Shown here: positions 1-45,607 of the stretch, one piece after another | How the letters are laid out: each line of letters begins with the position of its first letter | How positions within the stretch are numbered: the stretch's first letter is position 1 | Assembly: GCA_036517475.1 (NCBI GenBank) | Contig: DATDVZ010000002.1 | Span: 1-45,607, forward strand | Direction of reading: 5' to 3' | Length of the DNA: 45,607 nucleotides | Source of the DNA: Minisyncoccota bacterium | Lineage (GTDB): Bacteria; Patescibacteriota; Minisyncoccia; Phycocordibacterales; Zambryskibacteraceae | Notes under the pieces: generated by a model | Seen by the model: only the letters and a program-made list of their open reading frames with translations | Databases searched by the model: none | Told to the model about the DNA's origin: nothing | Program-made: the position numbers and the translations under genes

Positions 1-177
1 AGTTTCCAGAACTTTTAGAAGATATAACTAACTTAGGTTGATGGAGCTAATTCTGCCTGAATTTGCCTATATTTTCCGATCAAGGAAGCCATATATTCCT
101 GATCCTCTAGGAACTGTATAATAGTGTTCGAATACTGACCCAATAGTGAATTCGTTAGAGGCAACTAATCTATAACT

Positions 178-606
178 ATGGACTTTATTGGCTATCTCAA
201 GAAATTAGATTCTGAAGACTGGAATAAACAAGTTACTGAAAGGTGGACTGTTAAAGATGTGACGGCTCACATGGTTGGATGGGAGAGAAAAGACGTCGAA
301 GAAATAAGAAGAATTTGGGAAACAAAATCTCCTCCGTGGTGGAAAAATAATCCTAACTACGATGAATTTAATGCTAAATGGGTGGAGTTCTACAAAAAAT
401 ATACTCCGGAAGAACTTATAGCTGAATGGGAGATGTGGCAGAATAAAGTGGAGGAAGAGATTGGCCGAATAGGACACGAAAAAGTAAAGGCTAGACCAGA
501 CTTATTCGGTTGGCTTCTTCAGGATGGGGGAGAATATACTTTGAATAAAGGAGGTAACCACTACGACCACCATTTGAAGCAGATTAAGCAGGTATTAAGA
601 AAATAG
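178..606 (+). CDS. DinB/YfiT-like (DinB_2 superfamily) hypothetical protein
   Basis: Intact 142-aa ORF. The composition and the H-rich C-terminus (HYDHH) resemble DinB_2/MDMPI-like four-helix-bundle proteins. The family assignment is tentative. Confidence 0.4.
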   Translation: MDFIGYLKKLDSEDWNKQVTERWTVKDVTAHMVGWERKDVEEIRRIWETKSPPWWKNNPNYDEFNAKWVEFYKKYTPEELIAEWEMWQNKVEEEIGRIGHEKVKARPDLFGWLLQDGGEYTLNKGGNHYDHHLKQIKQVLRK

Positions 607-697
607 TCATAAAGTCCAACTTCTCTTTTATCCCCTCAAGGTATATTCTATCGGAGAAGATATCAAGAATAATTTTCCTATCGGGATCCCATTATTT

Positions 698-1267
698 ATG
701 AAACTTATACTAGGTTCATCATCTAAATATCGCCGTGAAGTTTTAGAAGAAAACAGTTTTAAATTTGAAGTCGTGAGTCCGGATATTGATGAGAAGTCAG
801 TTAGAACAGATGATTTTTACAAATTACCAATCTTGATCGCGGGAGAAAAGTTAAACTCGCTGAAAAATAAAATTAATGAACCTACAATTATAATTGCTGC
901 TGATCAGGTAGTTGTTTGCGATAATGAATTAAGAGAAAAACCAGACTCAAAAGAAAAAGCATTTGGATATCTTAAAAAATATAGCGACGGTTATCCGGCA
1001 GAAACTGTTTCAGCTCTTATAGTTTTTAACAACCAAAACGACAAAACTGCAGAAGGGGTTGATGTGGCTAAGATTTATTTTAAACCTATACCTGACTCTG
1101 TCATTAAAGACTACATTGATACAGGTGAAGCGTATCTAAATTCAGGTGGCTTTGATCACAAACATCTGCTTTTGAAACCTTATGTCAAAGAAATTCAAGG
1201 TACATCGGATAGTTTAAGTGGAATGCCAATAAAATTACTGAAGGAGTTAATAAAAAGTGTACAATAG
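698..1267 (+). CDS. maf: Maf-like nucleoside triphosphate pyrophosphatase (septum formation protein Maf)
   Basis: N-terminal LILGSSSKYRREVLE matches the Maf signature (LILASxSPRRxELL). The protein is 189 aa, as expected for the Maf/Ham1 fold. Confidence 0.75.
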   Translation: MKLILGSSSKYRREVLEENSFKFEVVSPDIDEKSVRTDDFYKLPILIAGEKLNSLKNKINEPTIIIAADQVVVCDNELREKPDSKEKAFGYLKKYSDGYPAETVSALIVFNNQNDKTAEGVDVAKIYFKPIPDSVIKDYIDTGEAYLNSGGFDHKHLLLKPYVKEIQGTSDSLSGMPIKLLKELIKSVQ

Positions 1268-1273
1268 TCTAAT

Positions 1274-1777
1274 ATGAAAAGAAATTTAATCATTTTGGTA
1301 ATTATTTTAGTGTTGATTATTGGTTACTGGTTAATCTCACCATTTTTTATTAATAAAAAAGTTTCAGAAGAATCTCCGCTTAATGCTTCGCAGCAAGCAT
1401 CAACTGAAACAAAACAGGTTAATGAGGTAGGTGATTCCTCCGAGGTTAAAACAGAAATTATTTATAAAGGCACTTTCACTGGTTTTGATAAAATTCACTA
1501 TGGTTCCGGAGATGCAGCTTTGATTAAGACAGAAAATGGATTAGTGCTTAGATTTGAGGAAAATTTTAATGTTGCAAATGGGCCAGATCTCTATGTTGGT
1601 TTTGGCAAGGACGGAAAATATGTAAACGGAAGCGAGATTGCCAGACTCAAAGGCAATATTGGGTCTCAAAATTATTCATTATCGACAGATTTTAGGTTGG
1701 AAGAATACAATGAAGTCTGGATATGGTGCCGCGCATTTTCAGTGCCTTTTGCCAAGGCCACTTTTGAGGCAATTTAG
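1274..1777 (+). CDS. DM13 domain-containing membrane-anchored protein
   Basis: N-terminal TM helix. The motifs HYGSGDAALIK and GPDLYVGFG are typical of the DM13 domain. Confidence 0.55.
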   Translation: MKRNLIILVIILVLIIGYWLISPFFINKKVSEESPLNASQQASTETKQVNEVGDSSEVKTEIIYKGTFTGFDKIHYGSGDAALIKTENGLVLRFEENFNVANGPDLYVGFGKDGKYVNGSEIARLKGNIGSQNYSLSTDFRLEEYNEVWIWCRAFSVPFAKATFEAI

Positions 1778-1851
1778 TCATCTTGACACAGGTGGTTAAG
1801 AGAGTAGTCTCTAGTTAGATTTTCAAGGAGATTTTTGTGGTACCGGAGAAA

Positions 1852-2091
1852 ATGAGCGCACTGGAGAGAAGTGAGCGTATCCTGCGCTTCATTTCCCGAC
1901 ACAAGCAAGCTCTCGCTAAAGGAAGAGGAGATAGTGGTATTGCTAGGAAAGCGCTAAGAATAATTAGATATTTGGGGCCCAATTATTCACAGCACTCTCT
2001 GGGTTGTACCAAGAGCTCTCCGCAACTTGGTTGTAATTGCGGACTTGAATTTGCCATTCAATATTTGGATGGCATCAAGAGCTCAACCTAA
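1852..2091 (+). CDS. hypothetical small protein in a locally GC-elevated segment
   Basis: The ORF begins at ATG 1852, with GGAG 5 nt upstream, and is followed directly by a strong intrinsic terminator. There is no recognisable family, and it could instead be a structured RNA. Confidence 0.25.
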   Translation: MSALERSERILRFISRHKQALAKGRGDSGIARKALRIIRYLGPNYSQHSLGCTKSSPQLGCNCGLEFAIQYLDGIKSST

Positions 2092-2101
2092 ACTTCTCGC
2101 T

Positions 2102-2130
2102 ACCCCCACTTAGTAAGTGGGGGTTTCTCT
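2102..2130 (+). terminator. rho-independent terminator (ACCCCCACT-tagta-AGTGGGGGT + T-rich tail)
   Basis: Perfect 9-bp GC-rich stem at 2102-2110/2116-2124, followed by TTTCTCTTTG. Confidence 0.6.
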
Positions 2131-2173
2131 TTGTTATCATTACTTATATTTTCTATGTTAATATACCTATCTT

Positions 2174-2923
2174 ATGAAATCACAAAAAATTATTTTTAGC
2201 ATCGTAATTCTTTTATTAATTATTGGAGCAATATTTTTTATAAATAAAAAACCTTTAGTAAATATTCCGGCAGACCAAAATAATCAGGAAGTATCAACAA
2301 CAACAGTTATAAATTCAACTACCACAGAAAATACAGCAAAAATTTTAAGTTTAACTGAAAAAATTTGGTCATTATTTGATACATATATTGCCCGCGCCAA
2401 AGCACATGATATTGAGGGGGTTAAAAAACTCTCCTTCCAGCAATCAGCAGCTTGCGCAGATATAAAAAGAGTAAATGAATGTTATGGGCTAATGGATATT
2501 GTGGTTGGTCTTTCAAAAGGAATAAAAAAAGATGATTACAAAAATCTGCAAAGCGATTCAAGACAACTAATACTTTCAACTGACTTTAAAAAAATTGACA
2601 ATGAAAACGCATATGGGTACAGCAAGGGATATCTTGTGATGACAATTGATAAAAACGGCGATTTGAGGATGCTTAATTTCAATCCTGATAAAAGTTGGTT
2701 TTATACCAAAAATGATTTCGAATTCAGCAATAAGGAAGTCATGGAGATAAAACTCACTACAATGATTAAAGATACCGATAATGACGGTTTGACTGAAAAT
2801 CAGGAAATTTGTGGCGGTGAATATCAGAGTTCAGCCGAATGTACTAATACTGATCCTAACAAACTCGACTCAGATAAAGATGGGTGGTGGGATGGTGTTG
2901 AATTTTTCTTTTATAAAAAGTAG
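2174..2923 (+). CDS. membrane-anchored secreted protein with thrombospondin type-3-like Ca-binding motifs
   Basis: N-terminal TM/signal anchor. The C-terminus carries DTDNDGLTENQE and DPNKLDSDKDGWWDGVE, which are DxDxDG-type calcium-binding repeats. Confidence 0.5.
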   Translation: MKSQKIIFSIVILLLIIGAIFFINKKPLVNIPADQNNQEVSTTTVINSTTTENTAKILSLTEKIWSLFDTYIARAKAHDIEGVKKLSFQQSAACADIKRVNECYGLMDIVVGLSKGIKKDDYKNLQSDSRQLILSTDFKKIDNENAYGYSKGYLVMTIDKNGDLRMLNFNPDKSWFYTKNDFEFSNKEVMEIKLTTMIKDTDNDGLTENQEICGGEYQSSAECTNTDPNKLDSDKDGWWDGVEFFFYKK

Positions 2924-3004
2924 TTGTTTTTTGGATAGGTTGGTGTAGTATTTCCAACCAGATTCCCGCAGTACATTTAATCCTCAAGAGTAAGGAGAAG
3001 TGCC

Positions 3005-3361
3005 ATGAATCAGACAGCCTTGGCCACCGGCGAAGTTCAGGAAGTTTCCGGGGACATCCTCGGCGGCGAAGGTATGGGTATGACAGACAGGGCCCTCACT
3101 GATGTTAGTGAGGAAGAGCTTCCAACGCTTGTCGATGATGACATGCTTCTCATCGGCCAGCTTGCCGGCACTTGGGCATTCCCGCAATCAAGGGGGGAAG
3201 GATACCTGTTAGCGGTTCGCAGGCATCTCAAGAGTCGGTATCATTTTACCGAGACGGACATCCAGTGGGGAATTGGAATGTTCCGGATTCGGAAGCCATG
3301 CGAGGTTCGGCCTGTGCTACTGGCACAGGCGCGAGCACTGCGCACGGGCGCGCAAATGTAA
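3005..3361 (+). CDS. hypothetical protein encoded in a GC-rich (~55%) islet
   Basis: Strong SD TAAGGAGA lies 7 nt upstream of ATG 3005. The 118-aa acidic protein (EELPTLVDDDMLLIGQLAG) has no recognisable family. Antisense ORFs here follow from the high GC content. Confidence 0.4.
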   Translation: MNQTALATGEVQEVSGDILGGEGMGMTDRALTDVSEEELPTLVDDDMLLIGQLAGTWAFPQSRGEGYLLAVRRHLKSRYHFTETDIQWGIGMFRIRKPCEVRPVLLAQARALRTGAQM

Positions 3362-3375
3362 TGTAAAGAGAAATA

Positions 3376-3397
3376 GGGCTCGACAATTGTCGAGCCC
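3376..3397. repeat. perfect 22-bp palindrome GGGCTCGACAATTGTCGAGCCC (hairpin/operator)
   Basis: Exact self-complementary sequence with no loop. It lies between the GC-rich ORF stop and the sigma-factor gene. On the minus strand it is followed by a T-rich tract. Confidence 0.5.
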
Positions 3398-3464
3398 TTC
3401 ACGTAAATGTAATTTGCGCTAAATTTTTAAGTAAGTAAGATGGTTAGACAAAAAACGTCTTTAA

Positions 3465-3977
3465 ATGAAGAAAGTACCGGAAAAATTAGAGAAGGATTTT
3501 CTACAGGCTTATGAAGAGCTTTCTTCGCCGCTTTATAGGCACTGTTTTTTCAGAGTTTCCAGTCATGAGATTGCTGTTGATATTGTCCAGGAGAGTTTTA
3601 CCAAGACTTGGAAACAGATTGCCCAGGGTGAAGAAATCAGGAATATTCGGGCGTTCATTTATAAGGTAATGAACAATCTGATAATTGATCATTACCGAAA
3701 ACATAAAAGTGAATCACTTGACGCGCTTCTTGATGACGGATTTGATCCCACAGAATCAAAATCGCAAGAGAAAATTCTTAATGACGCCGAATTGAATCTC
3801 GTTGGGAAATTTCTTGAGCAAATATCATCAAAGGACAGGGATCTTGTGGTTATGAGGTTTCACGACGGATTATCAGTGAAAGAAATTGCCAAGTTTTTTG
3901 GTGAATCTGAAAATAATATTTCCGTCAGGCTTCACAGGGCACTGATAAAAGTAAGAAAAAAATTCAATGAAAAATAG
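3465..3977 (+). CDS. RNA polymerase sigma-70 family factor, ECF subfamily
   Basis: Region 2 (YRHCFFRVSSHEIAVDIVQESF) and region 4 HTH (LSVKEIAKFFGESENNISVRLHRAL) are both present. Length is 170 aa. Confidence 0.8.
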   Translation: MKKVPEKLEKDFLQAYEELSSPLYRHCFFRVSSHEIAVDIVQESFTKTWKQIAQGEEIRNIRAFIYKVMNNLIIDHYRKHKSESLDALLDDGFDPTESKSQEKILNDAELNLVGKFLEQISSKDRDLVVMRFHDGLSVKEIAKFFGESENNISVRLHRALIKVRKKFNEK

Positions 3978-4049
3978 CATCCGAATAATCTTACGAACCC
4001 GCTTGAATGTTCCGTTTAGAAACGGGCGCGGTAGACACATACGAATAAA

Positions 4050-5072
4050 ATGAGAAATCCATTTGAACAATTTTTTAATAATAAAGAGAAAGAAGTTTTT
4101 CTTTCTTTGAGAGACAAAGACCAGATTCGTCGGGAAATTATTTCTTATATGAGAAAAACGTCATTTGATGAGGTACAAAGTAATCTTAACTGGTTTGTAT
4201 TTCTCTCGCGTCATTCAGTTGCAGTAACTTTGGTGTTGGTTTTGTTTTTTAGCACCGGTGCTCTTAGCGTATTTGCTGAAAAGGCATTGCCTGGGGATTT
4301 TCTCTACCCCCTCAAGACTGGGGTTACTGAACAAGTAAGAGGATGGCTTGCAGTTTCCTCAGAGGATAAGGCAGAGTGGCAATTAACTCTTGCAGAAAGA
4401 CGATACCAAGAAATGGCCTATGTTAGCGAGATACCGACAATTTCGGCTGAAATAAAATCAGAGGTTAAGGCAAAGTTAGAGACAGAAATAAGTAAAATTG
4501 AAGATTCAGAAAAGGAAAGCGGTAAAAGTGAGATTACCCTCTTCATCGAGGAAGAAAAGTCGGCCTCTTCGTACATCAATACTGATTTTAAGAGTTCTTC
4601 TTTTGTTATAACCCCCACAGCTGAAGAAAGAATTAATAATGTAAAAATTCAACTGCAAAATCTGGAGGAAAAGCTCACTAAGTTAAATATTCAAGATAAA
4701 GAAAAATTAATAAAAATAAAATCTCTAATCCTCATTACCAAGAAAACGTTATCTTTTGACACAAAAGAGTCTCTTGTGTTACAGAGTGCAGATATGACAG
4801 AGAAGTTTCTGAGAAAAGCTGAAAATAATATACTGAGACTGCAGAATTATTTTAACGAGGAAGTGCACGAGAACACAGATGATAAAAAAACAGATAAATC
4901 TTTAATTGAAGTCAATGGAACAAGCGCTGTGGAAGATGAAGTTACTGTTGAAGTTCAAAATAAGCAACCGGGTGGAAATGAAGGTCAAAATAGGACAGAG
5001 GAAAAAGATTTAGAAGAAAACCCAGTAACTTCACAGCAGCAGGATCCAGTAAGATTAATTGACGAAATATAA
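4050..5072 (+). CDS. DUF5667-type membrane protein (putative anti-sigma-like partner of the upstream ECF sigma)
   Basis: A TM helix is followed by the PGDFLYPLK motif typical of DUF5667. A long coiled-coil region follows. The gene sits immediately downstream of the ECF sigma gene. Confidence 0.5.
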   Translation: MRNPFEQFFNNKEKEVFLSLRDKDQIRREIISYMRKTSFDEVQSNLNWFVFLSRHSVAVTLVLVLFFSTGALSVFAEKALPGDFLYPLKTGVTEQVRGWLAVSSEDKAEWQLTLAERRYQEMAYVSEIPTISAEIKSEVKAKLETEISKIEDSEKESGKSEITLFIEEEKSASSYINTDFKSSSFVITPTAEERINNVKIQLQNLEEKLTKLNIQDKEKLIKIKSLILITKKTLSFDTKESLVLQSADMTEKFLRKAENNILRLQNYFNEEVHENTDDKKTDKSLIEVNGTSAVEDEVTVEVQNKQPGGNEGQNRTEEKDLEENPVTSQQQDPVRLIDEI

Positions 5073-5100
5073 GGTTCCTCATAAACAAGGAACCTTGTTT
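5071..5100 (+). terminator. rho-independent terminator (AAGGTTCC-loop-GGAACCTT-GTTT)
   Basis: 8-bp stem directly after the stop codon at 5072. Confidence 0.55.
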
Positions 5101-5254
5101 CGACGTCGCTCGGACATTATGAAAAAGATTACTTTCTCATACGTCTCTCGCTCGTCGAAATAAAAAGTCTTTTGCAGTTAAATTACTGAGTAGTAAGAAT
5201 AATTGCTATAATGCGTCTAATTAACTGATAAGTTATTAATTAGAAACTAACAAC

Positions 5255-6061
5255 ATGAATGAAGAAGTGAAAAACAGGGCTTTAAAATTTATACCTTTAT
5301 TAGCGGTTGTACTCTCACTTTTTTTGGTAGTACAAACTCTTAATGCTTTGCGTGATTACGGCAGCGGAGATCTTCCAAAAAATGTAATCACTGTTGAGGG
5401 TAGTGGTGAAGTATTTGCCCCACCCGATATCGCAGAATTTAATTTCTCTGTAAATTCTGAAGGTAAAGATATAAAAGAAGCACAAAGTAAAGTCACCACC
5501 AAAATTGATGCTGCAGTTAAATCTCTTAAAGACGCTGGAGTTCTAGAAAAGGATATAAAGACAACCGATTACAACGCATACCCAAAATATGAGTATTCTC
5601 AAAGTGTTTGCCCAGCAGTCAGTTCCATTTCCGGCGCACCTGTATATTGTCCGCCAGGAAAACAGGTTCTAGTGGGTTATGAAGTTAATCAGACAATTTC
5701 AGTTAAAGTCAGGAAAGTTGATGACGCCGGCAAGCTCTTGGAATTGGTGGCTAATGCTGGAGTTACTAATGTAAGCGGTTTGTCATTTACTATTGATGAT
5801 GAAGAAAAACTTCAGAGACAGGCTCGCCAAATGGCAATAGATGAAGCCAAAGAAAAAGCAAAAGTGCTTGCTAAAGATCTTGGGGTTCGTCTTGTAAGAA
5901 TTGTCAGTTTTAATGAGAGCGGAAATTATCCTACCCCGATTTATTTTGGCCGGGAAGCAGCAATGGGTATGGGAGGAGATGCTCAGGTAAAAGCACCATC
6001 AGTTCCTACGGGCGAGAATAAAATCACTTCAAACGTTACAATTACTTACGAAATTCGATAA
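5255..6061 (+). CDS. SIMPL domain (DUF541) periplasmic protein
   Basis: Signal anchor followed by ITVEGSGEVFAPPDIAEFNFSV, which matches the SIMPL/26-kDa periplasmic immunogenic protein family. Confidence 0.7.
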   Translation: MNEEVKNRALKFIPLLAVVLSLFLVVQTLNALRDYGSGDLPKNVITVEGSGEVFAPPDIAEFNFSVNSEGKDIKEAQSKVTTKIDAAVKSLKDAGVLEKDIKTTDYNAYPKYEYSQSVCPAVSSISGAPVYCPPGKQVLVGYEVNQTISVKVRKVDDAGKLLELVANAGVTNVSGLSFTIDDEEKLQRQARQMAIDEAKEKAKVLAKDLGVRLVRIVSFNESGNYPTPIYFGREAAMGMGGDAQVKAPSVPTGENKITSNVTITYEIR

Positions 6062-6103
6062 TGCTGATCTAGTGAAATAGATCTAATAATGCAAATAGAT
6101 ATC

Positions 6104-6129
6104 AAAAAATCCCCTCATGGGGATTTTTT
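6104..6129. terminator. bidirectional intrinsic terminator AAAAAATCCCC-tcat-GGGGATTTTTT
   Basis: Perfect hairpin flanked by A-runs and T-runs. It is positioned between the convergent SIMPL gene and rplK. Confidence 0.7.
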
Positions 6130-6142
6130 GATATACATTTCT

Positions 6143-6568
6143 TTATTCTTTAACCTCCACACCCATACTTCGGGCACTGCCGGCTATTATTTTCATTGCC
6201 GCTTCCACAGATTCAGTGTTTAAGTCCGCCATTTTCTTTTCTGCAATTGCTCTTAGCTGTTCTTTTGTAAGTTTTCCGATTTTGGATGTATTGGGTTTGC
6301 CTGAACCCTTTTCGACTCCGACTGCTTTTAATATCATACTTGAGGCGGGCGGAGTCTTTAAAATGAAACTGAAGCTTCTGTCCTCATAAACGCTAATTTC
6401 TGCAGGAATCATCTCTCCACCCATATCTTTGGTGGCATCATTATATTGCTTTATGAATTCTCCAATATTAATTCCAGCTTGCCCTAGAATTGGCCCAGCG
6501 GGTGGGGCAGGTGTTGCTTTTCCAGCAGGGAAGACAATTTTGAGTTTTTTTGTAATTTTCTTTGCCAC
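6143..6568 (-). CDS. rplK: 50S ribosomal protein L11
   Basis: The sequence [33 protein letters not shown] is essentially the L11 consensus. Confidence 0.95.
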
Positions 6569-6573
6569 AAATT

Positions 6574-6963
6574 TTACGAATTAGATCGAATGACACGAAT
6601 GGGACGCAAATACTTGTTTCTAAAATTAACAATAATTCCTAATTTTAGCCCACAGGCATCAAGATATCTATTTATTTGGTAGTAATCCTCCCTTGTTATT
6701 AGAGGTTTTGCTTTAAATTCCAATAGGAGTTGATTGTTTATAACAAAGTCGGCCTTATTTGTAAATCTGTTATCAATAATTTGAATAGGTAATGATTTCT
6801 CCTTTTCGTAAATGATATTTTCGCGTTTCAATAGTTTTTCAATAGCTTCAGTATATTGTTTCTCTCTCGCATATCTTCCCAAAATGTTATGGACTTCAAA
6901 AAGCAAACCATTGATTTTATATGATAATTCCGGATATATAACTTTAGAAGAAACTTTTGGCAT
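6574..6963 (-). CDS. GxxExxY family protein (PD-(D/E)xK-like)
   Basis: [18 protein letters not shown]...YTEAIE matches the GxxExxY family pattern. It is inserted between nusG and rplK. Confidence 0.7.
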
Positions 6964-7002
6964 AGATTCGTGTTATTCGCGATATTCGGATATTCGCGAA
7001 CC

Positions 7003-7548
7003 CTATATTTTTTTGATTTGCAAGAAATCAAGTTCCACCGGTGTTTCTCTGCCGAACATTGAAACAAGAACTTTTACTTTACCTCGCTCATTGTCAACTT
7101 CCTTGACCTTACCTTCCAAGTCTTTGAATGGTCCGTCAGTAATGAGAACTGCATCGTCAACTGAAAGATCAAAAGTATGAGTCACTTTTTCTTCACTCAT
7201 TCTCTCAAAGAGCGAATCAACTTCCTTCTTATCAAGGGGAACTGGGTATACTCCAGCGCCAACAAAACCTGTAACTCTGGGAGTATTGCGAACTACATAC
7301 CATGAATCATCAGTTACAACCATATCAACTAATATATAACCAGGATAAATTTTTTCCTCCTCCTCAACTCTTTTACCGGCTTTGATTTTGATTTTTTTTT
7401 CCGTTGGGACTATAACATTAAAGATTTTATCTTCCATGCCGAGAGATTCAATACGCTGTTTTAGATTGCGCATCACAGCGTTTTCATATCCGGCATATGT
7501 ATGTATTGCATACCAGTTTCTTCCTTCTTGTATTTTTTGTTTAGACAT
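7003..7548 (-). CDS. nusG: transcription termination/antitermination factor NusG
   Basis: NGN domain (WYAIHTYAGYENAV) and C-terminal KOW domain (GPFKDLEGKVKEVDNERGKVKVLVSMFGRETPVEL). Confidence 0.9.
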   Translation of the reverse strand: MSKQKIQEGRNWYAIHTYAGYENAVMRNLKQRIESLGMEDKIFNVIVPTEKKIKIKAGKRVEEEEKIYPGYILVDMVVTDDSWYVVRNTPRVTGFVGAGVYPVPLDKKEVDSLFERMSEEKVTHTFDLSVDDAVLITDGPFKDLEGKVKEVDNERGKVKVLVSMFGRETPVELDFLQIKKI

Positions 7549-7591
7549 GATTGATTTTTCTTACGAACGGAGTGAGTTAGAAATAATCATC

Positions 7592-7658
7592 ACCCGCACA
7601 CCAACTTTGACTTAATATGACAACTGATAGAAACATAAACCAAAGTTGGTGTGCGGGT
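7592..7658. repeat. 18-bp perfect inverted repeat (ACCCGCACACCAACTTTG / CAAAGTTGGTGTGCGGGT) with 31-nt loop between secE and nusG
   Basis: Exact reverse-complement arms at 7592-7609 and 7641-7658. Confidence 0.6.
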
Positions 7659-7692
7659 TAAGAAAATTATAGTCGCTTCGCTCTTTAATTTT

Positions 7693-7872
7693 CTAAAGAA
7701 CCAATTTTTCAAGTATGAATGAAAAGATTGCATCAAAGAGACCTAGGTATGCTGCCACCCCGATTGATATGAGCACCACTATTATTGTAAAAATCACTGA
7801 CTGGCGCCTAGTTGGCCAGCTTACATGCTTCAATTCTGCCTTCGTTTCCTTTATATATTCAATTAAACCCAT
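7693..7872 (-). CDS. secE: preprotein translocase subunit SecE (59 aa; below ORF-track cutoff)
   Basis: Manual translation of the minus strand gives MGLIEYIKETKAELKHVSWPTRRQSVIFTIIVVLISIGVAAYLGLFDAIFSFILEKLVL. This is a SecE-like single-TM protein, in the conserved position upstream of nusG. Confidence 0.75.
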   Translation of the reverse strand: MGLIEYIKETKAELKHVSWPTRRQSVIFTIIVVLISIGVAAYLGLFDAIFSFILEKLVL

Positions 7873-8013
7873 ATAGGTAATTTTAACTCTGTTCTCTGTT
7901 ATAAAAAACCGCCCGAAGGCGCATATGAATAATACTAATATTTGTTTTTATGTCAAATTGGTATTTTAGATTTTTTATGATAAAAATCATACAGAATTGT
8001 TGAAGAGGAAAAT

Positions 8014-9126
8014 ATGAGGCCTGCGATCGGTGCCTTACCGATGCAAAAAATCAGTAGCTTAATTGATGGTGGTTTCATTATCAATGCTCTTAATTCAAAT
8101 ATTCAATCTGGCTCCCTTGATTTAACTTTAAGCTCAGAAGGTTATCGTGTGAGGGGTGCATTTTTGCCCGCTTACGACGAGACTGTGAGGGATGCCCTCA
8201 AGAGAGTTGGCGCCCAGCGGTTGCACGATAAAGCGATACTTGAAAACGGCTCTTGCTATGTTTATTTGCTTAAAGAACATATTCAGCAACTCCCCACTGG
8301 TGTTTACTCCTATTCAAATCCAAAGTCTTCAAGTGGCCGTCTTGATATTCATGTCAGATTGCTTGCGGACAGAGTATCAAGGTATGACAAGATTCCTGAG
8401 TTATATTCAGGACCTCTTTGGGTAATGATTTCACCCAAGAAGCTACCGGTTGTAGTTGCTGAAGGAATCACCTTGTTGCAAGCACGTTTCTTTAACGGGG
8501 ATACAAGATTCAGTAACATTGATCTGGAGCTGAATTTTGGGGCGAATGGAGGATTACTCTTTGATCAAAATGGAAATAGAATTGGTTTCAGAGATCAGAG
8601 GCACTCTGATGCTGATGGGTCAGTAATTCTAACTCTCGGTCTCAATTTTGATGTTCCGGGTTTTGAAGTTGTCGAAACCGGTGAACCGATTGAGATGTGG
8701 AGAAAGGATTACTATGATCCAGAATATTTCTTCAGGACTGTAATAGTCTCAAACAATGCAATTTCCCTTTCTGCTCATGAATTCTACATTCTTTCTTCCA
8801 GAGAGTTTGTAAGAGTTCCTGAAAATTTTGCTTGTGAGATGGTCCCAATGGACGAGAAAAGCGGGGAACTCCGTTCCCATTACGCCGGATTCATTGATCC
8901 CGGCTGGGGAATAGGTAGAGATGGAAGTACTCTGGGTAGACCTCTGACTCTTGAGGTGAGATCTTTTGACAGCGGTCTCATAATTCAGGACGGACAGCCA
9001 ATAACCAAAATCCGTTATGAAAAAATGACTGAAATTCCCGAGCTTCATTATGATGAGCATGCTCCGACATATGCTCTCCAATATGGTCCAAAGCTTTCAA
9101 AGCATTTCAAAGAATGGCGAAAGTAA
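8014..9126 (+). CDS. 2'-deoxycytidine 5'-triphosphate deaminase (DCD family; tandem dUTPase-like fold)
   Basis: The C-terminal half carries the dCTP deaminase/dUTPase signature HYAGFIDPGWG...TLEV. The N-terminal half has a second, related beta-barrel segment. The ~370-aa size fits the long DCD family. Confidence 0.6.
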   Translation: MRPAIGALPMQKISSLIDGGFIINALNSNIQSGSLDLTLSSEGYRVRGAFLPAYDETVRDALKRVGAQRLHDKAILENGSCYVYLLKEHIQQLPTGVYSYSNPKSSSGRLDIHVRLLADRVSRYDKIPELYSGPLWVMISPKKLPVVVAEGITLLQARFFNGDTRFSNIDLELNFGANGGLLFDQNGNRIGFRDQRHSDADGSVILTLGLNFDVPGFEVVETGEPIEMWRKDYYDPEYFFRTVIVSNNAISLSAHEFYILSSREFVRVPENFACEMVPMDEKSGELRSHYAGFIDPGWGIGRDGSTLGRPLTLEVRSFDSGLIIQDGQPITKIRYEKMTEIPELHYDEHAPTYALQYGPKLSKHFKEWRK

Positions 9127-9153
9127 GTCCTGATTTTATCAGGACTTTTTTTT
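9127..9153 (+). terminator. rho-independent terminator (GTCCTGA-tttta-TCAGGAC-TTTTTTTT)
   Basis: 7-bp stem followed by a T8 run after the dcd stop. Confidence 0.6.
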
Positions 9154-9199
9154 ATCTATAAATATGATAATTTGACTTAAGAATCTTCAAGGAGGAAAT

Positions 9200-9688
9200 A
9201 TGGCCGTTATTTATGTTGGTTGCGCCCTAAGTCAGGCATCAGAGGTATTTAAGGATAGGGTGGCGGAGTTCAAACGCTCCCTTTCGGAGAATCACGAAGT
9301 TCTGGAATTTGTTCTAGCTAAAGATGTCAGCGATGAATTTGTTTTTCTAAATGATGCAGGATGTGTTGAAAGATGCGATATATTTCTTGCAATAACTGAC
9401 CTTGCTTCTCAGGGACTAGGTGGAGAAATACTTTTAGCACTTTCTAAATTTCGAAAACCGGTTCTATGTGTTTATCACGATTGGGATACTCGCTCAAGGT
9501 TTATTCATGGGCTCACAGCTTGGTATTCTGATCTGATAACTTTTGAACAGTATAGAGATCTTTCTGATGTTGCAAGAACAATTCTTCCAGAGTTCTTGAG
9601 AAAAAATGCCTGGAGGTTTTCTGGAAAGACATTGTCAAAATTGCCAGTTTCTGATAGTGCTATAACAGAACTTCCAACGGAGAAGTAA
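9200..9688 (+). CDS. nucleoside 2-deoxyribosyltransferase-like protein
   Basis: N-terminal VIYVGCALS, and DIFLAITD...GGEILLALSKFRKPVL containing the candidate catalytic Glu. The pattern matches the Nuc_deoxyrib_tr fold. The assignment is tentative. Confidence 0.45.
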   Translation: MAVIYVGCALSQASEVFKDRVAEFKRSLSENHEVLEFVLAKDVSDEFVFLNDAGCVERCDIFLAITDLASQGLGGEILLALSKFRKPVLCVYHDWDTRSRFIHGLTAWYSDLITFEQYRDLSDVARTILPEFLRKNAWRFSGKTLSKLPVSDSAITELPTEK

Positions 9689-9689
9689 A

Positions 9690-10013
9690 ATGTACCTTGT
9701 TTTTATTAAAGCCAATGCGAGGGATACTACTGTTCCTTCGTACGGACCCTGTTTTGTTACGGAGGATCCGGTCAAGGCTTTACAAGAAGCGCGTGCAGTC
9801 TTTGAGCACAGTATGCGTTGGTTTGTAAGCTCGGTCACGATCTATAGCATCCAAAAGGACAGATTTTATCATTTGGATGACTTCCTGAATGAGAATTTCG
9901 AGAAGAATGCTGTCTTCTTCAGCTTCTGGGCAAGTACTCCTGAGCTTGGGGAAACTGTTGAAAGATTTTTTGGGGACTTCAAATCTTTATCAGAAGTTAC
10001 TCAAGAAGTCTAA
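9690..10013 (+). CDS. hypothetical protein, translationally coupled to upstream gene
   Basis: The start ATG lies 2 nt after the upstream stop. No family is recognised. Confidence 0.4.
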   Translation: MYLVFIKANARDTTVPSYGPCFVTEDPVKALQEARAVFEHSMRWFVSSVTIYSIQKDRFYHLDDFLNENFEKNAVFFSFWASTPELGETVERFFGDFKSLSEVTQEV

Positions 10014-10023
10014 GAATAAAAAT

Positions 10024-10042
10024 GCTCCGAGAATCTCGGAGC
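10024..10042. terminator. bidirectional terminator GCTCCGAG-aat-CTCGGAGC flanked by T/A runs
   Basis: 8-bp stem between convergent genes. TTTTTT follows on the + strand, and a T-rich tract follows on the - strand. Confidence 0.6.
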
Positions 10043-10048
10043 TTTTTT

Positions 10049-11404
10049 CTATTCTTTCATAACGATATCGTGGCTTCCTCGCCTGATATCAAAGCGATCC
10101 GGTTCAGGATCAAAATGAATCTTGAGTCCTTGTGCACCGAAGGTTTCTAGGAGGGAATATCCCATTTGGCGAGCTCTTTGCCTTAAAGTGGGATGCACAA
10201 ATCGAGTTGAGCGTAATTCTACTATGTATACAAGAGCTGGAATGTCTCCTGAAAGCTGATTGGGAAGAATATATCCCATTGGAATGTAATATTGACTTTC
10301 AAAATCAGTTGCATTCAGTGCCGCTATTCTTTGATCTTGTTCCCTTAAAAGAATCTTAGCTTCTTCTCTTACAGAAGTTGGAAGTTCTGATAAGTACCAA
10401 GAATGAAAACCATGAGATGTAGTAACACGAGGCATCATCTGAATTATTGATCGATGCCTCTGAAGATCTCTGAAAGAACCGAAGTCAAGCATGAATTCAA
10501 ATCGAACTGTTCCACTGACTCCGACTTTCTTAGGAATCTCTGTCTTTGGTGGTCTTCTTTCTAGAGTCTCACGGAAGTTCCTAAGTAAATCAGTGTCTAC
10601 ACCACTAAATGCCAAACGAAAATCTACCCATACTTCTTTGTTAAAGTAATATTCATTCTTCATCCACCATGCATTGTAGTCTTCTGTTGCCTCATATTTC
10701 TTTTGATTAAACGAGTTGGGATGAGCTTCTCTTAAAGCATCTTCCATAGCCTCAGCAACATTACGGACTTCTAGTAGTGGATGATGACGAAGAAGCATTA
10801 TGTGGTCGGACGCCTGCCTTAGGTTTGTTTCCCAAGAAAGATTGGTAGAAGCTCCGGCAGGCAAGAAACCTCGCATGATATCAAAAGCGCGAGCTTTCAC
10901 TGCTTTTTCGTATAGCTTTTCATCTTCCCCTTCTTGTCTTGGGAATCTGCGTTCAACATCTTCAATTGTTGAAGATAGACCTCTAACGTAAAAATCTCTC
11001 CAAGCCTCAAGAATTACTTCTCCTTCTGCTGATCCAAGGGGATTGACTAGGTGCTGTTTCGCAAAATCAATGTAGCGGGTTGAGGACTCCTGGCCGCTGT
11101 AAAGCATCCAGTCCTGGATGGCTTTAGCGACAAGCATTGAAACACCCTCAATAAAGATTTCAGTTGTTCCACAATCACCAATTGATTTGTCGCCATAACC
11201 GACATAATAAGTCTGCATAAGACCGCCCGAACCTTTTTTCGCCAGGATGCCTAAGTGATGTCTAAGGCCTCCCACTGATCGTGAATGAAGCGCCTGAAGC
11301 ATTGCCCTATCTTCAGCTGTAATAACAGCGCCCGTGTCAAGAATAATTACAGAACCAAGATCTGGAAGAGCCCTTTCCACATGTCTAAGAGAATCTAATG
11401 ACAT
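10049..11404 (-). CDS. thyX: FAD-dependent thymidylate synthase ThyX-like, tandem-duplicated (two Thy1 repeats in one chain)
   Basis: The second repeat has FRDLQRHRS (RHR motif) and LVYIVELRSTRFVHPTLRQRARQM, matching the ThyX C-terminal motif. The first repeat has EIFIEGVSMLVAKAI, SGQESSTRY and ARAFDIMRGFLPAGASTNLSWETNLRQASDHIML, but lacks RHR. Confidence 0.6.
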   Translation of the reverse strand: MSLDSLRHVERALPDLGSVIILDTGAVITAEDRAMLQALHSRSVGGLRHHLGILAKKGSGGLMQTYYVGYGDKSIGDCGTTEIFIEGVSMLVAKAIQDWMLYSGQESSTRYIDFAKQHLVNPLGSAEGEVILEAWRDFYVRGLSSTIEDVERRFPRQEGEDEKLYEKAVKARAFDIMRGFLPAGASTNLSWETNLRQASDHIMLLRHHPLLEVRNVAEAMEDALREAHPNSFNQKKYEATEDYNAWWMKNEYYFNKEVWVDFRLAFSGVDTDLLRNFRETLERRPPKTEIPKKVGVSGTVRFEFMLDFGSFRDLQRHRSIIQMMPRVTTSHGFHSWYLSELPTSVREEAKILLREQDQRIAALNATDFESQYYIPMGYILPNQLSGDIPALVYIVELRSTRFVHPTLRQRARQMGYSLLETFGAQGLKIHFDPEPDRFDIRRGSHDIVMKE

Positions 11405-11528
11405 TTTGTCTCCTTTTTGAGGTCAAAGATCGTCCCAAGTTAACTCTAAATTCAATTAAATTTAAGTCAATATTGACCATGGTATTTAATAAATTTACTC
11501 TTTAGTGAGACTGCACATTAGGAGATTT

Positions 11529-12176
11529 ATGGAGTCAGGAAGAGTAATAGCTCTTGAAGGAGGCGAGGGTGCTGGTAAGACTACTATCTGGAATGTTTTA
11601 GAGCAGTTAGCTAAAGGCAATGGAAGTTTTACATTTTGCAGAGAACCAGGCGGGACAACCTTTGGAGAAAAGGTAAGACAAGTAATATTTGCAGTTGATG
11701 AAGAAATTCTTCCCGAAACTGAAATGATGCTTTTCATGGCGTCCCGACTGGAGTTATTCAAAAGAGTTGTTCGCCCCGCTCTTAGGCTTGGCCGCCATGT
11801 TGTTACAGACAGGCTTGATGCTTCAACATATGTCTACCAGATATATGCTCCCAGAAGATTATGGCTTGAGCCTGTTTTTCGTTCTCTCCAGCGGGTTTAT
11901 CTTTCTCCTCCGACATCGGATAGCGATTGGATCAGGCCAGTCTATATTCTTCTTGATATTGATCCTGTGGTAGGTCTTGCAAGAGCTAAATCAAGAAAAG
12001 TGGGGAATAAGTTTGATGATAGACCCGTGGCGTATCACCAAATGGTAAGAGAAGGGTACAATCATTACATAAAAGGTGAGAAATATCATGCAGTGATAGA
12101 TGCCTCCTTACCTCTTGATGAGATAGTTGAGAAAGTGAGAAAGGTAATTTGGGAATTCACAGGAGTGAAGCTATAA
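11529..12176 (+). CDS. tmk: thymidylate kinase
   Basis: P-loop ALEGGEGAGKTT and the REPGGT motif. Start is placed at ATG 11529, which has AGGAGA 5 nt upstream. The track ORF extends to 11505. Confidence 0.85.
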   Translation: MESGRVIALEGGEGAGKTTIWNVLEQLAKGNGSFTFCREPGGTTFGEKVRQVIFAVDEEILPETEMMLFMASRLELFKRVVRPALRLGRHVVTDRLDASTYVYQIYAPRRLWLEPVFRSLQRVYLSPPTSDSDWIRPVYILLDIDPVVGLARAKSRKVGNKFDDRPVAYHQMVREGYNHYIKGEKYHAVIDASLPLDEIVEKVRKVIWEFTGVKL

Positions 12177-12223
12177 GCTCTGGGATACAGGGCTTTTTTA
12201 ATAAATGATATTATGAAATCGCA

Positions 12224-13912
12224 GTGATAGAAGAAATAAAAAAAAGTATAGAGGAAGCTATAAAAAATCTATCTTTATCCCTTTTAGATTTTACGGTCGA
12301 GCATCCGGAAAACGCTGAATTTGGTGATTATTCCAGCAACGTAGCCCTGGTTTGCGCCAAGAATCTCAAGGTTAATCCAATGGATTTAGCCCAAAAAATT
12401 ACAGAAATTCTTCGACAAACTCAGGGCGATTCGATAAATCGAATCGAAATTGCAAAGCCGGGATTTATAAATTTTTTTCTTTCGGAAGATTTCTTAAAGA
12501 ACTCACTTGAGGAAATTTTGGATAAAGGAGAAAACTATGGGAAAAATAAAAATTTAAAAGGGCAAAAAATTATTATTGAATATACGGATGCTAATCCGTT
12601 CAAGGAATTTCATATTGGTCATATTGTTGATAATGCGGTTGGAGAAACAATCTCAAGGATTATTGAATGGAATGGAGCTGAAGTAAGAAGGGCAAATTAT
12701 CAAGGTGATGTGGGATTGCATATTGCCAAGGCTGTTGCAGAAAAGATAAAAAGTAGACGAGAATGGGAAAATGAAAAGGATGTTGCAAGCTCTTACGCTT
12801 CTGGTTCAAAACTTTATGAAGCCGATAAAGAATTTGCCGATTTTGTAATTGAAATAAATAAAAAAATTTATTTAAAAAATGATAAAGAGGTAAATGAAAT
12901 CTATGAACTAGGAAAAAGATTGACATTAGATTATTTTGAGTCGCTTTATAGAATTCTCGGAACAAAGTTTGATTATTATTTTTTTGAATCCACTACAGCC
13001 GAGTTTGGCAAAGCTCTTGTTGCAGAGAACAAAAAAATTTTTGAAGAGAGCGACGGCGCGGTAGTTTACAGGGGCGAAAAAAGAGACCCGAAGCTTCATA
13101 CGCGTGTTTTTATAAACAAAGAAGGTCTGCCAACATATGAAGCCAAAGAGTTAGGCTTGGCAAAAATAAAATATGACACTTATCCCTATGATCTTTCTAT
13201 TGTAATTACAGGAAATGAAATAAAAGATTATTTTAAGGTAATTCTTAGGGTATTGGCTGAGATTTTTCCGGACCTGGCTAAAAAAACCCTTCATTTAAGC
13301 CATGGAATGATGAGATTACCGAGCGGGAAAATGAGCTCTCGTACCGGAGAAGTTATTACTGCGCAATCTTTAATAGACGAAGTAAGGCAAAAGGCATTAA
13401 ATAAAATTTCGGAGGGGAATAGAAATGTTACTGACAAGAATAAATTATCGCAGGATATTGCTGTTGCGGCAATTAAATATTCAATACTGAAACAAGCCAT
13501 CGGAAAAGATATAGTTTTTGATGCTGAAAGTGCCTTGTCATTTGAAGGAGATTCAGGACCTTATTTGCAATATACTTATGCTCGGATCAATTCATTAGTT
13601 GAAAACGGAAGAGAGGTTGGAATCTCTCCAACTGTCTTAACCACTGAGGTCGGCACAGGAGTGGTTGAAAGAATTCTTTACCGTTTTCCTGAGATTGTTG
13701 AGAGAGCTTATGAAGAATTTTCACCTCAATATATTTCAACTTATCTTATAGAAGTGGCCAGTGTTTTTAATAATTTTTATGCAAAAAATTTGATAGTTGA
13801 TGAAAAAGAAAAAATAATTTCTTCTCATCGGCTTGCAATTGCCAAAGCAGTCTCCCTAGTTATTCAAAACGGACTCTATCTTCTAGGAGTTTCTTCTCCT
13901 GAGAAAATGTGA
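12224..13912 (+). CDS. argS: arginine--tRNA ligase
   Basis: N-terminal Arg_tRNA_synt_N-like domain. FHIGHIVDNAVGE is the class-I HIGH region. DALYS-type anticodon-binding C-terminus. GTG start. Confidence 0.9.
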   Translation: MIEEIKKSIEEAIKNLSLSLLDFTVEHPENAEFGDYSSNVALVCAKNLKVNPMDLAQKITEILRQTQGDSINRIEIAKPGFINFFLSEDFLKNSLEEILDKGENYGKNKNLKGQKIIIEYTDANPFKEFHIGHIVDNAVGETISRIIEWNGAEVRRANYQGDVGLHIAKAVAEKIKSRREWENEKDVASSYASGSKLYEADKEFADFVIEINKKIYLKNDKEVNEIYELGKRLTLDYFESLYRILGTKFDYYFFESTTAEFGKALVAENKKIFEESDGAVVYRGEKRDPKLHTRVFINKEGLPTYEAKELGLAKIKYDTYPYDLSIVITGNEIKDYFKVILRVLAEIFPDLAKKTLHLSHGMMRLPSGKMSSRTGEVITAQSLIDEVRQKALNKISEGNRNVTDKNKLSQDIAVAAIKYSILKQAIGKDIVFDAESALSFEGDSGPYLQYTYARINSLVENGREVGISPTVLTTEVGTGVVERILYRFPEIVERAYEEFSPQYISTYLIEVASVFNNFYAKNLIVDEKEKIISSHRLAIAKAVSLVIQNGLYLLGVSSPEKM

Positions 13913-13972
13913 TACGAATGTTACGAATCTGCCGACTGGCAGGCCGAATGATACGAATAAGTTGCAATTTTT

Positions 13973-14359
13973 TTGCAAATACATAACCTATATTTAGATT
14001 GTACACGAGAGGTATATGTGCACTTAAAAATTAAAGGAATTCCATTTCTTGATTTCCCTGTGACAAATGAAACCTTGATACTAGTTAGCAGGGGTATTAA
14101 GAGGCTGTGTATTGATAATGATGTTAAACAGAAAGATTTGGCAGAGCTACTTGGTTACAACTCTGCTTACCTATCTCAATTACTTACTGGATCAAGAGTT
14201 TTTTCATTCAAGCATTTGATAGTAATTGCAGATTTGTTCAGCAAGTCTTTAAGTGAATTGTTTATATATTGTCGTTCACCGCACAGAAGCGACATACATC
14301 TAGAAGGTTTAATAGAGGCAGCTCTGATTTTGGAAGCTTGCCCAGCATTTCAATCGTAA
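13973..14359 (+). CDS. XRE-family helix-turn-helix protein
   Basis: KQKDLAELLGYNSAYLSQLLTGSR is a Cro/C1-type HTH. The true start may lie downstream. Confidence 0.4.
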   Translation: MQIHNLYLDCTREVYVHLKIKGIPFLDFPVTNETLILVSRGIKRLCIDNDVKQKDLAELLGYNSAYLSQLLTGSRVFSFKHLIVIADLFSKSLSELFIYCRSPHRSDIHLEGLIEAALILEACPAFQS

Positions 14360-14453
14360 ACTTGTGGTTTGCGATTTTTTTATTGACAAAATAGGTTGGC
14401 TTAGTAGATTGTTTACGTCCAAGAACCTAACCCCAACAACGGAGTGAAGTCTC

Positions 14454-14603
14454 ATGCTATGGACAATCTTTGTGGTTCTTTTGATTTTTTGGCTATTAGG
14501 GATGGTTTCAGGATATGTTCTTGGAGGATTTATTCACATCCTTCTTTTGGTTGCTCTGGCAGTTGTTCTTATCAGAGTAATTCATGGCAGACGATCTCTT
14601 TGA
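14454..14603 (+). CDS. lmo0937-family small membrane protein (49 aa; absent from ORF track)
   Basis: Manual translation gives MLWTIFVVLLIFWLLGMVSGYVLGGFIHILLLVALAVVLIRVIHGRRSL, the lmo0937-family pattern. GGAG lies 8 nt upstream. Confidence 0.7.
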   Translation: MLWTIFVVLLIFWLLGMVSGYVLGGFIHILLLVALAVVLIRVIHGRRSL

Positions 14604-14657
14604 AATATCGTCGTGCAAAAATCAGCAACTATAAAATTGTTTTTCCGGAGTAGATAA

Positions 14658-14688
14658 CTGCAGACTTGAAGTTTGCGGTTTTTTTTGT
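14658..14688 (+). terminator. intrinsic terminator (8-bp stem incl. 2 G-U, then T8)
   Basis: CTGCAGAC-ttgaa-GTTTGCGG followed by TTTTTTTT. Confidence 0.5.
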
Positions 14689-14747
14689 ATAATAAATTTA
14701 GAAAGACGGATAAGGAGTTCCTCTTTAACTTCCACAAGGAGCTAAAG

Positions 14748-14830
14748 ATGAAAAAAATACTTTCCATTGTTTGCTAATAGCAATTTGGAATCTTGCTTTT
14801 TCAGACGATTCTCCAGGGAATCGTTTTTTA
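14748..14830 (+). promoter_or_regulatory. candidate ileS leader-peptide attenuator (MKKILSIVC mini-ORF + alternative 1:2/2:3/3:4 hairpins + terminator)
   Basis: The 9-codon ORF at 14748-14777 has an SD (GGAGCT) and 2 Ile codons. Segment 1 AGCAA (14779-83) pairs with segment 2 TTGCT (14793-97). GAATC (14788-92) can alternatively pair with GATTC (14807-11). The terminator ACGATTC-tccagg-GAATCGT-TTTTTT spans 14805-14830. Confidence 0.35.
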
Positions 14831-14862
14831 ATTGCAAAAAAAATGCTACGATTATCAAATAA

Positions 14863-17800
14863 ATGGCTAGAAATAGAGTTAACCTACAACCTACAACTTA
14901 CAACAAACAATCCAAGTCTTTACTGGCGCAAAAGGAGGAGGAGATTCTAGATTTCTGGAGACAGAATAAAATTTTCCAAAAATCTCTTGAAAAGCCCTCC
15001 CCAAAGGGAGAATTTGTATTTTATGAGGGTCCTCCAACCGCCAATGGCAAACCGGGGATGCATCACTTTTATCAGCGCGCTTTCAAAGACCTTATTCCGC
15101 GCTTCAAGACAATGCAGGGTTACCATGTCAGAAGAAAAGCGGGCTGGGATACTCACGGTCTTCCAGTTGAGCTTGAGGTTGAAAAAAAACTCGGGATTAA
15201 ATCAAAAAAAGAAATAGAGACTTATGGTATTGCAAAATTTAATGAAGAGTGTAAAAAAAGTGTTTGGACGTATGTTCTAGAGTGGGAGGATTTTTCAAAA
15301 AGGATGGGATTTTGGTTGGACTTTGAAAATCCATATGTAACTTACGAGCCCCAGTATATTGAATCAATATGGAGCATTGTTAAACATATTGATGACAGAG
15401 GACTTTTATATAAAGACTATAAAGTTGTGCCGTGGTGTCCTAGATGCGGCACAGCACTCTCTTCTCATGAACTGGCACAGGGATACGAGGATGTTAAGGA
15501 CGTTTCGGTTTTTGTTAAATTCAAAATAACTAACAACAAACAACCAACAACTAACAACACTTATCTGCTTGCGTGGACAACTACACCTTGGACACTGCCG
15601 GGAAATGTTGCTTTAGCAGTTGGAGAGAACATTGAATATGTAGAAGTAACCAACAACCAACAACTAACAACCAACAATAAAAAAGAACATTTAATATTGG
15701 CAAAAAATAGACTCACTGTTTTTGATAAAGAATACGAGATTGTCAAAGAACTTAAAGGAAGAGATTTAGTTGGTTTGGAGTATGAACCATTGTTTCCATA
15801 TTTGAAAGATAATATTTCCGAGTCACAAAAGGAAAATTTAAAAAATGCTTATAAAGTTTACCCGGCGGATTTTGTTACAACAGAGGAGGGTACCGGTATA
15901 GTTCATACAGCAGTGATGTACGGTCAGGATGATTTTGAATTGGGGACAAAAATTGGCTTACCCAAGCATCACTTAGTTGGGGAAGATGGAAAATTTCTTC
16001 CAAATACAGGCGAAATTTCCGGCAAGTTTGTAAAAGATAAAGAAACCCAAGATTGGATAATAAATGACCTTAAATCAAGAAACTTGTTATTAAAAGAGGA
16101 GCTCTATGAACACTCTTATCCATTCTGTTGGAGATGTAATACGCCTTTAATTTATTACGCAAGGGATTCGTGGTATATAGCCATGTCCAAATTGCGCAAC
16201 AATCTGCTGAAAGAAAATGAAAAAATTAATTGGAATCCGGAATACATTAAAGAAGGCAGGTTCGGTGAATGGTTAAGGGAAGTCAAAGACTGGGCAATCT
16301 CTCGTGAACGTTACTGGGGGACCCCTCTTCCAGTCTGGCAAAATGAAAAGAACGAAAAAATAATTGTTGATTCAATTGAGACACTCAAGAAATATATTCC
16401 AAAATCAGGAAACCGCCACTTTGGAATGCGGCACGGTATCTCTGATCATAATATCTCGTTTACTTGCAGTTCATCAGAAAATTACGCAGATCACGTGACA
16501 GAAAAAGGAATAGGAGAAATTAAAAAGACTGCCCAAATTTTAAAGAGCAAAAATATAACAAAAATTTTTTCCTCTCCTTTTGTCCGTACCAAAGAAACAG
16601 CAGAAATTGTCGCAAAAGAAATCAATTTTCCGGTTGAAAAAATAATTTATGATGACAGAATTCGCGAATACAATTTTGGTGTATTTGATCAGAAATCTCG
16701 TAATTTATATGATGAATGGCGAAAAGAAAACAACAAATTTGACTCAAAACCCGATGGAGGGGAATCTTTCGCTGATGCTAAAAAAAGGGTAGCTGAATTT
16801 TTTTACGACATTGATCATAAACATAAAGATGAAAATATTCTCTTCATTACTCACGGCATTGCATTTGAAGTTCTTCCCTCGATTATTAATGGTTTGTCAG
16901 TAGAAGTTGGCTGGAAGGGTTGGGCACAAAGCGATGTTTTGTATGCAGATTTGAGAGAATATGAGTTTGTCCGACTTCCTCATAATGAAGAATATGAAAT
17001 TGACTTGCATAAACCTTATATTGATGAAATTGTCCTTGTAAAAGATGGTAAAGAATATCAAAGAGTGAAAGAAGTAATGGATGTCTGGTTTGATTCCGGT
17101 TCAATGCCCCTATCTCAGGATCATTATCCCTTCGACTCCTTCGACAATGCTCAGGATAAATCCGCTCAGGGTAAACCTTTTGAAAACACAAAGCTATTAT
17201 ATCCGGCGGATTTTATATGCGAGGGTCTTGATCAAACAAGGGGCTGGTTCTATACACTACATGCGATTGGTAATTTGATGGAAATGGGTCATGCCTATAA
17301 AAACGTTATATGTTTGGGGATACTTTTGGATGAAAAGGGACAAAAGATGTCAAAATCAAAAGGTAATGTCGTTGATCCATGGCAGCAAATGGAAAAATTC
17401 GGGGCTGACCCGCTGCGCTACTGGTTTTATGCTGTTAATCAGCCGGGTGAGTCAAAGGATTTTGATGAAAAATCTATTGATGAAGTCGTAAAGAAAGTTT
17501 TCAATCTTTATTTAAACTCAGTAAAGTTTTATGAGCTTTATGCTGAAAAAAACACCATAAAAATTGGGCGTTCTCACATTCTTGATCGCTGGATTATATC
17601 TTTACTCAATAAACTAATTGAGGAAGTAACGAATGATCTGGAATCGTACAAAGTCTTTGAAGCGGCACGTTCAATTCGAGAATTTATCTCTCAACTCTCC
17701 CAGTGGTATATTCGCCGATCACGTAACCGTTTTAAAGAAGATATCGAAAGAAAGGAAGCGAGCGCGACATTAAGGGAAGTACTTCTTTCACTAGCTGAAA

Positions 17801-18375
17801 TTTTAGCTCCGTTTACGCCGTTTATATCTGAAGATGTTCACCGCCGCCTTAATGGGGAAGGAGAAAGCGTCCACTTGAGAAACTGGCCTGATGTTGGAGA
17901 AATAGATGAAAAAATTATTAATAGTATGGAGAAAACAAGGATGCTCACTTCCTTGGCACTTGAAGCGCGCGCCAAGGCCGGAATTAAAATACGCCAACCT
18001 CTTTTAAAATTAAAAATCAAGGATCAAAAATCAGGATTGCCCAGTGAATTTTTAGAAATAATTAAAGAAGAGGTTAATGTCAAAAATGTTGATTTTGATG
18101 AAACAATACTGGAAGAAATTGAACTTGATACTAAAATAACTGCAGAACTGAAAGAAGAAGGGGATTTAAGGGAAATAATAAGAGCTTTTCAGGAAGCTAG
18201 AAAAGCCAAACTCCTTACCCCTGAGAAGCAAATATCTTCTTCTGTTAATGTTGATGCGAAAACAGCAGAAATAATAGAAAAAAACACCGACGAAATTAAA
18301 AGAAAAGCCAGAATCTCTTTTATTAGCATCAATATCGGCGATGAAGACAGTAAACTTGAAATAAATTTAGAATAG
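14863..18375 (+). CDS. ileS: isoleucine--tRNA ligase (type 2) with inserted histidine-phosphatase-like domain and in-frame heptamer-repeat tracts
   Basis: HIGH-region PPTANGKPGMHHFYQRAF, editing-domain WTTTPWTLP, KMSKSKGN, and a long C-terminal extension. Residues ~515-690 form an extra domain carrying RHG and THG motifs. Confidence 0.95.
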   Translation: MARNRVNLQPTTYNKQSKSLLAQKEEEILDFWRQNKIFQKSLEKPSPKGEFVFYEGPPTANGKPGMHHFYQRAFKDLIPRFKTMQGYHVRRKAGWDTHGLPVELEVEKKLGIKSKKEIETYGIAKFNEECKKSVWTYVLEWEDFSKRMGFWLDFENPYVTYEPQYIESIWSIVKHIDDRGLLYKDYKVVPWCPRCGTALSSHELAQGYEDVKDVSVFVKFKITNNKQPTTNNTYLLAWTTTPWTLPGNVALAVGENIEYVEVTNNQQLTTNNKKEHLILAKNRLTVFDKEYEIVKELKGRDLVGLEYEPLFPYLKDNISESQKENLKNAYKVYPADFVTTEEGTGIVHTAVMYGQDDFELGTKIGLPKHHLVGEDGKFLPNTGEISGKFVKDKETQDWIINDLKSRNLLLKEELYEHSYPFCWRCNTPLIYYARDSWYIAMSKLRNNLLKENEKINWNPEYIKEGRFGEWLREVKDWAISRERYWGTPLPVWQNEKNEKIIVDSIETLKKYIPKSGNRHFGMRHGISDHNISFTCSSSENYADHVTEKGIGEIKKTAQILKSKNITKIFSSPFVRTKETAEIVAKEINFPVEKIIYDDRIREYNFGVFDQKSRNLYDEWRKENNKFDSKPDGGESFADAKKRVAEFFYDIDHKHKDENILFITHGIAFEVLPSIINGLSVEVGWKGWAQSDVLYADLREYEFVRLPHNEEYEIDLHKPYIDEIVLVKDGKEYQRVKEVMDVWFDSGSMPLSQDHYPFDSFDNAQDKSAQGKPFENTKLLYPADFICEGLDQTRGWFYTLHAIGNLMEMGHAYKNVICLGILLDEKGQKMSKSKGNVVDPWQQMEKFGADPLRYWFYAVNQPGESKDFDEKSIDEVVKKVFNLYLNSVKFYELYAEKNTIKIGRSHILDRWIISLLNKLIEEVTNDLESYKVFEAARSIREFISQLSQWYIRRSRNRFKEDIERKEASATLREVLLSLAEILAPFTPFISEDVHRRLNGEGESVHLRNWPDVGEIDEKIINSMEKTRMLTSLALEARAKAGIKIRQPLLKLKIKDQKSGLPSEFLEIIKEEVNVKNVDFDETILEEIELDTKITAELKEEGDLREIIRAFQEARKAKLLTPEKQISSSVNVDAKTAEIIEKNTDEIKRKARISFISINIGDEDSKLEINLE
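14883..14910. repeat. heptamer tandem repeat (CCTACAA)2-CTTACAA-CAAACAA at ileS 5' end
   Basis: Four consecutive 7-mers. The tract is translated as the N-terminal NLQPTTYNKQ. Confidence 0.6.
15528..15560. repeat. heptamer tandem repeat TAACAAC-AAACAAC-CAACAAC-TAACAAC within ileS
   Basis: Translated in-frame as TNNKQPTTNNT, immediately N-terminal to the WTTTPWT editing motif. Confidence 0.65.
15648..15680. repeat. heptamer tandem repeat CAACAAC-CAACAAC-TAACAAC-CAACAAT within ileS
   Basis: Translated in-frame as VTNNQQLTTNNKK, 90 nt downstream of the previous tract. Confidence 0.65.
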
Positions 18376-18968
18376 TGCCGTACAGAATCTATAATACAAA
18401 AGCAGTTATTTTAAAAAGCAGCCCACATGGTGAGGCGGATAAAAACATAATAATGCTAACAGAAGACCTGGGGCTGATAAGAGCACAAGCCAAGGGAGTA
18501 CGTTATGAAAAATCAAAATTAAATTCCAAGCTTCAGGAAATGAACTTATCAGAGGTTGGTTTGGTGCGTGGTAAAAATTCATGGAGGCTGACAAGCGCCA
18601 TTGGAATTCAGAATTACTTCAGATTACTAAGAAACCAAAAATCCAAAGTTCAGGTCTTCTCAAGAGTACTGAATCTTATCCTTCAGCTGATACATGGTGA
18701 GGAAAAAAATTCCCACCTTTTCAATTTGATAGCTGATGCTGGTAATTTTCTCATTAAAAAAAATTTAAGCACCAATGAGATTATGATTTTTGAGCTGATT
18801 CTTGTTTTGAGGGTTCTTGAACAGCTTGGTTATATAAATCAAAGGGGTGAATTGAAAGAACTCACAAATAGTTCTTGGGGGGAGGCGATTGCGATCGGAG
18901 AAAAAAGCAAGCAAAAAATAGTTGCAGGCATAAATAATGCGCTAAAAGAAAGCCACCTTGGGGTATAA
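18375..18968 (+). CDS. recO: DNA repair protein RecO
   Basis: RecO N-terminal OB pattern (KAVILKSSPHGEADKNIIMLTEDLGLIRAQAKGVRYEKSKL). The start overlaps the ileS stop. Confidence 0.55.
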   Translation: MPYRIYNTKAVILKSSPHGEADKNIIMLTEDLGLIRAQAKGVRYEKSKLNSKLQEMNLSEVGLVRGKNSWRLTSAIGIQNYFRLLRNQKSKVQVFSRVLNLILQLIHGEEKNSHLFNLIADAGNFLIKKNLSTNEIMIFELILVLRVLEQLGYINQRGELKELTNSSWGEAIAIGEKSKQKIVAGINNALKESHLGV

Positions 18969-19084
18969 CCCCATGAGATGCAGTTAAAAAAATATGGTGT
19001 ATATTTTTTTAGATAGACGGTTTTAAATAGGCAGTATTGAAGCGGCTCTAGTCTATAGTAGGTAACTATCTCACGGGGTATAAT
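18960..19084. repeat. ~120-bp inverted-repeat-bounded element, copy 1 (TAACCCCATGAGATG ... ATCTCACGGGGTATAAT)
   Basis: The terminal 13-mers at 18968-18980 and 19068-19080 are reverse complements with one mismatch. The right end is fused to the -10 TATAAT box at 19079-19084. The interior resembles copy 2 (ACGGTTTTAA...AGTATTGAA). Confidence 0.45.
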
Positions 19085-19127
19085 AGCTTATGATTTATAG
19101 TTAGAATGATTATTAATACTGCAAAGA

Positions 19128-21035
19128 ATGCCTAAAAATAAACTGGAAAAACTTGAGGAAAGGTTATATTCGAGAAAATTTGAACCTGGTAAAAGTGAGA
19201 GATTTGCGCTCGGCAAGGACGATGCACAAGAGTCAAAATCTTGGGAAGATAAAGAAGGGGTGAGTGATCTTATCAGGACGCATCTTGATGATAGAGATAA
19301 AAAAGGAAAGTTGCTTAAAAAAATTCTGGTCTCTTCAATAATCTTTTTTGCTGTCGCGGTTTTAGTTTCATTTTTTATTTTTTTTGGCGGCAGAAATGCT
19401 GTCTCTTCTAAAAATATAGGTATTTCTGTAAGTGGCCCAAGCACAGTTGCTGGGGGAGAAATTCTCTCTCTTGATGTTACGGTTAGTAATGATAATAATG
19501 TTGCGCTTCGTAATGTGGTTTTAATTGTAGAGTATCCAAATGGCACCAAAGTTGCCCTTGATCTTTCCAAGGAGCTTACCAGAGCGCGAGAGACAATTGA
19601 CAAAATTGATGCGCGAGCAAGACTTACAAAAAATTTCAAGGCAGTGCTTTTCGGCGAGAAAGAGGAGATAAAGCAGATTAAATTCACTCTTGAATACCGT
19701 CTTGAAGGATCAAGTGCACTCTTCAGCAAAGACAAGTTTTTTGAAATCCTTATCAAATCTTCTCCAGTAATACTGGAATTAAATTATCCTAACGAGGTAA
19801 ATTCAGGAAAACCATTTGAGATAATTCTAAGTTTATCTTCAAACAGTTTGGAAACTCTAAAAAATGTTTTATTAACGGCAACATTTCCATTTGGTTTCAG
19901 CTTTTCTGATTCGGAGCCCAGAGCATCTGATGGTAATAATGTCTGGAAAATTGGGGATTTGGAAAGCGGGGAGAAAAAGCTGATAAAGATTCACGGCAGT
20001 ATTATTGGAGAAGATGAAGATGAGAGAACATTCAATTTTTCTGCGGGGATTGAGGGCAGAGAACAAAATGTCATTGAAGCGAACTTCACGACATCAATTG
20101 CTACAATTTTTATTAAAAAACCGTTTATATCTTTATCTGTCACAATAGATGGTAAAAACCCCGAAGACTTCTCTGTCATTCCTGGGCAAAAATCAAAAGT
20201 TAATATTGTCTGGTCCAATAATTTACCCGAAACGGTAAATAACATGAAAATTGAGGCAAAAATTGAGGGAGTTGTGCTTGATCGTTCATCAGTAATTACT
20301 ACAGAGGGTGGGTTTTATAGGTCATTTGACAATACTATTGTCTGGGATAGAGGCAGTGACCCTGATTTTGATTCCGTCTCCTCTGGTGAAAAGGGTGTTG
20401 TCGGATTCTCGTTTGCTCCAATTTCAAATATTTCATCATCTCTGCGCAATCAAAAAATTGTGTTAAATATTAGCGCATCTGGCAATATTTCTTCTCCGAC
20501 TGGTTCCAAACCAGTATCTTCTAGCATTTCTGAAGATATAAAGATATATTCCGCACTTGGTCTTAGCGGTATGGCCGTAAGATCCATTGGTCCATTTGAG
20601 AATATGGGTCCTATACCACCAAAAGCTGACAATGAAACTACTTACACAATTATTTTTTCACTCTCAAGCCCATTCAATGATATAAATTCTGTTGAAGTGA
20701 CAGGTAGCTTACCCTCTTATATTGCTTGGAAAAATCTCACATCACCTTTAAATGAAAATGTAACATATGATGAAAATAGGAGGGTTGTAACTTGGAAAGC
20801 CGGCATTGTACGTGCGGGTTTGGGTAGTGGAAATACAAGGCAAGTCGCTTTTCAGATTTCTCTTACACCCAGTTTAAGTCAAGTAGGTAATCTAGTTAAT
20901 TTGCTGACCGATATTGTAGCAACAGGTTTTGATCAGTTTACAAACCAGAATCAAAGAGTGACAATTTCTTCAATCACTACACGCACTATTTCTGATCCGC
21001 AGTTTAAGGAAGGTGATGATAAGGTGGTGAAATAA
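19128..21035 (+). CDS. membrane-anchored large surface protein with Ig-like/CARDB-type repeats
   Basis: Charged N-terminus and one TM helix (ILVSSIIFFAVAVLVSFFIFF). A ~540-aa extracellular region follows, with repeated beta-rich segments. Confidence 0.55.
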   Translation: MPKNKLEKLEERLYSRKFEPGKSERFALGKDDAQESKSWEDKEGVSDLIRTHLDDRDKKGKLLKKILVSSIIFFAVAVLVSFFIFFGGRNAVSSKNIGISVSGPSTVAGGEILSLDVTVSNDNNVALRNVVLIVEYPNGTKVALDLSKELTRARETIDKIDARARLTKNFKAVLFGEKEEIKQIKFTLEYRLEGSSALFSKDKFFEILIKSSPVILELNYPNEVNSGKPFEIILSLSSNSLETLKNVLLTATFPFGFSFSDSEPRASDGNNVWKIGDLESGEKKLIKIHGSIIGEDEDERTFNFSAGIEGREQNVIEANFTTSIATIFIKKPFISLSVTIDGKNPEDFSVIPGQKSKVNIVWSNNLPETVNNMKIEAKIEGVVLDRSSVITTEGGFYRSFDNTIVWDRGSDPDFDSVSSGEKGVVGFSFAPISNISSSLRNQKIVLNISASGNISSPTGSKPVSSSISEDIKIYSALGLSGMAVRSIGPFENMGPIPPKADNETTYTIIFSLSSPFNDINSVEVTGSLPSYIAWKNLTSPLNENVTYDENRRVVTWKAGIVRAGLGSGNTRQVAFQISLTPSLSQVGNLVNLLTDIVATGFDQFTNQNQRVTISSITTRTISDPQFKEGDDKVVK

Positions 21036-21073
21036 CCAACAACTAACAACTAACAACCAATAACTAACAACTG
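21035..21073. repeat. heptamer tandem repeat (CTAACAA-like x5) in the intergenic region upstream of glyQS
   Basis: The sequence is AACCAACAACTAACAACTAACAACCAATAACTAACAACTGG. Confidence 0.65.
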
Positions 21074-21082
21074 GCCAAATAA

Positions 21083-22405
21083 ATGCAAAAAGAAAACAAC
21101 AAAATGGAGAAAATAGTCAGTCTGTGTAAGCGCCGTGGTTTTGTATTTCCCGGTTCGGAAATCTACGGCGGGCTTTCTGGAATATATGATTACGGACCAC
21201 TTGGTGTAGAACTTCGGCACAATATTAAGCAATATTTTTGGACTAAATTTATTGCAGAGCGTGAGGATGTTTACGGAATGAGCGCCGCGATTCTAATGCC
21301 TGAAAAAGTTTGGCAAGCGAGTGGGCATACAGAGCTTTTCACTGATCCTCTCGTCGAATGCAAAATTTGCCACGCTCGCTTTCGTGCGGACCAGCCGGAA
21401 GTTATTGCAGAGCACGAAATTTCTCACAAAAAGGAAACAATTGGTTGGTCGGAACCAAAAGTATTTAATCTTCTTGTGGAAACCAAACTCGGCGCTTCGG
21501 AAGAAACAGCGATGAAGGTGTATTTGCGCGGAGAGATCACCCAAGGTGTGCATGTGAACTTTAAAAATGTTTTGGATTCTATGCATCCGAAGTTTCCTTT
21601 CGGTATTGGTCAGATCGGCAAGGCATTTAGAAATGAGATAACCCCCCGAGACTTCCTTTTTCGTCAGCGCGAGTTTGAACAAATGGAACTTCAATACTAC
21701 ATAAAACCTGACGAAGCAGAGGGTAAAAAGCAATTTGAATCTTGGAAAGAATTTTCACTCGACTGGTATTATGGACTCGGCTTTAAAAAGAGCAGTTTGC
21801 GTCTTCGCCAGCATGCTCCCGACGAACGGGCACATTATGCTAAAGATGCTTGGGATATTGAATATAATATTCCTGAAATTGGATGGAAAGAAGCGTGGGG
21901 TATACACCACCGTGGTGATTGGGATCTCAAGCGTCATTCAGAGTATTCCGGAGCTGATCTTTCTTATTATGATGAGGAGACGAGAGAGCGCTTTATCCCT
22001 TGGGATATTGAGTGCTCGGGTGGAGTTGATCGGGCAGTATTGTTTGTTCTTCTTGAAGCCTACACTGAGGACACAATGAATGAAGAGCCGCGCTCGTATT
22101 TGAAATTAGCAACTCACCTGGCCCCAATCCGTGTTGCAGTTTTTCCCCTTTTAAAAAACAAACCTGAATTAGTCAAAAAAGCTCGCGAAGTTTATTCAGA
22201 AATAAAAAGACAAATTCCCAGCGCAGTCTTTGATGATAATGGAAATATAGGGAAACGATATAGAAGGCAGGATGAAATAGGTACCCCGCATTGTATAACA
22301 ATTGATTTTGAAACACTTGAAAATGAAACAGTGACTTTACGTGATCGCAATACAGGAAAACAAGAGAGGGTTGACATAAAAAATTTATCTAGTATTTTAC
22401 TCTAA
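21083..22405 (+). CDS. glyQS: glycine--tRNA ligase (alpha2 homodimeric type)
   Basis: MEKIVSLCKRRGFVFPGSEIYGGLSGIYDYGPLG is the canonical GlyRS N-terminus. The start is probably at the second Met (21104). Confidence 0.9.
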   Translation: MQKENNKMEKIVSLCKRRGFVFPGSEIYGGLSGIYDYGPLGVELRHNIKQYFWTKFIAEREDVYGMSAAILMPEKVWQASGHTELFTDPLVECKICHARFRADQPEVIAEHEISHKKETIGWSEPKVFNLLVETKLGASEETAMKVYLRGEITQGVHVNFKNVLDSMHPKFPFGIGQIGKAFRNEITPRDFLFRQREFEQMELQYYIKPDEAEGKKQFESWKEFSLDWYYGLGFKKSSLRLRQHAPDERAHYAKDAWDIEYNIPEIGWKEAWGIHHRGDWDLKRHSEYSGADLSYYDEETRERFIPWDIECSGGVDRAVLFVLLEAYTEDTMNEEPRSYLKLATHLAPIRVAVFPLLKNKPELVKKAREVYSEIKRQIPSAVFDDNGNIGKRYRRQDEIGTPHCITIDFETLENETVTLRDRNTGKQERVDIKNLSSILL

Positions 22406-22435
22406 GTTTTTGTACCCAAACACAGGAGTAAAAAC

Positions 22436-22720
22436 TTGAGAAAAAAAAGCTGGCTTTCTAATCATCTGAGAGACCCCAAAAATCGCCTCGCTTTTGAGCA
22501 AGAGGGGATTGTTGTTGAAGTCATGGAAGAAATTTCCAGGGTTATGGAAGCTAAGAAAATCACCGAGAGAAGATTGGCCAAAATTCTTCATAAATCGCAG
22601 CGGCACATTACCATGTGTTTCTCCGGTGAAAGAGAAGTGAGTCTTCGCGAACTTGCCAAATGGGCATTTGTTCTTGGAAGGAGAGTTAAGATCAAACTTA
22701 TTCCTCTGCGTAAATACTGA
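22436..22720 (+). CDS. small XRE-family HTH protein
   Basis: ITERRLAKILHKSQRHITMCFSGEREVSLRELAKWAFVLG fits a Cro/C1 HTH. The start codon is uncertain (TTG at 22436 or an internal ATG). Confidence 0.45.
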   Translation: MRKKSWLSNHLRDPKNRLAFEQEGIVVEVMEEISRVMEAKKITERRLAKILHKSQRHITMCFSGEREVSLRELAKWAFVLGRRVKIKLIPLRKY

Positions 22721-22726
22721 AAAATC

Positions 22727-22752
22727 GGCTCTCCTAAGGGAGAGCCTTTTAT
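22727..22752 (+). terminator. rho-independent terminator GGCTCTCC-taag-GGAGAGCC-TTTT
   Basis: Perfect 8-bp stem followed by a T-run. Confidence 0.7.
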
Positions 22753-22789
22753 TTGTTCTATTTCTATTTTTTGATAAACTCCTTTTACT

Positions 22790-24058
22790 ATGCGTTTCCA
22801 TAAAAAAACATTTAAAAATGGTCTGCGTTTAATTACAGTTCCGATAACAGGTGCGCCTACGGCCACAGTTATGGTAATGGCGCAGGCGGGCGCAAGTTAT
22901 GAAAATAAAAAAAACGAAGGAATTTCACATTTTCTTGAACATATGGCATTTAAAGGAACACTGCGTCGTCCATCAAGTAAAGAAATCAACTCAGAGTTAG
23001 ATTCAATCGGATCACGTTCAAATGCTTTTACTGGACATGAGTATACTTTCTATTACGCCAAAGCTCATCCCAAACAAGTTGAAAAAATAATTGATGTTTT
23101 GTCGGACATTTATCTCAATTCTACTTTTCCCGAAGCTGAAATTGAAAAAGAAAAAGGGGTAATAGTTGAAGAGATGAATATGGTTGAAGATTCTCCGCAG
23201 CGCCTTGCTCCTTATTTATTTTTAAAGTTGCTATATGGTGATACTCCTGCCGGAAGCAATATTTTAGGTCGAAAAGAAATAGTAAAGGCAATTAAAAGAG
23301 ATGATTTTTTAAGATATAAAAATGATCATTATCTGGCAGAGGGTACTGTTGTAATAGTTTCCGGCTCATTTAATAATAAAAAAATTGAAAAATTAATTGA
23401 AAAATCTTTTGCCAGCATACCTACCATTCCCAAAAAGGGTAAAGTTAGGGTGGCCGAATCGCAAAGCAAACCAAAGATTCTAATAAAAAAGAAAAAAACC
23501 GATCAGGTCCATCTGGTACTAGGTGTGCGTACTTGGGGTGCAAAGGATAAAAGAAACACTACATTGGCGCTTCTTAACACTATTCTTGGTGAAGGAATGA
23601 GCTCTCGTTTATGGCACCGTTTGCGTGAGGATTTGGGAATTTGCTACTACGTTCGTACTGAGGCAGATGAGTATACCGATCATGGTTATTTTGCAATATA
23701 TGCCGGAGTTGATAAAGATAGAGTTACTGAAGCCGTGGGCGCAATACTTGAAGAGTTGAGAAAAATAAAAAGTGAGCTTGTTGATGAAGTCGAACTTAAG
23801 AAAGCCAAAGATTTCCTTTCAGGCACTATGTATCTTGGACTTGAGTCATCCGATGAAATAGGCGCTTTTTATGCAATTCAGGAAGCTATAAGAGGTAAAC
23901 TTAAAACACCACAGCAATTAGAGAAGGAAATTCAAAAGATCAGTTCAAAAGAAATCTTAAGAATTGCAAAAGAAATTTTTCTAAACAAAAAACTTAATCT
24001 GGCAATAGTTGGCGATATCAAAAATCCAGAAAAATTTTCTTCTATTTTAAAAATTTAA
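22790..24058 (+). CDS. M16 family zinc peptidase (pitrilysin/insulinase-like)
   Basis: The inverted zinc motif HFLEHMAFKGT (HxxEH) lies near the N-terminus. Length is 422 aa. Confidence 0.8.
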   Translation: MRFHKKTFKNGLRLITVPITGAPTATVMVMAQAGASYENKKNEGISHFLEHMAFKGTLRRPSSKEINSELDSIGSRSNAFTGHEYTFYYAKAHPKQVEKIIDVLSDIYLNSTFPEAEIEKEKGVIVEEMNMVEDSPQRLAPYLFLKLLYGDTPAGSNILGRKEIVKAIKRDDFLRYKNDHYLAEGTVVIVSGSFNNKKIEKLIEKSFASIPTIPKKGKVRVAESQSKPKILIKKKKTDQVHLVLGVRTWGAKDKRNTTLALLNTILGEGMSSRLWHRLREDLGICYYVRTEADEYTDHGYFAIYAGVDKDRVTEAVGAILEELRKIKSELVDEVELKKAKDFLSGTMYLGLESSDEIGAFYAIQEAIRGKLKTPQQLEKEIQKISSKEILRIAKEIFLNKKLNLAIVGDIKNPEKFSSILKI

Positions 24059-24078
24059 ATTTGTGATATAGTTTTTTT

Positions 24079-25128
24079 ATGAATAATATAAGTATATCTT
24101 CAGGGACAATTGTCAGAGCAATACTTTTTGGTGTTCTTTTTTATTTTCTATTTTTAATAAAGGATGTAATTCTTATATTACTTACTGGTATTGTAATAGC
24201 CTCTGCTATTGAACCAGGCACGCGATGGTTTATCCGCCATAGAATTCCTAGGATTCCTGCAGTACTTGCGATTTATCTTGCCACAGCAGTTATTTTTGTT
24301 TCGGCTTTCTACTTTCTCCTAGTGCCCCTGGTAACTGAAACAGCAAATTTTCTCCAGACTCTTCCTGAATATTCACAGACTCTAAGTCAAAGTCAGAGTT
24401 TTCAGAATGTCACAGAGAATTCCGGCGACTTAATTCAAAACATTACTGAAGGTTTTTCACTGCCTTCAATTGCAAATACAGTGAATGCCGCGTTATCAAA
24501 GATATCTGCGGGTTTTTTCGGCACAGTTGACGTTATCTTCGGAGGTATTGCAAGCTTCTTATTGATAATTGTTCTTTCATTTTACTTAGCTGTACAGGAT
24601 GATGGTGTAGGGAAATTCCTCAAAATGGTAACGCCCGTTAGTCATGAAAAATACGTCGTTGGTCTATGGGAAAGGTCAAAAGAAAAAATCGGGCTTTGGA
24701 TGCAGGGCCAACTCTTACTCGCGATTATTGTAGGAATCATGACTTTTTTGGGTTTGACTATAATTGGTATAAAGGGGGCCTTACTCCTTGCTTTTTTTGC
24801 AGCAATTTTTGAAATCATTCCTTTATTCGGACCATTTCTTGCTGCAGTACCAGCAGTCCTGGTTGCATTTGTTGATGGCGGTTTAACCCTGGCATTAATT
24901 GCTACTGGACTCTATGTTGTTATCCAGCAGTTTGAATCTCAGCTCATCTATCCTTTGGTTGTAAAAAAAGTTATCGGAGTTCCTCCAATAATTTCAATTA
25001 TTGCCATTGTCGTGGGCCTTAAGCTGGGAGGTTTTTTGGGAGTAATTCTTTCAGTGCCCCTCGCAACAGTTCTCTTGGAGGTCTTAAGCGATCTGGAGAA
25101 AAGAAAGAAACTAACAACTAATAACTAA
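24079..25128 (+). CDS. AI-2E family transporter (PerM/UPF0118)
   Basis: Polytopic membrane protein with the AI-2E topology and conserved mid-region. Confidence 0.7.
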   Translation: MNNISISSGTIVRAILFGVLFYFLFLIKDVILILLTGIVIASAIEPGTRWFIRHRIPRIPAVLAIYLATAVIFVSAFYFLLVPLVTETANFLQTLPEYSQTLSQSQSFQNVTENSGDLIQNITEGFSLPSIANTVNAALSKISAGFFGTVDVIFGGIASFLLIIVLSFYLAVQDDGVGKFLKMVTPVSHEKYVVGLWERSKEKIGLWMQGQLLLAIIVGIMTFLGLTIIGIKGALLLAFFAAIFEIIPLFGPFLAAVPAVLVAFVDGGLTLALIATGLYVVIQQFESQLIYPLVVKKVIGVPPIISIIAIVVGLKLGGFLGVILSVPLATVLLEVLSDLEKRKKLTTNN

Positions 25129-25138
25129 CTACGAACCA
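25111..25138. repeat. heptamer tandem repeat CTAACAA-CTAATAA-CTAACTA-CGAACCA spanning the AI-2E gene stop
   Basis: It encodes the C-terminal KLTTNN and extends past the stop codon. Confidence 0.55.
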
Positions 25139-25203
25139 TCTAAAAGATTTTAAGTTTGGAAGTTTGTAAGCGTTTATTATATTTAATTTAAACAGATAAA
25201 CTT

Positions 25204-26124
25204 ATGAGCGAAGCGGAACTTAGTAACTTACCGACTTACTTTGACGTTCATTCGCATTTAAATTTTCCCGATTACGGGGACGAACTTTCTGAAATCATAA
25301 AAAGAATGAAAGAAGCGGGAGTATGGACTATTTGTATAGGAACTAACTTTAAAGATTCTCAAGTGGCAGTCGAGCTTGCAGAAAAACACGAGGGAATTTT
25401 TGCTTGTGTCGGTATTCACCCCATTAAAGAAGATCTACCCAAGGACTCCCCTTGGGAATTGGAATCTAAGGGGAGTCCTTGGGATTTTAATGAGACGGAA
25501 CTTGAAAAACTCGTAAATCACCCGAAGGTGGTTGCGGTGGGAGAGTGCGGACTTGATTACTTTTCCGCCCCAGGCGGACCCGCCTCTGGCGGAGGTGGTT
25601 TGAGCGAGGGTGAAAAAGACAGGCAGAGGGATCTTTTTAAAAAACAAATTGAGTTTGCACTTAAGCATGATAAACCTCTGATGATCCACGCGCGCTCTGC
25701 CTACGATGAAATAATCGAAATTCTTTTTGAGTATAAAAGAAAAGAGCTCGAGGACTCCCCTTGGGAATTGAAACTTAAGGGGAGTCCTCGAGACCCAGGG
25801 CTTCGAGGCAACATTCATTTTTTCACAGGAAATCTGGAGCAAGCCAAAAAATTTATTGATCTGGGTTTCACTCTTTCATTTGCCGGTCCGATCACTTTTG
25901 CAAGAGATTATGATGAAGTAATTAAAAATATCCCTATAGAGTCGATTCTTTCTGAGACCGATTCACCATTTGTTGCACCTGCTCCATATCGGGGTAAGCG
26001 CAACGAACCCTCCTATGTAATAGAGATTGTAAAAAAACTTGCCGAAATTCGTGAGGAAAACGAGGAAGTATTTCAAAAACAACTTGTCGCAAACGCTCTA
26101 GAGTTATTCCAAATAAAGCCTTAA
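25204..26124 (+). CDS. tatD: TatD family metal-dependent deoxyribonuclease, with three in-frame palindromic insertions
   Basis: FDVHSHLNF, GIHP, VAVGECGLDY, MIHAR and SETDSPF are all present. There are extra in-frame segments, DSPWELESKGSP and DSPWELKLKGSP, and a Gly-rich insert. Confidence 0.85.
   Translation: MSEAELSNLPTYFDVHSHLNFPDYGDELSEIIKRMKEAGVWTICIGTNFKDSQVAVELAEKHEGIFACVGIHPIKEDLPKDSPWELESKGSPWDFNETELEKLVNHPKVVAVGECGLDYFSAPGGPASGGGGLSEGEKDRQRDLFKKQIEFALKHDKPLMIHARSAYDEIIEILFEYKRKELEDSPWELKLKGSPRDPGLRGNIHFFTGNLEQAKKFIDLGFTLSFAGPITFARDYDEVIKNIPIESILSETDSPFVAPAPYRGKRNEPSYVIEIVKKLAEIREENEEVFQKQLVANALELFQIKP
25443..25478. repeat. 36-nt palindromic element copy 1 (GGACTCCCCTT-14nt-AAGGGGAGTCC) inside tatD ORF
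   Basis: The 11-bp arms are perfect reverse complements. The element is in-frame and encodes DSPWELESKGSP. Confidence 0.7.
25752..25787. repeat. 36-nt palindromic element copy 2 inside tatD ORF (flanked by CTCGAG on both sides)
   Basis: Near-identical to copy 1. It encodes DSPWELKLKGSP. The palindrome extends to 14 bp when the CGAG/CTCG flanks are included. Confidence 0.7.
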
Positions 26125-26321
26125 AATAAAACAACCTTTAGCTATTGGTCGTTTATATCTCAATGCAACCCTGTTAAGGTTAAACCTTGACATGTAATTG
26201 CAGAATTCCTGTTTCTTGATTCTATAAACCCATCATGCTACTCTAACCTCCTATCTAAAAGGTAGTTTATTAGTTAATCCGCTCCGCCAGCTGGCGGACG
26301 GAAGGGAATACCCATATAGAA

Positions 26322-26771
26322 ATGTCAGAGGAAAAATTAAATCGTATCTATGAAGTCGGATTTTTAGTCACCCCTTCCATTCCAGAGGAATCTATCAAAC
26401 AGGAGTTTCAAAAGACAAAGGAGAAAATTATTGAAGCTGGAGGATTGATTATATCCGAGGGAAATCCTGAAATGAAATCTCTAGCTTACACTCTTGAGAA
26501 AAAAGTTGAAGGAGTTTTAAGTAAATTTGATCAGGCATATTTGGGGTATATAAGATTTGAACTTAATCCTTCAGATTTGCCCCTTATAAATAAATTTTTG
26601 AATAGCCAAGCAAGCGTCATCCGCTTTATTATTATCGGCGTGGATATAGAAAAGGAGGCCGTAAAAACACACCCTTCAATTAGAGAAAAGAGTCCGCAGA
26701 TATCCGAACCGGCCGCTTTTTCAGAGGAAGAGATTGATAAAAGCATTGAGGAATTGATAAAGGAAAGTTGA
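26322..26771 (+). CDS. rpsF: 30S ribosomal protein S6
   Basis: The S6 fold pattern is present (YEVGFLVTP...LAYTLEKK...GYIRFE). It is the first gene of an rpsF-ssb-rpsR operon. Confidence 0.75.
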   Translation: MSEEKLNRIYEVGFLVTPSIPEESIKQEFQKTKEKIIEAGGLIISEGNPEMKSLAYTLEKKVEGVLSKFDQAYLGYIRFELNPSDLPLINKFLNSQASVIRFIIIGVDIEKEAVKTHPSIREKSPQISEPAAFSEEEIDKSIEELIKES

Positions 26772-26829
26772 TGAAGTTCAATAAGTTTGATAAGTTTGAT
26801 AAGTTGAATAATTAATTTTAATTAATATC

Positions 26830-27270
26830 ATGTATTTAAATAAGGTTTTCGTCTTTGGCAATCTAACAAGGGATCCGGAACTCAAAAGCCTTCCATCGGG
26901 GATTCAGGTATGTTCTTTTAGTGTTGCAACAAACAGAACATGGAAAAATAAGGAGGGCCAAAAACAAGAGAATGTTGAATTTCATAACATAGTTTTTTTT
27001 GGCAAACTCGCTGAGCTCATTGCGCAATACTTGAAGAAAGGCAGAAGTATTTTGGTGGAAGGGAGAATCCAGACGCGTTCATGGGATGCTCAGGATGGCA
27101 CAAAAAAATACAGAACTGAAATTATAGGAGAATCATTCCAGTTTGGTCCGGGTGGTTCTGCATCAGGTGCCGCACCTGCAGCTAAAGCGGAAGAACCCAA
27201 AGAGGAGTCTGATGCGGGTTCAATTGAATATCCTGAAAACGATATTAATCCGGATGATATACCATTTTGA
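26830..27270 (+). CDS. ssb: single-stranded DNA-binding protein
   Basis: OB-fold N-terminus (NKVFVFGNLTRDPELK...VATNRTWKNKEG), a G/P/A-rich linker, and an acidic tail ending DDIPF. Confidence 0.9.
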   Translation: MYLNKVFVFGNLTRDPELKSLPSGIQVCSFSVATNRTWKNKEGQKQENVEFHNIVFFGKLAELIAQYLKKGRSILVEGRIQTRSWDAQDGTKKYRTEIIGESFQFGPGGSASGAAPAAKAEEPKEESDAGSIEYPENDINPDDIPF

Positions 27271-27344
27271 GTAAATCACAGAGCTTTCGCGGTAATTACT
27301 AATTTTTAATTTTAAATTTTGATTTTTTAACTTTAAATTAATAT

Positions 27345-27521
27345 ATGAACACAGGAAATTTTGATTATAAAGATACCGAAATTTTGAGACGTCTCATGAC
27401 GCCCCATGCTCGTATTATGTCTCGCAAAAAAACCGGTCTATCTGCTAAAAACCAACGCAAACTGTCTTTAGCCATAAAAAGAGCAAGGTTTTTAGGCCTG
27501 CTTCCGTATATTGAAAAATAA
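27345..27521 (+). CDS. rpsR: 30S ribosomal protein S18 (58 aa; absent from ORF track)
   Basis: Manual translation gives MNTGNFDYKDTEILRRLMTPHARIMSRKKTGLSAKNQRKLSLAIKRARFLGLLPYIEK, which matches S18. It sits in the conserved position after ssb. Confidence 0.8.
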   Translation: MNTGNFDYKDTEILRRLMTPHARIMSRKKTGLSAKNQRKLSLAIKRARFLGLLPYIEK

Positions 27522-27790
27522 TGCTAGATAAACTACCCTTTTTTACTAAAGGGATAATATTTGCTGCCTCACTTTCAGTTCTGGTTTTTTTTCTGAAAGT
27601 TCTGTGCCCGCTGAATCTCGGATGCTTCGCCGACCCTTTTTTGATTCCACTTTTTTCACCCCTTTTTGTTGCTGAAAATCTTTTTGGCAATTTGGGAATA
27701 TTTGAGCCATTTTTTATTCTGATATTTTGGTCAGTTGTCGGCGGTTTGGCTGGACATTTTTACGGCAAATTGAGAACAGTTAGGGATTAA
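27521..27790 (+). CDS. hypothetical small membrane protein
   Basis: Hydrophobic 89-aa ORF whose start overlaps the rpsR stop. Confidence 0.3.
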   Translation: MLDKLPFFTKGIIFAASLSVLVFFLKVLCPLNLGCFADPFLIPLFSPLFVAENLFGNLGIFEPFFILIFWSVVGGLAGHFYGKLRTVRD

Positions 27791-27795
27791 GCCTT

Positions 27796-28356
27796 TTACT
27801 GGCGGCTTACATACTCTCCCGTTTCTGTATTAATTGTGACTACATCACCCTCATTTACAAACATCGGCGCTTGAATTGCTACTCCAGTTTCAAGCACGAT
27901 TTCCTTGCTTGCCCCCTTTGAAGTATCACCACGCGCAGTTGGATGGGCTTCCATGACTTTGAGATCAACTTTTATGGGAATTTTTATTCCTATTATTTTT
28001 TCATTAAAAATTAGTGCGGTAAATGTGCTATTTGTTTTAAGAAAGACTCTCCCGTTGCCCAGAAGTTCTTCAGATAATTCAAATCTTTTTGATGGATCGT
28101 TAATTTCACAAAACCACCACTGGCCTCTGTTATTATATAAGTACTTTATTTCCCTGCTTTCAATTTCAGCTTCTTCAACTGTTTCGCTTACATGAAACGA
28201 AAGCTCTTTTACTTTACCTGTAATTATATTTTTGAGTTTGGTTGCATTTACCGGCTTTCTTTGTTGTTTTCTGAAGACATGTGAAGAAAGAACCTCATGG
28301 GGCTCTCCATCGATTATTACTAACTTTTTTTCTGTAATTTCGTTGTATTGAAGCAT
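27796..28356 (-). CDS. efp: elongation factor P
   Basis: Three-domain EF-P pattern (KLKNIITGKVKE...GDVVTINTETGEYVSR). Confidence 0.9.
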   Translation of the reverse strand: MLQYNEITEKKLVIIDGEPHEVLSSHVFRKQQRKPVNATKLKNIITGKVKELSFHVSETVEEAEIESREIKYLYNNRGQWWFCEINDPSKRFELSEELLGNGRVFLKTNSTFTALIFNEKIIGIKIPIKVDLKVMEAHPTARGDTSKGASKEIVLETGVAIQAPMFVNEGDVVTINTETGEYVSRQ

Positions 28357-28626
28357 ATTTATAAGTTTAAAAAGCTGATCTCAGACGGTTTACTAGTGTT
28401 AATGGAAAATTCAAGTTACATTATTTAACATGATTTTTCAAGTCCGAAGTAGAGCGAGAGAAAGTAAACTTTATCATTCCCCAGCTGAGGTGGAAGTGAC
28501 ACATAGAGTCCATTTTGGTCTGAAAGACTCTCATGGTCTTGAACGACTTCGCAAGACTTTTGACCCTTTATTTTATGTGGGGGACATATCAACAGGTAAT
28601 TCTGTAAAAGTGCTATTATTAAAGCA

Positions 28627-28974
28627 ATGGTATTTGAAGGCACTCCTCGTGAAGGTTTTGATGCTGGTCCGGATTTGCGGGAATCTTTTGAAGCGCCTGT
28701 TGGCAAGCCTCGTTCAGAGTTAGGAGACAGACTTGCAATGCTTTCTCCAGATGATCAAAAAGTTTTCAGAGAATCAATTGCAAGAGCGGGAATTTCATTT
28801 GATCAATTTGATGAGTATACAAATTCTGTTGATAATCCTATGATTGCGAACCAATTTATTGAGCAATTTGTATACCCAGTACTACTCTCTGAGAGTGAAA
28901 CAGAAAAATTAAAGGCGGGCAAAAGAGCAAAGGAAGCACTGACAGCACTTTATGGAAAGAAAAAACCGGATTAA
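28627..28974 (+). CDS. hypothetical protein (start uncertain; alternative ATG 28738 has AGGAGA SD)
   Basis: The ORF has reasonable composition but no recognisable family. Confidence 0.3.
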   Translation: MVFEGTPREGFDAGPDLRESFEAPVGKPRSELGDRLAMLSPDDQKVFRESIARAGISFDQFDEYTNSVDNPMIANQFIEQFVYPVLLSESETEKLKAGKRAKEALTALYGKKKPD

Positions 28975-28987
28975 TTCAAATTTTATC

Positions 28988-29989
28988 CTATCCCTCTTTC
29001 AGTTTCGTTAGTATTTCTTTGAGAATTGAATTAGAAATTTTTTTATTTTCCTTAAGATATTGCCTGGTAGCGTCGTAGCCTCTTCCGAGTTTTTCGTTTC
29101 CGAATGAATATGCGTTTCCTGTTTTTTCCATAATACCGTACTTTTCACCAAGAGCAATCAACTCCCCTTCATGTGAAATTCCTTCGTTATACATAAGATC
29201 GAACTCTGTCTGTCTGAAGGGGGCCGCAACTTTATTTTTTACAACTTTGACTCGCACACGTCCTCCCATTACTTCCTCGCCCTTTTTAATTTGCGCAATT
29301 CTTCTTATATCAAGCCGCACGGAAGTATAGAATTTGAGAGCCTTTCCTCCGGGGGTGGTTTCAGGGTTGCCGAACATTACTCCGATTTGCATCCTGATTT
29401 GGTTAATGAATATGACTATAGTTTTTGATTTTGCAACAATAGCCGTCAATTTGCGAAGAGCCTGGCTCATTAGACGAGCTTGTTTGCCGACATGATAGGC
29501 CCCCATGTCACCTTCAATTTCGTCTTTAGGTGTGAGTGCTGCCACAGAATCAATCACAACTACGTCCATTTTTCCACTTCTCACCAGTGATTCAACTATC
29601 TCGAGAGCTTGTTCTCCAGTATCAGGCTGGGAAATTAATAGCTCATCAATTTTAACTCCCAATCTTTTAGCGTAGTCAGGATCCATCGCATGCTCTGCGT
29701 CAATGAATGCACAAATACCACCAGCTTTTTGCGCCTCAGCAATTACATGAAGTGTGAGGGTTGTTTTTCCTGAAGATTCCGGACCAAAGACTTCAATAAT
29801 TCTTCCTCTTGGCAGGCCCCCGACACCCAAAGCTGCATCAAGCCCAATGGAGCCGGTAGAAATGGAATTAATATTGACTTTGGGTTTGTCACCGAGTTTC
29901 ATTATCGCCTCTTCACCGAACTTGGTTTTGATTTGTTTTATTGTCTCGTCAATATTTTTCTTTGGTTCAACTGCTTTTGGTTTTTTCAT
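28988..29989 (-). CDS. recA: recombinase RecA
   Basis: Walker [11 protein letters not shown], and the L1/L2 regions are conserved. Confidence 0.95.
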
Positions 29990-30015
29990 CAGATTTAATT
30001 TATTAATAATAATTT

Positions 30016-30390
30016 TTATACCGGTGATGTGGAAGTTGACCCAGATCTCTTTCCTATCAGCTGGATTAATTTTACCTGTGATTTTCCAAATTTATCATTA
30101 GCACTGAGTTTAATTATAAAGTAACCTTCCGGAGCCACAAATTTTTCGCTAAAATTGCCTTGATTGTCGATAAAGATTTTATTGTCATTGAGATAAATAT
30201 AGGCAATATTTTTTGCACTACCTTTTATTTCAATGAGACCGCTATTGATAGTTTGACCGTTCCTGAGATTTGTAATCTTAATTTGCGGCCCAATAATAAG
30301 GTTTCTTGACTGAAAAGCAACGTAGAGAATAAGCACCAATGAAATGGCGGAAAGAATAAAAAATTTAATTTTTTTCTGTGGATTAGCCAT
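30016..30390 (-). CDS. hypothetical membrane-anchored small protein, translationally coupled to ftsK (ATGGCTAA overlap)
   Basis: Start ATG 30388-30390 overlaps the ftsK stop. One TM helix, then a beta-rich Ig-like segment. Confidence 0.45.
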
Positions 30391-32569
30391 TGAGTTCTTT
30401 ATCTTCGGTATCTTCTGTAATTGTTGTCGTTCCTCTTTCAATAAGGACTTCTCTTGGTTTTGCGCCTGAGCCGGGCCCTACTATACCCCTCTCTTCAAGC
30501 ATATCCATAAGTCTTGCTGCTCTGGCATAGCCAATTCCCAATTTTCTCTGCAAATATGATGTTGAAGCCTTTCCTGCCATGATTACAGTTTCTCTTGCCT
30601 CTTCATACAAATCATCATCTTCACTCTCATTAAAACCAGATTCAAATAACGAATCTCTAGTTGACCCACCAGAAAACTCAATTTCAGGAGAATCACTTTC
30701 ATAATTTTCCTTCAGATATTTCACCACTTTTTTGACTTCAGTCTCAGAAATAAATGCTGACTGTAATCTTTGCGGTTTTGACATCTCACCTGAAAGATAA
30801 AGCATGTCTCCAGCGCCAAGAAGTTTTTCTGCTCCTGATATATCAAGAATTGTGCGTGAATCAACTTGCGAAACAACTTGAAGGGCGATTCTTGAAGGAA
30901 TATTTGCTTTGATAAGTCCTGTAATAATATTGACACTGGGTCTTTGGGTTGAAAGTATCAGATGAATTCCCACAGCCCTGCTCATTTGTGCAAGTCTTAC
31001 AACAGCTGATTCAAGTTCACGCGGGTACGTACTCATTATGTCAGCAAGCTCGTCAATAATTACTAAAATGTAAGGCATCATTTCTGGCAATTCTTCCTCC
31101 TTATTTAATTTTTTTTCTTTCAGTGACTTAAGTTCTGGTTCAAGAATATTTTTATGATAGCTTTCAATATCTCTCACAGCCACGGTTTCTAAAACATCGT
31201 ATCTTCTATCCATTTCTTTGGTTGCCCATTTTAGGGCAAGAATTGTTTTTTTAGCATCTGTTATTACTGGAGTTAAAAGGTGGGGTATATTGTTATAAAG
31301 AGTTAATTCTACCCGCTTTGGATCAATCAATATAAATTTAAGATTTTCAGGTGAATTGCGGAAAAGAAGAGAGGTAATAATAGCGTGAATTGTTACTGAT
31401 TTTCCTGATCCGGTTGCCCCAGCCACAAGGAGATGCGGCATCTTATCCAGATTGCCAAAATGAGATTTGCCGGAAATTCCTTTACCAATTGATATCAGAA
31501 GCGGCTTGTCGGAATTCTGAAATTCAGGTTCAGACAGAAGAGACCCTAAACCGACAGTTGATTTGGTGCTATTAGGTATTTCAATGCCGACAAGAGATTT
31601 CCCTGGGATTGGGGCCTCAATTCTTACTGGGTGAGCAGCCAGTGCGAGCTCAAGATTATTTTGCAGTGAAAGAATTCTGGAAAGTTTTACACCTTCCGCT
31701 GGTTTTAGCGCATAACGGGTGACGGATGGCCCAATTGAGACTTCGTCCATTTCAACAGCTATGCCGAAGTTTTGCAGTGTTCTTTTAATAATATTTGCAT
31801 TTGCCTTGATATCTCCGACATCTGGCCGACCACTGTCTTTTTCCAGAAGAGAAAGCGGTGGGGGAGTGTATGATTTCAGAGAAAAACTTTTTAGTTTCTT
31901 TGGAATAAATTCTTCTTCAGAATTTTTTTCTTTTATATCATTGTTCTCATGTGAAGGAAAAATTTTTTTAAGCATCGGTTCTGACGGAGTAGTTATATTT
32001 TGAATACTTACTTCAGGATCACTTATTTTTAATTGTGATTGGTTATCTTCTTTTTTCTTTGAGGTAAATAAGTTTCTTATTTTTGTTAAAAAGCTAAAGC
32101 TTATTGAAGTGTCAAAAATTATTAAGAAGGAGATGATTAAGAGAGCAATAAGGATGACTCCGGCAGCATAAACATCAAAGAGTGAGATTAGTGGGTTTGA
32201 AATTATTTTTCCGACCACACCACCTTTACCGCTGCGTATTAAATTTACAAGACCCAAAGCTGAGATAAAAAAAAGCAAACCACCAATACTCTGCATTCCC
32301 GCAAATGGTTTTTTTATGTTTCGCAGATACGCGATTGCCAGCATGCTGAATACCAGGGGAAGAAGGAAATAACCGTAACCAAATAAAAACTCCAGTACCC
32401 AGTAAATTTTTTTACCTATTGGTCCGGCAAGATCAAATAAAGCTAGGATAAAAAAAAGAGATATAACAAAAAAGGCTACAGCAAGTATTCCTTGAAAAGT
32501 TTCATCCTTAAGTCTGCCAACAAAAAAACCCGAACCTTCGTTTCTATGTTCTTTCTTTTTTTTGGCCAT
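30383..32569 (-). CDS. ftsK: DNA translocase FtsK/SpoIIIE
   Basis: N-terminal TM helices. Motor domain with Walker A GATGSGKSV. C-terminal gamma-like wHTH. Confidence 0.9.
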   Translation of the reverse strand: MAKKKKEHRNEGSGFFVGRLKDETFQGILAVAFFVISLFFILALFDLAGPIGKKIYWVLEFLFGYGYFLLPLVFSMLAIAYLRNIKKPFAGMQSIGGLLFFISALGLVNLIRSGKGGVVGKIISNPLISLFDVYAAGVILIALLIISFLIIFDTSISFSFLTKIRNLFTSKKKEDNQSQLKISDPEVSIQNITTPSEPMLKKIFPSHENNDIKEKNSEEEFIPKKLKSFSLKSYTPPPLSLLEKDSGRPDVGDIKANANIIKRTLQNFGIAVEMDEVSIGPSVTRYALKPAEGVKLSRILSLQNNLELALAAHPVRIEAPIPGKSLVGIEIPNSTKSTVGLGSLLSEPEFQNSDKPLLISIGKGISGKSHFGNLDKMPHLLVAGATGSGKSVTIHAIITSLLFRNSPENLKFILIDPKRVELTLYNNIPHLLTPVITDAKKTILALKWATKEMDRRYDVLETVAVRDIESYHKNILEPELKSLKEKKLNKEEELPEMMPYILVIIDELADIMSTYPRELESAVVRLAQMSRAVGIHLILSTQRPSVNIITGLIKANIPSRIALQVVSQVDSRTILDISGAEKLLGAGDMLYLSGEMSKPQRLQSAFISETEVKKVVKYLKENYESDSPEIEFSGGSTRDSLFESGFNESEDDDLYEEARETVIMAGKASTSYLQRKLGIGYARAARLMDMLEERGIVGPGSGAKPREVLIERGTTTITEDTEDKELNG

Positions 32570-32939
32570 TTATTCAATTTTACCATCTGCCTTAACAATC
32601 CCGAAATATTTTATTAGCGACGTAGAGCGAGTGAAGTGAAAAAGAAGACTTTTTTACTTCCGAGCCGAGGAGTTAATATAATCCAATACTGCGCAGCTTG
32701 CCACGCGAAATGGATAAGCGAAGCGAGTTCCGTGATTACCTAGGGGTTTCCCAAGGGATTATATTGCTAATTTAAAACACACATACTCAGATTTACTTCA
32801 ATTACTTTTTGAGGTGATTTATTAGTATATGGAACAATAGAAATGAAAATAACTCCAAATTTTCATTTCTGAGATTAAGGGATAATTTAGTAGAATACTG
32901 CGCACCTTGTTTTGGGCGACTATACTTTCAGAGTAGTGG

Positions 32940-33010
32940 GGTTATAAGGACATTTGACAATTATAAAGGACATGATAGTATGTACTTTATAATATAAAGG
33001 ACACAAGCAT
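32940..33010 (+). promoter_or_regulatory. three direct repeats TATAA(A)GGACA(T/C) overlapping putative promoter (TTGACA at 32956) of the 33030 gene
   Basis: The repeats are TATAAGGACAT, TATAAAGGACAT and TATAAAGGACAC, within 70 nt upstream of a gene encoding a C-terminal wHTH protein. Confidence 0.35.
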
Positions 33011-33029
33011 TCGAGGTCAAAGAACATCA

Positions 33030-33836
33030 ATGGATGATAACAGCCAAAAAGACAAAAATTCAGAATCTGAGACTAAGTCATTAGATGGAAATAGTATTGT
33101 TATTAAGGATAATGATGTCTTATCCTTTTTTAAAAAGGACAAATCGTTTGTTTTTGCTCATAAAAAAATAGGCAAACTTGTCTCCGCTTTATACCTAATC
33201 ACCAATCAGTTAAATGATAATGAACCTATTAAATGGGATATAAGAAGAATTGGTTTAAAGCTGATTTCTCTGAATATAAATTTAATAAAGGAGACTATTT
33301 CAATTGAGGTTTTAAAAAAAGACATAAAAGAGTCTGTTCTGGAAGTTGTTTCATGTCTCGAAGTTGCTTCAGTTTCAGGCCTATTATCAAGCATGAATTT
33401 GAATATCTTAAAGAAAGAATTTTTTGAACTTTTAAATCATTTGAATCAAATCAAGAGTCGTTCAGGACACATCGATTCCAAGTTTTATTATGTTGAATAT
33501 GAAAACCAGGATAGCCCCCTCAAAAGGACAGAAATAAAGGACATTAATTTGAGTTCACCATACGACCCCGCTTTAAATAATAGAAATACAAAAGACAACG
33601 AAGACAGAGATACTAAATTAAAGGAATTTAGTACTGTTACTGTAAAGAAAAACAGACGTCAGAGTATAATCATAGCCTTATTAAAAAAGAAAAGGGATTT
33701 GATGATTAAGGACATTTCACCATTAATATCTGATTGTAGCGAAAAAACTATTCAAAGAGAACTTCAAGATCTGGTAAAACAAGGGGTATTAAAAAAGACG
33801 GGAGAAAAGCGCTGGACAAAATATAGCCTAATTTAA
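33030..33836 (+). CDS. hypothetical protein with C-terminal winged-helix DNA-binding domain
   Basis: The C-terminus IIALLKKKRDLMIKDISPLISDCSEKTIQRELQDLVKQGVLKK is wHTH-like. Confidence 0.45.
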   Translation: MDDNSQKDKNSESETKSLDGNSIVIKDNDVLSFFKKDKSFVFAHKKIGKLVSALYLITNQLNDNEPIKWDIRRIGLKLISLNINLIKETISIEVLKKDIKESVLEVVSCLEVASVSGLLSSMNLNILKKEFFELLNHLNQIKSRSGHIDSKFYYVEYENQDSPLKRTEIKDINLSSPYDPALNNRNTKDNEDRDTKLKEFSTVTVKKNRRQSIIIALLKKKRDLMIKDISPLISDCSEKTIQRELQDLVKQGVLKKTGEKRWTKYSLI

Positions 33837-33906
33837 ACTTGTTTTTATTGGGTTTTTTATGTAGATTACTAAATGTGCCATAAATAAGGGTTATCCACAT
33901 TATTTT

Positions 33907-33934
33907 TTGCATTAATATTATCCTGACTTATAAT
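33907..33934 (+). promoter_or_regulatory. sigma-70-like promoter TTGCAT-16-TATAAT for the surface-protein gene
   Basis: -35 at 33907-33912, -10 at 33929-33934. A ~265-nt 5' UTR follows. Confidence 0.45.
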
Positions 33935-34204
33935 TTACTATACGCAAAATAGCTAGGTTTTGCGTAATAAAAACCATCTTTACCCGTCAGAATTTAGGTC
34001 AAACAGAAATTCTTAATTCCTTCATTGTAGCTTCGCTTGAAAGACCGCAAAATTTACCAACTCTCTTTCCCCCTCGTGTCGATCCTTACAAAGGGTTGGG
34101 AGGGAAAGTTATGAGTTTAGGATTAATAGTTAGAAAAGTTATAAATCAAAAGTTTTTAAGGGGAGTTTAGTATAATGCCCGAAAAAACTTAATAATAAGT
34201 TATT

Positions 34205-36232
34205 ATGAAAAAATTATTTACAAGTGTTTTAGCAATTGCGTTTGCTTTGAGTTTTGCAGTTCCGGCTAGTGCTTTGACAGTAGCTGAAATCCAAGCTCAA
34301 ATTATGCAATTACAAGCAGCTCTCGCAGCTCTCACAGGTGGTGGAGGAGCTAGTGTCACGTTTACCACCGACCTCACCATTGGTAGCAGAGGAACAGATG
34401 TTACCGCGCTTCAGAATTGGTTAATCTCAAGAGGATTCTCAATTCCAGCCGGTGCAACTGGATACTTCGGTACTCAGACAAGAGCAGCAGTTGCCGCATG
34501 GCAAGCTTCCGCTAACATTTCTCCACCGGTAGGATATTTTGGTCCTATCTCTCGAAGTGTTGTCAATTCAATGGTTGGTGGATCGGTTTCAGTGGTTCCT
34601 GGTTGCGCACCTGGCGCACTGTATAGTGCAACAACAGGAGCACCATGTAGTGGAGTCACTCCGCCCCCAGCAAGTGGTGGTGGAATTACAACTCCAGGAG
34701 CAGAAGGTACTCTTACAGTATCTAAGAACCCTAGTCCTGCAGCTGGTACAAAAATGTACGAAGCAGATGACAAAGTCGGCGTTCTCGGTATTAAACTGGA
34801 AGCCGACCTTTCAGACATCAAGGTTGAAAGAGTTAAAGTTGACCTTGATCACGTAACTGGTACTACAGTTGCTGACCAGAACCTTTACAACAAGATTGCT
34901 GAAAGGATCTATGCAATGGATGGTTCAACCGTTCTTGCATCTTCAGATCTAAATTCAAGCACTGTTGTTAAAGACGGTTCAGATTACTTCATTACCATTA
35001 CTGGTATTAACTTCGTAGTTCCAAAAGGAACAACTAAAGTTCTTACTATTGGTCTTGATGCAAGAGCAACATGGGATTCAGACTATGATACAGAAACATG
35101 GTCTCTTGGTGTTCCAGTTGATGGAGTTAGAGGTCTAGATGGCGCTGGTATTAACCAATATGGTCCAGCTACAGCCTTTACTAACAACTTCACAACGGAA
35201 GGTAATCTTGCTGAAAGCGCAACTTTGACAATTTCAACAGCTTCTGACACACCACAAGATGACGAGGTTATTTGTACTCTTTCTTCAACAGAAGATGAGT
35301 GTGATAAGCTCGAAGTTTTGAGGATGAACTTCAAAGCTGAGAAAGATGATGTTCTGGTTACGGATATTACTTCCAACATCCAGAAGACTGACGCTGGTAC
35401 AGCCACAACTTCAACTGCTTACCTCTATGACGGTTCAGCCCTCGTAGGTTCAGCAACAGTGTTGAACTTCAGCGGTCAGAACAGCGCAGTATTCACTGAT
35501 ATTGACTGGACAGTTCCGAAAGACACAACCAAGACACTTTCTCTCAAACTTGATATTCAGGATGCTGTAGCAGGTCCAAGCGTATTTAGCGCTTCAACAA
35601 CTGCAGCTAATGTAACTTCAGAGAACACAACTGGAACAGGTGCAACCGAATCTGGTAACGGTATCGGTGAATCAGTAACCGTTCGCAATGTTGGTCCTGA
35701 ATTTACACTGCTTAGTAAGAACGTTACTTACACAGCAAGCGGTGGATTCGCTGGAGCTACTTCAACCGCCAAAGCTGACTTTACTCTAAGAGTTAAAGCA
35801 GTTGGCGCTGATATTGAATTCGGTGACTCCGCTTCAACAACCTATGCATTGGCTGGTGGATTCCCATCAGGTGCAGCTGGTACTTCAACTGTCATCTACA
35901 GAGGTGGTTCATCATCTCTTACTGATGGTATAGTCTATGTTTCTTCTTCAACCTCTATAACAGTTCCGTCAGGTGTAACAGCCGCAGTCGGAGCAAATAG
36001 CTGGATTCTTGCAGAAGGAAATAGTGTTGATATTCCAATTTCCTTCGTCTTCAACGGACGATCAGGTAACACTGGTGTATTGGGTAGCGGTGCTGAAGTC
36101 ACAACTGGCGCATATGCAGTTGGTCTAGAAAGATTGAACTGGCTAACCAATGCTGCTGCTGGTGGAAGAGAAACTTCAACCTTCATGGCAGGTAACTCTG
36201 CTTGGAGAACTGGCACAGTAACAATGCCGTAA
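34205..36232 (+). CDS. secreted cell-surface protein with N-terminal peptidoglycan-binding (PG_binding_1-like) domain and long S/T/G/A-rich region
   Basis: Signal peptide. GSRGTDVTALQNWLISRGF...GYFGTQTRAAVAAWQ matches a PG-binding domain. Elevated GC arises from the Gly/Ala/Thr codon bias. Confidence 0.7.
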   Translation: MKKLFTSVLAIAFALSFAVPASALTVAEIQAQIMQLQAALAALTGGGGASVTFTTDLTIGSRGTDVTALQNWLISRGFSIPAGATGYFGTQTRAAVAAWQASANISPPVGYFGPISRSVVNSMVGGSVSVVPGCAPGALYSATTGAPCSGVTPPPASGGGITTPGAEGTLTVSKNPSPAAGTKMYEADDKVGVLGIKLEADLSDIKVERVKVDLDHVTGTTVADQNLYNKIAERIYAMDGSTVLASSDLNSSTVVKDGSDYFITITGINFVVPKGTTKVLTIGLDARATWDSDYDTETWSLGVPVDGVRGLDGAGINQYGPATAFTNNFTTEGNLAESATLTISTASDTPQDDEVICTLSSTEDECDKLEVLRMNFKAEKDDVLVTDITSNIQKTDAGTATTSTAYLYDGSALVGSATVLNFSGQNSAVFTDIDWTVPKDTTKTLSLKLDIQDAVAGPSVFSASTTAANVTSENTTGTGATESGNGIGESVTVRNVGPEFTLLSKNVTYTASGGFAGATSTAKADFTLRVKAVGADIEFGDSASTTYALAGGFPSGAAGTSTVIYRGGSSSLTDGIVYVSSSTSITVPSGVTAAVGANSWILAEGNSVDIPISFVFNGRSGNTGVLGSGAEVTTGAYAVGLERLNWLTNAAAGGRETSTFMAGNSAWRTGTVTMP

Positions 36233-36281
36233 TCTAGTTTTCTATCGTTTTCCTCTGGCTTCGGCTAAAGGAAGCGAAAAC

Positions 36282-36310
36282 AAAACTCCCGCGAAAGCGG
36301 GAGTTTTGTT
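36282..36310 (+). terminator. rho-independent terminator AAAACTCCCGC-gaaa-GCGGGAGTTTT
   Basis: Perfect 11-bp stem, GAAA loop, T-run. Confidence 0.8.
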
Positions 36311-36366
36311 ATATGTGTAAATATTCTTATTTCTGGGCGTACAATTTAGGCTTTTTTAAAACACCA

Positions 36367-36407
36367 CCCATGTCAACCTGCCAGGTTGACATGGGTGTGG
36401 TATCAGA
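36367..36407. repeat. ~40-nt near-perfect palindrome CACCCATGTCAACCTG|CCAGGTTGACATGGGTG (TTGACA on both arms)
   Basis: 14-bp perfect arms plus partially paired extension. Confidence 0.5.
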
Positions 36408-36486
36408 ATTATCAACTTAATTTTGAGTTTATAAACATAATGTCAACAATATATAAGGGTAATTTCCACAAGTATTCCACTGTTTT

Positions 36487-36610
36487 ATACCCCATGAGAT
36501 ATAAAGGGAAATATCGATTTATTTTAAAATTACATCAAACAGTTTTAAGTTTCATCGAGTATTGCAAAAATTATCTCACGGGGTATGGCCATATAATATC
36601 TCACGGGGTA
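36487..36610. repeat. ~120-bp inverted-repeat-bounded element, copy 2 (ATACCCCATGAGAT ... ATCTCACGGGGTA x2, each followed by TATAAT/TAAAAT)
   Basis: The inverse 13-mer is at 36488-36500. Direct 13-mers are at 36573-36585 and 36598-36610. -10-like boxes lie at 36592-36597 and 36609-36614. Confidence 0.45.
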
Positions 36611-36812
36611 AAATTAATACATGTGGAAGCTGTTTGATAACACATTCTTCAAGTTTCTATTTGGGTTTCTTGTAATACTTGCTATAAGTATTCTTATTCT
36701 TTTTGCCGCCCAGTATTGGAGTAAAAAAGGAAATCCCGATTCAACTTACGTTCAAGTGAGTTCTCAATAATTTGCAGTTGACACTCAACGGGTCTTTTGT
36801 TTGTATTGTTAA

Positions 36813-45466: not shown

Positions 45467-45607
45467 ATGGCAACAGTTGAAATGCCCCAAACCAAACCCT
45501 GTCAGTTTGGTTTGCCTTGGCGAGGAGCTTGCGGAAAGCCAACCGATAATGGTTGGTGTACTGAACATGAACACCTCAAATGTGTCTCATGCGGCAAGCG
45601 CGCTGTG
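45467..45607 (+). CDS. Cys-rich small protein, 5' partial at window edge
   Basis: GGAGGA SD lies 7 nt upstream of ATG 45467. The C-x-C/H-x-H spacing (CQFG...CGKP...CTEHEHLKCVSC) suggests a zinc ribbon. Confidence 0.45.
   Translation, partial: MATVEMPQTKPCQFGLPWRGACGKPTDNGWCTEHEHLKCVSCGKRAV

Follow-up and report, generated by a model that had tools for sequence, protein, structure and literature searches.

A branch-1 histidine phosphatase domain inserted in-frame into a type-2 isoleucyl-tRNA synthetase of Patescibacteria

In the window, by which we mean the whole stretch of 45,607 nucleotides analysed here, the gene ileS codes for an otherwise complete type-2 isoleucyl-tRNA synthetase (IleRS) into which, as our results support, a branch-1 histidine phosphatase domain is inserted in-frame. 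By its sequence, the domain is of the PhoE/PspA/CobC-like type, and the embedded phosphatase is a clade-wide feature that is common to many uncultivated Patescibacteria. As for its role, we put at about one half the probability that a competent phosphatase has been built into IleRS and is a dedicated partner of class I synthetases, either in cis or in trans.

Results

The synthetase is encoded by a single ORF (Table 1), in agreement with the continuous reading frame described in an earlier note on this DNA. The whole protein passed the curated ileS profile (TIGR00392; 900 bits against a cut-off of 621.4), and Pfam placed tRNA-synt_1, Anticodon_1, and DUF5915 around His_Phos_1, with the anticodon-binding domain (PF08264) matched at E 7e-31. 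In the translation, residues 1–511 contain the first Rossmann half, a variant of the HIGH motif (PGMHHFY), the CP1 editing motifs WTTTPWTLPGN and GTGIVHTA, and the WGTPLPVW strand; residues 707–1170 contain DLHKPYID, DVWFDSGSMP, KMSKS (residues 828–832, nucleotides 17344–17358), the anticodon-binding domain, and DUF5915. The closest known enzymes are the type-2, eukaryote-like bacterial IleRS with the GXHH motif; with one of these, IleRS2 of Priestia megaterium (PDB 8c8u, 8c8v, and 8c8w), the window protein is collinear over the whole length (sequence E 3.4e-227). The two share the HH variant of HIGH (PGMHHFY is paired with PGVHHAL of 8c8w in the alignment), the CP1 editing motifs, KMSKS, the anticodon domain, and DUF5915, but the window protein has 195 extra residues and has lost the zinc-knuckle cysteines. 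Furthermore, the AF2 model of the full-length protein (pLDDT 88.6, pTM 0.83) was superposed on 8c8v by Foldseek with E 4.6e-87. The models of the mupirocin-resistance IleRS, MupA and MupB, scored below the cut-off (762 and 754 against 1900 bits), and the 45.6-kb window contains no second ileS, no Rfam family, and no tRNA.

Table 1. Coordinates of the features in the window (all on the forward strand)
Feature	Nucleotides	Strand	Basis or remark
argS (ArgRS), conserved upstream neighbour	12224..13912	+	ORF, Pfam, and synteny
ileS, insertion-bearing type-2 IleRS, 1170 aa	14863..18375	+	stop codon within range
IleRS N-terminal part, aa 1-511	14863..16395	+	aligns with 8c8w residues 11-477
Inserted histidine phosphatase module, aa 512-706, 195 aa	16396..16980	+	gap in the 8c8w alignment
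Pfam His_Phos_1 (PF00300), aa 522-685	16426..16917	+	E 7.6e-27, 94.7 bits, cut-off 21.7
RHG motif: R523, nucleophile H524, G525	16429..16437	+	conservation in homologues
R575, second phosphate-binding Arg, in RTKETAEI	16585..16587	+	invariant
E602, putative general acid	16666..16668	+	100% in 74 full-length homologues
H664, second catalytic His (THG)	16852..16854	+	100% in 74 full-length homologues
IleRS C-terminal part, aa 707-1170	16981..18372	+	aligns with 8c8w residues 480-868 and beyond
Loop aa ~757-782 (DSFDNAQDKSAQGKPFENTKLL), "site 2"	17131..17208	+	disordered in the model

When the window protein was aligned with the solved structure of IleRS2 (8c8w), residues 22–511 were paired with chain residues 11–477 and residues 707–1093 with 480–868; namely, the 195 residues from 512 to 706 stand in place of about two residues of canonical IleRS2 between chain positions 477 and 480. 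The insertion site is the tip of the zinc-knuckle hairpin, with WGTPLPVW on one side and DLHKPYID on the other, and the lost cysteines, four in number, belong beside it. An insertion of ~170 residues at 16400–16930 had been proposed in the earlier note; the insertion itself is borne out, but its true size is slightly larger (195 residues, Table 1). All the motifs quoted there were found: VWQNEKNEKIIVDSIETLKKYIPK at residues 491–514, FGMRHG at 520–525 (nucleotides 16420–16437), FSSPFVRTKETAEIV at 569–583, ILFITHG at 659–665 (nucleotides 16837–16857), DLHKPYIDEI at 714–723, and DVWFDSGSMP at 740–749. Pfam matched the segment to His_Phos_1 well above the cut-off (Table 1), and this match together with the 8c8w alignment rules out a normal connective-peptide region of IleRS2.

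The structural models agree with a self-contained domain. Residues 512–706 alone were modelled by AF2 with a pLDDT of 90.2 and a pTM of 0.88, and both junctions had pLDDT >90 in the full-length model. The best Foldseek matches of the module were phosphoserine phosphatase 4IJ6 (E 7.8e-14, TM 0.79), PhoE 1H2E (TM 0.77), and GpgP 4PZ9. Indeed, the small branch-1 phosphatases, namely PhoE/YhfR (1EBB and 1H2E), iPSP1/PspA of Hydrogenobacter (4IJ5/4IJ6), CobC, and GpgP (Rv2419c), fold as the module does (TM 0.77–0.80), are of about the same length (~200 residues), and have R-H-G, R, E, and H in register with it; the identity is nonetheless 20–23%, and those enzymes are free-standing whereas the module is embedded. 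The GC content of the insertion (0.354) is close to that of the flanks (0.377 and 0.369). The net charge of the phosphatase domain (+2.0 per 100 residues, as compared with +0.4 in the core) is unremarkable and hence does not point to an RNA-binding surface.

The earlier note had taken the segment as a genuine domain insertion, and we reached the same conclusion from the strong His_Phos_1 match, the replacement of only about two canonical residues, and the presence of the identical 1170-aa protein on 11 independently assembled contigs, which come from ENA, JGI, and Logan assemblies. An assembly join is ruled out by these contigs and by the junctions common to at least 80 species. The segment is not an intein either, as Pfam found no Hint/intein family and there is no +1 nucleophile. 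On this point the note was right in its verdict but not in one of its reasons, the absence of HN, because H707-N708 does sit at the C-junction; the verdict stands since this dipeptide aligns with, and is part of, the host IleRS, the next residue is Glu/Asn but not Cys/Ser/Thr, and no Hint family is present.

The catalytic residues of the module are aligned in register with those of PhoE. Among 74 full-length homologues, R523 and H524 are conserved in 100% and G525 in 99%. Furthermore, R523, H524, R575, E602, and H664 are retained in essentially all of the 330 domain copies, the second to fourth copies included, despite pairwise identities down to ~27%; a few copies have a conservative Glu-to-Asp exchange at E602, and Ser replaces H664 solely in the distant free-standing family of P0003–P0005. 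While the invariance of R575 is partly circular in the one homologue set for which the RTKETAEI motif was the search pattern, R575 is also invariant in the set derived from HMMER. The phosphatase is thus very probably active, as far as its predicted active site tells.

In terms of subfamily, the description of the domain as "PGAM/SixA-like" in the earlier note can be kept insofar as it is a branch-1 histidine phosphatase with the RHG...R...E...H core, but the likeness to SixA is to be dropped: the SixA model (TIGR00249) gave 29 bits against a cut-off of 74.5, with the match limited to residues 520–590. Also below their cut-offs were the models of CobC α-ribazole phosphatase (TIGR03162; 70.8 against 162.9), PspA phosphoserine phosphatase (NF045917; 56.9 against 350), and cofactor-dependent phosphoglycerate mutase (dPGM; NF038349, NF002339, and TIGR01258; 68.6 against 225 for archaeal dPGM, and 31.7 against 316). 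A stand-alone homologue (P0002) did not pass the dPGM model either (92.8 against 225). Since no curated subfamily model passes its cut-off, the substrate is not predictable from the sequence.

The insertion was found at the identical position in all of the 80 species-representative Patescibacteria genomes inspected. Flanks of a synthetase were present on 115 of the 156 phosphatase proteins examined, which comprised the 150 top-ranking representatives from an exhaustive search with HMMER and six matches from another search. The phosphatase family occurs at three sites in IleRS and at two sites in ValRS, and tandem copies are also found, up to four in the case of a ValRS; fusions to ArgRS and to TsaC were found as well. 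One of the IleRS sites corresponds to the loop called "site 2" in Table 1, of which residues 760–776 have pLDDT <50 in the full-length AF2 model; this loop holds a phosphatase in P0078 and P0080 and an N-acetyltransferase (GNAT) in P0085, so that phosphatase and GNAT occur together in the IleRS of the latter. The mean identity is 40% for the phosphatase domain and 48.5% for the IleRS core; namely, the domain evolves faster.

The closest stand-alone homologues are proteins of ~190 residues, and in relatives their genes have argS on one side and an ileS free of the insertion on the other. Among 37 stand-alone loci that had sufficient downstream sequence and were picked by phosphatase similarity alone, 33 have the ileS start anywhere from 31 nt before the phosphatase stop, that is, overlapping, to 18 nt after it. 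The gene argS is upstream of the stand-alone phosphatase in 33 of 35 loci. Synteny of argS and ileS could in part account for the neighbourhood of the phosphatase, although argS is directly upstream of the embedded form in only 43 of 64 loci; the junction between phosphatase and ileS stays tight even where argS is 250–1100 nt distant, and the adjacency persists where ileS is swapped for a different type of IleRS. Where the IleRS cores are just 38–52% identical, phosphatase and ArgRS are ~60–70% identical. More distant His_Phos_1 genes (P0005 and P0007) do not adjoin ileS. In the window itself, the spacer between argS and ileS (13900–14870) holds no relic of a stand-alone phosphatase, and the embedded copy is the sole one. 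As relatives encode the phosphatase directly before the synthetase gene, the two activities probably cooperate.

Discussion

These results suggest an autonomous phosphomonoesterase of the PhoE/PspA-like kind, predicted to be competent, in the hairpin tip of a type-2 IleRS, and a single polypeptide would then carry two active sites. In Patescibacteria, class I aminoacyl-tRNA synthetases appear to have this phosphatase as a dedicated partner: in trans, the phosphatase gene would be translationally coupled to ileS within an argS-hp-ileS operon, and in cis, the phosphatase would be an inserted domain in one to four copies at several permissive loops. We lean slightly towards the view that the phosphatase activity serves the synthetase but not an unrelated pathway. 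The likeliest single class of substrate would be phosphomonoesters of nucleotides or of the tRNA acceptor end, a tentative assignment to which we give rather low odds; for example, removal of a 2'/3'-terminal phosphate from tRNA would make charging possible. It is more doubtful still whether we are looking at an unrecognised accessory activity of class I synthetases, that is, repair or quality control by phosphate removal, which much of Patescibacteria would have in cis or in trans and which might heal tRNA 3' ends with a 2'/3'-phosphate or pyrophosphate or might reset the synthetase.

The main rival, unlikely but to be taken seriously, is that the phosphatase is a housekeeping or metabolic enzyme of a conserved operon, fused or inserted in streamlined genomes and not working with IleRS; candidates would be a nucleotidase, a phosphoserine phosphatase, or the phosphoglycerate mutase that is "missing" from shallow clades of Parcubacteria. 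Indeed, Jaffe et al. [quoted passage not shown] The closest folds are those of small-molecule phosphatases and of a short dPGM. The genes dcd, thyX, tmk, and recO are also in the neighbourhood, and the faster evolution of the domain than of the IleRS core would fit as well. The patescibacterial TsaC/YrdC domain, furthermore, has many fusion partners of unrelated function (MGMT, TruB, glycosylase, GNAT, Nudix, and 2H), so that fusion in Patescibacteria need not imply a shared function; the fusion of TsaC with the phosphatase is for the same reason weakened as a functional clue to t6A and tRNA-Ile/Arg. A neutral origin, however, hardly explains the repeated insertion at three IleRS and two ValRS sites in up to four copies, nor does mere neighbourhood explain the gap to ileS that stays tight irrespective of the distance of argS and the type of IleRS. 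All of the dPGM models stayed below cut-off, and the motifs look phosphatase-like rather than mutase-like when compared by eye with the dPGM consensus.

Alternatively, the domain might be a built-in protection that removes inhibitory phosphates placed by toxin kinases or pyrophosphokinases on the synthetase or on the tRNA 3' end, or destroys a phosphorylated inhibitor, in analogy to resistance domains against aminoacyl-adenylate mimics. The histidine phosphatase family does include protein phosphatases (PGAM5, Sts-1, and SixA), class I synthetases are targets of HipA-type kinases, and GNATs, which occur in the IleRS of P0085 and in the NCBIfam family "ileS_w_GNAT", are known to detoxify aminoacyl-nucleotide antibiotics. 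We nonetheless consider protection improbable, as the distribution is clade-wide and housekeeping-like but not patchy, no PADLOC defence model was matched, and the neighbourhoods of the phosphatase loci, compared within ±10 kb, share no conserved gene for a toxin or kinase.

Even less probable is a non-catalytic role, in which the domains would be modules for dimerisation or scaffolding that unite IleRS, ValRS, ArgRS, and TsaC in a multi-synthetase-like complex, or a ligand sensor. The presence of the domain on more than one enzyme of translation and its tandem arrangement, reminiscent of the appended domains of eukaryotic synthetases, and the common dimerisation of PGAM-fold proteins would be in line with it, but a scaffold would not need the complete catalytic set that is kept in essentially every copy, extra copies included. 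An artefact or selfish element (assembly chimera, frameshifted gene pair, or intein-like element lost post-translationally) can practically be dismissed in spite of the HN dipeptide and of an in-frame RAYT/IS200-like transposase inside the editing domain of the relative P0085, in view of the identical ORF on independent contigs, the equal in-frame junctions across species, the lack of intein hallmarks, and the matching GC content described above.

For a dedicated partner of synthetases in cis or in trans, editing modules offer a parallel: the INS domain of ProRS has the free-standing counterparts YbaK/ProXp, and the editing domain of AlaRS has AlaX. In those cases as in ours, the module is either inserted in a synthetase or free-standing, here encoded immediately upstream, but they are aminoacyl-ester hydrolases while our module has the fold and chemistry of a phosphomonoesterase, and we know of no error product of IleRS that carries a phosphomonoester. 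An accessory enzyme domain inside IleRS has a precedent in the above-mentioned "ileS_w_GNAT" (NF040702), a family of IleRS that contain an N-acetyltransferase domain; the window protein, however, has no GNAT and scored 341 bits where 1999 are required, and both the inserted domain and the site differ. A phosphatase is also joined to a nucleic-acid enzyme in the bifunctional RNase H/acid phosphatase (NF005567, Rv2228c type), to the His_Phos_1 part of which our domain gave 59 bits, but the cut-off of 326 was not reached, the partner enzyme is another, and the fusion is end-to-end. Likewise, the CCA-adding enzyme of E. coli joins a phosphatase-active HD domain to an enzyme of the tRNA end, again as an end-to-end fusion but not as an internal insertion.

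Few enzymes have been studied as well as the aminoacyl-tRNA synthetases, whose known accessory catalytic modules are, to our knowledge, hydrolytic editing domains. In a full-text literature search, we found no description of an IleRS with a histidine phosphatase. New here are also the argS-phosphatase-ileS arrangement, the two further IleRS loops, the tandem copies, the insertion in ValRS, and the fusions with ArgRS and TsaC. The conservation of a phosphatase inside IleRS and ValRS, or else back-to-back with the synthetase gene, would point to an unrecognised requirement of translation in ultra-small, host-dependent cells, and would do so for much of a major bacterial radiation; if there is no such requirement, it is striking in itself that a domain was repeatedly inserted into essential enzymes. 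The window IleRS is a protein on which phosphate removal coupled to tRNA charging can directly be tested.

There are consequences for annotation as well. An IleRS of this type is named only in general terms, the label of the window protein at NCBI being merely [quoted passage not shown], and matches to the PGAM family may skew reconstructions of glycolysis in Parcubacteria. Conversely, at least one of the stand-alone phosphatases carries the wrong label "isoleucyl-tRNA synthetase".

Histidine phosphatase inserted in isoleucyl-tRNA synthetase

The earlier note had read ileS as one continuous frame with a PGAM/SixA-like domain in its product, and a single ORF was indeed found (see the table); each motif that it quoted was also present at its place. 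The product is registered in NCBI (HEY4489689.1) only as [quoted passage not shown]. In Pfam, the protein was divided into tRNA-synt_1 in two pieces, His_Phos_1 (aa 522-685; E 7.6e-27, 94.7 bits vs cut-off 21.7), Anticodon_1 and DUF5915, and the NCBIfam ileS equivalog model gave 900 bits (cut-off 621). When aligned to type-2 IleRS of Priestia megaterium (8c8w), aa 22-511 correspond to chain residues 11-477 and aa 707-1093 to 480-868; 195 residues therefore stand in place of approximately two canonical ones. The remainder retains the IleRS2-type HIGH motif (PGMHHFY vs PGVHHAL in 8c8w), the CP1 editing motifs, KMSKS and the anticodon domain. The host is thus a member of type-2 IleRS, and the insert is a member of His_Phos_1.

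Features in and upstream of ileS
Feature	Position (nt)	Strand	Remarks
128-aa HTH protein	13973-14359	+	weak PADLOC HTH matches; occupies the place of the relatives' stand-alone phosphatase
503-nt spacer	14360-14862		encodes a short hydrophobic ORF (MLWTIFVVLLIFWLLGM...)
ileS	14863-18375	+	single 1170-aa ORF
Inserted phosphatase module	16396-16980 (aa 512-706)	+	195 aa; gap in the alignment to 8c8w

In relatives, the layout is ...WGTPLPIWxCxxCG...IGS..EL...[phosphatase]...LPHN..YELDLHRPYID...LxCxxCG..., and the phosphatase sits on the tip of a knuckle with four cysteines, which corresponds to the second Zn site known from T. thermophilus IleRS. The four cysteines are gone from the window protein, and the short hairpin is intact in insertion-free type-2 IleRS of sister lineages (L091 and L147). 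The full-length AF2 model (pLDDT 88.6, pTM 0.83) was confident at both insert junctions (>90), and superposition of its IleRS scaffold with 8c8v gave E 4.6e-87; the N-terminal 15 residues aside, the only long stretch of low confidence is the loop at aa 760-776.

An assembly artefact is ruled out, given that the same protein, 100% identical, was found with the same neighbours on 11 contigs of differing samples and assemblers (ENA, JGI 3300002502, JGI 3300025317 and Logan SRR3989344). Also, GC of the insert (0.354) matches that of the flanks (0.377 and 0.369). An intein is ruled out as well, since Pfam detected no Hint domain in the window IleRS. The earlier note was right to reject an intein but not in finding no HN at the C-junction: this dipeptide (H707-N708) does exist there, but it aligns to IleRS proper, and the next residue is Glu/Asn and no nucleophile.

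Catalytic residues and fold

Among 74 full-length homologues, R523, H524, R575, E602, E634 and H664 are invariant, and G525 and N530 are conserved in 99% and 96%, respectively. Invariance of RTKETAEI in the genome-scan set is circular because this was the search pattern of that scan; the residues outside it belonged to no search pattern. In 330 domain instances drawn from genome, metagenome and HMMER searches, with pairwise identity down to ~27%, the R-H...R...E...H set is retained almost without exception, second, third and fourth copies included. The insert alone was predicted by AF2 with pLDDT 90.2 and pTM 0.88, and the top solved structures in Foldseek were small phosphatases of the family, led by Hydrogenobacter phosphoserine phosphatase (4IJ6; E 7.8e-14, TM 0.79) together with PhoE (1H2E), mycobacterial hydrolases and GpgP; matches were found at the sequence level too. 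The inserted phosphatase is hence very probably active. None of the curated subfamily models exceeded its cut-off (CobC, 70.8/162.9; archaeal dPGM, 68.6/225; PspA, 56.9/350; SixA, 29/74.5), and judged by these profile scores the insert lies outside every characterised subfamily. Its net charge is unremarkable. In a subset of embedded domains (P0087, P0274 and P0275), the variable lid (~92-125 in profile positions) is missing and the catalytic residues are retained.

Distribution and the stand-alone gene

The insertion is also present in other species. In the best 80 loci of a scan with one genome per GTDB species, the match lay within a continuous IleRS frame in every case (~1070-1390 aa where the contig spans the whole gene). 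These are Patescibacteria-type MAGs (Paceibacterota/Parcubacteria, Nomura-, Kaiser-, Taylor-, Wolfebacteria and Minisyncoccia), the remaining labels being generic ones and one 'Bacillota' MAG. Synthetase flanks were present in 115 of 156 proteins; 150 of this set are the best representatives in an exhaustive HMMER search against 1.84 billion representatives, and six are further matches. A 1362-bp contig (L001; ENA ERZ23499197 scaffold_42854, 1-1362) has the same architecture at 43% identity with eight in-frame TGA, seven of them at positions where the window IleRS has a conserved Trp; the insertion is thus also present in a lineage that apparently translates UGA as Trp (code 4-like).

What is new is that this phosphatase also exists as a gene of its own ahead of ileS. 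P0002 (196 aa), the nearest homologue among free-standing proteins, has argS on one side and on the other an ileS without insertion, 1 nt from the ileS start. A metagenome scan seeded only with stand-alone phosphatases gave 80 loci; in about half of them the phosphatase is part of ileS, and in the other half it forms a separate 190-230-aa ORF. Downstream sequence of 300 nt or more was available for 37 stand-alone loci, and in 33 of these ileS starts between a 31-nt overlap and 18 nt past the phosphatase stop; argS is upstream in 33 of the 35 with upstream sequence, at a more variable distance (5-1117 nt). The stand-alone family comprises 1439 clusters at E <= 1e-15, its named members being likewise Parcubacteria (Nealsonbacteria and Staskawiczbacteria). 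No phosphatase relic, T-box or other Rfam element was found in 13973-14862 of the window. One stand-alone 195-aa phosphatase (P0347) is named 'isoleucyl-tRNA synthetase' by JGI.

We found no ileS at the loci of the more distant His_Phos_1 genes P0005 and P0007. The distant free-standing family of P0003, P0004 and P0005 (L089:6784-7434) has Ser in place of the second catalytic His (VVTSAG), and genes of this type are encoded amid those for thymidylate synthesis (SHMT, tmk, thyA, dcd/dut and folA), away from ileS.

IleRS downstream of the stand-alone gene is of two types, type i (NPWLDAG) and type ii (DVWFDSG), both exceeding the ileS cut-off; embedded copies occur in type ii only. L091 and L092 both have the stand-alone gene, with type ii and type i IleRS, respectively, and L096 has the embedded form; between the three, phosphatases are 66-71% and ArgRS 58-69% identical, but IleRS cores just 38-52%; the phosphatase therefore tracks the organism, and ileS has been displaced in place with the link kept. 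Embedded and stand-alone copies furthermore interleave in a neighbour-joining tree, which implies more than one putative transition between the two states. The domain is generally the faster-evolving part (mean identity 40% vs 48.5% for the core).

Other architectures

Tandem copies occur at the window's insertion point in P0094 and P0139, and P0078 has a second copy in the loop at aa ~757-782. P0080 has phosphatases in this loop and at aa ~895-907, ahead of the anticodon domain, with none at the window's point; P0095 and P0116 also have an extra copy at aa ~895-907. A ValRS fragment (P0010, 1161 aa; NF004349 valS 411 bits vs ileS 199) contains four histidine phosphatase domains over two insertion sites, all with intact catalytic residues. 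The phosphatase is also fused C-terminally to ArgRS (L133) and to TsaC/YrdC (four clusters). Another IleRS (P0085, 1066 aa) combines the phosphatase at the window's point with GNAT in the aa ~757-782 loop and an in-frame REP-associated tyrosine transposase (RAYT/IS200-like; aa 326-472; NF047646 81.3 bits, cut-off 80; Pfam Y1_Tnp), inserted in the editing domain at a point equivalent to window aa 311.

In Patescibacteria, the TsaC/YrdC (t6A) domain has many fusion partners (P0118, P0157-P0273), most commonly MGMT-type PF01035 and also TruB, 2H phosphoesterase/CPDase, Nudix, GNAT, purine DNA glycosylase and His_Phos_1.

Possible function

Two complete catalytic modules share one chain, and the cis/trans relation to ileS is conserved. 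The phosphatase would work together with the synthetase (probability roughly 0.55), as argued from its tight and durable adjacency to ileS, a link outlasting ileS replacement, and the repeated insertion of one family inside two essential class I enzymes. Caution comes from the promiscuous fusion of TsaC in these genomes, the subfamily models all below cut-off and the unremarkable charge. The main alternative, albeit a less likely one, is a housekeeping phosphatase with no relation to the synthetase that became fused to the neighbouring gene; this might even be the PGM not found in shallow Parcubacteria clades (Jaffe et al. 2020, PMC7304191), but the motifs look phosphatase-like by eye against the dPGM consensus, and every mutase model scored below its cut-off.

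As to a substrate for a phosphatase coupled to the synthetase, the partner enzymes (IleRS, ValRS, ArgRS and TsaC) have ATP-dependent adenylate chemistry with release of AMP and PPi in common, and three of the four bind the tRNA acceptor end. A phosphomonoester on a nucleotide or the tRNA 3' end would be the foremost, if doubtful, candidate, ahead of cis-dephosphorylation of the synthetase and of PPi, the latter because we know of no PGAM-type pyrophosphatase. Inserted and free-standing editing modules of synthetases may be the closest functional likeness, with different chemistry. Accessory enzyme domains within IleRS are already recognised in NCBIfam (ileS_w_GNAT), the phosphatase insert not among them; a full-text literature search found no description of an IleRS-histidine phosphatase, and the sequences themselves sit in public databases under generic names.

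Elsewhere in the window, an 840-aa ORF at 41731-44253 (+) with MVP_shoulder (Pfam; E 4.4e-23) and a Vault_3 repeat is major-vault-protein-like, on a Patescibacteria contig; GC of this stretch is raised (0.48-0.50 vs ~0.37 elsewhere). Directly upstream, a 277-aa ORF at 40537-41370 (+) has a weak PI3_PI4_kinase match (E 3.8e-08).

Follow-up and report, generated by a model that had tools for sequence, protein, structure and literature searches.

A groundwater Paceibacteria genome of the candidate phyla radiation (CPR) carries five short tracts of tandem CYWACAA heptamers, which are fairly likely to be slippage-born simple repeats of the STRR or TAACTGA kind, tolerated in unconstrained sequence and perhaps serving in part as start-proximal leaders. 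Heptamer simple repeats have already been described as a class in cyanobacteria, Beggiatoaceae and Bacteroidetes, and the tracts reported here are real and non-random. The window is the whole stretch of 45,607 nucleotides that was analysed. Since the sequence covered amounts to 55 kb of a scaffold of about 160 kb and 10–23 kb of each relative, genome-wide statements are extrapolations.

Inventory of the heptamer tracts

The preliminary description placed runs of four to five tandem 7-mers at five sites; the sites and the unit are confirmed, and the runs consist of three to five imperfect units (Table 1). The five CYWACAA tracts are confined to 10.3 kb of the 55 kb covered, and so the family is locally clustered within that sequence; two metagenome scans gave no matches. 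The (TAATTTT)n tract before S18 indicates that the 7-nt periodicity is not bound to a single unit sequence. Tracts of other units occur before S18 and in the left flank. The association with aminoacyl-tRNA synthetase (aaRS) genes that was originally pointed out is probably coincidental. Rfam covariance models applied to the whole window gave no match at the gathering threshold and a chance-level match only, at 14300–15000. RPE-like palindromic mobile mini-elements were considered and rejected, the tracts being G-free direct repeats that are predicted to be unpaired.

Table 1. Period-7 tracts and the genes next to or containing them
Feature	Position	Strand	Units and context
Tract 1	14883..14910	+	CCTACAA CCTACAA CTTACAA CAAACAA; ileS codons 7-16 (LQPTTYNKQ)
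Tract 2	15530..15557	+	CTAACAA CAAACAA CCAACAA CTAACAA; in frame in ileS (TNNKQPTTNN), loop directly before WTTTPW
Tract 3	15650..15677	+	CCAACAA CCAACAA CTAACAA CCAACAA; in frame in ileS (TNNQQLTTNN), hairpin loop after WTTTPWTLP
Tract 4	21036..21070	+	CCAACAA CTAACAA CTAACAA CCAATAA CTAACAA; spacer from DUF11 stop to glyQS
Tract 5	25111..25131	+	CTAACAA CTAATAA CTAACTA; AI-2E tail LTTNN plus TAA stop (25126-25128)
(TAATTTT)n period-7 tract	27292..27329	+	SSB-S18 spacer; ends 15 nt before S18 ATG
(AAAATTA)n period-7 tract	L132:5238-5273		left flank of window
ileS	14863..18375	+	1170-aa class I IleRS with inserted His_Phos_1 domain; carries tracts 1-3
glyQS-type GlyRS	21083..22405	+	gene directly 3' of tract 4

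Non-randomness and periodicity

A scan of three-unit windows on both strands, allowing up to two mismatches, has detected five tracts on the forward strand and none on the reverse strand, and 60 dinucleotide-preserving shuffles scanned on both strands contain none. The shuffled control proposed earlier has thus shown that composition does not explain the tracts. The single CYAACAA unit is itself not over-represented (19 observed versus 17 ± 4 expected). All 19 copies are on the forward strand and 12 of them are tandem, indicating that the signal lies in the tandem arrangement and the strand. In the 112 kb made up of the window and four syntenic relatives, 18 period-7 tracts are observed against 0.07 expected from triplet-block shuffles, whereas periods 5, 6 and 8–15 give 0–3 tracts each; period 4 gives 10 against 4.9 expected. 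A separate period scan agrees with this excess of period 7 over chance and over the neighbouring periods. The period-7 units found (CYWACAA, NNACGAA, AAAACAT, TAATTTT, AAAATTA, CTACTNT and GAAATTA) are unrelated, favouring a period-specific mutational process over one binding motif.

Tracts within ileS

Only one in-frame start is possible for ileS; a conserved extended -10-like motif precedes it, tract 1 lies 18 nt downstream of it, and the ileS mRNA probably has little or no leader. Residues 1–15 of IleRS, in the tract 1 region, have pLDDT values below 50 in the AlphaFold model, suggesting a disordered N-terminus. Tracts 2 and 3 flank WTTTPWTLP about 90 nt apart, as had been noticed at the outset, and encode the peptides ITNNKQPTTNN and TNNQQLTTNN. 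Their sites are variable or indel-rich loops among 60 IleRS orthologs and are modelled as low-confidence hairpin loops beside WTTTPW. The position of tract 2, an indel hot spot in these orthologs, is predicted as a coil (residues 223–231) between strands 208–222 and 232–239, with pLDDT below 50 at residues 227–230. Tract 3 is an 8-residue insertion relative to Thermus thermophilus IleRS (1ILE) and is modelled in coil 265–274, the mean pLDDT of block 261–270 being 67. The CTAACAA variant, which has TAA in one of three frames, is dominant outside genes; inside ileS it is confined to permissive frames, and the coding tracts are exclusively frame-preserving, stop-free versions. The copies in the ileS interior are most likely neutral loop filler.

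Orthologous sites in relatives

The sites of all three ileS tracts are occupied in relatives whose IleRS is 55–60% identical. The tract 1 site has (NNNACAA)5 in L127 and a degenerate version in L125; the tract 2 site (loop 1) reads ATAACGA ATGACGA AAAACGA AAAACGA in L125 and L127; and the tract 3 site (loop 2) carries orthologous tracts in L125, L127, L128 and L129 with the peptide TNNQQPTTDK. In loop 1 of L125 and L127, G stands at a fixed unit position in four consecutive units, corresponding to codon positions 3, 1, 2 and 3. Loop 2 of L125 is a perfect (TCAACAA)3 and its L128 counterpart is (CCAACAA)2 CCAACCA, so that three of the four differences are an identical C-to-T change at 7-nt spacing (about 0.02 by a combinatorial estimate for placement alone). 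Around the N-terminal tract, L125 and L127 share about 88% identity, but in one unit 5 of the 7 bases differ (CCGACAA versus TTGGCAG), and the CCGACAA variant is common to two separate L127 tracts. Since variants recur at 7-nt spacing over all codon positions, the periodicity is a property maintained in the DNA and not in the protein. These alignments demonstrate that the ileS tracts evolve in concert across relatives. In agreement with the initial reading of a DNA- or RNA-level repeat in place of protein low complexity, intergenic copies exist and the periodicity is kept while the peptide changes. The ortholog alignment that had been recommended as a check supports the tracts as lineage-specific expansions of variable loops in which the heptamer periodicity is present.

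The close relatives L130 and L131 have no period-7 tracts in 24 kb, where about four would be expected at the rate of the tract-bearing loci. The closest relative, P0002, is without tracts, and a rough NJ tree does not recover the tract-bearing IleRS proteins as a single clade. Either many losses or repeated gains at identical sites are needed.

Tracts 4 and 5 and start-proximal copies

The first base of tract 4 adjoins the DUF11 TAA (21033–21035), and 12 nt separate its end from the glyQS ATG (21083). Upstream of glyQS a Shine–Dalgarno (SD) motif is absent, and most genes of the window lack one. In the spacer that separates the DUF11 stop from the glyQS start, nothing resembling a terminator was found, and a promoter-like match near tract 4 occurs only at 20937–20965, inside the DUF11 coding sequence. 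Tract 4 is absent in L125 and L128, where the spacers are 6 and 16 nt, and L129 has forward and inverted tracts at this site. Tract 5 lies 72 nt upstream of the tatD ATG and continues in part past the AI-2E stop. The tail follows the conserved end of AI-2E, L(S/N)D(L/Y)E(K/E)RK, and the tails in L127 and L129 are unrelated. A promoter-like tatD site is located downstream of tract 5, and so tract 5 probably has no leader role. The tatD gene itself has two hairpin inserts that are unlike the CYWACAA tracts.

The CYWACAA unit family recurs in cyanobacteria, Bacteroidota and further CPR genomes: a genome scan has found arrays in Calothrix, Stigonema, Tolypothrix and others, and copies also lie inside ValRS of Flavobacteriaceae. 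Among 105 CYWACAA tracts outside the host phylum, 24 are start-proximal in the forward orientation and 4 in the reverse orientation (Fisher p = 6e-5), start-proximal meaning that the tract ends at most 15 nt upstream of the ATG of an ORF of at least 80 aa. Tract 4 fits this forward, SD-less pattern, whereas tracts 2, 3 and 5 do not. An ACA/CA-rich unstructured element near the initiation codon is found for tracts 1 and 4 only, both of which are predicted to be unpaired. By analogy with reported enhancers, the start-proximal copies may act as C/A-rich leaders that enhance translation without an SD site. The binding-site or RNA-level role suggested in the preliminary description is therefore partly plausible, in view of the cross-phylum orientation bias, for the start-proximal copies only.

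Proposed origin and alternative explanations

A plausible hypothesis is that a 7-nt-specific process makes and re-homogenises short arrays by replication slippage and unit-to-unit conversion. A single-unit slip in ileS would be lethal, and so homogenisation there would need length-neutral conversion. Judging from the positions that they occupy, arrays survive only where constraint is weak, namely in post-stop spacers, at protein ends (the N-terminus encoded by ileS and the tail of AI-2E) and in two IleRS surface loops. Tracts 4 and 1 may aid initiation without an SD site or on leaderless mRNA, and this benefit would come from unstructured, G-free, ACA-rich RNA.

A chance or compositional artefact of A/C-rich sequence has next to no probability: the CYAACAA unit count agrees with expectation, but no shuffle gives any tandem tract, the excess is restricted to period 7 and the tracts recur at orthologous sites of relatives. 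Slipped-strand phase variation, which had been a candidate role, would make the tracts contingency loci in which high-frequency changes in unit number tune or switch expression or protein length. Phase variation classically acts on short tandem units whose length is not a multiple of three. Here, however, the tracts are of equal length in five population assemblies from several samples (L001, L002, L003, L133 and the window, compared at the level of assemblies), including L002, a strain 0.7% diverged around tract 5 in which tract 5 is identical. The suggested copy-number comparison among strains has thus revealed no length difference, and phase variation is not supported. Moreover, the tracts are short, with imperfect units; three are in an essential single-copy aaRS gene, where gain or loss of one unit is a frameshift; and their lengths are nearly conserved in the relatives with 55–60% identical IleRS. 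Nor is the long perfect tract in a non-essential surface or restriction-modification gene that marks a contingency locus seen here, the hosts being ileS, the glyQS spacer and the AI-2E tail. The stability in the sampled population indicates that the tracts do not act as phase switches, and the contingency-locus explanation is highly improbable. Selection at the protein level for T/N/Q/P-rich hydrophilic linkers in IleRS and AI-2E, with the periodicity as a by-product of codon bias, is very unlikely. TNNQQPTT(D/N) is recognisably conserved in loop 2 of five lineages, and the IleRS loops are surface-exposed in the AlphaFold model. However, tract 4 and the portion of tract 5 past the stop are intergenic, genome-specific changes at 7-nt spacing fall on all codon positions and alter the peptide (ITNDEKRKTNEQ versus ITNNKQPTTNNT), and most orthologs, including the closest, have short loops without such a peptide. 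The intergenic copies and the codon-position pattern largely refute this explanation.

It is less easy to dismiss, though on balance unlikely, that the tracts are cis-arrays for a factor reading a 7-nt register, such as an S1 or cold-shock RNA-binding protein, a DNA-binding protein or an antisense sRNA produced from an inverted tract, or that they were spread by a templated or mobile process. A unit shared across sites and phyla would then reflect recognition or transfer and not chance. Consistent with this, one unit family occupies five sites on one strand, the ACAA core is retained at 7-nt spacing in orthologous tracts, with CCGACAA in two L127 tracts, and CYWACAA units also turn up in distant phyla, where their orientation relative to start codons is strongly biased. 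The inverted copy in L129 could pair with forward copies, and horizontal transfer together with S1, Csp or CsrA binding has been suggested for TAACTGA repeats (MacGregor 2015, PMC4679880). On the other hand, the same genomes also contain period-7 tracts whose units are quite different, loop 1 of L125 and L127 has drifted to ACGA cores at an orthologous site, and the ileS-internal copies have no obvious regulatory logic. In addition, the 55 kb covered of this genome has no inverted or antisense CYWACAA copy, and around the tracts there is no sign of target duplications in the flanks, of terminal repeats or of associated genes. The stronger version, in which CYWACAA arrays are a functional cis-element class of low-SD lineages (CPR, Bacteroidota and cyanobacteria), have a 7-nt register and an S1 or cold-shock reader, are spread or re-templated, and are retained in ileS and ValRS to modulate co-translational events or mRNA handling, is decidedly doubtful. 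Local slippage alone cannot account for one CYWACAA family at five sites and in other phyla. Therefore, selection for stop-free, G-free units, or spread, must be added to the slippage-based explanation.

Significance

The tracts extend the class of bacterial heptamer repeats to the CPR. In-frame tracts at orthologous sites of an essential synthetase across deep divergence provide a natural experiment for telling concerted evolution of the DNA apart from selection on the protein. CYWACAA arrays that are co-oriented with and abut start codons across phyla offer a lead on SD-less initiation. For annotation, T/N/Q/P-rich insertions in loops and unusual C-terminal tails of CPR proteins can arise as by-products of repeats.

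Comparison with known systems

The TAACTGA heptamer direct repeats of Beggiatoaceae, cyanobacteria and Bacteroidetes (PMC4679880) share with the present tracts a 7-nt unit in sets of 2–6 copies, often interrupted by related 7-mers; a mostly intergenic, forward position just upstream of RBS-less start codons; frequent overlap with the stop codon of the upstream ORF, as where tract 4 abuts the DUF11 TAA and CTAACAA provides the AI-2E stop; predicted unstructured RNA; a patchy phylogenetic distribution; and ORF copies at protein peripheries. Stops in all three forward frames are also shared, by inspection, for (CTAACAA)3 and not for CCAACAA. The unit differs, only the ACAACTG(A/G) junctions resembling TAACTGA. 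TAACTGA copies in ORFs are reverse-oriented, whereas CYWACAA copies lie forward and in frame inside genes, which is possible because the CCAACAA and CAAACAA variants are stop-free. Furthermore, the host belongs to the CPR and shows, in the 55 kb covered, a local cluster in place of hundreds of sets.

The STRR or long heptameric SSRs of Calothrix PCC 7601 likewise consist of tandem heptamers at many loci with an excess of period 7 over neighbouring periods, and over-representation of heptameric SSRs is reported together with a slippage hypothesis based on the DNA polymerase footprint (PMC4692102, citing Mrazek 2007). In cyanobacteria the arrays are often far longer and lie mainly between genes, whereas the tracts here have 3–5 units and three of them are in frame at orthologous sites of an essential gene. 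ACA- and CA-rich translational enhancers have been reported (PMC3879156), including CA repeats that follow the start codon (Martin-Farmer and Janssen 1999, via PMC9031893). The resemblance to these enhancers lies in the ACA of each CYWACAA unit and in the location of two tracts, tract 4 shortly before an SD-less start and tract 1 shortly after a start preceded by a conserved extended -10-like motif. The enhancers, however, are experimentally defined in enterobacteria and are not 7-periodic arrays, and neither the ileS-internal tracts nor tract 5 fit such a role. Phase-variable contingency loci such as hmw1A of Haemophilus influenzae, where 7-bp repeats drive variation (PMC8262952), likewise consist of short units in tandem, heptamers among them, within or beside genes; they differ from the present tracts, which have imperfect units without length polymorphism, housekeeping hosts and lengths conserved across deep divergence.

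Arrangement of the heptamer tracts

All five places for which the preliminary description reported tandem C(T/C)(A/T)ACAA heptamers carry such a tract, and Tandem Repeats Finder detects a period-7 array at each of them (see the table). The window is part of a ~160-kb scaffold from a Rifle-aquifer metagenome and has the gene order argS – HTH gene – ileS – recO – DUF11 protein – glyQS – M16 peptidase – AI-2E transporter – tatD. A scan of both strands for three C[CT][AT]ACAA units with up to two mismatches finds five tracts, all of them on the + strand, and the same scan finds none on either strand of 60 dinucleotide-preserving shuffles. Single CYAACAA units are about as frequent in the window as expected (19 observed versus 17 ± 4 expected), but every one of the 19 copies is on the + strand and the tandem tracts account for 12; it is the tandem layout and the strand that are non-random, not the unit frequency. 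Searches of the whole window yielded no known RNA family at gathering score and no tRNA.

Tract 5 codes for the C-terminal residues LTTNN and the TAA stop of the AI-2E transporter, and the tails of AI-2E orthologs are unrelated at this position. The unit CTAACAA contains TAA in one frame out of three. By inspection, the T variant is confined to permissive frames in ileS, prevails outside genes and also provides the AI-2E stop; stop avoidance is visible in the coding tracts.

Heptamer tracts, other repeats and neighbouring features (positions without a prefix refer to the window)
Feature	Position	Remark
Tract 1	14883-14910	ileS N-terminus; period-7 array 14881-14910
Tract 2	15530-15557	ileS loop 1; period-7 array 15524-15559
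Tract 3	15650-15677	ileS loop 2; period-7 array 15648-15677
Tract 4	21036-21070	DUF11-glyQS spacer; period-7 array 21034-21072
Tract 5	25111-25131	AI-2E gene end; period-7 array 25109-25129
Lone CTAACAA	5247-5253	Stops 1 nt before ATG of SIMPL-domain gene (5255-6061)
Hydrophobic ~49-aa ORF	14455-14603	MLWTIFVVLLIFWLLG...; HTH-ileS spacer
Terminator-like hairpin	14656-14680	Past ~49-aa ORF
Mini-ORF MKKILSIVC	14749-14778	After AAGGAG
Terminator-like hairpin	14803-14826	Between mini-ORF and -10-like motif
Extended -10-like motif	14844-14852	TGnTAnnAT (TGCTACGAT)
His_Phos_1 insert	16426-16917	ileS residues 522-685
tatD hairpin elements	25438-25483, 25747-25792	Within tatD (25204-26124)
M16 gene start	22790-22796	TGCGT
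218-nt insertion	L002:11709-11926	M16 gene start
Other short spacer tandem repeats	26765-26811, 6966-6999, 13913-13965	
Duplicated ~150-nt segment	L125:1-150, 2610-2760	2.6 kb apart
Forward-plus-inverted tracts	L129:16872-16953	DUF11-glyQS spacer
CYTACAA tract and (TTGGTCA)n	L068:3682-3745	Rifle Yanofskybacteria genome
ValRS tracts	L108:3322-3342 (–), L118:3265-3285 (–)	Flavobacteriaceae, directly before DTWFSSWLWP motif

Enrichment of period 7

Tracts whose self-match at a given lag reaches 80% were counted in a 112-kb pool of the window and four tract-bearing syntenic loci of relatives (L125, L127, L128 and L129), with triplet-block shuffles as the control. The pool contains 18 period-7 tracts versus 0.07 in the shuffles, 0–3 tracts for each of the periods 5, 6 and 8–15, and 10 period-4 tracts versus 4.9 expected; the window alone gives the same period-7 picture at a second threshold. 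The unit sequence varies among the period-7 tracts (CYWACAA, NNACGAA, AAAACAT, TAATTTT, AAAATTA, CTACTNT and GAAATTA), and the intergenic ones usually occupy short spacers, starting at or just past a stop codon. In two tract-less relatives, L130 and L131, both with short ileS loops, not a single period-7 tract is present over 24 kb, and so the propensity looks genome-specific. The IleRS of L130 is the closest one to that of the window.

Other repeats are also present in these loci. In the window, the S6 and SSB genes are separated by a 9-nt (AAGTTTGAT)n array, another spacer has a 9-nt array with the unit ATTCGCGAT, and the argS stop is followed by repeats containing ACGAAT. The segment present twice in L125 holds (AAAACAT)4, (NNNCGAA)4 and a terminator hairpin, and looks like a copied repeat-bearing 3' gene-end module. 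A 46-nt perfect hairpin with 100% complementary 16-nt arms and a 14-nt loop occurs twice, in frame, in tatD, the two copies coding for DSPWELESKGSPWD and DSPWELKLKGSPRD; these inserts resemble RPE-like palindromic mini-elements within a coding gene, and the TatD proteins of L129 and L131 are ~40 aa shorter than that of the window. The insertion in L002, another assembly of the same population, stands in place of the TGCGT of the window, has 12-nt terminal inverted repeats (CCCGTTAGAGAT / ATCTCTAACGGG) and is a polymorphic, MITE-like element; L001, a further assembly, has a scaffold gap at this site.

Probable unit turnover in the ileS tracts

Tracts 2 and 3 are both in frame in ileS and flank the WTTTPWTLP motif, in agreement with the preliminary description. 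Tract 1 corresponds to codons 7–16 and is followed by the conserved KS..A..EEEIL.FW, with no alternative in-frame ileS start downstream of it. Among 5.8 billion database proteins, the best match of the window IleRS has 61% identity, and the 120 best matches, all Paceibacteria-type, carry an inserted His_Phos_1 (histidine-phosphatase) domain without exception, so that the insert is a clade-wide trait of Paceibacteria-type IleRS. In an alignment of 60 IleRS orthologs, loops 1 and 2 are indel hot spots, and the majority of the sequences are short-looped. Heptamer tracts are found in loop 2 of five sequences (the window, P0003, P0005, P0007 and P0055), where they code for V(T/I/A)NNQQ(P/S/L)TT(D/N), and at loop 1 and at the N-terminus in three. 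A neighbour-joining tree built from 120 IleRS sequences does not discriminate between single and repeated gain of the ileS tracts, being too shallow or saturated.

Compared with Thermus thermophilus IleRS (1ILE), loop 1 has an equal length and an unrelated sequence, and loop 2 represents an insertion of 8 residues. In the AlphaFold model of IleRS (mean pLDDT 84), residues 1–15, the region of tract 1, have a pLDDT below 50; tract 2 lies in a coil (residues 223–231) flanked by two strands, with a pLDDT below 50 at residues 227–230; and tract 3 lies in a hairpin coil (residues 265–274), the 261–270 block having a mean pLDDT of 67. All three ileS tracts are thus predicted to be in disordered or low-confidence regions.

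Loop 1 of L125 and L127 reads ATAACGA ATGACGA AAAACGA AAAACGA, and the G at unit position 6 falls at codon positions 3, 1, 2 and 3, the corresponding window bases being T, A, C and T. In loop 2, L125 has three identical units, (TCAACAA)3, and L128 has (CCAACAA)2 CCAACCA; three of the four differences are the same C-to-T change at 7-nt spacing, for which a combinatorial estimate based on placement alone gives ~0.02. L125 and L127 are ~88% identical in this part of ileS, yet 5 of 7 bases differ in one N-terminal unit and 9 of 30 in loop 2. Between the window and the other carriers, orthologous units show no greater similarity than non-orthologous ones. The heptamer periodicity is thus kept at the DNA level, and this substitution pattern in orthologous tracts indicates unit turnover, probably via slippage or conversion, with length and frame constrained.

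Start-proximal tracts and the ileS upstream region

Tract 4 runs from the base next to the DUF11 stop to 12 nt short of the glyQS ATG. There is no SD motif between this tract and the ATG, a search of the spacer gave no terminator-like site, and the sole promoter-like match nearby is inside the DUF11 coding sequence. The majority of the window genes lack an SD motif; the SIMPL-domain gene preceded by the lone CTAACAA is also without one. Pairing of CYWACAA with the 16S anti-SD tail was rejected by inspection against the conserved 16S rRNA 3' tail. The tracts are single-stranded in predicted folds with z-scores near 0, except in L129, where a forward A/C-rich heptamer tract is followed by an inverted (TTGTKAG)n tract in the same spacer and a long hairpin is predicted (–24 kcal/mol, z = –1.9), which also ends 12 nt before the glyQS ATG.

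The extended -10-like motif of the window ileS is ~10 nt before the ATG, and -10-like sequences occupy the same position in all six relatives (L125, L127, L128, L129, L130 and L131). This arrangement suggests that the ileS mRNA may be leaderless or near-leaderless, in which case tract 1 would occupy the position of a downstream CA enhancer. The ~49-aa ORF in the long HTH-ileS spacer is outside the 80-aa ORF list. The region 14749-14862 could act as an Ile-codon leader-peptide attenuator, yield a leaderless ileS mRNA, or both.

Origin of the tracts

Slipped-strand phase variation had been proposed as a candidate role. However, tract lengths are equal in all five population assemblies, one of which is 0.7% diverged around tract 5, so that copy number shows no difference among them; the arrays consist of few, imperfect units, and ileS as their host gene is essential. 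These observations argue against a phase switch. Protein-level selection on the ileS loops does not fit unit changes spaced by 7 nt over different codon positions. The same 7-nt-spaced changes bear out the other part of the preliminary description, that the heptamers are a DNA- or RNA-level repeat. The 100% identity of loop 1 between L125 and L127 was discarded as a sign of nucleotide constraint because 5.6% of the 36-nt windows of that gene pair are equally identical. The association with aaRS genes is probably incidental.

It is moderately likely that the tracts are arrays produced by period-7 slippage and conversion and kept under weak constraint, some start-proximal copies perhaps being leaders. 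Slippage and conversion specific to period 7 would seed and homogenise short arrays, the arrays would last where constraint is weak, and start-proximal copies may serve as unstructured C/A-rich leaders.

Comparison with other phyla and known heptameric repeats

A scan for three CYWACAA units with one genome per species finds at least 120 loci. The matches listed are mostly from filamentous cyanobacteria and Bacteroidota, with some from CPR (Yanofskybacteria, Saccharibacteria and Paceibacterota). Among the matches listed, 24 of the 105 analysable tracts are forward and have their end no more than 15 nt before an ATG opening an ORF of at least 80 aa, versus 4 of 105 in reverse (Fisher p = 6e-5). 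Two Flavobacteriaceae carry an orthologous in-frame tract TNN(L/Q)QLTT in ValRS with genome-specific units, CTAACAA CTTACAA CTAACAA in one and CCAACAA CCAACAA CTAACAA in the other, which appears to parallel the IleRS case. The CYTACAA tract of the Rifle Yanofskybacteria genome is directly followed by (TTGGTCA)n, which we take to be the cyanobacterial STRR2 unit. A literature search found no paper on heptanucleotide repeats in CPR.

Heptameric SSRs are described as over-represented in bacteria, with a DNA polymerase footprint hypothesis, in a paper that also refers to STRR sequences from Calothrix (PMC4692102). TAACTGA direct repeats of 2–6 copies in Beggiatoaceae, cyanobacteria and Bacteroidetes are forward, lie just upstream of RBS-less starts, overlap upstream stops and have a stop in every frame; their proposed readers are S1, Csp and CsrA, and horizontal spread is suspected (PMC4679880). 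In enterobacteria, ACA and CA-rich elements raise translation (PMC3879156). CA repeats 3' of the start codon are stated to raise the translation of leaderless as well as leadered mRNAs (PMC9031893, citing Martin-Farmer and Janssen 1999). The CYWACAA tracts agree with these published descriptions; the novel features are the CPR host, the CYWACAA unit and the forward in-frame copies in an essential aaRS.

Follow-up and report, generated by a model that had tools for sequence, protein, structure and literature searches.

The window analysed here, a stretch of DNA of 45,607 nucleotides, harbors two short elements bounded by the same inverted repeats, each located upstream of a gene encoding a large secreted protein and oriented with it. 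Copy 1 extends from 18968 to 19079 (112 bp), between the 3' end of recO and a DUF11 gene, and copy 2 from 36489 to 36584 (96 bp); both lack coding capacity. Their bounding arms are ACCCCATGAGAT(A/G) and TATCTCACGGGGT, and a full palindrome built from the arms reads TATCTCACGGGGTATACCCCGTGAGATA. Copy 1 consists of a left terminal inverted repeat in its A variant, ACCCCATGAGATG (18968-18980), an interior of 86 bp (18981-19066) and the right terminal inverted repeat TATCTCACGGGGT (19067-19079). Copy 2 is built from ACCCCATGAGATA (36489-36501, again the A variant), an interior of 70 bp (36502-36571) and TATCTCACGGGGT (36572-36584), and is flanked by a 2-bp direct repeat AT, whose left copy follows T36486 at 36487-36488 and whose right copy lies at 36585-36586. 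No ORF, no promoter-like site and no similarity to other interiors were found in the interior of copy 1. The interior of copy 2 ends in AAAAAT directly before the arm, matching the K-N codons found at the corresponding place in several of the GIY-YIG nuclease units discussed below.

The preliminary description of this DNA had proposed two inverted-repeat-bounded copies, and both were confirmed in place, with the 13-mer ATCTCAYGGGGTA matching the window five times at two or fewer mismatches, four times exactly, against 1.15 matches expected. The extra right end ascribed to copy 2 also proved real: a solo right arm, TATCTCACGGGGT, is found at 36597-36609, 12 bp past the element, and is either the remnant of an older element or an arm that was already there when copy 2 inserted beside it. 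Arm-adjacent insertions and tandem arrays were seen at other loci as well. The start of copy 1 had been set at 18960 and needs to be moved, as the sequence GGGGTATAA at 18960-18968 is the 3' end of recO (stop codon 18966-18968) and not part of the element. It recurs at 19075-19083, where it contains GGGGTATAAT, and copy 1 is therefore flanked by a 9-bp direct repeat whose net duplicated part is ATA (18965-18967 on the left, 19080-19082 on the right). An alignment of the two copies shows the internal similarity that had been claimed (ACNGTTTTAA and AGTATTG), but this is not significant in an all-against-all BLAST comparison of interiors. A scan of the window for tRNA and tmRNA genes returned none, and look-up of a 49-aa ORF downstream of copy 2 gave no record; the 884-aa gene was traced to one place.

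Copy 1 is a 115-bp insertion that is polymorphic within one population. An identical RecO is encoded on ten contigs, nine of which match the window while one (L127) lacks exactly 115 bp, that is 112 + 3 with flanks ATA/ATA, and reads CTTGGGGTATAATAGC at the empty site. L127 represents a co-occurring strain, with just three differences from the window at 3,935 other positions. Both alleles are present in groundwater samples (ERZ27254754 versus ERZ27254763, ERZ27254767 and the SRR39893xx runs). In a sister species (L211/L212; RecO 63% identical), the empty site is identical to that of L127, and GGGGTATAA is present as a single copy both there and in L127. Since this outgroup is empty too, the empty state is ancestral. 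Both window sequences are real insertions, with presence/absence variation seen for copy 1. Elsewhere in the family, one locus (L054) carries extra tandem copies relative to another (L110).

Short inverted repeats around about 100 bp upstream of surface-protein genes are also the layout of invertons, in which a recombinase would flip the interior of about 70-90 bp and thereby phase-vary the downstream surface protein. However, all nine occupied contigs, which come from different assemblies, share one orientation and the sole variant is a precise absence, so that at the level of assemblies no inversion was seen and an empty allele was seen instead. The interior of copy 1 has no sigma-70-like site and that of copy 2 is at background, bearing in mind that promoters of candidate phyla radiation (CPR) bacteria may deviate from the consensus. 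No recombinase gene is linked to the elements among the 119 loci listed; around the two window copies, the Pfam scan covered the nine ORFs flanking them. Moreover, the elements are flanked by 2-bp direct repeats, which inversion sites do not produce, and there are nuclease ORFs that lie between arms of the same kind. Inversion is in our estimation next to impossible here.

The right terminus of each copy had been suggested to bring a -10 box, and the element as a whole to deliver a promoter to the surface-protein genes. The right arms do adjoin GGGGTATAAT in copy 1 and TAAAAT in copy 2. Nevertheless, GGGGTATAAT is likewise present in the empty allele, 41 nt ahead of the DUF11 ATG, and in the sister species. 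It predates the insertion and is thus not supplied by the element. The outer flank consensus of the family, GGGGT-ATA-c, is symmetric on both sides and accounts for the TATAAT beside the right arm. Scanning for the sigma-70 consensus, from which CPR promoters may deviate, gave no site around copy 1 against 1.3 expected and three around copy 2 against 2.3 expected. Family members in intergenic regions lie between co-directional genes in 38 cases, convergent genes in seven and divergent genes in six, and their orientation relative to genes is 15:14; there is thus neither an orientation bias nor a preference for divergent, promoter-bearing regions. A position upstream of surface-protein genes holds for both window copies but is coincidental, as the genes beside copies elsewhere are unrelated (ABC ATPases, YidC, a GH1 glycosidase, kinases, integrases) and some elements lie inside genes. 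The idea of a shared regulator-binding module received no support from any test run here. That a -10 box or an arm-bound regulator governs the downstream surface-protein genes accordingly seems quite improbable to us, even though three species retain arms and spacing at an orthologous site, as would suit a protein-binding module, and this conservation leaves room for a secondary, exapted regulator-binding role. We regard the window elements as passengers in two intergenic regions, to which none of the results ascribes an effect on the genes behind them. For the window itself, this takes away a tempting and unsupported regulatory story about two surface-protein genes.

A search with the pattern ACCCCRTGAGAT-N65-95-ATCTCAYGGGGT recovered the arm pair at more than 119 loci, which decisively settles whether further copies exist. 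The taxa concerned are CPR, Planctomycetota, Verrucomicrobiota, Bacteroidota, KSB1, Calditrichota and others, with several members per genome, some of them in tandem. Among the matches listed, elements are 91-115 bp long with a mode of 97-98 bp. Their termini are inverted repeats of 13-16 bp, (T-W-Y)ACCCCRTGAGATA ... TATCTCAYGGGGT(R-W-A). The single mismatch between the arms that had been noted in the window is present, but it is not random: the 13-nt arms differ at one systematic A/C position (G/T on the opposite strand) in 95 of the 133 members listed. No viral contig in the collection searched contains the arm pair. Larger arm-bounded elements sought in CPR loci (L055, L103) turned out to be ordinary genes between chance near-matches to the arms.

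The interiors have little in common. Of 135 compared, 110 have no significant match to any other, even inside one genome, and the remainder fall into nine small clusters. The search for a conserved interior motif yielded just a weak central pattern of T-runs and A-runs, and an open frame from arm to arm exists in only 5 of 171 oriented elements, indicating no coding constraint. Apparent matches of interiors to other parts of their own locus were all due to other elements with imperfect arms. No gene is consistently linked to the miniature copies, the largest cluster of neighbors being an ABC ATPase at eight loci. At the orthologous site shared by three species, the arms are perfectly conserved while the interior has decayed, a combination that simple selfish decay does not predict.

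A structured non-coding RNA, in which the arms would form a closing stem of 12-13 bp and act as a processing or stability element, is another conceivable reading. The arm pair is complementary, the common A/C mismatch becomes a G.U pair on the opposite strand, and elements sit within operons. Yet the interiors fold no better than shuffled sequences (mean z = -0.3), and the strand capable of forming the G.U pair is the sense strand in 15 cases and the antisense strand in 14. An A-U pair at the variable arm position occurs in 1 of 133 members, contrary to RNA-type covariation. Rfam searches of the window, the surroundings of both copies, ten related loci and one GIY-YIG unit gave no relevant match at either gathering or permissive thresholds. 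A function as an RNA hairpin is consequently extremely unlikely.

Target-site duplications, which the preliminary description had recommended looking for, were found in the CPR copies as direct repeats of 2 bp that correspond to the central NN of a T-NN-A target. Across the family, the two nucleotides to the left equal the two to the right in 67 of the 133 elements listed, compared with 26.5 +/- 3.1 when partners are permuted, and the repeats include the non-palindromic pairs AC, GT, CT, AG and GA inside T-NN...NN-A. Among the matches listed, 57 of 86 CPR elements carry the repeat, and the AT/AT flanks of copy 2 conform to the same rule. Members of the PVC/FCB subgroup, with flanks of the form TTY|RAA, do not show the repeat. 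Elements also interrupt tyrosine-recombinase genes at several sites. A homologue that is uninterrupted at both L054 sites confirms the reconstruction of the interrupted genes; the interrupted integrase frames contain 0-3 extra nucleotides and follow no single rule for the exact insertion boundaries.

The same arms also bound units encoding an 86-aa protein with a GIY-YIG domain (Pfam PF01541, E = 5e-17). This protein has 576 relatives in metagenome contigs, and among the 80 best of these, 63 have both arms in canonical positions. The upstream arm is located 4-40 nt before the start codon, and the downstream arm encodes the last four codons and the stop (TAT CTC ACG GGG TAA, Y-L-T-G-stop). Units are 275-345 bp long, typically about 280 bp. 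Alignment columns Y18, R28, H32, N33 and E64 are invariant among the relatives, and Y18, R28, H32 and E64 are presumably the catalytic residues. The domain and catalytic residues typical of homing endonucleases are found in the ORF-bearing units and not in the window copies. No relative was detected in plasmid and phage records at E <= 1e-8. One of these proteins is annotated as 'excinuclease ABC subunit C', and annotated ORFs are in places artificially extended into the arms.

The two arms of a unit covary. The variant GTTAGATA is present in both arms at 16 loci and mixed at one, and a Kaiserbacteria unit between pheS and pheT has AGCCCGTTAGAGA at both arms. Further, a 111-bp copy at 4838-4948 of L104 still encodes the N-terminal residues of the GIY-YIG protein and its NYLTG-stop end; it derives from such a unit by internal deletion. 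Neither the 45.6-kb window nor any of the 79 CPR loci with miniature copies, each of about 8 kb, contains a GIY-YIG gene bounded by these arms, and taxon-named units with canonical arms come only from KSB1, Planctomycetota, Bacteroidota and Ignavibacteria/Melioribacteraceae. The flanks of CPR copies have the signature T-NN|NN-A and those of ORF-bearing units TTY|RAA, and arm asymmetry differs as well (G/A in 74 of 86 CPR copies versus mostly G/G in the units), so a different enzyme could move the CPR copies.

At some loci, the ORF is found beside or between complete miniature elements and not within one arm pair, which fits a reverse relation, with the nuclease gene homing into the elements. 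At L049, the order is element-ORF-element and both elements are 100% identical over 69 nt of interior, while the ORFs of L038, L145 and L178 each extend into a complete element's left arm. The GIY-YIG gene could then be a free-standing homing-endonuclease gene that targets the arms as a parasite rather than a mobilizer, and the arms would be functional in the host or the ends of an element moved by another enzyme. More distant GIY-YIG ORFs flanked by a duplicated tRNA 5' part are in line with this, as are the conservation of arms in place and the CPR copies with their own flank signature and no linked ORF. It is less easily reconciled with the 63 of the 80 best-matching ORFs that are enclosed by one arm pair and take their last codons from its right arm, with arms that covary with ORF lineage as expected if each nuclease recognizes its own ends, or with the ORF-bearing unit at L104 decaying to a miniature. 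On balance, we consider homing into pre-existing elements unlikely.

Thus, the window copies are probably MITE-like, non-autonomous members without an ORF of a family of inverted-repeat-bounded GIY-YIG elements. The evidence for this consists of the polymorphism of copy 1, the 2-bp repeats in CPR, the arms common to, and covarying between, ORF-less and ORF-bearing units, and the deletion intermediate. The MITE-like mobile nature proposed at the outset is likewise supported by the polymorphism, the ancestral empty site and the direct repeats in the family. We infer a partner nuclease in CPR genomes and a mobilizing mechanism of the following kind. A GIY-YIG nuclease would recognize the arms, or a hairpin or cruciform formed by them, and make staggered cuts; characterized GIY-YIG enzymes typically leave a 2-nt stagger. 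Insertion could then be completed by host repair or by microhomology-primed copying. Arm-like targets may be preferred, given that the copy 1 target GGGGTATAA matches the element end plus flank at 9 of 9 positions, that copy 2 lies beside a solo arm and that elements pile up in tandem.

We know of no GIY-YIG protein acting as a transposase. With somewhat less than even confidence, we hypothesize that the arm-ORF-arm units of about 280 bp constitute an undescribed class of prokaryotic mobile element, the smallest self-contained one known, in which a bare GIY-YIG nuclease together with host repair would stand in for a transposase. The ORF-less copies of about 97 bp, the two window copies among them, would be MITE-like derivatives now distributed over CPR, PVC and FCB-group bacteria. 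The ends of these elements would be actively maintained in place, be it through conversion driven by the nuclease, turnover at hot spots resembling the arms, or exaptation.

Bacterial MITEs include Correia/NEMIS of Neisseria, RUP and ERIC. Similar to these, the elements are about 100-150 bp in size and ORF-less, have terminal inverted repeats and a 2-bp duplication at TA-rich sites, and are intergenic and present in several copies per genome with strain-variable presence, including matched empty and occupied sites. They differ in that copies of one genome are not alike along their full length and share no common interior, that their termini recur across distant phyla, that no promoter or IHF site was demonstrated, and that the product of the ORF-bearing relative is a GIY-YIG nuclease of 86 aa and not a DDE or other known transposase.

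A second point of comparison is the REP/BIME/REPIN system with its RAYT proteins (on which see PMC3116915, PMC2817692). Both systems consist of short inverted repeat pairs at a preferred spacing, include a small nuclease-type gene itself located between inverted repeats, form tandem mosaics and are retained over long times at orthologous positions between genes. RAYT belongs to the HUH/Y1 (IS200-like) enzymes whereas the gene found here is GIY-YIG (PF01541), REP sequences are palindromic with a GTAG/CGTC tag while the arm ACCCCRTGAGATA is neither palindromic nor so tagged, and REPIN families are lineage-specific while the arms cross phyla; the 2-bp direct repeat is a further difference. Free-standing and intron-borne GIY-YIG homing endonucleases such as I-TevI and Seg (on which see PMC2988022) share the catalytic domain, selfish behavior and insertion at conserved sequences. 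In contrast to them, the protein described here is a catalytic core of about 85 aa without a separate DNA-binding domain, with only weak TIGR01453 and PHROG matches, and its units are bounded by inverted repeats, occupy many non-allelic sites, have ORF-less derivatives and are absent from the phage and viral collections searched. The nearest solved structures are those of the UPF0213/YhbQ-type proteins 1zg2 and 1ywl (E ~1e-9) and of the SLX1 nuclease domain (E ~2e-3), none of which, in the literature searched, is reported to lie between inverted repeats or to be associated with repeats. By analogy, the likeness to SLX1, a structure-specific nuclease, would suit recognition of a hairpin or cruciform.

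Searches of the literature by arm sequence and by GIY-YIG plus repeats found no description of these elements, which is not proof of novelty, and no Rfam family, plasmid record or phage record matches them. If the link between arms and nuclease is true, a bare GIY-YIG nuclease of about 85 aa with a recognition sequence of 13-16 bp would be the basis of a mobile-element family that is present in at least 7,961 protein clusters and in numerous phyla that have received little study, and that has left hundreds of miniature copies in small CPR genomes. Recurrent indels between strains and gene interruptions in metagenome-assembled genomes would find an explanation, and the routine mis-annotation of the proteins and of ORFs stretched into the arms would be corrected. 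A sequence-specific nuclease of very small size would also become available for study and, more generally, the family would represent a new enzymatic basis of bacterial DNA mobility.

The window belongs to a CPR bacterium, its RecO cluster being named 'Candidatus Paceibacterota bacterium' at NCBI, and is part of a 157-kb scaffold from a groundwater metagenome. Copy 1 has recO (18375-18968) on one side and a gene for a 635-aa DUF11-domain protein (19128-21035) on the other, and consists of a left arm ACCCCATGAGATG (18968-18980), an 86-bp interior and a right arm TATCTCACGGGGT (19067-19079). Copy 2 is preceded by a PG_binding_1 protein gene (34205-36232) and has the left arm ACCCCATGAGATA (36489-36501), a 70-bp interior and the same right arm (36572-36584), with an additional TATCTCACGGGGT found at 36597-36609. 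It is followed by a 49-aa membrane-like ORF (36621-36770) and the gene for an 884-aa beta-helix/LCAT-lipase protein (36813-39467). With up to two mismatches allowed, the 13-mer arm occurs five times in the window compared with 1.15 expected occurrences; given this excess and the exactly located arms, the two inverted-repeat-bounded copies of the preliminary description are real.

Sequences encoding the exact RecO protein could be identified on 18 contigs from related samples. Nine of the ten contigs fetched match the window through copy 1, and in the remaining one, L127, precisely 115 bp are absent and the sequence reads ...GCCACCTTGGGGTATAATAGCTTATG... Outside this indel, L127 differs from the window at only 3 of 3,935 positions and thus represents a co-occurring strain. 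A sister species (loci L211 and L212, RecO 63% identical) carries the same uninterrupted CTTGGGGTATAATAGC, and in a more distant relative the recO-DUF11 spacer is 28 bp, so the empty state is ancestral. By this comparison of alleles, copy 1 was inserted recently, and the mobility proposed for the element is borne out by its presence in window-type contigs and absence from L127. In the occupied allele, GGGGTATAA is found on either side of copy 1 (18960-18968 and 19075-19083), the net gain being a 112-bp element plus 3 nt (ATA).

The proposal that the element delivers a promoter was not supported. The supposed -10 box upstream of the DUF11 gene, GGGGTATAAT, is also present in the empty allele and is older than the insertion, so the element cannot be said to deliver it. 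Promoter consensus scans returned zero promoter-like sites in and around copy 1, and for copy 2 and its surroundings the number did not exceed background. A promoter cassette or regulator-binding module is also unlikely from the placement of family members, which lie in 38 co-directional, 7 convergent and 6 divergent regions, with no divergent bias, and are unbiased in orientation relative to genes (15:14). An inverton is very unlikely: all occupied contigs show one orientation, no promoter was found, a target duplication is present and no linked recombinase gene recurs among the 119 loci listed. Separately, a 33-nt stretch (..ATAGTTAGAA..) at 19085-19117 is 79% identical to 34114-34146, in each case just upstream of a surface-protein gene (DUF11, 19128; PG_binding, 34205), and it is a stronger candidate for a common leader or promoter motif than the element itself. 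L211 (777-905) and L212 contain a different inverted-repeat-bounded element of about 125 bp (arms TCCCGTACGAAAC and GTTTTGTACGGGA) with a TGC direct repeat at its flanks, positioned over the DUF11 orthologue's start codon, some 35 bp from where the copy 1 site remains empty. CPR genomes of this kind seem to host several circulating families of mini-elements.

Further copies are numerous. Searching one genome per GTDB species for ACCCCRTGAGAT-N65-95-ATCTCAYGGGGT gave at least 119 loci with the arm pair, with about 0.1 matches expected by chance as estimated from the pattern and the collection size. Among the matches listed, about 79 loci are CPR (Saccharibacteria, Kaiser-, Nomura-, Pacei- and Parcubacteria) and 18 are Planctomycetota or Verrucomicrobiota, the others including Bacteroidota, KSB1, Calditrichota, Ignavibacteria and single Nitrospiraceae, gammaproteobacterial and Bifidobacteriaceae bins. 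No elements were found among 2.9 million viral contigs. Element length is 91-115 bp (mode 97-98, 133 elements), with shorter classes whose arms are separated by about 9 or about 37 bp. The elements are nearly always intergenic, and no gene is consistently linked to them among the neighbours of the listed loci. Interiors are not conserved: for 110 of 135, no other interior gave a significant match, same-genome copies included, their folding is no more stable than that of shuffled sequences (mean z = -0.3), and the one common feature is a weak central T-run/A-run. A structured RNA is very unlikely given the lack of an Rfam match, interior structure and strand bias. Adjacent elements share GGGG-TATA-CCCC junctions (14 cases); tandem runs are short only and solitary elements end in half-palindromes, which speaks against a CRISPR-like array.

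The conserved motif reaches outward into the flanks as T-W-Y|ACCCC...GGGGT|R-W-A, the third flanking position being T on the left in 93 of 96 cases and A on the right in 87 of 96. In 67 of 133 elements the two bases on the left equal those on the right (26.5 +/- 3.1 with permuted partners). These repeats include the non-palindromic T-AC|AC-A, T-GT|GT-A, T-CT|CT-A, T-AG|AG-A and T-GA|GA-A, which shows that the NN at the centre of a T-NN-A target is directly duplicated and that the inverted repeat is not simply longer. The 2-bp duplication is a CPR trait (57/86), with Planctomycetota/Verrucomicrobiota (PVC) and Bacteroidota-group (FCB) copies carrying TTY|...|RAA flanks without duplication. Copy 2 obeys the CPR rule (T-AT|...|AT), as does copy 1 apart from one extra A. 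There is a slight preference for arm-like targets: 14 of 270 element ends directly adjoin a full arm, and among the other ends 7.8% start ATACCC-like (background 4.0%). This is clearest for copy 1, whose target GGGGTATAA matches element end plus flank at 9/9 positions. Three CPR species each carry an element at an orthologous site that separates a GH1 glycosidase gene from a membrane-protein gene; the three have identical arms, the same AG repeat and a similar length (96, 95 and 96 bp) but almost completely diverged interiors. The arms and their spacing have thus been kept in place, possibly through selection, conversion or hot-spot replacement; it should be noted that the search demanded perfect arms, which inflates apparent arm conservation to some degree.

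The arms lie 259 bp apart in L054, a KSB1 contig, and in its paralogue L110, where they enclose an 86-aa ORF encoding a GIY-YIG domain (PF01541, E = 5e-17), whose last codons and stop form the right arm (AAT TAT CTC ACG GGG TAA). A protein-first search with an alignment of these ORFs, chosen against circularity, identified 576 relatives in metagenome contigs. In 63 of the best 80, the end of one arm precedes the start codon by 4-40 nt and the second arm overlaps the stop. Units with exact arms span 275-345 bp and have TTY|...|RAA flanks. The two arms of a unit covary: the variant GTTAGATA, synonymous in the right arm, is found on both arms in 16 loci and mixed in one only, and in a lineage of Kaiserbacteria (L214-L221, from the same groundwater samples as the window) a unit inserted between pheS and pheT in at least 24 contigs has AGCCCGTTAGAGA as its left and right arm alike. 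One source names the pheS/pheT unit protein excinuclease ABC subunit C, likely a mis-annotation. The 111-bp element of L104, whose interior still encodes MINKYYVY...FYIGYTNDTRRRLKE...NYLTG-stop, is by its coding remnant an internal-deletion derivative. Copy 2 (36489-36584, plus strand) is open from a left-arm ATG to the right-arm NYLTG codons (MRYKGKYRFILKLHQTVLSFIEYCKNYLTG), with ends faintly resembling GIY-YIG N- and C-termini; only 5 of 171 oriented elements have such a frame, which in copy 2 may be a deletion remnant or chance.

The GIY-YIG family comprises at least 7,961 clusters at E <= 1e-10, is annotated only generically and is absent from plasmid and phage collections; among solved structures, UPF0213 proteins and the SLX1 nuclease domain are closest to it. 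Small GIY-YIG ORFs of more distant clades in Saccharibacteria (L116, 1-560; L096, 1970-2700) adjoin tRNA genes and are flanked by a duplicated tRNA 5' part (CTGCCGGATCGTC... and AATATTCCGCGGTA...), which suggests that other clades of this protein family insert site-specifically into tRNA genes. Units and miniature copies also interrupt tyrosine-recombinase (phage-integrase family) genes (L054, L110, L147, L155, L159, L166, L180, L189, L210 and L098) at several conserved boxes: HLAV^EKQ, GNHL^KLSD, DI^xTVQ, LLGH^xxxxTTMIY and MIY^TH. The IYTH-box DNA, ATTTACACCCACGT, is similar to the arm, and a homologue uninterrupted at both L054 sites confirmed the reconstruction.

Other repeats were observed in the window. 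Some 90 bp upstream of copy 2, 36365-36397 form a perfect palindrome whose stem is 15 bp long (CACCCATGTCAACCTG-G-CAGGTTGACATGGGTG). It resembles a terminator when read on the minus strand, its outer bases ACCCATG are similar to the arm start, and it may be a related short hairpin element or a plain terminator. Within ORF 25204-26124, a 43-nt repeat (25442-25484 and 25751-25793, 88% identical, 309 bp apart) carries in each copy a 12-bp-stem hairpin, AGGACTCCCCTT...AAGGGGAGTCCT. A perfect 22+22-nt palindrome (AAATTCTTATTCTAATGTTCTT|AAGAACATTAGAATAAGAATTT, 39853-39896) fills the intergenic gap between a gene end at 39840 and the next start at 39907. The isoleucyl-tRNA synthetase (14863-18375) contains an inserted histidine-phosphatase domain (His_Phos_1, residues 522-685), and CAA/ACA-rich repeats (AACAACTAACAAC...) in its coding sequence are found again in intergenic leaders (21013-21071 and 25095-25139).

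The data show a polymorphic insertion, a duplicated target, ends that are shared and covary, and an intermediate formed by deletion. The two sequences of the window are most simply explained as MITE-like members, lacking an ORF, of an inverted-repeat-bounded GIY-YIG family. The nuclease would recognize the arms, or a hairpin or cruciform formed by them (SLX1-type enzymes are structure-specific), and a staggered cut would generate the 2-bp repeat. Insertion would be completed by host repair or microhomology-primed copying, with arm-like sequences preferred. Some observations fit this account less well. No matching nuclease gene was found in the window or any CPR locus examined, CPR copies and ORF units differ in flank signature, and CPR copies pair one G-arm with one A-arm in 74 of 86 cases, A/A being found in one of 133 elements. 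In one subgroup of Planctomycetota, complete miniature elements flank the ORF on one or both sides, which would also fit the reverse relationship, a homing-endonuclease gene targeting pre-existing elements.

Under the GIY-YIG family account, the two copies are rated ordinary passengers of the wider element family. Neither the elements nor their exact arm sequences are described in the full-text literature searched, and the elements have no Rfam model. Among known kinds, bacterial MITEs and the REPIN/RAYT partnership come closest, a likeness in form; in contrast to both, this family is associated with a GIY-YIG enzyme, its interiors are unrelated and its ends are constant across phyla.

Follow-up and report, generated by a model that had tools for sequence, protein, structure and literature searches.

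The tatD gene of a Minisyncoccota bacterium carries palindromic inserts that we interpret, with a probability of roughly 0.75, as non-autonomous REP/REPIN-like elements, representing a Patescibacteria (CPR) variant of the REP/REPIN-RAYT system that is tolerated in protein loops. The inserts were studied in a window of 45,607 nucleotides, the whole stretch of DNA that was analysed, and the hairpin that defines them was followed into other genomes, where it is dispersed in unrelated genes and linked to a Y1 transposase gene.

Palindromic inserts in tatD

The features concerned are as follows.

25204..26124, + strand: tatD, 306 aa, host of three inserts (open reading frame; Pfam PF01026, E 2.8e-70)
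25438..25483 (core 25443-25478), + strand: Element 1, 46-nt palindrome with a 16-bp perfect stem and a 14-nt loop, encoding P79-D94 (PKDSPWELESKGSPWD)
25564..25593, + strand: third insert, tandem doublet TCCGCC-cca-GGCGGA then cCCGCC-tct-GGCGGA, encoding SAPGGPASGG
25747..25792 (core 25752-25787), + strand: Element 2, 46-nt palindrome with the same core, encoding L182-D197 (LEDSPWELKLKGSPRD)
26283..26298, + strand: solo second-family copy TCCGCC-agct-GGCGGA in the tatD-rpsF spacer (pattern match)

The host gene encodes a DNA-repair nuclease, a hydrolase of the TatD family: the PF01026 profile match spans residues 13-303, and the metal-binding residues H16, H18, E114, H162, H205, and D253 are invariant across the TatD alignment. 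Solved TatD/YcfH structures could be aligned to the protein (E values down to 1.4e-39), with gaps at all three insert sites. The exact protein was found on eight contigs from independent assemblies, and the ENA, JGI, and Logan assemblies gave identical sequence, which rules out an assembly artefact.

The first-pass annotation had described two near-identical 36-nt palindromes in tatD. Both are present at 25443-25478 and 25752-25787 on the + strand, but the perfect palindromes extend to 46 nt with 16-bp stems. The 36-mers lie in frame and encode DSPWELESKGSP and DSPWELKLKGSP, as claimed; their loops differ at three positions (33/36 identical) rather than at the two implied. No shuffled version of the window contained a match to them. 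Around the shared core, the outer stem is CCCAA/TTGGG in Element 1 and CTCGA/TCGAG in Element 2, so that the two differ and each is complementary within itself. The CTCGAG reported on both sides of the second copy is indeed there, but it belongs to this outer stem and is not a target-site duplication. Further inspection of Element 1 revealed that its 5' arm (25438-25456) forms a mini-hairpin in its own right, CCCAAGG-ACTCC-CCTTGGG. Each element of this type, referred to here as family 1, is a doublet of two inverted mini-hairpins, CCAAGG-N5-CCTTGG, that can fold as one long hairpin or as two short ones. Folding energies were -37 kcal/mol as RNA (z scores of -6.2 and -7.9 for the two hairpins) and about -19 kcal/mol as DNA (-6.6 and -7.5). 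Rfam and tRNA scans of the window gave no matches, and the empty Rfam scan ruled out a known RNA family as the identity of the hairpins.

Comparison with relatives indicates that the inserts are additions to a conserved protein. The nearest TatD homologs (P0002-P0005; 260 aa, 57-61% identity) lack all three in the alignment, which answers the earlier proposal to compare orthologs. With the nearest insert-free TatD just 61% identical, the comparison is too distant to fix the precise ends of the insertions or a motif at the target, and no filled/empty site pair was found at nucleotide resolution. The AlphaFold model is a confident TIM barrel (pLDDT 84.9) in which all three inserts are among the low-confidence segments, each in a loop between secondary-structure elements. 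Element 1 lies between strand 65-69 and helix 97-104 (pLDDT below 50 at residues 85-89) and Element 2 between helix 167-183 and strand 202-205 (pLDDT below 50 at residues 190-192); residues 121-130 of the third insert have a mean pLDDT of 65. The structure mapping that had been suggested, together with the insert-free closest orthologs, thus agrees with the notion that the inserts are tolerated in surface loops. The segments DSPWELESKGSPW, EDSPWELKLKGSPR, and SAPGGPASGGGG are probably translated as part of TatD, and their effect on the protein is likely to be near-neutral.

Dispersal of the hairpin and its linkage to a Y1 transposase gene

In order to determine the distribution of family 1, the pattern GGACTCCCCTT-N-AAGGGGAGTCC, which corresponds to an 11-bp stem core, was searched for. 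It was found on 51 metagenome contigs and in 28 stretches of GTDB species-representative genomes, against a chance expectation of about 2 for the GTDB genome scan by our own estimate. Copies with typical AA/TT or GA/TC flanks came nearly all from Patescibacteria (Doudna-, Yonath-, and Vogelbacteria, Saccharibacteria, and Paceibacterota), and the conserved context of the copies is (AT)CCAAGG...CCTTGG(AT). Matches in non-CPR genomes (Streptomyces, Gemmiger, Bacteroides, Beijerinckia, and others) mostly lacked the CCAA/TTGG stem extension, some were terminator-like, and they were treated as chance or unrelated. The viral contigs searched gave no match to the hairpin.

Long open reading frames enclose 28 of the 59 distinct CPR-type copies. 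All three reading frames are used, and every one of the 28 keeps the host frame and is free of in-frame stop codons. Pfam domains span the inserts in T2SSE, MurC, MurD, LigA, TsaD, UvrA/B/C, SMC, ParB, MiaA, MnmA, and others, and further in-frame housekeeping hosts are MurB, LepA, and again TatD; overall, at least 19 unrelated gene families harbour the element, and it is found between genes as well. An identical 11- to 17-nt core recurs at dozens of unrelated loci and genomes. Stems are conserved while loops drift, and subfamilies that share both stem and loop cut across non-homologous genes: loop TAAAGGCCTCTC is common to LigA, MurB, PilB, and MnmA, and loop TGGGAGCCGCTC to MurC and trigger factor. 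These data bear out the suggestion of a mobile palindromic family that has colonised coding sequence. Orthologous copies differ by in-frame 3-nt indels, as seen in MurC (L020 versus L022). Exact-core copies number 1 to 3 per MAG in the genome scan, a count that leaves diverged copies outside, and the 20-kb loci L088 and L089 contain 4 to 6 singlets. We also noted that the outer 5-10 bp of the stems vary between copies with complementarity kept; simple cut-and-paste does not explain outer stems that are variable yet complementary.

At six distinct loci (L005, L006, L036, L038, L057, and L072; L036 is the same place as L067), the distance between a hairpin and a Y1_Tnp gene (PF01797) is about 110 nt at most. 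The Y1 genes of L088, L089, and L090 were picked by protein homology only, without reference to the hairpin, and these make up 3 of the 10 Y1 loci examined. All three have hairpins at -53/-51 and inside the gene at +155/156, and L089 and L090 have another 3-11 nt past the stop codon. In most of the 10 loci the Y1 gene has matching hairpins on both its upstream and its downstream side, the arrangement expected of a REPtron; L088, L005, and L072 have a clear match on one side only. Within each lineage, the hairpin co-varies at all Y1 positions, reading CCAAGGG-NNN-CCCTTGG in L088 and L089, CCAAAGT-ctc-ACTTTGG in L090, and GCAAGGA-ccg-TCCTTGC in L021.

The HUH motif and the tyrosine are invariant in the Y1 proteins. 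In Pfam, the protein falls into Y1_Tnp ("Transposase IS200 like"; 30.5 bits against a cut-off of 23), and its top NCBIfam model is the REP-associated tyrosine transposase NF047646 (E 8.6e-9; 35 bits, below the cut-off of 80). A PDB search with the sequence and profile gave no matches even at an E value of 10; among known folds, the structural model came closest to the E. coli RAYT in complex with a REP hairpin (4ER8; E 5.5e-7, TM 0.67), and the TnpA proteins of IS608 and ISDra2 are also significant structural matches. The family has at least 8000 database matches, and all named ones are from Patescibacteria. No tnpB partner was seen beside the Y1 gene at loci where neighbours were inspected. 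In L088 and L089, from one Zambryskibacteria and one Parcubacteria MAG, the gene occupies the same syntenic slot (RecA-FtsK-...-TPR-Y1-...-L10-L12), as expected for a vertically inherited RAYT.

We propose that this RAYT-like Y1 (HUH) tyrosine transposase, with its own gene bracketed by the same hairpin, is the cognate enzyme. By analogy with IS200/IS605 TnpA and the E. coli RAYT, it would bind the hairpin in single-stranded DNA, and its catalytic tyrosine would cut at the hairpin foot, the element being moved or copied to new single-stranded sites; the Y1 enzyme would thus mobilise the hairpins. Many insertions would land in genes because the genomes are tiny and gene-dense, and the survivors would be those that keep the frame, bring no stop codon, and fall in permissive loops. 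The family-1 stem is stop-free in all three frames and reads the same in both orientations. In tatD, translation of the inserts would lengthen three surface loops by roughly 14-16 residues.

If the hairpins are indeed REP/REPIN-like, the "odd insertions" common in CPR/Patescibacteria proteins would be tied to a concrete mobile-DNA mechanism with a candidate enzyme, and REP/RAYT biology would extend to ultra-small, gene-dense genomes in which elements survive inside essential genes, not between them. The inserts would also serve as natural experiments on protein loops that tolerate 12-16 extra residues, and they are a potential source of error in gene annotation, HMM alignments, and phylogenies of CPR proteins. 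Leads on recognition and maintenance come from the hairpin that co-varies within the transposase gene and from outer stems that are complementary yet differ by locus. A bolder, speculative reading, which we hold to be rather unlikely as a whole, joins these features into a distinct Patescibacteria REPIN-RAYT branch suited to near-zero intergenic space. Its hairpin would be readable in every frame and both orientations and would reside mainly in essential genes, notably those for DNA repair; the Y1 gene would keep its co-evolving internal hairpin as an autoregulatory or "master" site, and elements would grow by copying host flank into the outer stem, through arm-to-arm correction or inverted duplication. 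Were this so, outer-stem growth would be a mode of insertion or maintenance so far undescribed for REPs, and CPR proteins in general would receive lineage-specific loop insertions from these elements.

Known systems and alternative explanations

The tatD inserts had been likened to Rickettsia palindromic elements (RPEs). The resemblance is real in that palindromic repeats sit in frame in unrelated housekeeping genes of a small AT-rich genome and the added peptides seem compatible with the fold (PMC10969869). RPEs, however, are about 100-150 bp long, encode a conserved peptide of their own, and are restricted to Rickettsia (PMC10969869); they are CGTC-tagged and have no linked transposase (PMC3733652). 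The elements described here are 46 nt long, vary in loop and frame (three frames), occur in Paceibacterota, keep only the stem conserved, are linked to a Y1 gene, and have no sequence similarity to RPEs. With the same hairpin on the flanks of a RAYT-like Y1 gene, REP/REPIN-RAYT is the closer analogue.

The likeness to REP/REPIN-RAYT lies in short GC-rich hairpins that occur as singlets and as inverted doublets folding into a longer hairpin, that bracket a Y1/HUH gene, and that are also dispersed elsewhere in the genome. The Y1 gene looks vertically inherited (syntenic); known RAYTs are single-copy and vertically inherited (PMC5581495). As early as 2013, REPs were reported inside genes, many of them in those for UvrA, UvrB, ligase, and polymerase (PMC3733652); the hosts of the Patescibacteria hairpins show the same tendency toward repair genes. 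There are also differences. The hosts belong to the phylum Patescibacteria, the Y1 protein is about 220-240 aa long compared with 165 aa, carries a C-terminal extension, and scores below the RAYT cut-off, and the coding sequence of the transposase itself contains, at +156, a cognate hairpin that co-varies with the flanking ones. At one end of their palindrome, classical REPs carry a conserved tetranucleotide, GTAG or CGTC (PMC3733652), and inspection of the printed copies revealed neither GTAG nor CGTC at the hairpin foot. REPs number tens to hundreds per genome and are mostly extragenic, whereas about half of the Patescibacteria copies are intragenic and this genome has 2 in about 61 kb; an exact-core copy number so far below that of classical REPINs counts against our interpretation.

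An improbable alternative is that the hairpins are the ends, or miniature (PATE-like) derivatives, of an ordinary active IS200/IS605-type insertion sequence and not part of a domesticated single-copy RAYT-type system. Such elements likewise have a Y1 HUH transposase, have subterminal hairpins that are recognised as single-stranded DNA, and lack the usual terminal inverted repeats; the Pfam assignment, the sub-cut-off RAYT score, and the fold matches to IS608 and ISDra2 TnpA agree with this, as does the bracketing of the Y1 gene in the manner of left- and right-end hairpins. The Y1 gene, however, holds a conserved syntenic position in two different lineages and is not scattered, its top sequence and fold matches are RAYTs, and what is dispersed is the hairpin by itself rather than a complete Y1 unit. 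We consider it less probable still that the palindromes are functional nucleic-acid structures (for mRNA stability, translation pausing, or regulation) selected in tatD. In sister-clade syntenic TatD orthologs, other GC-rich palindromes (CCCCCTCTTA..TAAGAGGGGG, CCCCCCTCTCCT..AGGAGAGGGGGG, and CCAAGGTAACACCTT..AAGGTGTCACCTTGG) lie exactly at site 1, and the TatD of L035 has a family-1 hairpin at site 3; these recurrences, with the conservation of stems over loops, count in favour of such selection. A permissive loop would be expected to yield same-site recurrence equally well, though, and selection in tatD fits poorly with the insert-free closest relatives of this TatD, with hairpins in so many unrelated gene families and in intergenic DNA, and with their bracketing of a transposase gene.

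It is very unlikely that the segments go untranslated, whether through excision from the mRNA or through ribosomal bypassing as in the yeast mitochondrial "byp" elements or the T4 gene 60 gap. The hairpins are very stable as RNA, and they may be comparable to the GC-rich mobile inserts of Magnusiomyces mitochondria, which are bypassed; yeast mitochondrial GC clusters are also short GC-rich palindromic mobile inserts that interrupt coding sequence in an AT-rich genome. The ribosome skips byps, which need not keep the frame, and their hosts are unrelated to the present ones; no transposase is known for these mitochondrial elements. Bypass or excision would impose neither frame keeping nor in-frame indels, and so the stop-free host frame of all 28 internal copies and the 3-nt indels in MurC argue against it, as do the conserved Pfam domains that run on in the same frame on both sides. 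The least probable of the explanations is convergence, in which template switching or slippage would have created each palindrome separately at its own locus. Outer stems that are locus specific yet complementary do suggest local palindrome building or arm-to-arm correction, but convergence accounts poorly for an identical core at dozens of loci, for loop subfamilies common to several of them, and for the linkage to the Y1 gene.

Possible relic status and a second hairpin family in this genome

A search of the window for whole family-1 elements and single arms with up to three mismatches returned only the tatD copies. The source contig could be extended by 9.8 kb and 5.8 kb, and the extensions held no new family-1 copy and no Y1 gene, so that the search for additional 36-mers proposed in the first-pass annotation ended with the tatD pair in about 61 kb; a copy of a second family was found instead (see below). 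No Y1 homolog was found in these 61 kb, and no recognisable remnant of TPR or Y1 in the 580-nt gap at 36233-36812, the slot where relatives carry both. With no Y1 gene at the syntenic position, the two palindromes in tatD may be relics. A weak tblastn match at 45468-45557 of the window was rejected by profile comparison.

The third insert probably represents the same phenomenon as family 1 with a second mini-hairpin family. A GC-rich, partly palindromic insert had been placed at 25561-25632 after GECGLDYF. An insert does directly follow that motif, but it is shorter, adding about 8 aa; GEKDRQRD is ordinary TatD sequence, present also in the closest homolog, P0002. The doublet units are TCCGCCccaGGCGGA / cCCGCCtctGGCGGA, and the family form is TCCGCC-N3-GGCGGA. 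CCGCC-N2-6-GGCGG occurs 3 times in the window compared with 0.01 expected. In-frame doublets with a 15-nt period were also seen in other CPR genes, encoding SAKGGSASGG (L016/L017), SAGGGSASGG (L047), and SAKGGPSSGG (L004), and this same genome has a further second-family doublet within its Pur_DNA_glyco gene (L091, 7073-7100).

Palindromic inserts in tatD

The 306-residue ORF at 25204..26124 (+) encodes a TatD-family hydrolase (PF01026, residues 13-303, E 2.8e-70) of a groundwater-derived member of Candidatus Paceibacterota (CPR/Patescibacteria), and an identical protein is encoded on 8 contigs that were assembled independently. The first-pass annotation had reported two 36-nt palindromes and a GC-rich third insert in this ORF. 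Both 36-mers lie exactly where it had placed them, and neither was matched in any shuffle of the window. The palindromes are real, but a hairpin scan showed that the perfect palindrome is 46 nt, not 36 nt, in both cases.

Palindromic features in and beside tatD, with loop positions from the AlphaFold model
25438-25483, + strand: element 1 (family 1), perfect 46-nt palindrome, 16-bp Watson-Crick stem; loop between strand 65-69 and helix 97-104
25564-25593, + strand: third insert, tandem pair of the family 2 mini-hairpin TCCGCC-N3-GGCGGA; loop between strand 109-113 and helix 135-154
25747-25792, + strand: element 2 (family 1), perfect 46-nt palindrome, 16-bp Watson-Crick stem; loop between helix 167-183 and strand 202-205
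26283-26298: third family 2 mini-hairpin, in the tatD-rpsF spacer

Each element has its own complementary outer 5 bp (CCCAA/TTGGG in element 1 versus CTCGA/TCGAG in element 2); the CTCGAG noted earlier on both sides of element 2 is present but is therefore part of the stem rather than a direct repeat. Both copies share their loop, orientation and frame and are therefore related via intragenomic duplication or transposition. Their predicted folding energy was -37 kcal/mol as RNA (z -6.2 and -7.9 versus shuffles) and about -19 kcal/mol as DNA (z -6.6 and -7.5), and each arm is itself a mini-hairpin (e.g., CCCAAGG-ACTCC-CCTTGGG, -7.4 kcal/mol as DNA). The third insert is a genuine extra GC-rich palindromic segment but is shorter than first described, GEKDRQRD being normal TatD sequence. 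Family 2 had 3 matches in the window versus 0.01 expected. The genome has a second such tandem doublet outside the window, roughly 2.7 kb before its start (L091 7073-7100), within another DNA-repair gene, that for 3-methyladenine DNA glycosylase (Pur_DNA_glyco).

Ortholog alignment and structural mapping, both proposed by the first-pass annotation, agreed with insertion. None of the three segments occurs in the nearest TatD homologs (about 260 aa, 57-61% identical), and gaps appeared at all three places when solved TatD structures were aligned. The AlphaFold model is a confident TIM barrel (mean pLDDT 84.9, pTM 0.86) in which all three inserts fall in loops and are among the low-confidence segments.

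The position of element 1 (site 1, the loop after GVHP) is occupied by different GC-rich palindromes in syntenic sister-clade orthologs, and site 3 of another TatD (L035) holds the family 1 hairpin.

Site 1 palindromes in sister-clade TatD genes
L083: 6214-6237
L084: 6211-6241
L085: 6202-6231
L086: 762-803, with the family 1 architecture CCAAGG-N5-CCTT
L087: 1121-1144 and 1174-1197

Site 1 is either a permissive loop that has been hit repeatedly or the seat of an old insert that has kept its palindromic character.

Dispersal of the hairpin among Patescibacteria genes

No further family 1 copy was found in the 45.6-kb window, with 3 mismatches or single arms permitted, or in an additional 15.6 kb of the same contig; beyond this genome, copies are numerous in other Patescibacteria. 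The pattern GGACTCCCCTT-N(8-20)-AAGGGGAGTCC was present in 51 metagenome contigs, and the same arms with N(3-30) were present in 28 stretches of species-representative genomes. Copies with an AA/TT or GA/TC stem extension came almost exclusively from Patescibacteria (Doudnabacteria, Yonathbacteria, Vogelbacteria, Saccharibacteria and Paceibacterota). Matches in other phyla mostly lacked the extension and were treated as chance or terminators.

We distinguished 59 CPR-type copies, 28 inside long ORFs, 16 near ORF ends and 15 intergenic. The hairpin is read in all three frames (GLPL..GES, [EK]DSP..KGSP and RTPLG..RGVLG), which fits a stem that is stop-free in every frame and its own reverse complement. 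The host frame was kept in all 28 internal copies, which argues for translation and against splicing or bypass, and we infer that the inserts are translated. Host genes confirmed by Pfam, in which the domain runs on in frame through the insert, include those listed below.

Host genes of family 1 hairpins (Pfam)
DNA repair and maintenance: UvrA, UvrB, UvrC, LigA, SMC, ParB, a PD-(D/E)XK nuclease
Cell wall: MurB, MurC, MurD
tRNA modification: TsaD (twice, independently), MnmA, MiaA
Other: IscS-like aminotransferase, trigger factor, PilB
By eye only: LepA

By simple count, 8 of the roughly 19 host families comprise DNA-acting proteins. The loop TAAAGGCCTCTC, with an identical stem, is common to the non-homologous LigA, MurB, PilB and MnmA genes, as is TGGGAGCCGCTC to those for MurC and trigger factor. 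Judged from sequence, such identity of stem and loop is a signature of transposition, not descent. In orthologous copies the stem is kept and the loop drifts, in-frame 3-nt indels included (MurC, L020 versus L022). Over their outer 5-10 bp, stems are locus specific yet complementary (e.g., GTTTCCAA/TTGGAAAC and TGCGCCCCGA/TCGGGGCGCA), a pattern that could arise if one arm corrects the other or if host flank is copied in inverted form. The original observation is confirmed, and the recurrence of the stem, sometimes with its loop, in frame in unrelated Patescibacteria genes supports its interpretation as a mobile palindromic family that colonises, and is tolerated in, coding sequence.

One hairpin-carrying ORF, in a Patescibacteria MAG (L062 1-3450), has Peptidase_S74 and an intein splicing domain enclosing an NYN domain.

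A linked Y1 transposase

One of the hairpin copies, in L006, overlaps the 3' end of a Y1_Tnp ORF ("Transposase IS200 like"; Pfam 30.5 bits, cut-off 23). By tblastn, Y1 homologs adjoin the hairpin in L005, L036 (the same place as L067, Yonathbacteria), L038, L057 (Saccharibacteria) and L072 (Doudnabacteria), and one lies 1.5 kb from it in L021. These loci carry the motif 40-110 nt upstream of the start, most carry another at or just beyond the gene 3' end, and four, among them L005, L006 and L036, have a half-site within the gene at +156 to +165. In an independent test on Y1 genes selected purely for their protein homology, P0139 (Zambryskibacteria), P0124 (Parcubacteria) and P0168 (Paceibacterota), all 3 genes had a mini-hairpin at -53/-51 and another at +155/156, and 2 had an extra one 3-11 nt past the stop. 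From this linkage we infer that Y1 mobilises the hairpin. The associated sequence shifts in concert within each lineage.

Y1-associated hairpins by locus, with internal copies
L088: ATCCAAGGG-cat/atg-CCCTTGGAT; internal 10156-10178
L089: CCAAGGGGTCCCCTTGG; internal 10156-10178
L090: CCAAAGT-ctc/gag-ACTTTGG; internal 2843-2863
L021: GCAAGGA-ccg-TCCTTGC, on both sides

Cognate singlets are also scattered in frame within neighbouring genes (L088 15114, L089 9428). The internal hairpin encodes IQG.PLD; in L090 it is kept and covaries with the flanking hairpins while the peptide becomes IQSLTLD, and the constraint is therefore on nucleic acid, not protein. A role at the nucleic-acid level is suggested, perhaps autoregulation.

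The Y1 family has at least 8000 database matches, every named one from Patescibacteria, and its HUH motif and tyrosine are invariant. The best NCBIfam model was "REP-associated tyrosine transposase" (RAYT), with a score under cut-off, and the structure that best matched the Y1 model was that of the E. coli RAYT in complex with a REP hairpin (4ER8; E 5.5e-7, TM 0.67), ahead of IS608 and ISDra2 TnpA. Most likely, by analogy with IS200/IS605 TnpA and the E. coli RAYT (PMC3479197, PMC3597680), Y1 would recognise the hairpin when the DNA is single stranded, cleave at the hairpin foot, and transfer or copy both singlets and inverted, REPIN-like doublets. Scant intergenic space would force many insertions into genes, and selection would retain those that are frame preserving, stop free and in permissive loops.

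L088 and L089 share a syntenic slot (RecA-FtsK-...-PG-binding protein-TPR-Y1-...-L10-L12). The window carries orthologs of RecA (80% identical), FtsK and the PG-binding protein, and has no gene between 36233 and 36812, where L088 and L089 carry TPR and Y1; Y1 is therefore missing at the syntenic place, and no homolog was found in the roughly 61 kb of this genome examined. Within this 580-nt gap lies a 33-nt palindrome (36365-36397; perfect 15-bp stem, CACCCATGTCAACCTG C CAGGTTGACATGGGTG) that does not resemble the tatD hairpins.

The closest known system is REP/REPIN-RAYT. Di Nocera et al. 2013 (PMC3733652) described REPs within genes, overrepresented in those for uvrA, uvrB, ligase and polymerase, and our host-gene list leans likewise toward DNA-acting genes. 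Unlike classical REPs, the Patescibacteria hairpins showed no GTAG or CGTC tag in the copies inspected, occur at very low copy number and are intragenic in about half of cases, and the transposase is longer and divergent, with a cognate site inside its gene. Rickettsia palindromic elements show comparable behaviour, yet they exceed these hairpins in length, encode a conserved peptide of their own and lack an associated transposase (PMC10969869). A literature search of partial coverage found no account of such elements or RAYTs in Patescibacteria. The finding offers testable leads on hairpin-transposase coevolution and on the persistence of selfish DNA in minimal genomes.

Other features of the window

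A perfect 44-nt AT-rich palindrome (39853-39896; 22-nt arms, 100% complementary, no spacer) is situated between ORFs 39469..39840 and 39907..40443. An AACAAC/TAACAAC-rich direct repeat (family D1) occurs at 14867-14911, 15514-15558, 15634-15678, 21013-21071 and 25095-25139; several of these, including one before tatD, are at the end of one gene and shortly precede the start codon of the next, and the motif may provide a leader or ribosome-binding context. The 1170-aa class I aminoacyl-tRNA synthetase at 14863-18375 (first called gene of L001; tRNA-synt_1, Anticodon_1) has a His_Phos_1 (histidine phosphatase) match between its two tRNA-synt_1 matches, which may be an inserted domain. Precomputed Pfam matches included PI3_PI4_kinase in a 277-aa protein (40537-41370), and two domains of the major vault protein that are unusual in a bacterium, Vault_3 and MVP_shoulder, in an 835-840-aa protein (41731-44253; 11210-13717 in L092).
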